A stretch of DNA of 64,000 nucleotides, from positions 4,579,795 through 4,643,794 of the forward strand of contig CAJINV010000006.1 of the NCBI GenBank assembly GCA_905178155.1. Direction: 5' to 3'. A program made the translations under genes and the position numbers. Under the pieces are notes generated by a model. It was not told where the DNA came from and ran no database searches. It saw only the letters and a list, made by a program, of their open reading frames with translations. Positions 1 to 64,000 of the stretch are shown in pieces; the first letter of the stretch is position 1; each line of letters opens with the position of its first letter. The DNA comes from Amoebophrya sp. A120. Lineage: Eukaryota; Protista; Dinoflagellata.

Positions 1-59
1 TGCGGAGCTTCGCCAAGATCGGTCGCGTCGCACGCTATTGAAGAAAACCGCGCGGGGCT

Positions 60-480
60 GTGTGCATACCATTCAGGAGGGGGGCTCGTTGTGGCCATTC
101 ATTCATTCCGGAGGGGCTGCGTGCATGCCATTCATTCAAAAAGCAAGGAGGGGGGTTCGTTGTGATGGAAAAAAAGGCGGAACAAAGCCAAATGGCTGGG
201 CTCGCTTTTCGCGTTTCGCATTTCGGGGGCGGCTTTCGCTTCTCTTTATCTCTTCTGCTAATTATTTCCCCGGTCGCTTTCTTCGCGTTTCGCGCTTCGC
301 TTTTCGTGGGTCGCTTCCGCTTTTTCTCTGCTTACTATATTCATTGTCTTGGGGCTCTTTTTGTTTTTCGTGTTTCGCATTTCGGCATCCGCCTCCCCCT
401 TCTCTTTGCTTACTATATGAGTTCTGTTATGGGTCGGCTTTGTATTTTTTTCGCTTTTCGCGTTTCGCAATTCAAGCAAG
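60..480. repeat. Degenerate tandem repeats (GGGGCT..GTGCATNCCATTCA at 60-165; four ~80-85-bp units with core TTTCGCGTTTCGCA at ~205, 281, 365, 450)
   Basis: Motifs read directly from the sequence; the overlapping ORFs are translations of the repeat. Confidence 0.6.
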
Positions 481-1260
481 GAAGCCAACTTCCTCCACAC
501 TTTACACAACACACACACACACACCCAAGACGCCTCTCATGCTATCCCTTTCTTCTATTTTCTGTGTTCCGAAGGGATCCACCTACTAACCAGATCACGA
601 TGGGAATCCAAGTCGTTGCACTTGTTCCAGGTGAAAAAATGGTAGGTGTTTCGCTTGGAATGCTGCTTATTTGGGCTCGTGCCAACAACAACTGCCCCCT
701 CTGGTCCCAAACATCGGCCAGCTGCAACAATCTTATACTTTACTTCGGTGAAAATACATTCGCGCAACGCGCTCAGCCACTTGCTTTCACTTCGTCGTAC
801 AAGCTGCAATCGTCCCAATCGTCCGACAATTCTAATTCATCATCGCTTTCGTTTCATATCGTTAACTAGGAAGCTTTTTGCTTTCGTTCCTGACCTTGTT
901 GAAAACTGCTGGGTGTCACAGCAGTTCTTGCAGTCGTCCCGTGGAGGTTTTCTTGTTCACTTTTGGTGCGCGTCCGCGTTGTGTGTTGTCAGGTCTTGTT
1001 GCTGGTCTACTCGTGCACGACTCGTAGTAGAACAACTTGAGCTTATAATTTTTCGTGCAGGGGAACCGGTTGAAGGATAATCCTAGGTGGCTCTTTCGGT
1101 GTGTATTTTTGAATTAAAAAAACTGTCCACCACGTCCAGTTTCTCGCAGGACCATTATTTCGAGAAAGCGTATTAGACCTCAGGAGCAGAGCTGCGCACT
1201 GTTGTTCTTCATCTTCTGTGAAAGCGATATAATTTCTTCGACCAAGAAGAAGAACCAAAA

Positions 1261-1673
1261 ATGAAGACAGCGATTGCCGCGTCGCTTGTTACCGAGGCCG
1301 GCGCGATCAACCCCCCCCCCCAGCCCGGGGTTTCTCGACGAGGCCTGGCCCCGTGCAGATGGCATTCATGCAGAACAAGGTCGTGACGGAGGATAAGAAG
1401 GCGCAGGTGGGGTCGAAGGGGAAAGCTTCCACGCTGGCCATGGTCGTGCAGCAGGACAAGGCGAAAAGCAAAAAGCAGCAGGCTAAAGCCGCGGCTTCGA
1501 CGAAGGCGACGCAAGGGAAAAAGGTACTTTTATTTGTTCAACTCCTCGTCCGCGTCTCTCTGTCTGTCGTGTGAAAGAGTGGGTCCTGGACCCCCTCCTG
1601 TCCCGCACTAATTTCATATTTCTGTCCTGTTCAGATTGCGAGTAGATATAATTTTGCGCCAGCACTTTCGTGA
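1261..1673 (+). CDS. Possible short Lys/Ala-rich protein (needs a frameshift in the C11 run 1311-1321 and a GT-AG intron 1524-1634)
   Basis: ATG at 1261 (MKTAIAASLV), coding-like ORF 1353-1523, GTAC donor and pyrimidine-rich TTCAG acceptor; no homology recognised. Confidence 0.25.
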
Positions 1674-2727
1674 TGTTAATGTTAATGTAAACCAGGTCCA
1701 GGACCTCCAGGACGCGGCATGTACAACTGATCTGTCGTGGGGTAAGTACTTCAAACAACTATATTCGACGGCGGACTGCTGCCACGGTCAGCTCTACTGT
1801 ACACCAAGTGTCTTTGGGGTGTCGGGCAGACCGGGGAGCGAGCAACAACACTACACATGTGTACGTCAATACGACGCGCCCCTCACAACGGTATGTGACG
1901 GAGCGGGTCATTTTCCAGTCCGTTCGGGCGGACGAATTGTGTCTCCGTCGGTGGACCGGCTGGGTTCCACGGCCTCCAGCGCCCCCCATCTTCATGTTGA
2001 TTATGCGGAGAATAGACCGCGGCGGCCCTGTTGTGAGTGTAGCTGTGTTTAAACTTAAAGTTGTTCTTGCAACTAGAGGAGCTGCAGCTCCGTGTCATTG
2101 TCGTCCTCGTTCATGGTGTCATATCCAAACTCGTTCCTCCTGTCCTCGTCCTATTTCTTGCTGTCGTTGTCGTTCGATGTTGATCTTCTTCGTTCACACC
2201 GAGCGCGGGCACAAAAGATACCTTGACAAGAACTTCACCCAGCGTCAGTGTTGCGTTTAATTTCCGTTCAAACTGTAAGTGGTGTGGTGTCGCAATAAAA
2301 GTTGAACAACCTCAACCTCGTCCTCCCTAGCAACGTGGGGATCGATGCAAGTTAATTTGTCCAGAATGCGTCTATATGAAAGTGTTTTCTTTGAATTTCG
2401 ACAGAGAAGCGCTTATATCTACCCGAAGATGAATCAGAACAAAGTAGATAAATGTATCACGTTGCCCCCATGTTGCACATTCTCTTTCACCCCCCCCCCC
2501 CCGATTCTTGCCTCATCGTTTGACGCATTTTTCCTATGTAGTCCCACAAATGTCGACGATGGTGCAGCAGATATGTAGGAGAAGGATGCAAAAATCATGT
2601 AAAGGCCTTTCCCATGTTAATCATGAAGGGACTTTCCTCGTGAGGACTTTTTCCGAAGGGCTCTACGCAGTACCTCCCTGCTGCTGTTTCCAGTGCTGCG
2701 CGTAAAAATCTGCAGCCCTCGACCACG

Positions 2728-5700
2728 ATGGGGAGTTCGTCGTGGTCTGCTTTCCTGTGGCTGAACGTGGTATCACGCTTCTCACAACCTGGTTTCAACA
2801 GCTCCGTTTCTGCCTTGCGAACAACCGGTGGACCACGAGCAGGTGCTGCAGCTCCAGAACAACATCTTCACGTCGGATCAATAGCGCATTCTGGTGGAGA
2901 TGAAAAGTCGGATGTTGATCAAGGTAGGGCAGGAGATGAGGTACTGCTTGGTACTAGCACGAGCACTACCAGGCCAAGGAGGAACACAGAAGATGGAGAT
3001 GCAGCAGTCTCAGAAATTGTACCTGGGGTTGAAGATGTCAGGGGCGTAATCAGCAATAGGTCGTTCTTGAAGAAGCGGAAAATTATAACAGCCAGCGACG
3101 AGGAACAAGGACGTAGACACTCTCCTGATAGACGGGTAGAAGTTCCTGCGGATGAAGATATCACTGGAGCAGGGCAAGCTTTTATCGAGAAAACTGCTAC
3201 AGAACGCAAAGATCATGCTAATCAGAATCAACAAGAACAACCGGAAGTAGATGAAAACTTTTCCACGTCGCGGTCGCGCCCGTTGCTGACAAGAAGGAGA
3301 ACCAGTACTACAACTACTTCGAACAATAGATCTGTACCACCTGCTTCACGAAATAGAAACCTGGCGGCTTCGGATTCAACAAAACTTTCTTTCCTCTCAA
3401 GAACAACCTCAAGAACATCGAAGCGGACGATAAGGAGTGGGGTAGCTCGTGTCACAAGCAGAAGCACAACCGAAGAACAACGACAAGAAAAGAGAAAACA
3501 AATAGTCCGACTAGAGAACACGAGCAATGCTGCTAAATCCGATCTCCCACAAGAACTTCCTCCGTGGCAGTGCAAGACCTTTGGCAGCCCGATTACGGAT
3601 CCCTGGAACGCTATGGAAGCGTCAGGATTGAAATCGTCAAAGTTGAAATAATTTCTGATGCATAAATTGCAATGCATGGAGTGCCTCTCTTGCAGGGGCG
3701 GCAAGTGAGGCCGACTCTTAGCCTGTTTGGGGTCTGCGATAGAGCTGCTAAAGTGGCCTGACAAAAGACGCCTTTGCTCCCTAAACAGCATGACAGACTG
3801 GATTTGGACGGTGCCGAAATTTGTTATGCACCGCTTAGAAATTGGGCTTGCAACTGGTATCGGTTTTATGCATGACAAACCATTTTAGCTTTGTCGCTTT
3901 CAAATCTGACACACCCATAAACGCCCCAGAATTGCAGGAGTGCCGAGATAACACCTTCGGCCCGACGGTGGTTTACACCGATGGGAGAAACACGGGAAAA
4001 ACTGGGTGCAACCAAGACGTGAACGGGGGTCAAGGAAACTGTAAATGTATCCAGGAAAAAAAATGTGTAAGTGTAACTTTGTAGGAGGAGCAGCATTACA
4101 AATTCGTTTTGCATATACAGGGAAATAATTATAAACCTGTCATGCGCAGCTAGTACAACGTGGAAACACCACGTATGAAAGTAGCCTATGACGCAGATCC
4201 AGCATGACAAGTGAAAGTGTAACAGTTTTGCACTTTCTGCATTACAGAGTTCCACTTACACAGTTTTTTTCTTGCATAAAATGCTGCGAACTGTCGGATT
4301 ACGGCAAGAGGGAGCAAATTTTGTTCAAATGTGCCGCCACACCGGTCTGCTTTGACGTCTCGGAGCAAAAAGTCCCCCACGATACTGCCAAGAAAGAATT
4401 GGACAACAATTTCCAGGAATCTATAATTCGGTTTTTGAACGAATTCAAGTTTCAAATCGGGGACATTTTGTTCACGGGCGGGGGCGAAGATAATAACAAC
4501 AAACTCGCGCCGGGTTGTTCGCAGGTAAACTCGGATGGAAAATGGGAAGAAAATTTCAATTGCCAGTGTTGCGAGTTAACGTTTGTGGGAGACAACGCCG
4601 GAAAAGGGAATGGGAGCAATAGAGGTTCCTCGACATCATCCGGTGGCACGACTCAAGATTCCCAACCACTGTCCCGAAGCACGGAAGCACCGCCTTTCGA
4701 GGTCTCTTCGTCCTCGAGCGAGGCTCCGCTGCCGTCGTCTGTAGAGGCTAGTAGTGGGGAAGGACAAACTGGCACAGCTACTCGTCCCGGAGACAGTGAC
4801 GCCAGCACCTCTCTGGAGCAAGCATCTGCAGACGATGGAACAATGACGATAGCGGAGCTCTGGACACGTGCAACCACGGACTACCTTCCGTTTTGCATCG
4901 CCGGGGCGATCTTTCTCGCGTGCTTCCTCCTCGCTTGTGTGTTGATGTGTGTCTTCTGCAAAGACGATGCTGAAAACCTCCTGGATTCGTCCTCGTCTGC
5001 CGGAGCCGGCGGGGCCGGAACAAACAAACGCGGAAAGAAAACAATTACATCAAAGAAGAACTCTAAGTGGATGACAATCTTCGACCCGGCCTCTGGCAAG
5101 CAGTACAAGGTTCCTTCAGACCAGCCGCTCCCCACGGGCGCAGTGGTGATCAGCAGAGAAGGGTCTATTCCGGGGGCACAGATGGCAGAGCAGGATGTTA
5201 GTACTTCTGAGGAAAGCAGCGCGGCGTCTTCCGCGGGTACTAGCAGGAAGAAACTAAAGGCGACTTCTTCCAGGACCGCGAACAAACAGAGTCAGAAGGG
5301 TCCGCCGGTTTCCAGTCCCAGTTTAATGTTCAACAACGCGGGAGGACAAGAAAGAACACTAAAGGGCGGGTATGGTAGTGGTCCCGGTCCTCGTGGTGCG
5401 CCTTCCCCTCCGACTACCGTTCGAGACATGCGCGGGACAATGAATATGAAACAAAGTACGTCAACCGTGATTCTTCCCGGAACTAGTACAACCCCAAGTG
5501 CTGGTACAACTACGAAAAGCAGCGCGAAAGGAGCCGGTGGCTCTTCTGTCCGGGGTGTTTCCGCAACTACCTCCTCTCCACCGCCGGGTATCGATCTGGG
5601 TAACCTCAGCAAGAAGGTACTGAGCATGATGACGACACCAACTAGTAGTGCGCAACCGTCGAAAAAGAGCAGAGTCGCCGGCTCAACTACTTCACAGCAA

Positions 5701-7443
5701 AAAGCGTCGAAGCAGGGGAAATCAAATGCAAGCCTTTCGTCGCAGATGAAAAGTACAAAGTCGACAACTGGTGCACAAGAGGTAGTTGCTGGCCCAGAAG
5801 TGGACAGCAGCGATAAAGAGGCATTTGTCACACCGTCGATGAGAAAGAGCATGACGGGGGCGCTGAGATCTGGAATGGTGCAACAACCGGATGTTGAATC
5901 AGGCCTGGTGACCTCCAAACAGCGGTCCAGTGTAGTTTCCAGTGGTCCTCGAGTCTCATCTTCCGAGGGTAGAAGTTCGGCCAGGAACATCAAGGTTGCA
6001 AAAAAGAAGAAAACAACCGAGCAGCAGCCGTCCTTGCAAAAAGGCATTTTGACCGGGATGTTTCAGAGTCTTGAGACGGCCTATGCATTGCAAAAATGTC
6101 TGGGTCTGGAAGAGTGGAACTTGTAATGCTAAGTCTGGATCGTGCAAAAATCTGTGTTGCATGAATGCCAAAAGTTGTCCTCTTTTGACCAAGTTGGGAG
6201 GAGGTTTCTCATGCAGGATAGGCACGATAGAAGTCTCACAGAATCTGTCATGCTAGGGCCTGCATTCCAAACGACATGAATCATGGAAAATCTGCATGAC
6301 AAATCTCGCAATCTCCCAGACCCAGACATTTTTGCATTTGATACGGCCCGGGAGAAAGCAAAAAGGGAGGAGAAAAAACAGAAGAAACAGAGTAAGGATT
6401 ATGTTGATAAAGGAGACCAAGGCGTATCTGTATCAGCGTACGCAGCCTCTGCGCTACCACTGGACTTAAGTGCAGCAGCTGCTCAAGCCCAAGCGGTAGA
6501 TGAAGAGCCATCCTCGATGTTAAAGTCAGGCCTTTCTAGCACATTGGAAAAGAGCAAGAAGAGTACAGTTTCAAAGGAAGTAGAAGCACGGAACAAAATG
6601 AAATCCCAAGCAGGAGGAGGATTTGAAACGATAATTTCCCAGACAGGGGAAATCGAAAGGATAAAGCCAACTGCCTCTGCCAAGGGTGTTGTTGACAACA
6701 TCGGTACTGGTTCAACTGTCGCGGTTACATCCGGCAGGGTGTCCGCTTCTAAGGCGATGTTTGAAAAACTTTCGGGAGACAAACCGGCGGCGAAAGTCCT
6801 GGTAAAAACTTCAAGCAGGAATAAGGAGATGCAGGAACAAAGGGACGACGACGGCGCTCTTGTCAGTGCTGGTGGAATTATGAATAGAACCAAGCAGAAG
6901 TCAAAGTCTTCTTCTGACGAGGGCGAAGAGAATATCGAGAGAGATGACATCATCAAACCTCCTCCAGCACCAGCGGTGAGCCAGCCCTCCGGATTTCCTC
7001 GGGCCAGCCTTGTCGCGGCGGCACTGGCGGCGCAGAAGGAGAGGGAGCAGGTTGCTGGGGGCGGAGATCTAATTGAAGGGACTACTGCTGGTGGTGACGT
7101 CGACATAACTCTAACAAGAGCAAGCCAGCAGGTGCAAGAAGGATCCTTCGGGCCGATGAAATCCTCCGGTATGCATTGCAAAAGTATCGTGCTCGTACTA
7201 ATTATTGCACACGTGCATGACTACAAATCTTCTCCCTACGGTAAAACAGCATTACAAATTCCGCTTTTCTTCTCCTTGACAAAATTTGTGATGCAATTTT
7301 TACTATATACGAGAGTACTTTTGTAGTGCATATCCGGCGGAGAAGTTCAATCCGGCGAACCGGTGGAAGAGGATGATAATACCCCAACGAGAAGAGCGCC
7401 GTCCATTGTAGTGACCGGCAACCAGCCGGTGAGTTTCGGGTGA
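2728..7443 (+). CDS. Gene 1: ~1,243-aa hypothetical single-pass membrane protein (Cys-rich segment, TM LPFCIAGAIFLACFLLACVLMCVFC, low-complexity S/T/K tail). Exons 2728-3611, 3925-4047, 4284-6081, 6349-7169, 7338-7443
   Basis: Removing 4 introners plus one TSD each joins ORFs 2728, 3842, 4204 and 6283 in frame; total 3732 nt, divisible by 3. Confidence 0.8.
3612..3919. mobile_element. Introner family C (TIR TATGGAAGCGTCAGG...)
   Basis: TSD AACGC/AACGC; frame restored on removal. Confidence 0.9.
4048..4278. mobile_element. Introner family E (TATCCAGGAAAAAA...TTTTTTCTTGCATA)
   Basis: TSD AAATG/AAATG; frame restored. Confidence 0.9.
6082..6343. mobile_element. Introner family A (TIR ...TGCAAAAATGTCTGGGTCTGGA), reverse orientation
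   Basis: TSD CGGCC/CGGCC; frame restored. Confidence 0.92.
7170..7332. mobile_element. Introner family B (TIR ...TGCAAAAGTATCGTACTCGTA)
   Basis: TSD TCCGG/TCCGG; frame restored. Confidence 0.9.
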
Positions 7444-8122
7444 TGGAGTCATCAACATCTAGCCGTGGTCGTGTTGGGCATGATTTTCATTTTTGTCATC
7501 TTCTACGATAACACGCACGGTAAATTTTGATTTTCGCCTTCTGCTTGAATATATTTCTGCTCATAGATCAGAGTCACACGTTAGCACAAAAATCTTTGTA
7601 TACCCGCATGATTCATGAAAAAAATACCCCACAAGATCCCCATTGAGATTGACTTTGATGAGTTTAGTACTTTTAGTACTCGACTTCCACCCTAATTCGT
7701 AATTATTTGCTCAAAGAGAATACTCACCGATGTCTGCTGCTTTGCAACAGGATACGCGGAAACAATTTCGGTATGATCACAGCATCTTTTTCGGATTGCT
7801 TGTGTAGTTTCGGTCACATGTCACAGTGAGAGTTTTCTCGTTTTCTTGCATCGGTCTGTGGTGCTCGTGCAAGAAAAGCTTCGTCGGTGAGAAAAAAACA
7901 ATTCGTAATATATTAGTGAACATACAAAGAAGAACGCCGAAGTCGGTTCGTGCACCATGTGATGCCATAGAGAAACATCGGAAACTAGAACTACAAAAGA
8001 AGCATTGTCGTCCTTATTTCTGGTGTGCGGCCAAGGCCATCGACGTCCACTATTGTCTTTGTCGTTTTCACGTACACGTACTCGTGGTCTTCTTGTACGA
8101 GTAGTTGCTATCGTTGACGTGA

Positions 8123-9321
8123 AGTAGGCAGCGTCTCCTCGTCCTCAAGCACACGTCTCTTTTTAATTTTTTTTTTTTTCTCGCCGCCGCGCAGCCTCCC
8201 TTTTTGCCCCTGCGGGGCTCTAAAGTGGTAAAACTCTGGGAGAGGAAGCTAGTGCACAAGGTGCGAAAACTATGAGGCCCCGCCACAACATTGCGCCCCT
8301 TCAAGCCCTGAAATGGCTGCCCAATCCCTGTCCGGGCTCAAGGGCCATGATGGCTGTAAGCCGGTGGGCCAGGGCCCCGGCACTGCTGACAAGACCCGCC
8401 CACCAACGCGTCGCAACGATCGACACCGGAGATGGGCCTGTTTTAGTGAGGGAAAATGGACCATAGCATGCTGTCTAGATATGATGTTGACGGTTTTTTG
8501 GGGAATTGGAAAAATCCGAGGAAAAAATCAATGATTTGACGCCATCTCGAGGCCAAAATATGCAGATCCCACAAAAACCGTCAACACCTCATCTAGACAC
8601 CTCGCTATGGTCCATTTCCCTCCACTCAAACCGGTGCGGGCACGGGAGCGCACCTTTTGAGCAGGCAAATCGAGCATAGCGTGCTGGCTAGATGAGGCGT
8701 TGACGGTTTTTTGGTCGATTTCATGCAAAAAAGCAGGCTTCTGGAAGACCCGATCGACCATACCGTCGTGTCTAGATGAGGTGTTGACGGTTTTTGGGGT
8801 GCCGGCAAATTTTGGGCATTTTGGTACCCAAAATTTGCCCATTTCCCTCATCCTCGAAAGTGCCGCTTTTTCTTCAGTTATGGAGAAAATTTGACAAAAG
8901 GCGCCAAAAGGTCCGAGATGGAAACTTGCAAAGCCGCACAGAGCTAAACTGGCGGAAACGCCATCTAGATGCCAGCTCATAGGCCCACATGTCCGAGGTT
9001 TAGCCACGGTTCGAGGTTTGAGCGTTCTGGCCCGGATCTAAGAGCCGGCGGCGAGGAGAAGGCACGGCAGGGGGCGGCCCCGGTAGCCGAAGTCCTACGC
9101 CGTCATATTTTGTGCAGCACTAGCTAGGTCAAACCAAGCAAGCTTCGTCGCAGTCCCGCGAGAACTAATAGCGGGAATGGGTCGACTTACAAACCAAAAA
9201 CATACCTCCAGCATACACCCAAAATTTTTTCTTTCCAAAAAACTTAAAACCGTAACGTCAACACGACTTTTTCTTTCGATAGTAGGCAGCGTCTCCTCGT
9301 CCTCAAGCACACGTCTCTTTT
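8123..9321. mobile_element. ~1.1-kb non-coding element (8164-9280) flanked by a perfect 41-bp direct repeat (8123-8163 and 9281-9321); right end resembles a family-E TIR
   Basis: AGTAGGCAGCGTCTCCTCGTCCTCAAGCACACGTCTCTTTT occurs twice; internal ~45-bp repeats in both orientations; homologous (inverted) to 40422-41690. Confidence 0.8.
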
Positions 9322-9557
9322 GTGCAATATCATTCCAAAGACCTATATCGATCCTTGAAAAAACTAAAACAGCGCCTCAATTAAACAAACCCACACGGTT
9401 TCTTGTATATTCCCAGGAGATCATAGTTCTTTCACGACGTGTACATTGATTATTTCACAGCCAAGCGGATTATGAATATTCAAATTTCAGATTACACTTC
9501 GTCCTTAAGTAGACCTTTTGACACGGCGTAGCGGCACAGTTCTGCCTAAAGCCATCG

Positions 9558-12500
9558 ATGAGGAAAGCCCCGGTGCCCTCCGGCGGCAGCGGTGGGGATC
9601 CTGCCCGGAGTAAGCAAGCCCCGCCCTCAACCAACCGTTTCTCCGCCTCTTCGCGCCGTTTCAAGGCCGCAGCGAAAACGGCTTCCCTCGCCCGGTCTAA
9701 CACTAGTCGCGATATTGACCTGACCAACACCGGCCACGCGGTGGGCCGGAGTACTTTAGTAGGTTTTGAGGCGAAACTTCTACCCCCAGCGGGCACTTTC
9801 ACTGGAGGAGAGGCAATCAGTGACAGCGAGGAGAGTAACGTGCTGCCGGGTGTTGGTAAAGGAGAAACGAGGCAGAAAACGAATAAAACGCTACTTCTGC
9901 CACATCGGGAAATGAACCGACACTCCCCGAGAAATGTAGGTGTTTCGGACAACGAGAGCGGAGGTTCTGACAATAGATCTGCGGGGATCGGCAGTCCACG
10001 GGGAGTTTTGAACAAATCAGACACGGAGCCACTACAGAGTGGTGTTCCAGTCGTGATCACGAGGAAAGCTGCGGGCCGACAGCCTGGTGGTTATCCTCCT
10101 GCTACCGCCGCCGCGAAAGAAGATCGAGCTGTGAGCTCGTCTGAATCCAGTGCGGCCCCCGCCGCGCCAGGAAGCGGAAATACACCGCGGAGAGGTGGAC
10201 CTGCGTCGCAGCAACAGCAACCGCAAATGGGGATCCCAAAAATCCGGATAGAAGACACTTCGGTGGTCAACAAGAGCACTTATAAGCAAGGAGCGGCTGC
10301 GGCCCCTACTGCTGCTACAACTAGCAGCGCAGAAGTTCCTAGCAAAGCATCAACGACTTCTACTCCCAGAGGAGGTGTGCTAGGTACAACTACGAATACG
10401 AACAAGCCTAAACCCGGTACCAGTACTGGTCCCCCACAGCGCCTGCAAACCGCGGACGCCTTTTCGGGTAAAGCCGCCGCGGCTTTGGTGGGGAAAAAAG
10501 ACAAAAGTCCGGCGGATCGAAGGAAAGCGGCGGCGGGAGGTGGGACAAGTAGTGGTAGTTCTACTTTGACGGTTCCAAAAGCGCAACAACCGAAGCCGGC
10601 GGCGATAGTGAAACGGGCAGATACAGATTCGAAAGCATCAGGTTCTGGTTCGAAAACAACTTTGCCTGTAAATAAGAGTGGCGCGACAGCACAAAAAGAA
10701 ACCAAAAATAGTAGCCTGCTTCCACCGGCGAAGGCACAGGCTGGCGTGCCGAATAAAACGAGTGCCTCGGCCGGCGGGCCTGTTGCTGCTCCAAAAATGA
10801 CCACAGTCGAGTCTCCTTCTAACGCAACCGCGACTTCAAAATCCCCGGTCGCTGCCGCCGCGAATTTGCCGGCTTCAAGGACCAGAGCAATTTCGCGTGA
10901 AGCGAGAGCTGCAGCTTCATCCCCATCTGCGTCGAAGGAGGCGACGGTTGCCCCACCTGCATCTTCATCACAGATGGTCCCAGAAGATAGTGCAGGTGAT
11001 GTTGTTGAAAATGAGGCTCCTGCACAACAAGACGAGGATCCCGCTCCAGTCGTCACCCTGGACCAACAGTCCTATGCCGCTGCCATGGGTGACGCAGAGG
11101 AGCCGTACTTTGTGCCCATGATGTCCTCGGAGAAACCAGATCTGGTCGAAAAGGGAAAGTTTTTGGTTCTATCCGGCAGAACTATCGTGAACCACATGGG
11201 AGTATCAAATGCAAAAATGTCTGGGTCTGGAAGATTCTGAGATTTGTCATGCATGTTTTGCATGACCCAGGATGTCTGTAATGCACGGCCGCGCATCACA
11301 GATTTTGAGAGGGCTTCCTGATGCCTACTCCGCATGGCAAACGCCCTCCCCGCGTGGCACAAACTAGACTCCTCTTGCTGGTCATGCAATACAGATTTTT
11401 CTAGAGTCCAAAGTTAGCATCACAAGAAGTTTCAATCTTCCAGACCCAGACATTTTTACATTTGATAGGGAGACGTTTTCGACATGCAGCACCACTTCGA
11501 CAGAGACGACTTTCTATATGAGAGTGCACAACTCCCCCTCTCCCTCATTTGTCATGCAAAATTTCAAATCCACCCTTTGCCTGTTAGCACTGTTTCTTGC
11601 ATGACAGATTCCGGAATCCAAAACAGCACTACAGTCCTCTAGGAATTTGCCATGCAAAAGCTGCATCTTTGCCAGCGCTTGTGTTGCTGTTCATGCAACA
11701 CAAATGAGGGGGAGCAGGGGGAGTTCACTCTCATACTTTGCTCGAAAAAGTGAAGAACCAGGAGCGGGCGAGGCAAGCGAAAAAGGAGTTGAAGGATTTG
11801 CAGAAGCAACTTTTAGTCGCGACCACACGCGAGGGGGAGGACGGCCAGTCGAAAATTGTCTTTATCGCGAACAACGTGAACGCCGAGCAGATCCAGTCGG
11901 ATGAATCCGTGGAACCGGTGTTGGAAGTGGATGTGGTGGGGAAAAATTACACCAGAGAACCGTTTTACTCCAATTCCAAATCGAGTACCGGTCAGGGCGG
12001 CGGGGGCTCGAAGGGGTCGGTGAGATCGGGTGATTTCGGGATGATGAACCACACGAGAGGGGGATATCAAGATGCGGGACTTACTGCTTCTGAAGACGCA
12101 ACAGCAACAGCAGCAGCTCCGCAACAGAAATCCTATCTCCCCGCCCACCTAACGGCGAAGCAGGAGGTGCAGAATCTTTTCCGGAATAACAAGGAATCGA
12201 AGAAAGAGCAGGAAATATTGAAGCACCATAGAGAACAAGATAAAATGGCTCTACAAACAAGCAACCTGCTCAACTATCCCTCGGATTACGCGGATTCTGA
12301 TGAATCCGAGTCTAACGTCCCGCACCACTTCCTCATTGACGACCGTCTTGCGGTCCAGGAACAACGGAATTCCATTCCGGGCCCGATCGGCTGGCAGAAG
12401 AAAAAATCGATAGTCGACGCCGGGAAATTATCGCGAGTGGAATTAGCACAGAGGATCGCGACGGGCAGTTTCGAGACAAATTTGGACACCAGTGCGTTAT

Positions 12501-15500
12501 TGGGGACGATTGATAGGAGGTATCGGATCGATGAGAACTACGATTCCAGGAACCATCTTATGCAGGAAGATTTCGCAAGCCAAACTCCTGGCGGAACGAC
12601 TGCGACATCCAGTTCTGCGCAGGCCGGCCATGCAGCTCTGGTTGGTGCGCCGATAGGGATGATCAAACTTCCCTCTTCTTCTAAAAACGCGATGCAACAG
12701 TTCCAATTGCCGCAGTATGAACAACCGTCGCGACAAGTAGCCGACTTTCAACCGGAGATCATCGACATTGATTTAATTTTGAAGATGTTTCCACCGGTGA
12801 AGCTGCAGAACAGGGCACCGCCGCTGGGGGAGACCCTGGCCTTTGGCACGGGGGAAGGACACGGGCAGAATCAAGTATCAACTGCAGGCGGAGGTGCGAA
12901 TTTTAAAGCAGGCAAAGGGGGCTCATCTTCTTCCACTCTAGCGAAGAAGCTGCAGATCCCGCGCGGTGCGATCCAAGCGGACGAGAACCTGCTAAGGAAA
13001 TACGGGGTCGAGAAGGAGGATTTGGTTTTCTGGAATCGCGCCGGGTTGTCCACTTCGAAGGAACGGTATCTGAACGTCAAGCCAGTCGTTCCGGGAGTTG
13101 GTGCCGTCGGCTCCGCGGCCTTAACAACAGAAGTTATCCCTTCTAACGTCGAACAACTGTTGCCCCCATCCGGGATTCAAATGAGGACGACCCAGCCACC
13201 GCCAGTTTTTCCGCATCAGTTCCAGGCGAACAACAAGTCTGACCGGGAGCAAATTGTGAGCACTATCATGCAGAACAACCGGCAGAAAAGAACTCCGTCT
13301 TCGAAAAGAACAACCTTTTCCGAGGCACCCACCAGTCGGAAAACCAGCTATTTGTCAACCGTTGTGCAGCAGCAACCTGGAGGCATGATGGGGACTCTGC
13401 ATGACAAAGACAACTCAACTACATCTCGTTTCGACGTCCGGGACGTTTCGTTTAAACGGTATCAATATCAAATGCAAATATTTCTGGGTCTGGAAACTTG
13501 TGATGCTGTTTGGCGAATCATGTGGACGCCTTCATTGACAGCCAAGCATGACAAGTTTTGGAGTTGCGATAGGCTTGCCTATCTGCATGACAAACTGCGT
13601 TTCTGCATGACAGAGAAAAAATGTTGCTTTTGGGTGGCGTGCATGACAGACTTGAAAGTCATGCCAGCCGTGCATGACAAACTTGCATTATTCCAGACCC
13701 AGACATATTTGCATTGGATAACCAAAAGGCCTTTAACCCCCAAGCGTTTTTTGAGAATCCGAACGAAGACGCAATTTTCTTCAAGAGGGGGTCGAAATTG
13801 GAAGAAGCGGAGAAAAAACTGGAGCAGCAAATGCGGAGCCCGAGAAGTGGTCGGTATGTGGTCAAGGTGTTTGAGAATCAGTTGGGGGACCCAATTATGC
13901 AATGCAAAAGCATCGTGCTAGTATAAACTGCATCACAAATTTCGGCAAGAGCAGAAGTGGCATTTGTAATGCTGTTTTAGGTTTAGCAAGGGATTTGTCA
14001 TGCATGAATGCAATTTATACGAGTACGATACTTTTGCAATGCATACCAATTATGTCTTCAGTTCCGAATACGGCGCGAGAGATGGTCAGGGCGACTCTAT
14101 CGCAGGAAAAAAGTGTTAGAGTTACACATTGTGTTGCACGCCAAGCAAGACAGACAAGCTCTGTCATGCCGGATATGCATAGCAGCCTCGTTTCATAGGT
14201 GTTTTCCCGTAGGATTTCTGCATTGCAAGTTTTCTTTCTCATGCAGAGCAATTTGTGTTGCTGCATTGAAACACAAATGTGTAACTGTAACACTTTTTTC
14301 TTACGATAGACTCCAAGGGAGGACGACTACTACAGTGGGGGAGAGGAAAATCAAAATGAAAATCCCGCTGATCATGCAGAAGAAGAACTGCAGCAGATGT
14401 CCGTCACAGTAACTAAGAATACATCGAAGAAAGACAAAAAATCTGTACCAAAGAAAGCAAAAAAGCAGAAAAAAGAACGGCCTTCCGAACTGGCGAAACA
14501 GGCGGAGCAGCACCACCATTTATTAGAGCCCAGCAGCATCACCGCGGCGGAAACGAGAATGAAGCTGCAGGCGAAGTTGAGGCAAACAAGCGAAGAGTAT
14601 TTCGACAAGTGGGGCTTAAAATTTGACACGGAACATGAGGAAAAGTTACCGGAAATTGTGGTCGAATATGAGGAACAGCTATCCACAGTAAATTTCATCC
14701 CGTACTTACACGTACTTACAAATGGATGCGGTCTCTGCATGACAAAATTTGGCTCCGAAGATCCTAGTTCAGCATGACAAGAAAATTGGTAAAATCTGTG
14801 ATGCATTTTGTGCATGTACGGGAATAAATTTGTATTGCATAACAGCATGAGGAAGAGTTCAAGGACCACCAGCAAAACCGGGATAAGAACCGCCAGGCGA
14901 CGAATGTCCGGGCGCTACTTGCTGCGGCGAAAAAGGAATACGGCGATAAGTTTCACGGGGAGAAAAAGCACGAAATTTTTCCGGCGTTTGTACCTGCGTA
15001 CGAGGAAGATCAGTCATCCAACAGCACGTCGAGGGAAGAATCAGGAGAAAATAGGACTTCGTCAAAGTCCACCCTTTTGGAGAAGAAAAAAAAAGACGAG
15101 GCGGTGATGCAGAAGACTTCTATCGAGGCAAATTTTATCCGGTCGAAGCTGAAAGAGAAGTTTCGGAATGCGGAGAAATACTTGGCGGCGACTAGTAGTA
15201 GTGCGGTTTCAAGTAGTAGCAGTTCAAGTTCGTCTGAGGAGGCTGAGGAACAAGCACAGCAAGGTGCTTCTGCACAACAAGCTCCGCCTGTAGTTGTAGC
15301 TTCGGCACAACGACCTCCGCCTGCGGAGTCAGCGCCAGCCGTGCCTTCTTTGCCCGAGCGGCTGGTCATCACAGCGGGGGGTAATACTAGTGCACCACCT
15401 CCACCGCCGATTTTTACCTCGGAAGCATCAAAAGGCGGTAAAGGTGGAAAGTCAACAAATACCATGTCAACTACTACGACAAGCGGTTCGGGTAAAAATT

Positions 15501-15829
15501 CCACCATTCCGGCCGCAATCCTCGGCATGTCTTCTGGTTCCCCCCGCGCGCCGCCCCCACCCGCGCAGGCCTTCTTCCAAGCACCCGCAGCGCCGTTTAC
15601 GTTAGGAAACGTTCCCTCCGGCGGCGCGTTTTCCTACGCGGGACTGTCGAGCATCCCCTCCGCGCCAATGTCTGCGCCGTCCGGGGGACCACCAAGCGCA
15701 CCACTATCCGCACCGTTATCCGGACCGCCCTCCGGGCCGGGATCGGGGCCGCCGAGCAGTGCGCCGGAAGGAGATCATTATACTGGAGCGGGAAGCGACA
15801 GGGGTGGCGGGAGGATATTTCAAGTTTGA
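9558..15829 (+). CDS. Gene 2: ~1,659-aa low-complexity hypothetical protein. Exons 9558-11202, 11473-11516, 11741-13465, 13726-13895, 14051-14097, 14314-14679, 14847-15829
   Basis: Removing six introners gives one continuous frame (4980 nt). Confidence 0.78.
11203..11467. mobile_element. Introner family A
   Basis: TSD GGGAG/GGGAG; closely similar to 52446-52707. Confidence 0.92.
11517..11735. mobile_element. Introner, singleton (TIR TATGAGAGTG..AACTCCCCCT)
   Basis: Clear TIR; degenerate TSD TTCTA/CTTTG; removing element plus 5 bp restores frame. Confidence 0.78.
13466..13720. mobile_element. Introner family A, reverse orientation
   Basis: TSD ATCAA/ACCAA; frame restored. Confidence 0.88.
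13896..14045. mobile_element. Introner family B
   Basis: TSD CCAAT/CCAAT. Confidence 0.9.
14098..14308. mobile_element. Introner family E
   Basis: TSD GACTC/GACTC. Confidence 0.9.
14680..14841. mobile_element. Introner family D (TATCCACAGTAAATTTC...)
   Basis: TSD ACAGC/ACAGC. Confidence 0.9.
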
Positions 15830-16449
15830 GTTTTTGGAGTAATCAACACAGTCACGTTTTCTTTTATCATTTAGTACTTACTTACGAGTTCTTTCTGAAG
15901 TTTTACATACATTTTTTTGTTTTCGCAGCTACAGTGTAAGATACAGCTTTTGCGGATGCGGTTATATCAAATAGTTTGTTTACGTACCTTTCAAAACAAA
16001 GCATACCCACCCACCTATAACAAGTACCAGTACAACACAACATGCCTAGCCGATGTACATCAGTGCGATACTGCAGAAGTGCCAGCAGTCTAAGAGCAGA
16101 CGCGAGGAATTTTGCGTAAGACACAGAGCAGAAGCCCTGCTCCCAGTTAGCTGCCGGCTGCTTGTCGAAGATACATAACGCGCGTCTAACCCGAAGTAGA
16201 CTCCTAAAAAGTTGTAGTCGAGGCTCGCCTCTAGTATGACAACAAGTAGATGAAAAGCACGCAAGAGCGGTAGCGCTTGTTCAGATCAAATATTCCGTAC
16301 TTTTTTTCACGTTGATGCAGCGAGGCAGGAAATGAAAACACAAGCAGCTCCAGCTGCAGAATTTAAAAGCAGTTGTAGGGCTGCAGTCGGCCTTGCTACT
16401 GGTGGTGTGGCTTTCTTTACTAGTGCGGCCCGTTTATGTGTTCCGCCCA

Positions 16450-18050
16450 AGATTGATCTAGGGTCGCGAAAGCTGGTTGGTTCGTTCTGCGTCCATTTCC
16501 CATGGTGAAATGATCGCGAGCATTGAAGGCAGGCCGCGGCCGGGCTCGTCGCTACCTCTACAAACGAGAGGCAGGCCCCGGCGCGGGGCTGTTTTCTGCC
16601 GGAGCCGCTTAGACACAGGCACTACCCGGCAGCCGCAGGCGATGCCAGAGTCGAAGGACCCGCGGCGGGAGATTCGCGCCTGCCCATGGACGCGCGACCC
16701 CGTTGCGGCGCAGTTGTGGAGCCGTTTGAGCGTTGCGCCGGGTCGGGCCGCCCGGGCGGAGGCGCATACCGACTTAGCCAGTTGCTTCGGCGCTGCGCGG
16801 CCGCGGTGTTTTTCCCTTCTCTTTGTATTTCGGAGCGCGCCAGATTTGAAAAGCCGAAGCGGGAAAATAAAAGAACGAGCGGCCCCGCGGGGTTTTTGCG
16901 TGCCAGCCTGAGAAGGGTGGCGCGGATCGATGCGACGCCACGGCGGCCTGCTTGGGCTCGCTTTTCCGGAACGCCGTAAGCGCTGCCCGCCGCCGGGGCG
17001 GCCGGCGCTCCGCTCCTTCGTTTGGGGCCGTGGTGTTTTACATTCGTGGGCGCCGAAACTCATCTGCCCGCGCGCGTCAGTTTCACAGGTGCCCGGGCTT
17101 CTTGCACATGTTGAAGCACCGCGCCGGAGCTATTTCCCAGGGCGACTGCCGGAAGTCACCCCGGGGGGGCCGGGGTCGAGGCGGCACACCTTGGCGCCCG
17201 GGCGAGCGGGGGGGGGCCCCGGGTTTTTGGGGCAAGGCGCCAAGAAAGCCCCTAGCGGGGGACAGGGGGCCACGCCAGCAACACCAAGGCGGGAATACAT
17301 CCGGGGACGCGCGCGCCCCGCGCGAAAACGCAAGAAAGCTGCCGGAATTCCGCCGAACCAAGGACAAGCGGGCGCCCCCTTCCCTGTGTTGTTTGATTGT
17401 GTTGCCGCTCGCGCGCAGGGGCGCGCGCCCGGGCGGGCCCTTTCGGAGCGGCCCGGCAGGGTCCGGGGCGCTTGTTCGGCCGGGCGCGGTGCCTGTGTTG
17501 GTTCCCCTCTCTCACTCCCCGTGCCCGGGGCCTGTCTTTGCCGCCCGCCTAGGCGGGGCGGGGCGGCGTGATGGGTGCGCAGCCCTGCCCCGGCGCAGTA
17601 TGCGTGCGCATTTTGGCAGCGGCGGCGCCAGGCAATCTCTGCGCCAGCGCCGGGCCTTCAGGTGCTTGCCCCAATGGGAGCGAAGCCGGCCTGCGCTATT
17701 TGCCTGCGGCCAGTTGAACACATCACAGGCCTGGGTGTTGATCCCGGCGCGGCTTCCCATATTGGTTCGGAGTGTTGTCGCCCGTCCCCCCGAGCCAGCC
17801 CGCCAGGTTGCAATCTACCTCCGCCTGGCGGCCCGTCCCGTGTGCTGCCTGTCGATTGGCCCTGGCCTTACTTTTTTGTTAGCTTCACGCACCCATTCCC
17901 GGGCCAGTGCGGGCGGAGCGTTCGTAAGCATTGTTAGTGGGGTTGCTTCGTCGCGCATTGGGCTATGCTTGAGCGTGGGCTGACAGAGTCGGACTTCACC
18001 CGCCTGACGTTTTTGTGTTCGTGGGAAGCCTTCGTGTCGCCCGTGTTACG
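16450..18050. other. Very GC-rich intergenic block, probably non-coding or TE-derived
   Basis: Sharp compositional shift; overlapping R/G/P/A-rich ORFs in all frames; boundaries approximate. Confidence 0.45.
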
Positions 18051-18370
18051 CCCGGCTTATGTTGAATTAAAGTTAGAGGCGAGGGCTTATGTTGATCTTA
18101 ATTTGCTTTCGTTTTTGCCCATATCTTGTTGCTCACTGTCTGTTTTCTTTTCATGATGAACGCGGGCACCGAGGATGAAGAGGACGCATCTCGTGGCCTG
18201 TGGTGTTGATGACGGTGTTGATGAAGAGAAGTTTGTGAGGGGGCAGACAGCACAGCAGGGTGCTGGAGTTGTTGTATGAGTGCCGCGCGATTCGTTGAAA
18301 CAGGATGAACGTTCTTGCAAACTACAACCAGTAGTAGAAGAACCCAGCAAGCATAGCCAACCTCAAAATC

Positions 18371-21300
18371 ATGCGTCGCGCTCTTTCCTCCGAGCGCCCG
18401 GGTCAGCATCAGCCGGCCAACACAAGCACCAGCTCGCGGGCTGCCGCGGAAACCTCGGCAACCCCCCGAGGTGGAAAGGGGGGCGCAACTACTTCAGCGC
18501 AAATAAATCATGTTTCTGCAGCACCAAGCCACAAGCTGTCCTTCGCTCCGGCCACAGGGTCTGCATCCACACTGAACAAGAAAGCTTTCATGGTACCGAC
18601 TTCATCAACCCCGAGGAAGCCGCTTTTCTCGAGAAAATTTGTCACCTCGACCCGGGTCTCGCCGAACGCGTCGGGAAAAATGGGTTGTTCAACCGCAATA
18701 TCAACTGCAAATATGTCTGGGTCTGGAAGGATGCAAGAAGGTTTGTCATGCACATTTTGCATGACTCCTGATGTCTGTGATGCATGCCCTAGCATCACAG
18801 ATTTTGTGAGGGCGTCCTGATGCCACCTATAAATATCGCATGAGAAATGCCGTCTCGCCCTAACAAAAACTGGACCTCTTTTGCTGTTCATGCAATTATA
18901 CAGATTTTTGTAGAATTCAGACGCAGCATCACAAGTTGCAGTCTTCCAGACCCAGACATATTTGCAATGCATACGCAAGAACTACTACGGCCGGCTCCGG
19001 ACATCAATATCAGCAGGGCTACGTGGTCGGGGCTGCAGGTCAGCCAGATTCTGACGTAAACAGCAGTAAACCCGCTAGCACACTCCTGGATGACGCGGAG
19101 GACTTGTATCCACAGAATTTTTACCGCCACCGCCAAAAGTAGCACTTTTTCATGGGAAAAAAAAACAAAAATTTAAAAAAATTCTCAACTCATTCCATGC
19201 TGATCATGTGGCAAATTATGTATGCTATGAGAGTAGCTAGAGTGATGTCCGAGTGGAGCGCAATAAAAGATATTCAACTAGCTAGACCCATTCATCAGGA
19301 GGCTCGTCAAAAGCCGCAAACTCGGTGGACAGGAGCTGGCTGGCGGTGAAGACGCCAGCCATGAGCTTCAGAAAATGCCACATGGCGGTAAAATTTCTGG
19401 GGCCGTAGCATCGTGTTACTTTTACCGCCACACTCAGTTTTCGACTTTTTCGAGAAAGCTGAGACTTTTCTGAAATGATCTCAGAACTTTTCCAAATCTG
19501 CTTTTTTCCACGAAGTCATGTTTTTTTCTGGCGGTGAAAATAATCACGTTGGTATGGCCTCAAAATTTTTACCGCCATGAGGCAATTTCTAAAAGAAAAT
19601 GACGACTTTTTGACTTTCCAAATCCACCATAGCATCGGTAGAACTTTTACCGCCACGATTTTAATGGAAAATCAATGAAAAAGTGGCGGTAAAGATTCCA
19701 CCGGTTCTATGCTGAGATTTTTGAGTCAAAAACGAGCACTTTCTAGAAGAAAATGCGTCGTGGCGGTAAAAATTTTGAGGCCCTAGCACCGTGATTATTT
19801 TTACCGCCAGAAAAAAGCATTACTCTCCCACATTTTTTGATTTTTTCTGAAATTTTTTGCGATTTGTCCTGTCGCAAAAGATGACAAGCAACAATTTTGT
19901 GCCAGCTGAGCTAGGCCATCAAGTGAAGATGACCAACTCCGAACCCGTAAAACCATCATCCCAGGCCCTTCGCTTTCCTCCCATGTCGCCACGCGGTGGT
20001 CTACAGCGGCGAACAGGTGCTGCGGGACTCGGGCGTCGCCTTCTTCACCCGGATCGCTGTTTGGGCCTAGCTAGTTTGTCCTCATTTACCTAATGCGCTT
20101 CCACTGGACGTCACTAGCTACCTCGAACTACTAGACTACGTCAGACAAATCTTGCTACGTAGCACCTGAAATTTTTTTATTTTTTTTTCAAAAAAAGCGA
20201 TGCTTTTTTGCTATTTTTGGCGGTGGCGGTAAAAATTCTGTGGATAACTTGCTGCACTACCTGGACGCCACCGACCTGAATCCCGCACCAGCCAATGCCG
20301 GCAGTCCGCGGATGGCGGCAACTGGAAGAAACGAATTTGCTTCTTTTACCTCGAATAAATCAGCGGACCAGTCGTCTCCTGCATCTGCACAGATACAGAA
20401 CCACAACCACCTCCAGCTTCTGTACAAGGAAAAACTGACGAAGCGCTTCATCGCGAAGTCGATTCACTTCCGCGAAGAGATGAAAAACGAAATTGAGCTG
20501 TTGAACTTGAAGCTGAAGGCATACCAGCAGTCTGACCACATCGAGGAGCAGATCAAGAAAATGAAGGCGGAAAAGTTGGAATTGGAACAACAGAAATCCC
20601 TGAAGGAGAAACGGTTCGCGGAGGAGGTCAGTCTACCTTTGAAACTCCAGCAGATGACAGAAGAGTCGGTCGTGTTAGAATCCGAGGCAAAAAAGATGCG
20701 GGCGTTGCTGTTGGAGGAAGAAAAATTGTTCAAGAAAGTGAGGAAGGGACTGGAGTTTTTAAACATCGGGGTGGATGGCAGTGGGACGAGTGTTGGCGAT
20801 AAAAATTCGAGTAAGGAGAAAGCTGCGAAGATTAAGGGGACGACGACCGCGAAGGATGGTGTCGTCTCACCCGGAAGCAAAGACAGCTCTACTTCAACTG
20901 TGCAGTTGCATCAAGGTAGTGGTGGTGGTGATTCTAACCACGAGCACAGCTCAACGTTCACATCCTCGCCAGGAGTAGTTTCCGGCTCCTCGAAGACCAA
21001 AACAGGAAAAAGTACAGTGACTAAATCGGAAAACGTTTTACTTCTAAAAACCTTTCGGTTTGTTCAGGACACGAAGTATTGCCTGATCGCAATTTTCTAC
21101 CGGGAAGACCGGGACCATCTGCTTCATCAGCAAAAGGAGCAGCGTAATGTGAATGTCGACGGCACTGCGCTGCCTGTGGCGGTCGCGGTTTCCAACATTG
21201 GCACAACAAACGAAAAGGAAAATCTTGATCTTCACGCAACATCAGAGATGAGTTTTGGGCAGCACCAGCAGCAGCCTCAACAGCAGCTCCACCAGCCGCA

Positions 21301-24300
21301 GTCCTCCAAGCTAAATCAAAACGTCTTCATATCCACAGTAAATTTCCTGTACACGTACAAATTCAAATGCAGTCTCTGCATGACAAAACTTGCCTCAAAT
21401 CCTAGTCCAGCATGACAAGTTGGACTCTGCTTCGAGGTTGCGAAATTTGTGATGCATTTTGTACTACAGGAAATTTATTGCATTGCATACTTCATCCTCG
21501 TTGTTTACGACATTGGGCAGAACAAGGTCCACTGGCGCGAGGCGAGGCCAAGCCGGAAGTATGCATTGCAACAGCATCGCACTAGTAGAAGTCGCATCAC
21601 AAATCCGCTCAGCATGACAAACCATTTGTCATGCTGTTTTACCTTGGGATGGAGATTTGTGTTGCATGACTGCGATTACTATAAGCGCGATACTTTTGCA
21701 CAGGATGAGAAGGAGTTGCTACTCAACTCCAACGGTTTGGAGAATTACTTTTCGAAATTGCTGAAAGTCGTTGGATTCTCCGTTCTAGCGAACAACGTAG
21801 AGCACTTGGTGATTCCGGGGACGTTCCCGATCTGCAGAAAGAACAAAGCGAAGAAGCAGAAGAAAGGACGGGGAGGTGGTGTCGAGAAGCAGAAAACCAA
21901 TAGTGCAACCTATGCATTGCAAGTATGTCTGGGTGTCTGGAAACTTGTGATGCTGGGTGTCGTATCATGAGGAGGCCCCGAGTTGTGCTGACTCAGCATG
22001 AGCATGACAAGTTTCTGAGCTTCTAGCTGTTCTTGCCTATTCTGCATGACAAACTGCGTGTCTGCACGACAGAGAAATGGGGCTCTTGGGTACTAACGTG
22101 CATGACAGATTTAAGAGTCATGCCAGACAAGCATGGCAAACGTGCACTCTTCCAGACCCAGACATGTTTGCATTTGATACAACTTCTTCTCTCGCAAATC
22201 AAACCGGGATTTTGTTCGAGGGTATGAGGGAGTTGAACTCCTCCTCTTCTTCTATCGTGAAAAAACAGGCGAGTATATCACAGGAAACAGTTGTAACGTT
22301 AACAGAATCTGTGATGCAGCAATGCATCACTACCCGTGCTGCCTGAATTTGAATTTGTCATGCATAGCACGCGTATAGGGCTACATTTGTGATGCATGGC
22401 TGCAATCTTTAACGTTAACACTTTTTCTTGTGATAAAGTAAGGGATTGGATCAAGAACTTGGGTACTTCCACCTCTGTGTGTATGAGGACCACCACCAGT
22501 TCACGCACGATGCTGCTGGAGGAAAGGGTGGCGCAACCGGGAAGACAGGTGGTTCGTTAGCTTTTCAGAAGAAGAAAACCACGAGCTCTTCCTCGGACAC
22601 GTCAGATTCGGAGGAAGAATCTGATGGAGCACAACTACCTCTAGGCGATACGAGATCTCCAACAGAACAAGAACTTGTAGAGCAGAACCAGCAAAAATGT
22701 GATGATGACTACACTGTGATTGGGAAAAAAGCGACAACGGCTGCTGGCTTGGACAAAGTGAAAACAAGAACTACAGGTGGTTTTAGTGCCAACAGTAACA
22801 CGTCACCAAAGTGCTACGTCATCCGACTTTTTGACAACAGACGATGCACGTTACACTACGCGAAGTACGTGCACCACAAAAGCAGTAACCTTGGGCATCA
22901 ACAAGGAGGAGGAGGAGCAACTACAGGATCTAGTGTTGTCAGTGGTACAACAACTCCAGGAGCTACTAGTACTTCTATAGCACAAACAGGACAGCATCAA
23001 CTTCTCACCGCTGACCAATATGACTTGGACGCAGAGATTCTCTTGGAGAAAATCATCGCGTCTCTCTACTATACCGGGTCGGAGCTGATCTGCACACAGA
23101 ACAACTACTTCGGAGGGATGAACAGCATGACAAACGACATTGATAATGGGCGGAACACCAGCATCACAAACACATCATCATCGAAGAGCCAGTTGTATCA
23201 TCAAAACAACTACCAGAAGAAGGACAAGCTACAGGATTTGGAAACCATCGAATATCAAATGCAAACCTGTCAGGGTCTGGAAACTTGTGATGCTAGTTCG
23301 TGAATGGTGAGCGTGTAGTTGCAATGCGCAGCCACGCATGACAAGTCTCTGGGCTCCGTTCTTGTGTTTCGCTTTCCGCATGGCAAACTGCGCTTTTGCA
23401 TGATAGGCAAGAGGCTTTTTTCCAGTTCGCGCATTACAGATTCAACTGTTATGTGAGACAAGCATGACAAACCGGCATTCTTCCAGAGAGACCCAGACAG
23501 ATTTGCAACGCATATCGAAATCGACGAAGCAACGGGGTTGTTTGTCGACGGACCGTACGCACTGTGCAAAAGTTGGATCGTACTCGTAGTACTAATCGTA
23601 ATGATCGCAGGATAATGCAATCTTTTTTCTATGGTAAACCAGCATCACGAAATCCATTTTTCAGGCTGAGCAAGAGTTTGTAATGCACTTGTTCCGCGAA
23701 GTTTGTAATGCACGACCACAAGCGCGACGCTTTTGCATTGCATAGACGGAGTCGGTTGGATGGAATGATGGGTGGACTTGGAGAAGATTTTGAAAGCGAA
23801 TCCCTCTTGCAGGATTTACAGCCGGGGGTGCTTTTCGTTGTCCAGTGCAGTCGCCAGATGAAGGCGCACCGGTCTTATTCCAACGGGATAAACAGTGGAA
23901 GCGGCATTCTCAATCATGGAGACGGCCAGCTCGACGACAGCGAAAACTGGTTTGAGAAGTCCACCAGGATTTTTGAAGACGACCTCACCGATATTTTGCA
24001 AATGGCAACGACTGCTGGTACTAGCAAGGAAAGAGTTCTTGGCGTTCATCAAGGGAAAATAAATGCAGATACGGCCGCTTCTAGCAGCACCGCCACTTCT
24101 GGACCTGGAGCTGCGTTAGGTGGAGCAACGATTGGAACAAACAGCAATATCAATACCTCCGATGAAATTCTAGACCAGGCGCAGCATCAGCAGGAGAATA
24201 ACAACGTCCCCTTCGGCGACTACGTTTTGTTGCGAGGAACGTGTTTTCTTCCAGAGGAGCGCGAGAACAGAAATGAAGATGATGCACTGTCCAGCAAAAG

Positions 24301-24529
24301 TCACAAGATTGCAGCACTGAAAAAGATGAAATTCGGTGTGGTTCTGTACGATCCGCTTACGGACGGAAAACAACTGTGCGAGCGCGTGTTTGACCTGCAG
24401 AGCATCTTCACCGAAGGGGGTGGTCGCACACCATTTACAAGGGAAAAAGCGGCTTTGTTCTTAGAGGCGATTTGCTACGGCGGGCCGAAGAATGGGCTGT
24501 TTTTACCGGAAGGAGGCGTGGGGTTGTGA
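18371..24529 (+). CDS. Gene 3: ~1,171-aa hypothetical protein with a coiled-coil segment. Exons 18371-18698, 18979-19106, 20252-21329, 21495-21559, 21713-21910, 22185-22275, 22441-23252, 23520-23555, 23750-24529
   Basis: Removing eight introners gives one continuous frame (3516 nt); start codon uncertain. Confidence 0.78.
18699..18973. mobile_element. Introner family A
   Basis: TSD CGCAA/CGCAA. Confidence 0.92.
19107..20246. mobile_element. Long (1,140-bp) introner / non-autonomous TIR transposon
   Basis: 32-bp TIR TATCCACAGAATTTTTACCGCCACCGCCAAAA; TSD ACTTG/ACTTG; internal TTTTACCGCCA repeats; frame restored (DAEDL|LHYLD). Confidence 0.92.
21330..21489. mobile_element. Introner family D
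   Basis: TSD CTTCA/CTTCA. Confidence 0.9.
21560..21707. mobile_element. Introner family B
   Basis: TSD GGAAG/AGAAG; right end GGATG. Confidence 0.82.
21911..22179. mobile_element. Introner family A, reverse orientation
   Basis: TSD CAACC/CAACT. Confidence 0.88.
22276..22435. mobile_element. Introner family E
   Basis: TSD GAGTA/AAGTA. Confidence 0.86.
23253..23514. mobile_element. Introner family A, reverse orientation
   Basis: TSD TCGAA/TCGAA. Confidence 0.88.
23556..23744. mobile_element. Introner family B (diverged)
   Basis: TSD GACCG/GACGG; frame restored. Confidence 0.8.
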
Positions 24530-25149
24530 AAGAGGATTTGATGATACACAGATGGGAGGTGTAGTTGTTTTGGAATTATAGCACTGGATGGTCATATGTA
24601 TAGCTGTTCGCGAGTCGTCGTCGCGCAGTGTTTTTTTTTTGAATTGACGTACCTCATTTCCGTGTTTGAAGTTGAAAAGATCAATACGCGACCTACGCGA
24701 CCGCAAAACGAAAACTCGCTTCGTATGTAGTGGTTTTCTATGTGCGTCTGAAACTATACCGCTGACCAACGAGTAAAGATGAAAGTAAGAGTAAGTGCTG
24801 AAGAAAGTAGTAGAATATTCAACCAGACTGGTACATGAGTGAGAGCAGAGGTAATTTCAATTTGTCCGCTGAATCGAAAAGATGAAGTGGAACAGCCTCA
24901 ACAACGTTCAAACCGATAAAGCGTGCGAAAGTCTTGCAGCGAACAATTCCAATCTATGCCCTCTTTTAGTTGTTTCCGGATCTTGTAGCAGCTGTAAAAG
25001 CAAACCGTCAGAACAAGTGAACAGGCACGAGGAAGACATGAAGTCAGTGAACAAGTGCAGGATCATGCATTGAGCGACTGCGCGCGATATCAAGGCATTG
25101 GGCCTGCTGGAAGATCCTACAGTCTGTTTATCGTGTTCGTCTCGAAGCC

Positions 25150-26600
25150 ATGTTTCGTGTCCTAGTTGAAGGGCCCGGGGCGGTGTTCTTCTTCGTCGAC
25201 GGCGCTTTTTTCGGGCGGCGGACGACCACGAGTCCCCTATCAAGCCCGCGACCTTGCTGTGGTCCTCGCAGAACTCTATACAGGGGCAGGGACGTTGAAG
25301 GGGGGGCGCCCTTGTGGCGCGGCGAGGCGACGGAGAAGGCCGGCAGATTTGTAAAGTCGGAGGCCTGGCCTCGCGCCCGCTTGGAGGACGGCGCCCGCCT
25401 GCTGGCCAAATAAATTTGGGAAACCGCCCTCCTCCGGCGCGCTGACTTGTAACCCGGGGCGGCCGGAAATCGTGGACAGCCCGCGGAGGTGCCCCGGCGG
25501 TGCCCGGCCGTCCTTTTCTTTGGCGCGGCGGCTTCGGTGGCGGAGATGTTGCATGGCGGTAGCCCCAGTAGGGGGCTTTGGGTTCGGTCATTGGATTGGA
25601 ACCGAACTCATTGCAGTCGCCGCTGTGAGCAATTTGCGCGTGCGCCAACTACGCACTGCCCGGGCATTGCCTCCGGTGGCGCGGGGGAAAAGTTGGCCGC
25701 GGGTGGAATGGCGCGGCAGGCACATGCAACCCAGCCCGCTGCCGGCGCCGCCGGCCCGGCCGAACGCGTTGCGCGCGTTTCTCGGCGGGGGCGCGCGGCG
25801 CTGCGCGTCTGAATAAAAGGGGGCCCGCTGCGCGGTTGGGGCGGAGGGCCCGCCCTAAGAAACAGACGGCGCCAGTCCCCGCCCAAGCGCAGGCCCCAAT
25901 AATCCTCAAACACCGCGCGCGCGTGGCCCCTGTCTGATTGTCTGCCGGGCGCCCGGGCCGGGGGAGCGAGCGAGGAACAGTGACACCGACAAGCCCTAGC
26001 CGGTCCGCCTCTAGCGCGTCCGCCTGCGGCTGGCCGCTCGGCCCGCCTCGCTCTCCCCGTGCCCCCGCTCGCCGTTTGCGTTTGGGCGCGCGCGGTTTTA
26101 TTTTCCGTGGGCCGCCGCCCGCCCCGGTGCTTCTTAATTTATTTCCCGGCACGCTGGCGCCGGCCCGTCTCGCTTTGCTTGGGTTGCGCCAGGGTTGGGC
26201 GGTTTATTTTTGGGCCCGCGGCTGGGCTCCGCCATGCATTCGCGCCAAGCACCCTAGGGGCCGGCCCGCCAGCCCGGCCGGCGCCGGCGCCTTCCATATC
26301 CATCCTCCCACCCTGTATGTTGGCTCCGCCCCTTTCTTTGTTTCCGCGCCCGGCGGGCTACCCTGGGCCGCCAGCGCAGCCTTTTGGCGCGCCCGTACGC
26401 CGCCCGCCCTGTTCCTAGCCACGATGGGAGGGTATGGACATCCGCGGGGGCAGAGTTGGGTGGGTTTGCCGTGTGGGCGAACCGGCTGTCTACGATGGCG
26501 GCCAACTCCGGACCCCTATCCCTGTTGTGAGTTGATGTTGATTTATGACAGCCCCCATCAGCTCCGGGCCCGGTGTGGTCCGGAGAAGAATCGCCCTCAG
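25150..26600. other. Very GC-rich intergenic block, probably non-coding or TE-derived
   Basis: Compositional shift; spurious ORFs in all frames; boundaries approximate. Confidence 0.45.
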
Positions 26601-27245
26601 GTGTTCTGGATTGGTGTGGCGAAGATGATGCATTTTGTTCAGGAGATGTTTCATACAGGTTTGCCTGGATTTTTCTGCCCTTGTGCGTGCATGTGCTCTA
26701 TGTATGTGCGTGGAGCCGAAGCGGCCAAACTCATTCTCATCACTAAGTATTGTGCGGCGCGTTTATCTTGAGACGAGACACCCACAAAGTTGACAGCGAC
26801 AACTTCAATTTCAAAAATGCGTAGGCGATTTATCTCTACCACGATGTTGTAGTTGTTGGCGATGAAGGAGAAATGGCGCTGGTGCCATTCCCATCCTTAT
26901 CTCTTGATGTATTAACCACTCATTGATGATATCATATCTACTACCTCGAAAGCTCGTCAGCCTTAAGTTATTCATTTTCATTCTCATTGTCTTTTTAGCT
27001 AGACATAGACGCTGTTCATGTCAAACCCATTTTATACTTGTACCGAAGTTATTTCTTCAGTAGCCATTTTTGTTTCGTCCTGAAGATGTGCCACGACCTA
27101 CTAGTACTCTTTCAAGAAAATCACTTCATAACTCGAGAAAGAATTGTTGTATAAGAAGTAAAGAAGTAAACTGAATTTGAAATCGGAGAACGACTTCAAG
27201 AAGAACGTAAAAGATCTATAATAACCCACCACACGGCCCACCAAG

Positions 27246-30200
27246 ATGCCCAGCAAGAAAGCGCAGTCCGGGATGAACAAGGCGCCAGCACAGGCTGGTA
27301 CTAGTTCCGCGAAAGTTCCACCAGCACAGGCTGGCGGTAACAAGCACCAGCCAGCAGCCCCGCCTGCACGCTCCGGCTCGGCGAAAAATACTAGCAAAGG
27401 CGATGCAACTACTGCTGGACGCAGCAGCTCCAAACCCACCACCACGACCACGTCAAATGGTGGTGGTGGAAACAAAAACACTACTAGTGCCACTTCTGTT
27501 GTTTCTACCGGGATGAAGAAGAACGACACCGTAGGTGCCACTACAACCTCCAAGGCTGCAAACAATATTAAGAGCACGACCTCCACCTCCGCAAACACCA
27601 AGAACACTCCTGGTAAAAATGCCGGTTCGGGAGGCTCTGCTGTTTTTGTGAAAAAGAACAATAACAAACAGCAGAAGAACCACGGCAAGAACGGGAACGC
27701 GGCGGCATCTGCATCTGGTAGTGGTACCGCTACGGCTACGGCTTCGGCCAACAAAAAAAACCAACCCGCTGCTGGAGGAAGTGCCACGGCAGCTGGTGGT
27801 GCTCCTGTTAATACCGTGATGAAGGCCGCTTCGAAGGACAAAGCCGCTGCTCTCGGGGGTGCATCGGCGACAGCAGCTGCTGCTTCTGCTGGTAACAAAA
27901 ACACGAAGAAGAATGACGCATCGAAAAACCAAAATCTTCCCACAACTTCAACTTTTGGCGCAGCGTCGATCATCGGGCCGTCCTCGGGAGTAGTAGGAGT
28001 TCCTGCAGGTGGTCCGATTTCGAAAAACAACAACAAGAAAATTATGCCGTGTAAGTCCGCGAAAGCCGCTGCTCTCGACACGAAAGACACTTTGATCAAG
28101 GTTCCGCCGTTTGGAGCTGTGGATGTAATGAACAATGGAAAAAATAATCATAATGCTGGTGTTCAACATCTCAACAAAAAATCTCTTTCCAAAGACAGTG
28201 CCACCAGCAGTGCTTCTGGAGGAGGTGTCGCAGCCGCGGGGGCTGCCGCACGACCCGCTGTTGTGATGAAGAAGAACAAGACGCCGCCCCCACAGAAGAA
28301 ACAGCAATCTTTGACGGGTGGTAAGAATGCCAGTTGTACATCTGTGCAGAAACAGACCTCCAAGTCCTCTTCTGTCAACAAAGCCGGCGGGGGAGAGAAT
28401 GAAAAACGAGTGGCTCAAGAAGACGAAGAAATGCACTCTCCCTCGGCGAAGCGTGCGAAGAAACAGCAACCGCAACTACTACCCGGTCAAGAACATCACC
28501 AGCAGAGCCAGAAGAATGTGGATGCAAGCAAGAAGAGTTTCTTAGTCCTGAACGCGGTATCCTGTGCAAAAGCATCGTACTCGTATAAATGCAAGTCTTG
28601 CATTACAAATCTTGACTCCAAGGGCAAGGCAAATCTGCATTACAAATCTCATTTCTCATGCTGAGGAAATTTGTAATGCATCTATACGAATACGATACTT
28701 TTGCAATGCATACGCGGATGTTTTAAACGGCGAAATCGTTCCGCCTTCGCCGCACCAGCAGAAATTGGCAAAGGTTTTGCACGCCGTGAACTCCAATGCG
28801 GAAAACCCGGATTTCGGGGATGTGTTAGAAGAAAATGCGCTGAAGCCGCAGGCGAAATTGGGTTCTGTTGGTGCGACGAAAAATAACAGTAGCAGTACTA
28901 ATGCTGGGCTAACATCTTCTGCTGGAGCTGGTGTTGGGCCTGCTGCTTCTGGTAAAAAGAAAAATAACGGTAAAAACAAAAACTCCAAAGGAGGAAATAA
29001 GGCTCCTGCAGCGAAGAAGAACGGAAAACAACTGCCCGTCGCCGGTAAGGAACAACTCCTGCAGGGTGCTGGTCCTACTCTGAAGCAGAACCAAAAGAGC
29101 AAAAAAGCCGCGAGTATGAACAAAAATAAGAAGAAAACGAACAACAAAAAAGTGACTTTTGAGGAGAACAGCGACAGTGGCAACGCCGCAGCTAAAAATA
29201 TGAATAAATCGAGCAACGCCGACCAAGACGGAGCGCCGGAATCACCCTCCTCTTCCGATGAAAATAGTAGTGAAGATGAGAAAGAAGTACATGTACAAGA
29301 TACTAAAAATGCAGGGAAGATGAGCAAGAAAAAAACCGAAAAAAAGCCCGAACATCAAACCTCCGAGGAGGACGAGCCGGAGGTTGTCGAAGTAGAGATT
29401 ACGTTACCCGAAAACATCCGGCGCCACTTCCGGGAGATGCGGACGAGACTGATTCCCCGAACCCCGTTTGCGTACCAGTACGTGACGGACTTAAAGATGG
29501 GAAAAGTGAAGCCACTGTATGCCGATCCGATATGCATTGCAAAAGTATCGTACTCTAGTAGAAATCGCATGACAAATTCTCTCAGCATGACAAGAAGAAT
29601 TTGTAATGCAGGTTTACCATAAGAAGGGAATTTGTAATGCATGAGTGCGAATATTACTACGAGTGCGATACTTTTGCAGAGGATGTCCGAACGTGGACTA
29701 CAAGGATAAAGCGGTGTTGAAGTGCGTGATTCCGTATCCACAGTTGAAATTTTATTCCGTACTACACGTACTACAAATGCGGTTTCTGCATGAGAAAAAT
29801 CGCCTTTGTGTCCTGTTTTGCGCATGACAAGTTTTTGGCGAAGTTTGTCATGCATTTTGTATGTCGTCGTGTAGGGGAAAAATAAATTTGTACTTCTGCA
29901 TACGCCGGCTTGGATGTACGAGTTTGGGCCAGAGGGAAACCCGAATAAAGACAAGGAAGACGAAAGCAGCGACAGCGATAGCGACGAGGGGAGGATGAGC
30001 CAAGAGGTGGAACAACACTACAAGCTGCTTATTCAGGACACCTCTACAACTACCGCCCCCGCGGTTGTAGTTCCCTCTACTGAGGAAAAGGCGAACCAAG
30101 CGCGCGTGGCCGCCCTGGAACAGCAGCAGCACGGCGAAAACGAAAAGAAGGCTCCCTCTGATTCCTCTGCGGTCATCTTGAACGCGATGGAGATGTTGAC

Positions 30201-33200
30201 GGGAGAGCAGAAACAGGGTATTGAACGAGTATGGGTTTTGTTGACGGAAATTCATTTTGGGGCTAAAACTGAACGCTCATAGTTGTACTCTAATTAGTGC
30301 TGATTTATCAAGAAGAAGATAAACTGCACGATTACGCATAGTACGATCAACACTGAACTGCAACAGCACAGATATCAGCCATAATTTACAAAGGTGAAGC
30401 TGCTATCCCCTTCGTGGACCACAGTACTAGCACGACCCCCGGGGCCGCCGTCGGCCACGCCCTGCTGGGTCGAAATGCCAGCAAGGATTCAAACCTCTCG
30501 AAGACCTCCTCCCGTATCCTGTGCAAAAGTGTCGTACTTGCAGTAATCGCAGTGATGCATGACAGATCCGCTATCTTAGGGAAATCAGCATTACAAATTC
30601 CACTTTCCTTCTAGGCAAAATTTGTCATGCAGTCTATACTAGTGCGATACTTAGTTTTGCAATGCATATCCCGTCCCTACGAACTAAACGAGTACTTGGC
30701 CCAGATTCTCGACCGGACGGCGGAGTTGTTGCAGCAAGACGATGATTATCCTGTGCAAAAGTATCGTACTCGTATTGTAATCATGCATTACAAATCTTTT
30801 TCTTAAGGTAAATCTGCATTACAAATTTTTATTTCTCTTGCTGAGAAAAAATGCATTTATACGAGTACGATACTTCTTTTGCACTGCATAATGATCAGAA
30901 CAATGCTATGCAGAAGGAGAATTTCGAATTGTTGGTGAAGCAGAAGCTGCAGAAGATCTTCGACGAAGAAATGAAGCCGAAATTCAACGAGAATTCGAAG
31001 TACACGACCGTTGGCTCCGGGGAGAACTTCCTACTCCGAACGAAAACCCTGTACGACTTGCTCGCCATGTTTCCTGACTTTGTGATGGAGTACACGTTCA
31101 CCGAATACAACACCTGGTCCAATGAGAAGCTGCGGAGACGGTTATGCAATGCAAAAGTATCGCACTAGTATGAGTTGCATTACAAATTAGCCCCCATGTT
31201 GACAAATTCAATTTGTAATGCTGATTTACTTTGAGAAAGAGACTTGTAATGCGTAAACGCAATTACTACGAGTGCGATACTTTTGCAACTCATAACGGTT
31301 GCCCTTCGAGATGAAACTCCAAACCGCGGTGGCCATTTCTGTTGGGGAATTGTCACGGGACTTGACGAAGAAGATGAAGGAAGAAACTTGCGTTTTGGAA
31401 AAGAAGGTGGATATTGGAAGCAGTGTTGGTTCTTTGGCGGGACAGAAGATGAAAAACGGAGATAATGCTATGGAAATGGACGTGGACCAGGAAGGAGATG
31501 TGAAGATTAACACTGGTACCAGCACAACCGAAAACAAGAAAACGACCACCATTTTTAACGGCACTTCGTCCAGTGCTACGGATGAACAAGCGGAGAACAT
31601 TATGGAAGCGTCAGGTTTGAAATCGACAAAGTTGAAATGATTTGAATTCGTCATGCATAAAATGGATACCAGTTGGAAGCCCAATTTCCAAGCGGCGCAT
31701 GACAAATTTTCGGAGCACCGGAGTCCAATTTGTCATGCTGTTGTGGCACAGAAGACTGCTTTTGTCATGCTTCTTCAGCAGCTCTATCCCAAACCCTAAA
31801 TAGGCTCATAATCTGCCTCGATTGCCATCCCTGCAAGTGAGGCACTCCATGTCTTGCAATTTATGCATGAGGAATTATTTCGACTTTGACGAAGATTTCA
31901 ATCCTGACGCTCCCATAAACATGAAGACCGACACGAAGAAAAACTCCTCCAAATTCAAGCGCGGGCGCGGCGCAGCGGGAGCGGCGTCTCAGATGTTGAT
32001 GAACAAGATCGCGGAGGAAGGTAACAAGCAGTTGCACGTAGTTCCCCCCTTCGGGGCCAACAAGACGAAGCACGGACTGCAGCTCGCGGTGTCGCACAAT
32101 ACTGTTGCGGGACTACAACAATTCGTTGCAGATCCTTCTGCTCTTGGCGTTCTTCTTCCCAAGCCGTCCTCCGCTCAAGAACATCATCTACTCCCGGGAC
32201 CGCGCGCGGGGAAGAAAAATTACATGGCTGGGTCGGTTCCTTTGTCCTCTGCGCCGGGGGTCACTGGCACCGGCGGACCTGTTGTAGCAGCTTCCACCAC
32301 GACGACCACGACTTCTCTCAAGCGGCCGCCGCCCGTGCTTGTGCCGCACAACAAGGGGAAGGGAAAGGGTGCCACTGCCGCGGCTGCTGGTACTGTCCCT
32401 GTCGCGGGGGCGATGTTGCCGTGTTCCGGGACGACGGCGGGTGGTGGTCCTGCTCAAAAATTAGGGCCTGCTGTGCTGGAAGCTGCTCCTGCCGGGAAAG
32501 AACTTGTTCATCTGCAAGGCGATTTAGTAGAACAGGTCCACGACGAAGATGCTGATGCTGTATCAAATCATGTAAAAATGTCTGGGTCTGGAAGATTCTG
32601 ACACTTGTCATGCACGTTTTGCATTAGCCCTGATGTCTGTGATGCATGCCCTAGCATCACAGATTTTTTGAGAGCTTCTTGATGCCTATTCCGCATGACA
32701 AATGCCCTCTCCGCGTAGCAAAAATTACATTCCCTTTGGTACTCATGCAATACAGATTTTTTTGGAATCCAAATGCAGCATCACAAGTTGCATTCTTCCA
32801 GACCCAGACATTTTTACATTTGATATGCTGATGACGAAGACGAACTACAGGGTCCGTCTGCGAAGAAGATGAAAAAAACTCGGCGTTCCAGCAACACCGG
32901 TGCAGCAACTACGCTAACCAAGATGAAGATGAAAAACGCGTCTGCTGGGCAACAGCAGCACGGCAAATCTACGAAGAACAAGCGGAGGTCTTCTGTTGGG
33001 ATCGACGTGCCCTCTGTGATGACGGCTATCGAGGAAAAGCTCCACAATCCGCGACTGTCTCTCGAACGTGACTTACAGCTGAACAACCCGATTCGCAATT
33101 CCACCGATTACCAAATTGATTGGAACAACCTGGGCACGATGAGAAACGTCACCAAGCAGTTCGATTCCCTCTGTCACAACCTGCTATTGTCGTCCAACAA

Positions 33201-36200
33201 CAGTATCAATAAAACTTCTGGAACAACAGCAGGCGTTTCTTCGATTGTTGAGTTAGTCCCGGGGACCACCATCAACTTCGCGCACGAACTTGTTGGTTTC
33301 TCGACGTTTTTGCTCCGGGGACAGACTGTGAAGAAATTCTGTGCCGAATCGGACGAATCCGCGGTGGGGTATTCCGTTTTGGTCACGCACATCTGCGGGG
33401 TACCGACGAAGAAAACTTCGGTTCCGATGGATCTGTTCAACGATTTTCTGCCGAAAAAAAGCCAGATGGAGGTTCCGCAAATGCTGGAGAACCTGTTACT
33501 CCGAAACGAGAAGCACTTCTTATTGCTGCCGGTTGAAGCGATTCTAAACGTGATTGTCGCTCTGGAGACCGTACGCATTGCAAATATGTCTGGGTCTGGA
33601 AAGCGCCAGGCTTGTCATGCATGTTTTGCATGACTCATAATGCCTGCAATGCATCGCCTAGCATCATATGTAGTGAGGTCACCGAACGGTTCTAACCGGG
33701 GAGTTTTTTTGACACCCAGCCAGCAAAACGACCGGCAGTTTTCAAGCGGCCGAAAGCGTTTTTTGACATAAAAAATTTTCAATTATCAAGCGGGTGGGGC
33801 TTTGATATCAAACAAGCCCGGTCGAAAACTATCGATTCGCACTTGATAAAACGACGCAGGGGAGCCGGCAAAAGGGGCGCCCTTCTGAGGAGCCCACCGC
33901 CTTAGTTCCTGGCGATTTGGGGCGCCCAAAAAGAGGCGCGCAAAAAGCGCGCCCAAAATCAGAACAGCGAAACAGCATGGCACGGCCGCGATTTCGAAGC
34001 ATTTTGGGCGGCCGCGAAAGCGGCCGCCTTTTCGCCGGTTTCAGAGCCTGGAGAGCTTTGCAAAAAGCGCCGGCGTGAAAAATAAAAACGCAAAAGGGAA
34101 AAAGCGCGCCACACGCGCAAAGCCAACCCGCATGCTACGGGCCCGATTTTTCTTCGCTTTTTGGGCGCCCCCCGTGGCGCCCGGATCGGCCCCATAGCAT
34201 GGGGGCTCGCTTTCGGAAAGGAATTTTGGAAATGTGCCAAAATTTGTGATGTTTCTCAAGTGACCGCCATGCCGTGCGGCATAACGTTACTCGCGGCGGT
34301 ATGGCGAGCCCAGAAAAAGCAAAACCGCGGCCAAGGCGGCGGGCGGAAAAAAAAACGCCCACGACCTCACTACCCCCGCCCCGGCGGCTATATTTGGCAG
34401 ATTTTTAGCAGGCTTCCTGATGCTATTTTTCCGCGTGACAAATGCCCTTCCCGCGTAGCACAAACTGGACTCCTCTTGTTGTTGGTCATGCACTACAGAT
34501 TTTTTTGGAATCCAAAGTTAGCATCACAAGTTCCAACTTTCCAGACCCAGACATTTTTGCAGAGGATAAACCGCGCAGCGGCCGGAGAACTTTCTGTACT
34601 CGTGTGTGGCTCGGTTGCTTCCGGTCCGGTTTAGCCTGGACGAGGCGAAACGGGAGAAATTGTTCAAGGACATCACGTATCCTGTGCAAAAGTATCGTAC
34701 TCGTAGTAATTGCAGTCATGCATTGCAAATTTTCTTCTCAAGGTAAATTCGCATTACAAATTTTCTTGCCCATGCTGAGGAAATTTGTAATGCATTTATA
34801 CGAGTGCGACACTTTTGCAATTCATATCACGGTTGACAACGCGGAATTTCTGGGAAAATTGATGCGCAAGTTTGCGCGGAAGATGCACGGGAATGAGAAC
34901 GTCAAGAAGTGGTTTGATCAGCTGCAGTTGGTGCTCCCTCTGGCGGTGTACGACAAAATTGATCCGCCGAGCAGCCCGAAAGATTTGATGGTGGACGAGG
35001 AGAACGACGCCGGTAGTCCGAGTGTGGTGTCATTTGATGTTGCTGGTGGAAAAGTCCTCGGTGGAAAGGGAGAAGGAGTTGTCGAAGATGACATCTTCAA
35101 GGGTAAAAACACCACTACCACTACCACGACGACCACGAACGCAATGCTCTTGACTACCGCGACTTCTACCGCTCCTGCTGCGGAAAAAAAGGAGGCGATT
35201 GAACAAGCGACGGCTCCGGCCCCGGCGGGCGGTCAAGATCGCATGGCTCTCTGCTCGACCGGACCACCTCCCGGTGGAGTTTTTGACGAGAAGCAAGAGA
35301 AAGATGATGTTGACAAAAAACCGATTTTTACTTCCGCTGCTGTTGCTGCTGAAGCGGAGGAGAAAATTAGTACAACTGGAATGAAGAAGATTGACGAGAA
35401 GATGGAAGACAATTTTGCTGAGGCGATGGAGTTGAAAACCGAAACTATGATGGCAGTAGTTGAAAAGGACAAGATCGAAGACGAAACTGTGGATGATATC
35501 AAAACGGATGTTAAAAATCTAGCAAGCGCTAAAAATACTTTTACGGGTAATAAACAGAGTAGTGATTTCGATTTGATTTTTGGGAACTACAAGCAGGACG
35601 ACGACGAATGTAGGCCCTAAAAAATCCATCTCTACGCCCATCTTTTCAAAATTTGCTCTACCGGTTTGCCGCCATTTCGTTGCATTCTCATACATAAAGC
35701 TCCTCGAGCAGCTCGACCGCAGACCCTGGCTGGCCATATTGCCTGACAGATTTTCCGGGTCTTGTTTTTCTTTTTGCAGCTTGGTGGAGGAGTGTGGTAG
35801 GAGTTGCGAGGCCAACGCGTCATGCACAGCTCCGCGACATGCAGAAACAAGAACAAAACCGGGAGAATGCATTCACTCGGCCGAGAAAGAAGTTGACAAG
35901 ATGCAGCCACGCAAGTTGCCCATCTTTTCAACTTTGAAAGCTATCAAATTTTGAAAAGATGGTCTTTCTGCATCTTTTCAAATTTTGATACGTGGCTGCT
36001 CACTTTCCAAATTTTGAAAAGATGCTGAAGAAACATCTTTTCAAAATTTGACAACCCGAGCAGCGCAAATATCAAATTTTGAAAAGATGCTCTTTCTGCA
36101 TCTTTTCAAATTTTGATTGATAGGTGGCTGCTCACTCTCCAAATTTTGAAAAGATGCTGAAGGAGACATCTTTTCAAAATTTGACAACCTCAATAACGCA

Positions 36201-39200
36201 AGCACTTGCTTTGTTGAGGTTGTCAAATTTTGAAAAGATGTTTCCTTCAGCATCTTTTCAAAATTTGACAACCTTTTTGACAACCCCTTTGATGAGGTCT
36301 CCCAAGAGGCTATTAACTTAACCTAATCCGCATGGTATGGTGGATTTTGATGAACCTATTTGGGAACCTCTTTGGTGCGCCTAGACAGAGAATTGTTGAC
36401 GAAAGTCCAAGGCTTTGACTTGCGCCCCAGCTGGCGGGTCGCCAGATGGTAAGCAAAGCCGTGCCTCTGGCGACATTTGTTTGCTTGCTTCTTTTGTGGC
36501 TCCGAAGATTGCGAAGATGCCCCCTCAGCAAGTTTGCGAATTTTGAAAGCCACGCAGAAGAGTAGGCTGCTCACCCTTTCCGCGGCTGTCGAAATTTGAA
36601 AAGATGCGCTGGTAGTATCTTTTCAAATTTTGGAAGCCACAGAAGACTGAGCTGTCCTCCCTTTGCGTGGTTTCTCAAATTTGAAAAGATGTTCCTTCTG
36701 CATCTTTTCAAATCCTGAAAACCACAGCACAGCCAGCTACCCTCCTCGTCTGCGGCATGTAAAATTTGAAAAGATGCTCCTTCAGCATCTTTTCGAATCT
36801 TGGCAACCTCAGGACACAAAACGAATCGGCTCTTCTGCGGCTTCGAAGATTGAAAAGATGCTCCTTTAGCATCTTTTCAAATTTTGAAAACCACAGACGA
36901 GTAAGCCGACCCCGTCTTCTGCGGCTTCAAAAATTGAAAAGATGCTCCTTCAGCATCTTTTCAAATTTTGAAAAGCACAGAAGAGCAGGCGACCCTCCTC
37001 TTTTGCGCCTTTTGAAATTCGAAAAGATGTTCCTTCAGCATCTTTTCAAATCCTGGAAACCACAGAAGAGTAAACTGCTCGGGTCTCTTGTGGCTTCGTT
37101 ATGGAAAAGATGCTCCTTCAGCATCTTTTCAAATTTTCCAGGTCAAAGGCCACGCGCTTCAGATTTGATTGGGAACTACAAGCAGGACGACGACGAAGCC
37201 CGCTACATTGCATACCGAATGAACTACCTAGCTTCTTCGCAGCACTTCTCAGTGGCTAAAGTCGGAGCTACCCGGCGCTGCTGCTCCACGGACTTGCCTC
37301 GGAGCGCCCCTGCAGCCTGGAGGTGCTGCAGCAGGTCCTCCTGCTGTCCAGCCGCTAGACAATGGGCCTCAATCTGTGCAGGTCGGTCGGAGCCAAGGGC
37401 GCAAATGCAACCGGCCGCGGCTGCGTTTCCACTTGTTTCTAATGTCGCGCAGCCGTGCGCGCGTGTTCCGGCAGGCGCGCGCGCCTTTTGCCTTTGCGGC
37501 TCGTTCTTGAAAATGCGAAAGGCCAGAGAGCCTTTCGGAAAGGCTTCCCGGAGGGGTTCCGGGACCCCTTTTGGGGAGGGGTAGCACCATCGTGATTCGA
37601 AGAAAAAGCGATAGGCTTTTTTTTAGGGTTCCGGGCGCCCCTCCGGCCCTCCCTTTTTGGGAGGCCTCCGGAAAGACCTTCGCGGCCAACATATGCGTGT
37701 GGTACCCGCAAGAGACGACGACGCCAGGGCCTGTGTAGACATCTTGTGGAGCGTCTGCAGCCTCACACCCTAACCCAGGCCATAGCGGCAAATGGCTGCA
37801 CGGAGAAAGCAATCCGGAAAATGGAGCAATATACTGCGCGCGCCCGGCGCTTTCTAAGTGAAAACGCCAGCCACAAAAGAACCCTCTGTGCCTCGCCCTC
37901 CTCCGCGTCAATACTCACTTACCTACTAGAGCACTGCTGCTGACAAGCTAGCCAAAACAAACCGCGCTCGAGTCAGCCCCTCACTTGCGGGCACAGGTTT
38001 ACTAGCTTCGCGCCGCGAAAAAATGCGCGCAGAATTTTTTTTACGGTCTGAGGCAAATACAAGTTTGATGCCCCCATAGATTTCGATTTGATTGGGAACT
38101 ACAAGCAGGACGACGACGAATCTGTTTAGGCGCGGCGAATCGAGCTTCGCTGCGTTGGCCAGCTTTGCCCTGCTATAAACGGGGCCTGCCAGAATTCTGC
38201 CTCAGCAGCCTCGCGCCTATGGTGCGCGCACTGCCCGATGACAGATGGCGCCGTGGGGCACGTCAGGCGAGGGGGCCAACCCGCGGCGGGTTTCTCATCG
38301 CCATTCGGCTCGGGGCCGAAGGCGCGGGCCCTCCAACAATGCAGACCATAACGCGTGAACTGTGCGCGAATGATATCGGCGAAGTTGGAAAAAGGCCTGC
38401 ACCGCCCCGATTCTGCTTAGGGTTGCTGCCCATCAGGGCGCGCGATACACGGCAGCAGAGTGGGGCTCGTGCGAGCGCGGGCGGCGGTTGGATTATCAAC
38501 ACAGCCGCCTGCGACACGAATGGGTGGGGGCGGCGCGCTTCTGATTCAGCCCCCATTCCGGCCGTTCTGAATATAGGGCCGAATAGCCGCGCCAAGGAGC
38601 TTTCCTACCGCGCCGCGCGCCATCTTTCATGCCCCCGACCAATGGAGTGGGCTCTAAATCGTGCGCCCCCCCTTCAAGATTCGGCAGCCCAGGACATGTG
38701 GGCTTCGGTGCCTGCGCCCGGTGGTTTGGGGTGCAAAAGTGATTTGGTGGTCTGTTCTATGGTATTTGGGTGCGCTTTTTTGCCGTCCTACTTGGGGTTG
38801 GCTCACGTGAGCAAGTTTGCCGACGCGTCGGCTCCAAGCAATATGGGCGAAGCAGCCTAAAATCCAGCGGAGCGGCGATGGCGGAAGCGCTATGGCAATG
38901 TCATTGGCGCTCTTGCCGTCGCGCTCGGCAGCTTGCGAGCCTGGTGGCGCTGGCATGCCTCGCGGTGGTGCGCACTTTGGTCACATGGGCGCCCACCCGG
39001 AAAAAAAGGGCTTCTTCGTTTAATCAAGAAGCAATGCGGCCGACAAGGAGAGGCGGGCGCCTCGGTGCCCAACGTTCGGTGGGGATTGCGGCTCCTGCTT
39101 CAAGCTACTGAAAAAGTCGGGGTGTCGCGGTGACTTCTTCACAGAAAGAGCGCACACTAGTACAGCTCGCGCGATTTTTAAATTTAATTGTTGAGCCCGT

Positions 39201-42053
39201 CATAGATTTCGATTTGATTGGGAACTACAAGCAGGACTACATGAAGGCCCTCGTAAAAGACCCACCGTGGGCGCGCGCCTTGGCTGGTCCGCTATCAAAA
39301 AAGCGGCAGGCTTCGCAGCCGATATCGCACTCCGCCGGGCAGGTTGCGTTCTGAGGTGGCGGGCAGGCTATTGCCGGCGCGCTGTGCCGAAAAGCTGAGC
39401 CCGCGACGCCATTTTTCTAGAAGTCCCGGCCCCGGGTTTCCGGATGTTCTTCGGATTCTGCGAAGAAAGGTCCGTCCGCGAGACCCCCAAAAGGGGTTTT
39501 TTCCGGAACCCTCGTAGCAGTGGGGGAAGCTTCCAAAAGTAGTGTTTTTGGCTACCCCTCCCGGAGGGTCCTCAGCAAGGGTCTCGCAGAGGAGAAAGGC
39601 TCCAGCTTCGGAAGCCCTCGGCGCATCTTTCCGCCGGGGCCCCGGGCATCCCGGCCTGCCTACGGGCGAAGTTCGCATAGGCCCCAGGGCCTACCGGAAC
39701 TAGAGGCACGGAGGAGAAGGCGTAGGCCGCCGGGGCCTGCCGCTAGTTTACAGCTTTGCCAGCGCGCCCGCCCCCCTCAGTTCGTTGTAGCTCTATCGCA
39801 GCAAAAACTGAGTGGGAAGGCGGGGGCTTTGATGTTCCCAGCGCCGTGGGGGTGGCGGAGTGAACCAAGCAGCCCGGCGACTTGGTCGCTCGCGTATCCT
39901 CTGTCGAGGGAGCTGCGCGAGGGGTGTCGGGCGAAAAGCGCAGAGCCGCCGTGGATGTGACCCAGAGCCAGCTCGGCGACTTCTTCTGCCTCATCGAAGA
40001 GTCGGGAAGCGCCACCTGCAAATGCGCCGCACATTGGGAGGGCAGGAAGCTGCTAGAAGCCGCTCGGCTTCTCTTGGGGGACATGATTACCTCCGAAGCC
40101 AAGCGGTCTGCGCCAAAGACTCGTGAATGACCCGAGTCCGTGCGCGGGATAGTCCTCGCTAGGGCGAAGTGGCCGCCTTCTTAGCTAGATAACTTGATAC
40201 GCATGGCCCAAATGCATTGCATGCGTGACCAAGGCCCAGCACAAAAGCCAAGCAGCGCAATGCCTATGCCCGGAGACCCTGAAAATTTTTTATCCACTTT
40301 GAAAAGATGCAGTTAGTATGGCCATTTTGAAGCACGCGATATTGTCGTGCTTCAAAGATTTCGATTTGATTGGGAACTACAAGCAGGACGACGAAGATGA
40401 TGATGAATTGAAGCACGACAATATCGAACAAAAAAATGTTAACGTTACGGTTTCAGCGATTTTTGAAACAAAATTTTTTTTTCCGCTCAATGGCTTTCTT
40501 TTCATGTAAAGATCAACACTTTTCATGATACTAGCTACCGTGGGACTCTGTTGCAGCGTCATCAGTTTGAGCTAGCTAGTACAAAAAGTATTCCATTCCG
40601 CGCCCGAGTCTAGCGCAACCTCCGGAGGAAGACCACGGGCGCCGCGGCTCTGACTGTTTTGGCATGATATGGCGGTGATGTTGGCGACCTTTCGCCATGA
40701 AGTCTGTCATGCAAGGCGTGCGTCATGTGTCGGCATATGAGTCGATGCGACAACCCCCCGAAAGGTCCGCGCAACTCTCCACCATATCGCCACCTTGGAA
40801 CTGTATAGGCTCGCTGCGTTTCTAGACATTGCGCTGCAGCTTTTGAGCCATCTCGCCAAGTTCTCTCCATGAAGCAGAAAAGCTGTGACTTCGAGGATGG
40901 GGAAAATTGGCAAAATTCGGGCACCAAAGTGCCCAAGTTTTGCAGTCACCAAAAAAACCGTTAACACTTTTTAGAATGGGCGGTATGATCGCCCCAGCCT
41001 GCCAAAAGCAGGCTTTTTCGTATGAAAATGCCAAAAAATGACCGTTAACACTTTTTAGACAGCACGCTATGGTCGATTTATCCTCCTCAGAGCCCGTGCT
41101 TCTTGGCCTGCAGGGTTTTGGACAGGGTAAGTCGATCATAGCATGCTGTCTAAAAAGTGTTAATGGTTTTTCTGGGTGACTGCGAAATTTGGCCTCAAAT
41201 TGATGGCAAATCATGGTTTTTTTCGGTGGAATTCCCTATGATCCGAAAAAACCGTTAACACTTTTTAGACAGCACGCTATGATCGATTCTGCCTGCCAAA
41301 AGCCGGTCCATCCTCGGCGTCGATGGCGGCGGCGAGGATGGTGGCAACTCGAGAGCATCTCTCAACCAGGTGGGTTGCACTAGCTGCCGTCCACGAAGCG
41401 CCCCCAAACAGCTGAAGAGCAGGCTCCGCCGGCACCGAGCTGGTGTGGAGGCGATGCGACCGGGTCAAGGAGCCCACGTGGCGCGGAAGGTTCGTCATGG
41501 AGCGGCCCCGGTAGGCGAAGTTCCAGGCCGTCAGGCCTTGCGCACTAGCTAACTCAAACAAAATTAGCTACTTCAGAGTCCCACAATAGTTAAGAGGGTG
41601 AGCGGGTCCCTTTAGGCATTCACATAATGCCGCCAGTGAACCCACAAAAAATTTTTAATGCAAAAAATGCAAAGCCGTAACGTTTTCGATTTGATTGGGA
41701 ACTACAAGCAGGACGACGAAGATTATGATTTTGAATTGAAGCAGGACACGACACAACTGATGAAGGCGGTTGTTCCCGAAGGAGGTGACAAGTTTTTTTT
41801 TCGAAATGACAAGAAGGAAAAGATCGCTAGCTCCGGAGATGGCCACGATGAAAACGAAAATAAACCGGAGAAGATTTGTACGGAAGATGAGCAGAACGAT
41901 GACGATTTCAAGTTCGGAAATGTTGAAAAGGACGAGAAATGCAGCAGTAACTACGGTTTTGTGAACAAGGATAAGGAAGAAAAGCAGGAGAAGCTGAAAT
42001 CGCCGGTGCACCAGGTGGCCGGTCCCGAGGATGTCGATTTTGACGAGCTGTAA
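27246..42053 (+). CDS. Gene 4: large low-complexity (K/N/A/S-rich) hypothetical protein. Exons 27246-28557, 28718-29530, 29691-29734, 29908-30217, 30394-30514, 30674-30746, 30896-31142, 31300-31600, 31923-32560, 32831-33571, 34574-34677, 34832-35608, then orphaned C-terminus 41721-42053 (~1,937 aa if the array is removed; ~1,830 aa ending at 35620 if not)
   Basis: Removing ten introners and one GT-AG intron gives a continuous frame; the coding sequence resumes in frame after the last array repeat. Confidence 0.7.
28558..28712. mobile_element. Introner family B
   Basis: TSD CGCGG/CGCGG. Confidence 0.9.
29531..29685. mobile_element. Introner family B
   Basis: TSD TCCGA/TCCGA. Confidence 0.9.
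29735..29902. mobile_element. Introner family D
   Basis: TSD TTCCG/CGCCG; frame restored. Confidence 0.82.
30218..30393 (+). other. Canonical GT-AG intron in gene 4
   Basis: G|GTATTG...CAAAG|GT joins the flanking ORFs in frame. Confidence 0.65.
30515..30668. mobile_element. Introner family B
   Basis: TSD TCCCG/TCCCG. Confidence 0.9.
30747..30890. mobile_element. Introner family B
   Basis: TSD ATGAT/ATGAT. Confidence 0.9.
31143..31294. mobile_element. Introner family B
   Basis: TSD ACGGT/ACGGT. Confidence 0.9.
31601..31917. mobile_element. Introner family C, opposite orientation to 3612-3919
   Basis: TSD AACAT/AACAT. Confidence 0.92.
32561..32825. mobile_element. Introner family A
   Basis: TSD TGCTG/TGCTG. 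Confidence 0.92.
33572..34568. mobile_element. Introner family A carrying a nested ~730-bp insertion (~33667-34397)
   Basis: Both halves of family A present; TSD GACCG/AACCG; frame restored (LET|AQRPENF). Confidence 0.88.
33667..34397. mobile_element. Nested non-coding element with 11-bp inverted repeat GTAGTGAGGTC (33670-33680) / GACCTCACTAC (34363-34373)
   Basis: Interrupts the family-A consensus between GCATCA and CAGATTTTT. Confidence 0.7.
34678..34826. mobile_element. Introner family B
   Basis: TSD TCACG/TCACG. Confidence 0.9.
35949..37140. repeat. Hairpin repeat array: 12 copies of TTTGAAAAGATG-N7-10-CATCTTTTCAAA (5 at ~63-84-bp spacing, 7 at 84-85-bp period)
   Basis: Copies start near 35949, 36012, 36077, 36144, 36228, 36595, 36680, 36765, 36850, 36934, 37018, 37102. 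Confidence 0.9.
40422..41690. mobile_element. Long family-E-like TIR element (cassette 5 of the array)
   Basis: Begins TATCGAACAAAAAAATGTTAACGTTACGG, ends GCCGTAACGTTTTCGAT; ~170-bp imperfect terminal inverted similarity; inverted homolog of 8164-9281. Confidence 0.75.
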
Positions 42054-42999
42054 ATACTGATAAAACGGAACAAAGAACTACGTGATTATAAGGAGTTGTA
42101 GTCGAAAATATTGTAGTACTACGACACAGAGACGTAAGTAAGTAGACCGCTTCTAAACTATCCCTCTGGTGAAGGACGATCATGACCACGGGGTTGGTTG
42201 TTGAGGAAGCGATGCGAGCGGTTTCAATTTTCCTTCCTCGTCTGTTGAAACTGCACGTTCAGGACGGATGCTGGTAAGGAAAAATTATCGTTTTCGACGA
42301 ACGAAGGGGATTATAGGTTTGGTGCAGGAACAACTACAAGGATTCTCATTCTTTTTGGAAGACGGCCAGGACGAATCTGAATCGTGCTCAGTAGCGAGAT
42401 TCTTATTTCCTGAGCTATTCATATGGAAGAAGCGGACACCTTTAAATTTTGCGAGAAAGTAGAGAATAAGAATACGAAGATGATGAAAATTACAGCTGCA
42501 CAACCTTACGAATATATAACTATTCGTGCCTATTCATGTCGTCATCCGTATCTTGCAGATTTTCAGATTCACCATTCGAATGAAACTTACCGACTACACG
42601 GACTGCTAAACATTCTCTGAAAATATCGAAGATTCATACTTCGATTTCTTTTTTGAAAGTGGCGGCTCAATTCATGACTATGTTGTCACGAGGATTGGAG
42701 TTGGTAGCTTTGCTACAAACGACATATCATGGTACGTCAGACCTTTCAAATGATTTATATTGCTCTACTATTGGAAACAAAATTGAACTGTTTAGCATGT
42801 GCTGGAAGCTGATGTGTTGTCGTCTTGCTTGGCTGTTAAAGTACGTCTTTCGGCGTCCAGTCGTGTCTGTTGCCGAAGCAACTAGCTAACTGCGTCCGCC
42901 GTCTTCTTTTTGGCCATGCAAGGAAGCAGCTGGAGGAATGAGGAAGGGCGCTGCTCTGCCACCGCCGCCTCGTGTCCTTGCATGCTTCTGCTCCGTAGT

Positions 43000-44400
43000 G
43001 TCTTCCGCCGTGTTTCGCCCGATTTTGGCAAAAGGCGCGGCGGGGTTTTTTCTGCAGCAGATGAGGGAAGTCAAGCGCCTGGCGCGGGACAACTACCAGC
43101 GGCCCCAGCCCCGCGAATCCCAGCGCCGGAACCGGTTCCCGTCTTACTTCCTGCCCGAGGTCAGCAAGATCGCGAGCAAGCCCAGCCTCCCCCGGTCGGC
43201 CCCGCCTTCACCAGCGCGCGGCCAGGTTTGCAGAGCGCGCAGGGGCGCGACAAACCTCTCCGCCTTTGGGGAGCCGTGGCGGGCCCCGTTCCCAGGCAGG
43301 CCGGGGCCGGAACAGGGCGGGCCACGGGGCGCGTTTGGCCACGATAAAGGCCGGCCGCCAAGAGGGCGGCGGACGGAGAGGAGGGGGGGCGTTTGGGAGA
43401 ATGATGAGCAAACCGGGAGAGAGGTAAGCAGGGGGAAGCCTTTAGGGTGGGGGCTTGTGGCCGTTGCGCCCGGGCGCCAGCACTTCAAAACCGAAGCGCG
43501 CCACCCCGCGCCGTTGCAACCGAGCGCGCCGGCGCACGCGCGGCCCCCTTACTTCCGCGCGTGCGAAGCCGGTGCCCACGGCCAGCGCGAGGGCTTGGCG
43601 CCCTGCCTCCGCCCGCGACATCGATCGGCGCCGGCCGGCGTCGGCGTCGCAGCATGGTGCGCAAGTGCCCCTGCCCCCCGCCATCCGCAAGAGCGTGAAC
43701 CGTCGCAGGCCTCCAACGAGTAGGCAAAGGCCGCGGCGCGTCAAAGGGCGACAGGGAGGCCGCCCGCCCCTTCTATTTGTTCGAGTGTTTTTGCCGCCGG
43801 CGCCCGTCCGTCTGGGTAGCGCCATCCGTTTTCGCCGGCGACACCCGCGCGCCCTCTCTATTTGCGTGGGCGCGCCCTCCTCTGTTGCCCGCCCGCCGAA
43901 TAGTGTGGCCCTCTTGATGCGGGTGCATATCCCGGGGCGGGGCACTGTCCCAGCCGCCCCCCCCGCCGAACAGCGTGTGGCGCGCGCCCTTCCTGGCGGA
44001 AAGCGGCCGGCGGTGCCCGGGTTGCTTGCCCGGCTGGGCTGCATTGGTTGCAATGCCTGGCCCCATGGCGTGGGTGTTTCTTTGGGTGCCTTCGCGTTGT
44101 TGCGTTGTGCGGCCGGGGCTGGCGCCCTGGGTCTTTTGGTTGTGGCGGCCGCGCAATGAGTTTGTTAGTTTGTCCACCTTGCTCTGGCAGGCCGCGCGGG
44201 TGGTTGCAGGCAGCCAGTAAGTGCTGTGTCCGGCACCGGCTCCGTGTTTTTTTCGGGTTGCCCGGCCTTAACTTGTTACTCCGCGGCCCGCATTGCCGGC
44301 ACGTCGCCCCCACAAATGCAGGTTTGCTGGCTTGTTGTGTCATCAGAGTCGATGCTTTTTCGGCCGCGCAGGCAAGCCAGCGGACTCTCGATTGCTCTGT
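43000..44400. other. Very GC-rich intergenic block, probably non-coding or TE-derived
   Basis: Compositional shift; overlapping low-complexity ORFs; boundaries approximate. Confidence 0.45.
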
Positions 44401-44726
44401 GGCTATAATGCGTCGCGTTCGGCTGGTCTGCTTAACGTTTACCTTTGTGTTTACTCAGAGAGGGAGCGAGAGGGAGAACCAATGACAGTGGCTCCGTGCT
44501 GCGTCGAGACAGTATTGCTCCGGCAAATCGCAGGCGCACTGCTACATGTTGAGCGTTATGCCAAAGGGGGAGACTCAGCTCTTTTCTCCGGCTTCTGAGT
44601 GACTGACAATATGTATTTATTGTGCTCCACACGGCAGGTCGTGGACGTGGATTGCCCTGGGTCAACGCATGAAGCCCGTGAAAAAGTCTGGCGCTGATTG
44701 AGGTTCTTGATGACGTCGCCAACAGT

Positions 44727-47594
44727 ATGTACATAATGCGTGCAGGGGCGGCTCCACCTCGGGCGTTTTTAGTACGAAAAAGTCTTTGGACGAGGCCACC
44801 AGAACCTGCGGTAAAGACCCGACAGCCGCCCGCAGCTTCATTCGCGTGGTGCCCATCGCCTTTTCTTCTTGTTTTTGCAGTTTTCTCATCTCTACTGATG
44901 AGTATCGTTGCCGCCAGCACTAGCAGCGCAGCAGCTTCGCGTCGCGCCGCTGTAGTTGACCACCGAGAGCAAGCGACCGCCTTCGCAGCAGACGTCGAGC
45001 ATTTCACGGCGCGCACGTGCGGAACCAGGAATCGCGATAAGATTCTTGCATTGTGCGCGCCATCTTTGAAGACGGGACCACGGGGTGGATCAAGATCTAT
45101 TTCTTCGTCGCAGGAGCCGCAAAGGACAAGCTCTGGCGTCGACATCCACACGGCTGCTCAGCAAACCATGAAAGCACTCGCCTGCCACCTCAGCGAGCAC
45201 ATGCGGACGCTGGTTCTTCAAAATTCGGAGCTAATGGCGACGGGAAGCACAGGTGAACATGCTACGGAAGAACCTACAACAGCAGCCGAGTTGCTTGCCA
45301 CCGCGCACCGCTGCAAGCTCCAGTCATCTTGCGTTGACGAAGTGGTTGATTTCGTTTTTGACATGACGAAGTCCAAATCTCCGTTGAACAAAATCTACAA
45401 CTCCCCTAGCAGCCACCGAGAGAGTGAGTCAACAGCAAATGATGAGATGAACGGAGATACATCTAGTAGGACGATATCTCGCCTTTGCCAAGATCTGTTT
45501 CCGGCCGCCGTAGGAACGATACTGCAGTTGTCTTCTGGAGGTGGTGCAGCAGCTCCTGCACGACAGAAGATATTAACTTCGGCAAAAGCTTTTACCGCTG
45601 AAATCGATGGCGGGACTGGTGAGCAAACAGTTGACACTGGTGGTGTTCATCTATCGTCCGGAACATCAATCGGAGCAAAGCCTACACGTCGCCCGGATGA
45701 AGATATCGTTGAGGAACATGATCAAAACAGCCCAGGAAATCACCACCCAGCTGTCGCTGCTGTTGCTCATCCTCATCGTCCTGCGAGCCGCGAGATGACA
45801 GAATTTCTACTTGATGGGGCGGCGGCCCCGGTGTCGGACTCAGTTTCCCTGCACGAGGAATTTCTTACCGACGGAGGTGGACGTGGACGAGGTGGCGTAA
45901 ATAAAACCATGCTCACCTCGTCGTACTATTCTGATAGTACAGCAGACAGAGGCGGCAAGAACGCTACGCAACAGCAGTCCAATCAACCTAATACCTTCCC
46001 CCGGCGACTCGCGTTCGCTTTCCCAACCGTTACGGCGCTTGTTCCGATAGCAACTTCTATGTCGGATGATGATGACTACGGTCGTGACGGCAGTGACGCG
46101 GGAGGAGGCAAATTAAACTGCACCGACGAAACCTTCTGTTTGCGCCTCGCGAGCGCTGTAGCAAGTAGTTTGCGGAGCACGGAGTTGACAAGAACATATT
46201 CTGCAACTACTTCTGCCTCGGCAACTACCCAACTGTTTCTCATCCCCGCCAAAGTTTCCGTCTCGATCGAAAATTGTTTCAGTTGTACGACGGACTTTAC
46301 CTCATCCCCGGCCACAACTACCTCGAAGAACAGCAGTGGGAACAACACTACTAGTACGACGAGCAGTGCCAGTACTACAGCCAGCAGCTCTAGCAGTAGC
46401 ACGTCCTTCACCTCTTCGTTTTCAGTGTCTTCACCAGGAGGACCGTTTACCGGTCGTGGACCAGAAGCAACACCACCTGCAGGAGACACAGAATACCTCG
46501 TCTCCTCTTCAAGGCAACGAACAGCCCCATCCCTCCTCGACGCAGCGGCTGCGGCAGAAGACGAAACGGCTCGCGTTTTAAAGAAGCACCACAAGAGCGA
46601 CGAGGGCGCGCTGGGACGAGAGCGAGAGGGCGACAACGACGACTCTAACGTGGATAATTGGATCTCCCCCTTCGTGACCGGCGATGTCGAGTACTTTACC
46701 TACACCAGTCCTGCTGCCGCCCTGACCGCTGCTTCCAATCTCTCACTCACCGCCTGTGTGGACGATGTGGGGAAGAGTCTGTTGACAAAGTTGATTTGGG
46801 AGCGAAGTCGAACGACCAGTACCAGTGCCAGTAGTACAGATAGCGCGAACAAGAAGTACAACGCGCTGCAGCAAAAATCGCAGGCGGCGGTCACCCAGCA
46901 GGATGAAGAAGGGACCACTTCTGCGTCAGCACCCGGTTCTTCGACAGACGAGCAAACTAGTACCCTATCTTCTATCTTCCAACAGGTAGACCAAAACGAG
47001 GTGGCAACCTGGTTTTCGACCTTCGTTCTGTTCCACATCAAGGAGTCGGCGCTGTTTCAAGCGGGTTTTTTGAAGAATGGCACAACATCAACTTCACCTG
47101 GTGGGAGCAGCAATACCAATACAAATGGTACAGCATCAAATAGTTCGACGCAACTTGTAGGGCAGCAGGTGGAAATCCAGTGGGTTCACTGCGACGAAGC
47201 GGTAAAGGAGTTGTCAAACTTGCGGAAAATAGGCCCCGGAGTCAACGTACTAGGGAGTACAAGCGATGAATCCTTCGGTCACTGGCTTTCCAACTTGTCC
47301 CACGAGCATTTGTTCGTGTTGATTGCGGCGTTGGCGAGCATACTAAGCTGTTTGTTGTCCGTCGTAGTGTTGTGGATGCAGAAAGGTGGAAGTGGAACAA
47401 GTGCTGGGACGAATGGTGACGGTAGAACCAGAAGCAGCGCAGTTGCTCGAACGACGAGGTCGGCCTCATTTTCACCTCCGAACAAAGATGCTGTGACGAT
47501 TCAGCGGATCGATGTGACAAAGCATCAAATAAATACTGGTCCTGATGCAGAAGAAGTGCTGGAAGAAGATGATGATGGCCCACCTTTGCACTAG
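44727..47594 (+). CDS. Gene 5: intronless 955-aa hypothetical membrane/surface protein (N-terminal hydrophobic segment, S/T-rich ectodomain, C-terminal TM HLFVLIAALASILSCLLSVVVLW)
   Basis: Long uninterrupted ORF with composition like the neighbouring genes; start uncertain. Confidence 0.8.
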   Translation: MYIMRAGAAPPRAFLVRKSLWTRPPEPAVKTRQPPAASFAWCPSPFLLVFAVFSSLLMSIVAASTSSAAASRRAAVVDHREQATAFAADVEHFTARTCGTRNRDKILALCAPSLKTGPRGGSRSISSSQEPQRTSSGVDIHTAAQQTMKALACHLSEHMRTLVLQNSELMATGSTGEHATEEPTTAAELLATAHRCKLQSSCVDEVVDFVFDMTKSKSPLNKIYNSPSSHRESESTANDEMNGDTSSRTISRLCQDLFPAAVGTILQLSSGGGAAAPARQKILTSAKAFTAEIDGGTGEQTVDTGGVHLSSGTSIGAKPTRRPDEDIVEEHDQNSPGNHHPAVAAVAHPHRPASREMTEFLLDGAAAPVSDSVSLHEEFLTDGGGRGRGGVNKTMLTSSYYSDSTADRGGKNATQQQSNQPNTFPRRLAFAFPTVTALVPIATSMSDDDDYGRDGSDAGGGKLNCTDETFCLRLASAVASSLRSTELTRTYSATTSASATTQLFLIPAKVSVSIENCFSCTTDFTSSPATTTSKNSSGNNTTSTTSSASTTASSSSSSTSFTSSFSVSSPGGPFTGRGPEATPPAGDTEYLVSSSRQRTAPSLLDAAAAAEDETARVLKKHHKSDEGALGREREGDNDDSNVDNWISPFVTGDVEYFTYTSPAAALTAASNLSLTACVDDVGKSLLTKLIWERSRTTSTSASSTDSANKKYNALQQKSQAAVTQQDEEGTTSASAPGSSTDEQTSTLSSIFQQVDQNEVATWFSTFVLFHIKESALFQAGFLKNGTTSTSPGGSSNTNTNGTASNSSTQLVGQQVEIQWVHCDEAVKELSNLRKIGPGVNVLGSTSDESFGHWLSNLSHEHLFVLIAALASILSCLLSVVVLWMQKGGSGTSAGTNGDGRTRSSAVARTTRSASFSPPNKDAVTIQRIDVTKHQINTGPDAEEVLEEDDDGPPLH

Positions 47595-48331
47595 GTTTGT
47601 TCTATCCGTCCTCGTCCCCGGTGAGATGAATGAAACAAAAATAAAAAACGCATATTATGTCAGCCAGTCCCAGTCCCGCGCAAATTATGTGCGCCACATC
47701 AAAATGAATAAAGCAGTGTCAAAAACACGTACCAAGATGATAAAGCAGGCCGTCTTGCGACTTCTTAGCTCGGCCATCTTGCGACAATTTGACTCATGTG
47801 TCAAGTTGCGGTTGCCTCCGTTGTTGTACCAGCGCAGCGGAACTGATGCTGTGCCTAGCATTTTAATTTTTGCCGCTTTTCCCTTATCGAAGTTTTTTTC
47901 GCTACTATGATTATATGTTCTGCGACATTGGTACGGTCTTTATTACGGGGGGGGAGGGTGTGGATGGAAAAACAAATGCAAACTGTACCGGCGAAAGAGG
48001 GTTGAAAAACAAAAGCAGCAAGGGTATAGAATGTCGCTCTGCAAAGTAGATGTAGGTGAGTTTGAATTTAAAATAAAGTTGAGAATGTACCATCTACACG
48101 CAGAAATGATGGTTTACCGTGGGTTTGATTTTGTGCGAGCGACATGCAAGAAGAGATTTGCTGAGTAAAGAGCGAGAAAACAAGTCGCTCTGCTGTTTCC
48201 CGTGGCTGCGCATATTTAGCAAATGTAAACAATTAGGTAAAAACACCAATATCGTACCAGTGCTGTACTTCTGAAGAACAACCACCTAGCCGTCCTATTT
48301 TTAGCATCGTATTTGGATTACCACATCAAAA

Positions 48332-51300
48332 ATGACGCTCTCCTCCCACGAGCCAAACGGAGGCGCGTCGAGCCTGGCTGTGGCACCAGACAGAGCAGCC
48401 GTGTTGCTGCACCAGGCTGAGCCTAGTCCAGCAGGGCGGGGTGGAGGAGCAGGAGGCTCTAGTGCTACTGCTAGTACCAGCAAACAGAATAGTACCGGCA
48501 CTGTTGTTCCTACTACCACCACCACCACCACCGCCGGCGTGAAAAACATCGCCAGGATTCCGATCCCTACCTCCAACTCCCGACGCCCTAGTATTGCGTC
48601 CGGAAACAGCTCCGCGCGGAGCCGGATCTGCAATAATTTACTGAATGTGAATCAAAGTCTCGGAGGGGTGAGAAGGTTATCCGTGCATTCCCGGGACACG
48701 GAGCGAAGCGGTTGTTCTACGGCTCGGGGTGGAGGGTCTACTTGCCACCAACGACCAGACAGTGCGGGTCATTATCAAGTGTAAAAATGTCTGGGTCTGG
48801 AAGATTCTGACACTTGTCATGCACGTTTTGCATGAGCCGTGATGTCTGTGATGCATACCCTAGCAATACAGATTTTTTGACGGCTTCTTGATGTGTATTC
48901 CGCATGACAAATGCTTTCTCAGCGTAGCAAAATTTGCATTTCCTTTGGTACTCATGCAATACAGATTTTTTTGAAATCCCAATGCAGCATCACAAGTTGC
49001 ATTCCTCCAGACCCAGACATTTTTACATTTGATAATCATGCGGGTGGAACAACGTCGTCGAAAATAAGCGCCGCGTCAGTACTATGCGTTGCAAAAGTAT
49101 CGTACTCGTAGTGATTGCAGTCATGCATTGCAAATTTCTTTCTCAAGTCGAATTCGCATTACAAATTTCATTTCTCATGCAGCGGAAATTTGTCATGCGA
49201 TTTATACACGTGCGATGCCTTTCCCTTTCGCGCAGTTCATAAGTACTACCCCCGCCGCTCTTACCACAGCAACTCTCCTCCGGGCAGATTACATCAGTCC
49301 GAAAAACCTCGCTGCAGTCCAGCCACATTTCCTCTCAGTTTTCCCAGCCGGGCAGCGATTTGTTTTCACACAGCGCGGTGTCGTCGACGGGAACGTCGAT
49401 GTGGTTATGCGTTGCAAATTTGTAGTCTGGGTCTGGAAGGCGAAAGTTGCAACTTGTGATGGTGTCCCAGGATTCTAAAAAAAATTTGCGTTGCATGACC
49501 AGCAAGAGCAGGAGTTCAGTTTGTGCTACGCGGAGAGGGCGCTTCTGATGCAGAATAGGTATCCGGAACAGGGAGCCATAAGCTGTGTTGCTAGTTCATG
49601 CATTACAGGCGTCATGTGTCGTGGAAAATATGCATGACAAACCTGGCAATCTTCCTGACCCAGACATATTTGCAGTGGATAGTGGTATCACAGCGAGAAT
49701 TTTTACCTAGATGACGGCGGGGCCGGTCTGCAGAGCCGGTTGGGCCGGTTGGAGTACCAGAATTTGGAATTTAATTATATCACGAAGAACAAACTACGAC
49801 AGTTGCCCCCAATTTACACGACGACCATGGGGCCTGGATCATCAACATCGTCGACAACGGCTAGCACGGCCAGCGCATCCGCAAATCAAAATTGTGCTGG
49901 TGCCAACGCAATAAACAAGGCTACCACAGTAGATCGCCCGTCCATTTTCACGGTTGGGAGTTCGGCGACAAAGCGTCACGGGGGGTTCTTCCAGGAACAG
50001 GAGAATGCGAAGTACGTTACCGAGGCGGAGAACACCTATGAATACCATCAAAAGCTGCTTGCCTCTAACAACGCAAACCCCACGACTAGCTATTTGCTCC
50101 CGGGGTTGATTTATTCTCTGCAAAACTATCGTACTCGTATAAAAAAATGCATTACAAACTTTCTCAGTATGAGCACTGGACTTTGTCATGCTGTTTTACC
50201 GTAAGGACAAGATTTGTCATGTATAGTTGCAATTAGTACGCTACGAGTGCGATACTTTTGCCATGCATATGATTTTTCTGAACATGCTCGTCCTGGGGAT
50301 CGAAACCGACGCGCACGCGGATACGTTTACCTTTTCACCGTTGTTCTACTCGTTAGAGTATGAATTGCGAATAGAAGTATCGTACTAGTACTAATCGCAG
50401 TCATGCAAGACTACAAGTACCTTTACCTTTTTTGATGGTAAATCCGCATGACAAATTTCATTTCTACTCATGCTACGGAAACTTGTCATGCGAATTCTGC
50501 TACTACGATACTTTGACTTTTCCAGTGCATATAGAGGTGTTTTTCTTCCTCGCGTTTTCCTTCGAATTGTATCTGCGGTTGCGGAAGGACTTCCAGAAAG
50601 AAAGTGAAGAAGACGAGGACGAGATGGAGGACGAAAGGGCGTCAACTTTTTCAAGAACCTCCGGAACGGGTGCTGCCAGTGTGTCCAGAAAAAGTTCGGA
50701 AAGTCGGAACGTTTTTGACAACAAATCCTCTATGCGCACGTCGGGGACGTCCAGTGGTAGAACGAGAGGCTTTATGCATTTTTGCAAATATGTCTGGGTC
50801 TAGAAGGATGGACGCAGGGTTTGTCATGCTTGTCTGGCATGACGAAAGAGTTTGTGATGCGTGTCCAAGAAGAGACCCTTTGGCTTGTCATGCAAAACGC
50901 AGGTTGTCAATGTCATGCGGAAAGCGCAACACTTCTAAGCAGCGAAAATATTTCTCATGCTTGGCTGTGCATAATACAGAGAATTCACTAGTCACAACTC
51001 AGCACAACTACAAGTTTCCAGACCCAGACATGTTTGCACTCGATAGGCTTGCAGTCGTCCGTGTATTCCCAGCGGGTCGAATTGACGGAAAACTGGTATG
51101 CGAATTACGGAGATGATAATCATGATGAGGACGAGCAGGAGCCAACTTCTGATGCTGGTGCCGATCATCGTCATCTAGAGGGAGATCGAGACCATCACGC
51201 ACGAGCAAATGAGGTGGTCGCGATCAGTGTCGACCAGATGAACGGATTCCAAAAGCGGTCGGCGTTTCTCGGAAGAAGAAAAGGCAGCTCTAGTTCTTCT

Positions 51301-54300
51301 TTTTCGGGAAGCAGAACTGCGGGGGATAGCAAATACAGGAGCCGTAGTGGGGATGAGTTTATGGCAGAAGGTAAATTGAGCTTTTCAATTTGTATGTACT
51401 ATAATTTCAGAAATTGCATGTTGAAGTTATACCTCTTCGTTGCGTGGTGCTTTGTCATGGTTTTCTTACAACCCTAAAGAGAAAGTGCGAGACTGTCGCA
51501 GTATCATCGAACATTCACCTCCCGACGGCACATGATTATTCACACAGACCCTGCAACTCCAATCACTATAACATACAGGCCCGGAAGATGAATTATATCA
51601 ACCAGACCTGCCAGGCCAGAGTCCTCGAATGAATTCGTCGGACATAATACGAAACGGCAAGGATGGAGAACATCAGGCTGCTGCCGCAACAGGTCCTGTG
51701 GAAGATTCCTCCGAAAGTAACATGCTGGAGAGCCGTAGAGACGAGGATCATGGCGATGCAGCAGCAGCAAAAGCTGCCTCCTCCTCCACTTCGCGAATGA
51801 ACAGCAACTCTGCCTCCCCCCCTGTTCTCCGCCGAGCGGGATCCCGGATTAGGAAAAACAGCATTAAAGAAAAACCGCGGATCCACCGGATGTCTAGCAC
51901 TTGCTCCATGCCGGCGATAATGGATCATCGCGACGTATGGCGTTCTCAACTGTTACATTCTCAAGTGTTACATGAATTTGTCATGCAAAAACACTATCAC
52001 TCTCAACACGATCACGCCTTCTCCGCATGACAACTTCTCGACGCGCTAGATAGCATTATATTCTGCTCCAAACCTGTAATGCAAAAGGCGCAACGTTTTC
52101 CCTTTCACTTTTGCCATTCTTGCATTACAAATTTCATGTAACAGTTGAGAATGTAACGTTTGAGAACGCCATACGACGTCGGTGCGACTGCAGAACGAGG
52201 ACAGTGCGACGATTTCGCGTTGGAAGAGCAACAGCGAGGACAGCAATCCCGGATATCAACAGCTCGCCGCCGCAATTCGCAGAAATCGCGGAACTCCCGG
52301 GTAGAAAATTCCACCAGGGCTAACGCGGAACAAGAGGTGGACAACAAAACGGACGCGAGCTTGCGGAAGTACAGCAGTCTCAGGTCGCGGATGTTTCAGA
52401 GTTCGGAGGATTTGGGAGAAAACGAGATTGACAATCTAGAAGATGTATCAAATGTAGAAATGTCTGGGTCTGGAAGATTCTGAGATTTGTCGTGCGTGTT
52501 TTGCATGACCCAGGATGTCTGTAATGCACGACCGCGCGTCACAGATCTTGAGAGGGCTTCCCGATGCCTACTCCGCATGACAAACGCCCTCCCCACGTAG
52601 CACAAACTAGACTCTTCTTGCTGGTCATACAATACAGATTTTTCTGGAGTCCAAAGCTAGCATCACAAGTTCCAATCTTCTAGACCCAGACATTTTTACA
52701 GTTGATAAGATGAGGAAGAGGAAGAAAAAGCTGCTCGGATGAACAGGAGAAGGGCAGCAAGCATGCTCCGTCGTGGGCAGTCCTTCATCGCGAAAAAACC
52801 GACCTCCATGCGGCGGCAAATGTCCATGTGCAGCAACGCCGGTGGAGTCATCACATCCTCAACCAGCCGGCGTGCAGCGTCTTCTGGAGCCGGCGGTGGC
52901 GCGCGGGCGACAAGGACGAACAGCCAAGTGTTCGCCCGCAACTCTGCGTGTTTTAACCGGCCCATTGCTATGGGTATGGCACGCCGGATCTCGCAGCAAG
53001 GACGGAATTCAACCAGTAACAGCACCTTTCACGAAAGAGACAACAACAACGGAGGTGTCAGCGGGGCGGAGGAAACGAGTGGTGCGGACAATGTCAGTCG
53101 AGGTACTACTGGAGCTGGTGGAAGAAGTTCCGGAAATGGGACAAGACGGAGCAGAACCTCGGGAAATCTGCAAAGCAAATCGACGATGAATTTGGAAACC
53201 GGGTCGAATGGTCCATCAAATTCAAAATCCCCCTCGAAGCTACCCCGGCGGCGCACCGGGTCAAGCTTGTTCAAATCCCGGTCTCGTGGTTCGAGCTTCA
53301 CGCGCTCAAAGTCGAGTTTATACAACCGGAGTCGCAGTAACCTCTATGGGTGGAGCGGGAGCCGGAAATATTATGGTAGTAACCGGAATAGCAGGTTTTT
53401 ACTGGTCGCACAACAACTCCCACAACAAATGAAGCAGAGCTTTCTCGTGGTGAGGCAGCGGCTCACGCAGATCTCCCGATATGAAATGCAAAAGCCTCGT
53501 ACTTACTAGTAGAAATCGCATGACAAATTTACTCAGCATGAAAAATGAAATTTGTAATGCGGATTGAGGTTGTAGATTTGTAATGCATGACTGGGATTAG
53601 TGCCACGAGTACGATGCTTTTGCACAGGATACCCGAAGGATTACGACCACTTTGACCCGGCCCAGTCGGAAGCTCAGCAACAGTTTTGTCATGCGGAAGT
53701 CAATATGAACTGCAAAAGTAATGTACTAGTGTAAATTGCAATACAAATTAGCTCAGCATGAGAACTGGACTTTGTCATGCTGTTTTACCTTAAGGACAAG
53801 ATTTGTCATGCGTACTTATTTTGCAATTAGTACGAGTGCGATGCTTTTGCAGTGCATAGCTAATCTTACCCGCAAAGAAGAAAGCGAAGAACTTGCTCCG
53901 GGGTTTCGCGGTGAAGGCAAAACAAGCCTGGACCCGGTATTCAGTCATTGCGCAAAGAACGATACTGCGGCGAGAGAAGCTGCAGAGGCAGAACACGAGG
54001 ATGGCTCCGAATAAAGAGCCGAAGGACAGAGAAGCTGCGAAAGAAATTTTGCAGAAGTCAAAGTCAAATTTATCGTCGCAAACTAATAACCCTGCTGCAA
54101 CGACGAGTAAAACCAATATCAAAAACCTGGCGGTACAGCAAGTGGGTACCTTGCCGTCCCCAACGGATTCCCACAACAGCACGGCGACCTACGAAACCAA
54201 TCACACACAGAACTCGCAACAATCCTGCTCGACTGCAGGTGTGAGAAGCAACACGACAAACAAAGCTGCTCTTTTGAAGAACAATCAAACCCGGTCCTAC

Positions 54301-57300
54301 GCCGACCATTGGAATAGCCTCTTCAGCCTGTTCGGCGTGGGCCTGCCGCAGAGCCAAAAACACTCCACAAAAACGAACTACTCCGGCGATACAGACAAGG
54401 ACAATACGCTGTTGGTTAGACAGGGAAGCAAAAACAGCACTTTTGGGCAAACAGCCGTTGCCGGCACGGGAGCAGCAGGTTCGTGTGGCGATCTCTCCTC
54501 CACTTCGCGCTTGTTGAACAATCCCCAGCGCAAGCAATCCGTTTTCCGAAACGATTCGCTCTTCACGCAGTGCTATGCATTGCAAAAGTATCCTCGTACT
54601 CGTATAAATGCATTGCAAATTCCCCCAGCATTACAAATTGAATTTGTAATGCTGATTTACCTTGAGAAAGTATAGTGCATAAACGCAATTACTACGAGTG
54701 CGATACTTTTGCACAGGATAAGTGCTCCTCGTTGGCGCACCAAGAAGCCGGAGTTTCGAAGGTGAGCACGCCGAATACCAAAAGGAAAAATCCCCCCACC
54801 CCGTATCAAAACGAAGTTTCTGATGCTGGATTTGCGTACACAAATCAGATTTGTCTTGCTGGCGAGGACTGCAGGCCCATATCAAGCCTGAGAAGACAGG
54901 TTTTTGCCTAGGCGCTTAGCATGCCAGACGTCTACGCTGTAGGAGCATGAGCATGACAAACCGGCTGCAGAATGCGGACGGGCCTGTGGAGTTGCTTTCA
55001 TGCAACACAGAAACGATTTGTGGTCACAAATCAGCAACGCAAATTCTCGAAAACGTACCTTGTCAATATGGGGAGGAGGGATTTTTCCTTCTGATACCGA
55101 ACAAACGAAAAATGTCGGTGTTGGCCGGGGGAATGAGTTGTACTCTCGGGGGCGGAGGGGTCGTTGGCGGCAATCGATTCTCTTTCCTACAGAACACTCC
55201 GAACAGTGCCTCGAAGTCGAGTAACTGGGCGGTTCCGCAGTCCTTCTCGCCGGAGAACCAAATTATGATGAACAAATTTAACCAGGAGATGATCATCGAA
55301 TTCTTCGAAAAGATATCTAACAAAAAAGTGTTAACGTTAACGGTTTTCAATTTCACAGATGGCAGCTATGCATTACAAATTTTGCCTTCCATGCATGCTA
55401 CGCAATACAAATATGGGCACCTCTTCTGATGCATTACTGCATCACAAATTCCGTTAACGTTGACGCTTTCTCTTGCGATAAAAGAAGAAAGGAAACCTGC
55501 TCCAACGACTGACGAAGATCGAAGACCCCTACTGGGTGCTTTTCTATCAAATGCAAATATGTCTGGGTCTGGAAGATGATTGGCAGGTTTGTCATGCATA
55601 TTTTGCATGACCCATGATGCCTGTAATGCATGAGAGACTTTTCGAGGGCTTCCTGATGCTTACACCGCATGAGAAATGCCCTCCCCGCGCAACACCAATT
55701 GGACTTCTCTCACGCAATACAGATTTTTTCAGAATCCAAGGACAGCATCACAAGGTGCATTCTTCCAGACCCAGACATATTTGCAATGGATATTTTCGAC
55801 TTGTCGATCATTCTCGCCGCGGGCTTGGAACTGGTTCTTGCGGGCTACTTTCACACCACCCACACGGAGAAAACGCCAAGTCGCGCGCGGTGTTTGGAGG
55901 TGTTGAGAACCCTGTCGTTACTGCGGATTTTGCGGTTCCTGAAACTTCTGCATTTCAGCAAGGAATTACTGCTTGTGAGTCGGGGTTTGGTGGTCGCGTT
56001 GTCTACGATATCCTGGATTTTGATCCTTTTACTCCTCTTCCTCTACGTGAACGCGCTCTTTCTCGTGCGGTTCATCGGCCAGGACTTCGCGGAAGACATG
56101 CGGCGGAATGATGGGAGTTTATCGCCGCACGCGTGCCAAATCGCCAAGGATTTCGGCACAGTGACGCAGGCGATCTACCACCTGTTTGTCGTGTTTACCC
56201 TGGAGGAGTGGCCGGTCATCGCGGAACCCTTTCGCCAGGAGCTGGGAAGCGGCTTCGGGTGGTATTTCGTCGCGTTCATCATGGTCATATCCACAGCACA
56301 TTTCCTGTACACGACGTACAAATGTGGTCTCTGCATGACAAAAACGTGGCTTCGATCCTAGTTTAGCATGACAAGTTTTACGCTCCAAACTGGTGAAATT
56401 TGTGATGCATCTTGTGCATGTACGGGAAATTTGTGTTGCATAGTTCACGAATTTCATCGTGTTTTCGCTCGTGATCGCCATGGCACTGCAGAACATCAAG
56501 GCGATCAAACAGATCCAGGAGCTGCGGTTGCTCCAGTCGCTCTCCATGCAGAAAAACCACTTGAAAGGGCAACTCGTGGAGCTGTTTCGGCACTGTTGCA
56601 GCTTTGAAAAGGTCTGCTTGGAACATCAATTGGCGCAAGAAGACGTGGTGGAGGAGGGGGAATGCGAAAAAAACGCCTGCGGTGCAACAGCAACATCAGC
56701 GGCACCTCCATGTGCCGCGGACCATGCAGCTGAAAATCCTCAAGCGGTTGTGATGTGCAGAGGTGAAGACACCACTGTTGAACGAGCTGACGATGACAAC
56801 GGCGTGGAAGCGAGAAAAGATAAAGATCAACAAGCCACATCAATCAGCGGAGGTCCTCCGGACAAAAGGAACAGTAGCAACGAGGCACTATCGACTACCA
56901 ATACCGCGTCAGCAGATGAATTCGGGAACGATAAGATTCAGAACAGCACTTCCAATCTGGCGAAGGACATCTTCAAAAATGAACGTAGTACTGCAGGTTG
57001 TTGTGCTCTAGCTGGCACTTGTTCCAGTAGTTCCTCGGTGTCAACGTCGATGAACAATGGCACGACTACTTCTGGTATCAAATGCAAATATGTCTGGGTC
57101 TGGAAGAAAAAGAACGCAGGGGTTTGTCATGCAGATTTTGCTTGGTCCATGAGGTCTGTGATGCAGGCCCTGGCATCAGAGATTTTGCGAATGCTTTCTG
57201 ATCCTCATACCGCATGAGAAATGCCCTCTCCGCGTAGAACAAATTACACCTCTTTTGCTGTTCATGCAATACAGATTTTATGTAGAGTCCAAAGGTAGCA

Positions 57301-60300
57301 TCACAAGTTACACTGTTCGTCCAGACCCAGACATATTTGCAATTCATATCTGGTGAACAACAACAACCTCCGACTTTGTCTCTACAACAATTTCGGGAGA
57401 TCATCACCCAGAGCAACACGGCCAGATTCGAGTGGAAGAATGTACTGAGCAGCGGGGACGCGGGCTCGCGCAGTAATGAGGATAATAAGGACCACTACAG
57501 CGCCAGCCCCAGCGTTCCAATGTCCCGCACGGAATCTTCTGATGAATCCGAAGAGGAACAACCCGAACCAGCACGGCATGTGGCTGCAGCTAGTACAAGT
57601 AACGCCGTCTCCAGTTTTAGTGTAGTTTCCGCCGCCTCCAAGCCGCTTGACGAAGAGGGAAAACAAGCATCAGCAGGAGCTGCAAGTAGTCCAAAGAAGA
57701 GTAAGCAGGTAAAGAACCTGAATGCAAGAAATCCTGTCCAACTGAAAGCGTACCACAAGAAAACCCGGACGCTGGTTCGCGAAATCCAGGAGCTCTTGGA
57801 GCACGCCCAGTACTCTACCACCGGGTTTGACCTGCTTGGGGAAAACTCGCTCCTGTTCGACATCTACGAATCCGAAGAAACGAAGCTGACCGAACACCAG
57901 TTTTGCCAGGGGCTCGACACAGCCCTGAGCTCCGAGCACAGTCGCGGGATTTTGAAATGTCAAAATTACGTATCAACTGCAAAAATGTCTGGGTCTGGAA
58001 GAGTCGGGGCCTGTCATGCACATTTTGCATGACCCGTGAGGTCTGTGATGCTGGTGCTAGCAACACAGATTTTTTGAGAGCCTCTTGATGCTAATTACGC
58101 ATGAGAAACGCCCTCTCCGCGTGCCAAGAACTGAGTCCTCTTGCTGCTCATGCAACACAGATATTTTTGGAATCCGCAGACAGCATTACAAGTTCCACTC
58201 TTCCGGACCCAGACATATTTGCAATCCATATTACGTCGTGCGAGCGCTGAAGCAGAAGTTTATCGTGGAGGGGAATGGGATATCCTGTGCAAAAGTATCG
58301 TACTCGTACTAATTGCAGTCATGCATTACAAATCTCGTTGCCGAGGCAAATCAGCATGACAGATTGCATTTGGCATGCTGAGGGAATTTGTCATGCAATT
58401 ACTATATATTATATTCATGCGAAAAAAGAGGTAGACAGAGGGTAAACAAGAGGTGGCCGAGAGGTCAAAAAGAGGTCAAAAGAGGTAAAAAAGAGGTCGA
58501 CAGAGGTGGAGAGGTGGCGCGGGACCCCTTTCGAGAGGGCCGGCGAGAGGGTGCGCGAGTATAGCCCGCCGAAGGACCCACCCTAAGGCGGCGCCTAAGT
58601 GCCTCAGAGGGTGCAGAGAGGTCAAAAAGAGGGGGCGCGAGAGTTCGACAGAGGTGGCGAGAGGTGGCGCGAATAAGGGGCGACCTCTCGCGGACCCTCT
58701 TGGCCACCTCTCGGCCACCTCTGTCGACCTCTACCCGCGAGTATAGCCGGATTATTAGCGGGGACCCCCAAAAGAGGCCAAAAAGAGGGTCTGCGAGAGG
58801 TCTGCGAGAGGGTAAAACACAAAGAAGCGGGCGCGAATCCGCATGGCACTACCCATATTTGGCACTGCAGGCCATTCGCGGAGCTGTTTTGTTCGGCGCC
58901 TTTCCGCGCCACCCTCTCGCGCCACCCTCTCGCGCACCCTCTCGCGCCACCCTCTCGCGCTACCCTCCCCCGCCGGGCGGTTTCTGTTCGCCCCCGGTGG
59001 TCTTTGCAGCTGCTCCCTGCGCAGAGCGCCCACAGGCGCGGGAAGCGCGCAAGTGGTCCTGCGGGTTGGCGCGGCGCAATGTGTTTCGTTGTGCATAGGC
59101 CCGCGGGGTTGTGGTCCTATCGGCAAACAGTCTTGCCCCGACCCAACAGCCTTGCGCTCCGGCGGCAGCCGGAGCATGGCTGGTTTGTACTAGTACGATA
59201 CTTTTGCAGTTCATATGGGAAATTTGAGAAACTCTCCAACTCAATCCGGGAGTTGAAACAGGGGTTTGGAGCGCTGGATAGAATTGCCGGCGATAAAAAT
59301 GTGAAGATTGCTGATTCGCACGGAGGTTCTGGCGATGGTCCTGATGACAATGATGATGGGAAGCACAACGGCGGTCATTCTAGTTTTGGTTTATCAAATG
59401 GAGAAAGAACAGCGGGTCCAGCGAACCTCCATCTGCACGACCGTGCGACGACGGAGCGCCCCGAAGGTCAGTGTGATGTGTTAGCCGGAAAGGAACAGAC
59501 AACATGTGAAAATAAGCAGCTAAGGCCCGCCGCCTCCAAGAACAGTGCCGCACCTGGACACTCAACCTCTCATCACGCAGCAGTTCCGGTTCCGGCAGGA
59601 GGTCCAAGCAGTACCACCACACCAACTTCCGTAATGTTTGCAAACAAGAACAACTTCTGCGAGCATCCCTCACTGGAGCAGCCGAGTTGGCCGTTGTTTC
59701 GCGAAGGCTCGTCCAGCAGTACCTCCTGCAGCACCTCTGCGACGAAGACAGGAGCACTGGTTTCGCCGCGACCCCCCATGCTCCCCCCGCCGAGCTGCTT
59801 GCAGGCGCAACAAGCCAATTATCCCACCACATTAGGCACTGCGACCGCCGCGGGTTTCGTCCCACCACAACTTCCAACGGTGCAGCAGCACATCGTTCCT
59901 GGTGGGCCTTTTATTGCAACACAAATCACGACTTCAGCGACGACCAGTTCTAGCTCGTCGAGTTTCCAACAAGTATCCTCGCAGGCCGTGTCGTTCTCCA
60001 ATCAGTCTTCGAATCCGAACAACATGGACCGATCCTCCTCGGAACCCGTCAGTTTGCACAGTTACAGCCACACCGTGTCACTTTCCGGGGCTTCTAACTC
60101 GATCGTGACAGTACCGACGCCATCAAATGTAAAGATGTCTGGGTCTGGAAGCTTGCCAGGTTTGTCATGCATATTATGGAAGACTCATGATGTCTGTGAT
60201 GCATGCTCTAGCATGACAGATTTTTAGAGGCCTTTGTGATGCCTCTACCGCATGAGAAATGCCCTCTCCGGGTAGCACAACCACAAACTGGAGCTCTGTT

Positions 60301-62512
60301 GCCGGTCATACAATGCAAATTTCTTTAGAATCCAGAGACAGCATCACAAGTTTAGAATCTTCCAGACCCAGACATTTTTGCATTTGATAGACGCCAGCGA
60401 CTGGCAGTCCAACTGTGGGGTTCAATACTGTTTTTCACGGTGGTATCGCAAGAAAAAACTGTTTCACTGTAAACCTGTAATGCAGAAAATGCATGACTGA
60501 AGTGTTTGTCTTGCTACACATGCAAGACAAGTGATTTTTAGCGGTGTGTTCGCTTCGGCTCCTCGCATGGCAAGTTTTCTTTGTAATGTGTAGCGAACTT
60601 GTAATGCAAAACTTGCAAAATCCTTCCAGCGAAACAGTTTTTTCTTGCGATAGGTGGCGCGGGGGCGCCAGCAGCCAGCACGCTTGTTTTATCGTCGCAC
60701 CAAGTAGAACATCTTGCGACGGGACCAAATAGCTACGCTAACGCCAGCGCCTTGTCAGGAGTTGCAGAACAAGGTCACTCGTCCTCGTGCGGCACTGCAC
60801 GTCAAAGCGGAGGCAGTACTACTGCTATCGGGTTCTTTAATATCCAAGGAAAAAACTGTGTTGGTGTAAGTCTTTTGGGAAAACTGCATCACAAGTTTGT
60901 CTGCCACGACAGGAAAAACTTGTTATGCGCAGATAGGAAGGGAAAACACAGAGAAAGCGAGCCGATAATGCATGTCGAGCATGATAAAGATAAGTGTGAC
61001 TGTTTTGCATTTTCTGCATCACAGATTTACTTTTACACTTACAAACACAGTTTTTTTCTTGCATATTTGAAGCAGTCCCACCCCCGCCTCCTCGTCCCGA
61101 ACGGGCGGACTCGTTGGTCGTTATGGGGACAACTGCGGGTCCTACTTCTGCAAATGCTAATCGGTTGTGCCACGACCTGCCAGGCACGATCCCCTCGCCG
61201 CCAGGAAATACCAGTTCCTCTGACGCGGCTAGTACAACACAGGATCTTCTTGAACCTCACATGCACAACAACAATCCGCCAGCGTTGCTGTTCCCGACCA
61301 TACCGGCGTGCCCGTCCCAGCCGCACGTCGTGATTGCAGGAGCTGCCCAAGAACAGCAAGAATTGAGAGCAGAAACAACAGCTCCATCAGGCGGAGATGA
61401 GCTTGTCGTGGTACACGATATGCCAGGCGGGTATTCGGCGATCACCTCTCCTTCCATCACCAACGCGGGAGGACATCAACTCGAGGACCACGATCCTTTT
61501 CTAGACGCGTGCTTCTATCCGGAATACAGTGTGACTGTTAACGGGGAAGACGCGGACTGTAGCGCGAGCACCAGTTACTACAATGAAAAATGCCCTCACC
61601 CCGGAATTTGCAACAGTTTGTCATGCGAAGTTTCCAAATGAAAGGTTTTTGTCTTGCATAAAAGGGCTGTGAGCCTCTCTGATGCAGAATCTAGGTGCGC
61701 AAGAAGGTGTCTTGTCCAACAGCAACCGGATCTGTTAAACAGATCCGGTTGCTGTTGGGCTCCTTTGCAACACAAATTTAAGCTCTTCAGCATCGAAAAT
61801 TTGTGAAGCTGAGATACGCATGACGGGGAATCATGTTTATGTTTCCATTGGAAAGGTTTGCCTTTGCACAACAAATGCTGCCAAGTTCCGGTGTGGGGGC
61901 ATTTTTCATTGTAAGACCAGTGTTGGTGGCGGTGGTCCTGCTCGCCCAGCGCAATCGCCGATAACTACGCTTGTCGCGGCTAATGCGGATCATAATGGAG
62001 AGGACCGTGCAGCAGGAGCGTCATCGTCAACATCCTGCGAATCTTCGTCAGACGACGCGGACGAGGAGTCGTTCCGCGCTTGTTCCGACGGAGAGCAAGA
62101 AGTAGGTGAAGAAGATACAACCCCCAGCAGCTCCGTCTGTACTAGTCGTCTTTCCTGCGACGTCGATGATGATACTGTATCATCTTGTTCGGGAGAGGAA
62201 GATCAAGATGCTTCGTCCGACTACACCGGAACATCTTCTAGTAGCCCGTGCAACAACTCCCCTACGTCTGACGCAAGAGGACCATGGTCGTCGGATTTTT
62301 CTCCTAATGTGGGAAAGCTGGCAGTCGCAGGGGACGATGTCGACGGAGATGAATCTGTGGATAATGTGGAAGATGCAGGAGCGGATGTTTCTCATGCGGA
62401 AATGGAAGATGAAGAACAATTTTTACAACAACAGCGAGAACAGAGGGACGAGGCGTTTGTGAAAATGTTGAAAAAGGTGATGCAAAAGGCGCTCGAAGAT
62501 GAGGTGCAATAA
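48332..62512 (+). CDS. Gene 6: ~2,734-aa single-domain voltage-gated cation channel (Ion_trans fold, BacNav/EukCat-like), 24 exons
   Basis: After splicing: S1 LIFLNMLVLGIETD, S2 LEVFFFLAFSFELYLRL, S3 DPYWVLFDLSIIL, S4 LRTLSLLRILRFLKLL, S5 ISWILILLLLFLYVNALFLVRFIG, pore FGTVTQAIYHLFVVFTLEEW, S6 YFVAFIMVTNFIVFSLVIAMAL; 22 introners plus 1 GT-AG intron; 8205 nt, divisible by 3. Confidence 0.85.
48773..49034. mobile_element. Introner family A
   Basis: TSD GTCAT/ATCAT. Confidence 0.9.
49083..49241. mobile_element. Introner family B
   Basis: TSD AGTAC/AGTAC. Confidence 0.88.
49406..49681. mobile_element. Introner family A, reverse orientation
   Basis: TSD GTGGT/GTGGT. Confidence 0.9.
50112..50269. 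mobile_element. Introner family B (splits channel S1)
   Basis: TSD TGATT/TGATT. Confidence 0.9.
50359..50531. mobile_element. Introner family B (diverged; splits S2)
   Basis: TSD TAGAG/TAGAG. Confidence 0.88.
50773..51045. mobile_element. Introner family A
   Basis: TSD GGCTT/GGCTT. Confidence 0.9.
51371..51578 (+). other. Canonical GT-AG intron in the channel gene
   Basis: AG|GTAAAT...CATACAG|GC restores frame. Confidence 0.65.
51936..52173. mobile_element. Introner, singleton (TIR TATGGCGTTCTCAA..GTTACATTCTCAA)
   Basis: TSD CGACG/CGACG. Confidence 0.92.
52446..52707. mobile_element. Introner family A
   Basis: TSD AGATG/AGATG. Confidence 0.92.
53480..53631. mobile_element. Introner family B
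   Basis: TSD CCCGA/CCCGA. Confidence 0.9.
53704..53858. mobile_element. Introner family B
   Basis: TSD GTCAA/GCTAA; frame restored. Confidence 0.82.
54574..54720. mobile_element. Introner family B
   Basis: TSD AGTGC/AGTGC. Confidence 0.9.
54776..55096. mobile_element. Introner, singleton (TIR TACCAAAAGGAAAAATCCC / GGGATTTTTCCTTCTGATA)
   Basis: TSD CCGAA/CCGAA; frame restored (STP|NKRK). Confidence 0.88.
55314..55480. mobile_element. Introner family E
   Basis: TSD AAAGA/AAAGA. Confidence 0.9.
55545..55792. mobile_element. Introner family A (splits S3)
   Basis: TSD TTTTC/TTTTC. Confidence 0.92.
56288..56442. mobile_element. Introner family D (splits S6)
   Basis: TSD GGTCA/GTTCA; frame restored. 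Confidence 0.9.
57076..57348. mobile_element. Introner family A
   Basis: TSD TCTGG/TCTGG. Confidence 0.92.
57971..58230. mobile_element. Introner family A
   Basis: TSD TTACG/TTACG. Confidence 0.92.
58281..59215. mobile_element. Introner family B carrying a nested ~780-bp GAGAGG/CCTCTC-rich insertion (~58407-59186)
   Basis: TSD TGGGA/TGGGA; frame restored (GNG|KFEK). Confidence 0.88.
60121..60389. mobile_element. Introner family A (left end CA instead of TA)
   Basis: TSD GACGC/GACGC. Confidence 0.9.
60444..60652. mobile_element. Introner family E
   Basis: TSD GGTGG/GGTGG. Confidence 0.9.
60841..61065. mobile_element. Introner family E
   Basis: TSD TTTAA/TTTGA; frame restored. Confidence 0.86.
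61576..61916. mobile_element. Introner, singleton (TIR TACAATGAAAAATGCCC)
   Basis: TSD CCAGT/CCAGT; frame restored. Confidence 0.86.
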
Positions 62513-64000
62513 AACTAGGAAGCCTTCTACAAGTAGCACGAGCGCGACAGGATAACGATAAGTGCAAGCTTCCTCTGTGCCTGTCCTATCCTCGTAAGTA
62601 GGTCGTTGTGTGCAGGAAACAGAAACTACTGTTGCAGCACTGTGGTGAGAAACGAAGTTATCCTCTACTGGGTCTGTCTCTGTCCTACTAAAGGCGAAGC
62701 TGGAGAATCAATTATCTTTTTTTAATGCGAAAAGGAAAATTCTCTCCGTTCGAACAATCCAAGTTCGAGCTGGTAGTTCAAAGTACTAGTTTGAGTTTCT
62801 TCCGTGATGTTTTTTTATCGAGTTCATCACTTACACTTTCATTTAGATGACTTTTATCGCAAGAATTGCGATTCATCCTTTCATTGAGCAAGTCTGTCGT
62901 GCTAAAAATTGTATGACCAGAATAAAGAGTAAGAGTCGGTACGCAAGTCAAGTATTTCATCTAAACAAGCAAGAGCACGAGCCCACGTTAGCGCATTGAT
63001 GATGTACAGAGTTTTAGCTTTTACGTTGGCAGAGCCATTCATTTCTAATTCGATTTTTGGAATCCGCATCCAGTTCTGGACGTTGTTACACTTTTTTTTC
63101 AAACGCCGAAGATCGGCTTTCGACGTACTTGCATGTATGGACCATGACGACCAACCGCGACCACGTCCACGTTTCAACAACTGTATATATGAGGATGAGC
63201 ATTGACGTGACATGCGATTATATCACGGCGGATTTCTTCGTCTTTGACTTTGTAATATCGAAGCCAACATTTCGCACTGCTTGGCTCCATTTTGACTACA
63301 ACACCATAACAAAAGAGATTAAACTTCAACACCGGACGAGCGGCGGTAATTGTATGACGTTCAGAAGTAGATTCCTCAATACGACCCACCTACCCTTCTT
63401 GGGTGGAGCCGTGTTCGTAACGATTTTAGCAGTTTTTACAATGGAGCGGCCCGTTGTTGTTCTGAGTTCTGACAGTTGTTCGTGACATGAGACCAACTAG
63501 TGTTTATTACACCTGTGCGGCGAAAGTGACACCGAAAGCGAAAAGTTGTTTGCAAACGCGAGTATGCAGCTGCGCTGCGCGATCGATCAAAGCCGTTTAT
63601 CTTTATGCCTTCGCTTTTATTTCGTGGCAGCCTCGTCGTAATTATCGCTCCTCGTCGTCGCAATTATTCGTCGTCGGAATCCGAATCGTTTCATTCCTGT
63701 TGGGTTGATATGTTTTTCTTTGTCGCATTCGCTTTCGAGCAGTCGATACGCTGCGTTTATAAATTCTGAAAAACTTCTACTCAGTCGTCGATCTGTTATT
63801 GAATAGGCTGACAGCAGCTGCACATGATCAAGACACCTGTTCATGGAAGAAGATGCATGTCGAGGACCACATTCACCCGCCCACAAAAATTGTCCACAAC
63901 TCCAGGAGTATAATCGGTGAAGAACGACGAGTTGAAAGCGCACCGCAAGTAGCTTTTCGTCCGAGTTCGCGAGGGACGCGTTTTATTCTTGCGGAGGACG

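What the first reader, a model, noticed from the sequence alone, without database searches (positions are those of the whole stretch)
35564..41720. Repeat-cassette capture array inside a coding exon: six ~40-bp direct repeats separating five different ~1-kb mobile-element-like cassettes
Seen: the exonic sequence encoding DFDLIGNYKQDDDE occurs at 35564, 37162, 38079, 39205, 40357 and 41684. Between the copies lie five non-coding inserts of 1553, 881, 1084, 1119 and 1288 bp. Gene 4 runs into the first copy and its acidic C-terminus (41721-42053) resumes in frame after the last copy, so the whole 6.1 kb is an insertion at one site. Four copies start at the same base (GATTTCG) while their right ends are ragged. 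The cassettes carry TIR-like ends or repeat arrays, and one has a solo homolog at 8164-9281. Inference: successive integrations at one fixed site, each duplicating ~35-60 bp of target, give a repeat-spacer architecture formally like a CRISPR or integron array but with kb-sized TE-derived spacers. It could be a site-directed TE trap or archive, or a recurrent break-and-capture hotspot. The 5-bp-TSD introner mechanism does not explain it and I know of no description of it. No integrase is visible in the window.
Basis: partly seen in the sequence, partly recalled or inferred. Interest (0 to 1): 0.92.

Follow-up and report, generated by a model that had tools for sequence, protein, structure and literature searches.

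The report
Stacked transposon halves with long target duplications
One coding exon of a parasitic dinoflagellate gene has taken in five pieces of different jumping genes, each insertion re-copying about 42 bases of the exon; this comes from an unusual, error-prone way of inserting transposons, not from a CRISPR-like capture system, and it has created two new introns, a micro-exon and extra peptide repeats.

Summary
Six copies (K1-K6) of a ~42-bp exon segment separate five cassettes, and the segment occurs nowhere else in the 115.5-Mb genome (probably Amoebophrya sp. A120).

Each cassette is a fragment of a different multi-copy TIR 'introner' transposon family. One terminus is intact (one nucleotide short in C4). 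In four of the five it abuts K exactly; C4 is separated from K by a 31-nt templated filler. The other end is truncated and joined through microhomology or filler.

The same families also insert canonically with 5-bp duplications. About a third of copies of one family, and all examined copies of another, carry 16-75-bp duplications with the same junction pattern.

I verified three more arrays elsewhere in this genome. One had been flagged by a first-stage note on other DNA; further such notes are untested. In one array no order of simple nested duplications can produce the boundaries.

RNA contigs show two non-canonical introns (35609-40344, 40420-41699), not one. K1, a 75-nt micro-exon (K5) and most of K6 stay in frame.

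Best reading: one-ended transposase integration, then repeated breaks at resident ends repaired by re-copying K and capturing transposon fragments. The CRISPR/integron-like reading is not supported. Why exact boundaries are re-used is only partly explained.

The parts
35564..35608 (+). K1: first copy of the duplicated exon segment (x=1..42, with a private TTT insertion). It is continuous with the upstream exon and is the last 15 codons of that exon in the mRNA.
   Evidence: (the RNA contig carries the TTT and the upstream exon)
35609..37161 (.). Cassette 1: left 1.55 kb of a ~2.3-kb TIR element family (termini TGTAGGCCC...GGGCCTTCA, canonical 5-bp TSD elsewhere). The left terminus is intact and abuts K1 exactly. 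The right ~800 bp are missing. It is joined to K2 through a 7-bp microhomology GATTTGA (37162-37168). It contains the family's hairpin-repeat arrays.
37162..37198 (+). K2: copy x=7..42 (+G), intronic
37199..38078 (.). Cassette 2: 978-bp TIR introner family (TATGGGG...CCCCATA) lacking its left 98 bp. The right terminus is intact and abuts K3 exactly.
38079..38120 (+). K3: complete copy x=1..42, intronic
38121..39204 (.). Cassette 3: low-copy element. The right terminus (...GTCATA) is intact and abuts K4 exactly. The left end is truncated: two other copies continue upstream.
39205..39241 (+). K4: copy x=1..33, followed by 4 unmatched nt (TACA); intronic
39242..40325 (.). Cassette 4: right part of a ~2-kb TIR family. 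About 740 bp are missing on the left and there is an internal ~200-bp deletion. The right terminus lacks only its last base (family ...GGCCATA).
40326..40356 (.). 31-nt templated filler: a fold-back copy of the K5-end/cassette-5-start junction. It forms an 11-bp hairpin with itself and a 19-bp stem with 40408-40426. It carries the 3' splice site of intron A (40344|40345).
40345..40419 (+). 75-nt micro-exon (25 codons, SCFK + K5 motif + ..ELKHD): the last 12 nt of the filler plus K5
40357..40421 (+). K5: copy x=1 to about 75, diverged from K6 at a few positions beyond x=42. It shares the shorter GACGACGAAGAT form with K6.
40422..41683 (.). Cassette 5: TIR family TATCGAAC...GTTCGATA. The left terminus is intact and abuts K5 exactly. 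The right end lacks about 20 nt and is joined to K6 at the microhomology TTCGAT. It is an inverted relative of the solo element at 8164-9280.
41684..41756 (+). K6: last copy (from x=3), continuous with the downstream exon. The first 16 nt are intronic and the exon resumes at 41700.
35609..40344 (+). Intron A (4736 nt, non GT-AG; boundary uncertain by 1 nt), containing C1, K2, C2, K3, C3, K4, C4 and part of the filler
   Evidence: joint in two RNA contigs; K1 lay outside the stretch laid, so its part of the contig was laid on K3
40420..41699 (+). Intron B (1280 nt, non GT-AG; boundary uncertain by up to 2 nt, so it may start exactly at the TAT terminus at 40422), containing C5 and the first 16 nt of K6
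41700..42053 (+). Terminal coding exon of the host gene (acidic C-terminus, stop at 42051-42053)
8123..9321 (.). Single-unit version in the same window: a cassette-5-family element (8164-9280) between two perfect 41-bp target copies. One terminus is intact and abuts the copy; the other end is truncated.

Best explanation
The array is the scar of a non-canonical, one-ended way of inserting cut-and-paste introner transposons, repeated at one exon site. It is not a dedicated capture system.

Shown: each cassette is a fragment of a different TIR family that elsewhere inserts with a 5-bp duplication. One terminus is intact, or one nucleotide short in C4. In four of the five cassettes it is joined to the nucleotide to a copy of the target (K); C4's nearly intact end is separated from K by a 31-nt filler. 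The other end is truncated and joined through microhomology or templated filler. The same pattern, with 16-75-bp duplications, is common among solo copies of these families.

Inferred for a single event: the transposase (probably an integrase-like DDE enzyme) transfers only one element end into the target. The free target 3' end is extended for a few dozen nucleotides, which duplicates K. Host alternative end joining then attaches the other, damaged element end.

Inferred for stacking: an intact terminus left next to K keeps attracting the transposase, which re-cuts exactly at the element/K junction. The broken ends re-copy K from the sister chromatid or another K copy, so the boundary facing the resident end is exact. 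Fragments of other excised transposons are captured between them.

Shown at RNA level: the pre-mRNA is spliced as two non-canonical introns that keep K1, K5 (a new 75-nt micro-exon) and most of K6 in frame. The protein therefore gained about 2 extra copies of the DFDLIGNYKQDD motif.
For: The repeat is unique to the locus and all cassettes are multi-copy.

Junctions in this array. C1's left terminus is exact at K1, its right end is truncated inside the element, and there is a 7-bp microhomology with K2. C2's right terminus is exact at K3 and it lacks 98 bp on the left. C3's right terminus is exact at K4 and its left end is truncated. C4 is truncated on the left and lacks 1 nt on the right, followed by a 31-nt snap-back filler templated on the K5/C5 junction. 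C5's left terminus is exact at K5 and its right end lacks about 20 nt, with a TTCGAT microhomology.

The same families use two modes. For the C2 family, of 24 copies examined (23 elsewhere plus this array's cassette 2), 12 have 5-bp TSDs and both ends intact, and 8 have 21-59-bp TSDs with one exact end and one truncated or padded end. For the C5 family, all 7 copies examined have 16-73-bp TSDs. A C1-family copy has a 50-bp TSD plus a 21-nt filler, most of it templated; another has 5 bp.

Three further arrays have the same pattern. In array 3 no order of simple nested duplications fits, so K copies must have been re-synthesised from other K copies.

The filler copies the K5/C5 junction, so the C4-side event came after C5. 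K1-K3 share one sequence form and K5-K6 another, which fits serial descent rather than one burst.

Splicing and frame. Integrase-core (rve) domains in long open frames exist in the genome, and A120 introners with integrase-like ORFs are published (PMC12130899).

Precedent: retroviral integrases that insert only one end give a normal junction at that end, a truncated other end joined by host enzymes, and much larger host duplications (PMC5041404).
Against: The re-cutting model explains arrays 2, 3 and 4 and the shared left boundary (x=1) here. It does not explain why K1, K2 and K3 all end at the same base (x=42), because only C1 has an intact terminus there. That needs an extra assumption: a lost resident element with both ends intact, K x K unequal exchange, or an intrinsic hot spot.

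No transposase has been linked to these particular families.

Retroviral one-ended integrations give duplications of hundreds to thousands of bp, whereas here lengths cluster at 16-75 bp.

The RNA evidence rests on assembled contigs from runs only guessed to be RNA; the raw-read RNA run gave no reads. The order of the cassettes could not be checked with long reads.

Confidence: 0.6

Rival explanations
1. Intrinsic hot spot. Two fixed nick positions (before x=1 on the top strand, after x=42 on the bottom strand) are specified by something within K, such as sequence, DNA structure or a bound protein. Every K copy inherits them, so independent long-duplication insertions keep hitting the same two phosphodiester bonds. 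This is essentially the first reader's 'successive integrations at one fixed site'.
For: All five events are compatible with breaks at the same two positions: a = 1, 1, 1, 3, 7 and b = 42, 42, 42, about 35, about 75. The departures sit at truncated ends, where resection is expected. Canonical 5-bp insertions also sit exactly on long-duplication landmarks elsewhere. L009 spans a 27-bp tandem junction, and an introner lies at x=1-5 of the first K in array 3. Both hint at strong local target preference.
Against: There is no common motif at the boundaries of the four arrays or the solo insertions. In array 4 the two insertions are offset by 11 bp. In array 3 the boundaries cannot be produced by serial insertion alone. 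Duplication lengths differ from site to site (16-75 bp), so any determinant would have to be site-specific.
Confidence: 0.18
2. Excision-gap refilling plus K x K recombination. A founder element with both ends intact and a 42-bp duplication was excised repeatedly. The clean ends K(42)| and |K(1) were each time refilled with a transposon half. Differently filled units were then stacked by out-of-register K pairing, through unequal sister or allelic exchange or slippage during gap repair.
For: It is the only scheme that gives both exact boundaries (x=1 and x=42) for C1, C2 and C3 without coincidence. Elements with long duplications and both termini intact, which would be excisable, exist: L039, L015, L057 and both cassettes of array 4. 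A 27-bp tandem K|K junction, as expected from an emptied site, exists at L009.
Against: It needs many steps per array. No array with repeated identical cassettes was seen in the four arrays I examined or in the first-stage notes I searched. Recombination on 42-57 bp of homology is usually inefficient. Cassette 5 has a different right boundary.
Confidence: 0.12
3. One catastrophic event. A single break was repaired by replication-based template switching (MMBIR-like, or shatter-and-stitch) that alternated between the K template and several transposon copies.
For: Microhomologies and multi-round templated filler are typical of such repair. Exact re-use of K ends could come from run-off on a broken K template.
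Against: K1-K3 and K5-K6 carry different sequence forms, and K1 has a private insertion. The filler shows that C5 was already in place when the C4 junction formed. Intact element termini joined without microhomology are not expected from template switching.
Confidence: 0.05
4. A dedicated repeat-spacer capture system (CRISPR-, integron- or att-site-like) that archives mobile DNA.
For: The only support is the formal repeat-cassette-repeat architecture, and the fact that several such arrays exist in the genome (first-stage notes).
Against: The repeats are local exon sequence that differs at every array. No recombinase lies nearby and the cassette ORFs have no Pfam hits. K is absent from free element copies. 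The junctions are end-joining scars. Solo insertions show the same duplications.
Confidence: 0.02
5. Assembly artefact: alleles or paralogous insertions concatenated by the assembler.
For: The published A120 assembly keeps Illumina scaffolds ordered on Nanopore contigs (PMC7789003). The k=31 contigs I could lay break at every K, so they cannot prove the order.
Against: RNA contigs contain K1, the K5 micro-exon with its unique filler, and K6 in one molecule. A DNA contig spans K5 into C5. Four arrays at unrelated loci obey the same junction pattern, which a mis-assembly would not create. K (42 bp) is shorter than a read.
Confidence: 0.03

Closest known systems
Aberrant one-ended integration by retroviral integrases (ASLV vectors with one defective end; HIV-1 with sub-optimal strand-transfer inhibitor or weak integrase mutants; PMC5041404)
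   Same: One element end shows a normal, exact junction. The other end is often truncated and is joined by host enzymes. The host DNA is duplicated far beyond the canonical 4-6 bp at the aberrant end. Extra element or host DNA can be captured.
   Different: Here the elements are TIR DNA transposons acting as introns in a dinoflagellate. Duplications cluster at 16-75 bp instead of hundreds to thousands. The pathway accounts for about a third or more of fixed copies in at least two families. Events stack at one site. The enzyme has not been identified.
Introner elements of Amoebophrya and other dinoflagellates (PMC7789003; bioRxiv 10.1101/2020.10.14.339549; PMC12130899)
   Same: The element families are of the same kind: TIR-bounded and non-autonomous, with a 5-bp duplication in the canonical mode. 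Insertion into exons creates non-canonical introns.
   Different: The introner papers I read report direct repeats of 3-8 nt. Text searches of the A120 genome paper and the 2025 introner survey found no long duplications, truncated halves or stacked arrays. Here the intron boundaries are set by one true terminus and by a pseudo-terminus in repair filler, and part of the duplication is exonised.
Interrupted gap repair after P-element or Ac/Ds excision, and polymerase-theta-type end joining (as in T-DNA integration); from my own knowledge
   Same: Repair synthesis that stops and restarts. One-sided deletions that retain one terminus. Microhomology. Templated and snap-back filler. Capture of unrelated DNA at the break.
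   Different: Those systems are not known to build repeat-cassette-repeat arrays with kb-sized cassettes from several families. Whether this genome has a polymerase theta was not tested.
Parallel intron gains with flanking short direct repeats in Daphnia (Li et al. 2009, from my own knowledge)
   Same: New introns arise from break repair, with duplicated flanks and recurrent use of the same sites.
   Different: The Daphnia repeats are 5-12 bp, the inserts are not transposon halves, and no stacking within one allele is described.

Membership tests
CRISPR / integron-type repeat-cassette capture array | The repeats are a system-specific recombination or processing site, the same at every array of the system | tested here: not met
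   K is host exon sequence unique to this locus. Arrays 2, 3 and 4 use their own local sequences.
CRISPR / integron-type repeat-cassette capture array | An adjacent dedicated integrase (Cas1-Cas2 or IntI) | tested here: not met
The 9 ORFs scanned in and next to the array (five inside cassettes, four host-gene pieces) have no Pfam hit. Not every ORF of the window was scanned.
Site-specific (att x att) tandem accretion by tyrosine or serine recombinase | The free element carries the same core sequence as the target | tested here: not met
   None of the other genomic copies of the five families contains K.
Amoebophrya introner elements (Farhat et al. 2021) | Terminal inverted repeats at both intron ends | tested here: not met
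   The families have TIRs, but each cassette here keeps only one terminus. Intron A runs from C1's left terminus to a pseudo-terminus in filler. Intron B has a truncated right TIR.
Amoebophrya introner elements (Farhat et al. 2021) | Direct repeats of 3-5 nt overlapping the exon/intron boundaries | tested here: not met
   The duplications here are 33 to about 75 bp. Canonical copies of the same families do have 5 bp.
Amoebophrya introner elements (Farhat et al. 2021) | Removed from the transcript as a non-canonical intron | tested here: met
   Two RNA contigs (about 6.8 kb, depth about 40) skip 35609-40344 and 40420-41699, with non GT-AG ends.
One-ended (half-site) DDE integrase/transposase integration | One element end is joined exactly at its terminal nucleotide | tested here: met
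   C1, C2, C3 and C5 here. Also the solo copies L072, L077, L078, L013, L041 and the element at 8164-9280, and the cassettes of arrays 2-4.
One-ended (half-site) DDE integrase/transposase integration | The other end is truncated or padded and joined by host end joining, with a host duplication much longer than canonical | tested here: met
   Truncations range from 1 to about 800 bp. Microhomologies are 3-7 bp. Fillers are up to 31 nt. Duplications are 16-75 bp against the canonical 5 bp.
One-ended (half-site) DDE integrase/transposase integration | Catalysed by a DDE integrase/transposase that recognises these termini | not testable with these tools
   rve domains in long open frames exist in the genome, and integrase-like ORFs in A120 TIR introners are published. 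No link to these families was shown. The candidate 5.5-kb full-length relative could not be fetched whole.
Polymerase-theta-type alternative end joining | Microhomology and templated (direct or snap-back) insertions at junctions | tested here: met
   A 7-bp GATTTGA microhomology. A 31-nt two-round snap-back filler. About 15 nt of templated filler at L015.
Polymerase-theta-type alternative end joining | A polymerase theta homologue is present and required | not tested
   No search was made.
Ordinary nested transposon pile-up in an intron | Later elements interrupt earlier ones | tested here: not met
   No cassette interrupts another; each is separated from the next by a K copy.

The most novel reading that the evidence does not exclude
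Amoebophrya may have a previously undescribed, genome-wide insertion and repair pathway. Introner transposons are integrated by one end only, duplicating about 45 bp of target. The surviving intact end then acts as a self-renewing break site that accretes pieces of other transposons and re-copies coding sequence. Such a pathway would make new introns, micro-exons and in-frame peptide repeats in bursts at single sites, and would be a direct, observable route from transposon activity to changes in exon-intron structure and protein repeats.
Probability: 0.35. Interest if true: 0.75.

Novelty: new variant of a known kind. Interest (0 to 1): 0.6.

Why it matters
Intron gain by transposons is an active question, and Amoebophrya A120 is one of its richest cases. 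The introner papers I read describe a 3-8-nt duplication, and my text searches of the two A120 papers found no long duplications, truncated halves or arrays.

This locus and its relatives show a second, frequent mode with about 45-bp duplications and one damaged end. They also show that such sites grow into arrays.

Consequences:
- A large class of 'odd' introns and repeats in this genome is explained.
- Repair filler can supply a splice site, and duplicated target can become a micro-exon and extend a protein repeat.
- The junctions are a natural record of how a protist repairs transposase-induced breaks.
- Annotators should expect duplicated exon fragments inside long non-canonical introns.

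It does not reveal a new adaptive or defence system.

Tried and rejected
1. CRISPR/integron/att-site reading: rejected. K is local and unique, it is absent from free elements, and the 9 ORFs scanned in and next to the array have no Pfam hit.
2. K as the terminus of one tandemly inserted element: rejected.
3. A pre-existing 42-bp minisatellite with site-specific canonical insertions: rejected. There are no 5-bp duplications at the junctions, the ends are truncated, and all insertions lie in phase with the duplication end points.
4. Simple nested target duplications as a general model: fits arrays 1, 2 and 4 but is impossible for array 3.
5. A single 6.1-kb GT-AG intron (35609-41720): contradicted by the RNA contigs.
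6. Retroposition of excised intron RNA (TPRT-like): considered because of the variable duplications and one-sided truncation. It is not favoured. Either terminus can be the intact one, there is no poly(A), and canonical 5-bp copies of the same families point to a DNA transposase.
7. Raw RNA reads (run X8) laid no read on the stretch, so they gave no test.
8. Pfam on host exons: no domain, so the gene remains unnamed.
The two partial loci show no long ORF.
10. Two other direct repeats in the window (32751/34494 and 50175/53764) turned out to be internal to small introner families, not target duplications.
11. A search of first-stage notes for arrays with identical tandem cassettes found none.
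Full report
OBSERVATION. The repeat family is real. The repeat finder lists six copies of the exon segment at 35564, 37162, 38079, 39205, 40357 and 41684 (sequence read). I call the copies K1-K6, the inserts C1-C5, and number the segment from x=1 at the G of GATTTCG. A 27-nt core occurs five times exactly in this locus and nowhere else in the 115,520,608-base genome at up to 3 mismatches; the reversed control gives 0. K1 differs by a private TTT insertion. K1, K3, K4 and K5 start at x=1, K2 at x=7 and K6 at x=3. K1, K2 and K3 all end at x=42 (..GACGACGACGAA), K4 at about x=33 and K5 at about x=75. K5 and K6 share a form with one GAC fewer.

CONTEXT. The window is contig 6 of a 115.5-Mb assembly with about 50% GC. 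The genome is full of TIR-bounded non-canonical introns. This matches the published Amoebophrya sp. A120 genome (115.5 Mb, 51.2% GC, introner elements with inverted repeats of 8-20 nt and direct repeats of 3-5 nt; PMC7789003). I take that identity as probable, not proven. That assembly keeps Illumina scaffolds ordered on Nanopore contigs.

THE CASSETTES. All five are multi-copy in the genome, and each belongs to a different TIR family. I compared each with other copies and their flanks.
- C1 starts with the exact left terminus of its family (TGTAGGCCC; another copy has a 5-bp duplication CTTAA). It stops at an internal position from which seven other copies continue; where a right terminus was found in them it lies about 800 bp further on. 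The junction with K2 lies in a 7-bp microhomology, GATTTGA.
- C2 lacks the left 98 bp of a 978-bp element (TATGGGG...CCCCATA). It ends with the exact right terminus at K3.
- C3 ends with its exact right terminus (..GTCATA) at K4 and is truncated on the left.
- C4 lacks about 740 bp on the left and the last base on the right. It is followed by a 31-nt filler.
- C5 starts with the exact left terminus (TATCGAAC) at K5. It lacks about 20 nt on the right and is joined to K6 at a TTCGAT microhomology.
The filler (40326-40356) is a two-round fold-back copy of the K5-end/C5-start junction. The C4-side junction therefore formed after C5 was in place. So every cassette has one intact, or one-base-short, terminus and one damaged end. 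For C1, C2, C3 and C5 the intact terminus abuts a K boundary exactly; C4's is separated from K5 by the filler. The damaged ends are joined with the marks of alternative end joining. The five cassette ORFs scanned have no Pfam hit.

RNA. I laid reads on 35900-41899, within the 6,000-letter limit. Two assembled contigs of 6.9 and 6.7 kb, from runs guessed to be RNA and from two samples of one study, carry the following in order:
- the upstream exon and K1 (recognisable by its TTT);
- then 40345-40419;
- then 41700 onward.
This gives two introns, 35609-40344 and 40420-41699, both non GT-AG, with 1-2 nt of positional ambiguity. I translated the three exon pieces separately by reference. They are in one frame..SSDFDLIFGNYKQDDDE, then SCFKDFDLIGNYKQDDEDDDELKHD, then NYKQDDEDYDFELKQD.. 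to the stop at 42051-42053. The protein has therefore gained about two extra copies of the motif, and K5 with 12 nt of filler is a new 75-nt micro-exon. The micro-exon is closed by a perfect 19-bp stem (40337-40355 with 40408-40426, z = -4.75). The two splice sites lie within 1-3 nt of opposite positions in that stem. The 3' site of intron A follows a pseudo-terminus (CGATA) created by the filler. The DNA contigs of the likely source run cover all bins but break at each K, so they confirm junctions (for example K5 into C5) but not the order. The raw-read RNA run gave no reads.

THE LONG-DUPLICATION MODE IS GENERAL. For the C2 family I examined 23 copies elsewhere plus this array's cassette 2, 24 in all.
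- Twelve have both termini and a 5-bp duplication.
- Eight, including this array's and array 3's, have duplications of 21-59 bp.
- The other four were too complex, gapped or diverged to classify.
Among those eight, seven have one exact terminus and a truncated other end; L079 has both ends almost intact (left end 1 nt short) and a 3-nt pad at the right junction. Examples: L072 has 55 bp perfect and lacks 91 bp on the left; L077 has 35 bp and lacks 20 nt on the right; L078 has 48 bp and lacks 41 nt on the right plus a 7-nt filler. All seven C5-family copies examined have 16-73 bp. A C1-family copy has 50 bp plus a 21-nt filler, most of it templated. Two relatives of array 2's second cassette have 42 and 30 bp. 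Over all cases the lengths run from 16 to about 75 bp, with a median near 43.

MORE ARRAYS. First-stage notes on other DNA of this genome had flagged similar 'repeat-cargo' arrays.
- Array 2 (contig 6, about 464.8-468.8 kb) is one of those, and I verified it. It has four copies of a 55-57-bp exon segment and three cassettes. The pattern is the same: left terminus exact with right end truncated; right terminus exact with 7 nt missing on the left; left terminus intact after 3 unmatched nt, with right end truncated.
- Arrays 3 and 4 I found by looking where hits of different cassette families clustered.
- Array 3 (contig 8) has four K copies with extents [..45], [-18..58], [3..45] and [-8..]. No order of simple nested duplications can give these extents. 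Some K copies must have been re-synthesised from another K copy or from the sister chromatid.
- Array 4 (contig 2) has three K copies and two elements with both termini intact, with duplications of 40 and 41 bp offset by 11 bp.
Four arrays in this small sample mean that stacking is promoted by the mechanism. It is not a chance double hit.

MECHANISM. Shown: exact joining of one terminal nucleotide; damage, microhomology and templated filler at the other end; duplication of a few dozen bp; coexistence with canonical 5-bp insertions of the same families; re-use of K boundaries; re-synthesis of K in at least one array.

Inferred for a single event: only one end is transferred by the transposase. 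The free target 3' end is then extended, which duplicates K, and the other end is attached by alternative end joining. This matches what retroviral integrases do when one end cannot be inserted: a normal junction at one end, a truncated other end, and a much larger host duplication (PMC5041404). Integrase-core domains in long open frames are present in the genome, and A120 TIR introners with integrase-like ORFs are published. The link to these families is not shown.

Inferred for stacking: an intact terminus left next to K is re-cut by the transposase exactly at the junction. The end carrying the resident element re-copies K from the sister, so the boundary facing the resident is exact. The other boundary is ragged, and a fragment of another excised transposon is captured between the two. 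This reproduces arrays 2, 3 and 4 completely, and the x=1 boundary of K3-K5 here. It does not by itself explain why K1, K2 and K3 share x=42.

RIVALS. I keep three for that point: an intrinsic hot spot; refilling of the gap left by a lost founder with both ends intact, followed by K x K exchange; and a single template-switching catastrophe. The last is disfavoured by the two K sequence forms and by the filler timing. Assembly artefact and a dedicated capture system are unlikely, for the reasons given under the rivals.

COMPARISON AND NOVELTY. The introner papers I read report duplications of 3-8 nt. Text searches of the A120 genome paper and the 2025 introner survey found no long duplications, truncated halves or arrays, and a phrase search found nothing comparable. 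The single event works like aberrant one-ended retroviral integration, and the repair scars look like polymerase-theta-type joining. New here are the narrow ~45-bp duplication, its high frequency, the accretion into arrays, and the exonisation of duplicated target and filler. I class it as a new variant of a known kind (transposon-made introns and aberrant integration), of solid interest to people working on transposons and intron origin. It is not a new kind of system.

LIMITS. There are no long reads and no strain comparison. The RNA evidence comes from contigs. The transposase is not identified. 

Noticed in passing
window 8123-9321: A solo element of the cassette-5 family (inverted) lies between two perfect 41-bp target copies. 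One terminus is intact and abuts the copy; the other end is truncated and starts with a T-run.
   Followed up: yes
L013, L075, L076 (cassette-2 family copies elsewhere in the genome): Three independent long-duplication insertions are truncated at the same base, 16 nt inside the left terminus (before TTGTATTTGCC). This may reflect a staggered transposase cut whose single-stranded tail is lost before end joining.
   Followed up: partly
L009 (G000:C5:4253539-4257413): A complete cassette-2-family element has a canonical 5-bp duplication (CAGGA) that spans exactly the junction of a 27-bp tandem duplication of the flank. It looks as if an emptied long-duplication site had been re-used.
   Followed up: partly
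L065:1294-1600 (array 3, G000:C8): A 307-bp canonical introner (TAT...ATA, 5-bp duplication ATCTG) is inserted at the first five bases of the first K copy of array 3. That is within 2 nt of another K copy's boundary.
   Followed up: partly
window 35942-37140: Cassette 1 carries two arrays of ~48-nt palindromic units (TTTTGAAAAGATG...CATCTTTTCAAAA), with periods of about 64 and 85 bp. They are a feature of the whole family and vary in copy number between genomic copies.
   Followed up: partly
window 40337-40355 / 40408-40426: A perfect 19-bp inverted repeat, made by repair filler, encloses the K5 micro-exon. It places the 3' splice site of one intron almost opposite the 5' splice site of the next (fold z = -4.75).
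   Followed up: yes
window 32751-32788 / 34494-34531 and 50175-50221 / 53764-53810: Two further 38- and 47-bp direct repeats were checked. Their flanks are also similar, so they are internal parts of small introner families, not target duplications.
   Followed up: yes
window 41700-42053: The C-terminal exon already contains a degenerate copy of the duplicated motif (DDDFKFGNVEKDEK). The protein is an acidic low-complexity repeat protein with no Pfam domain in the exon pieces scanned.
   Followed up: partly
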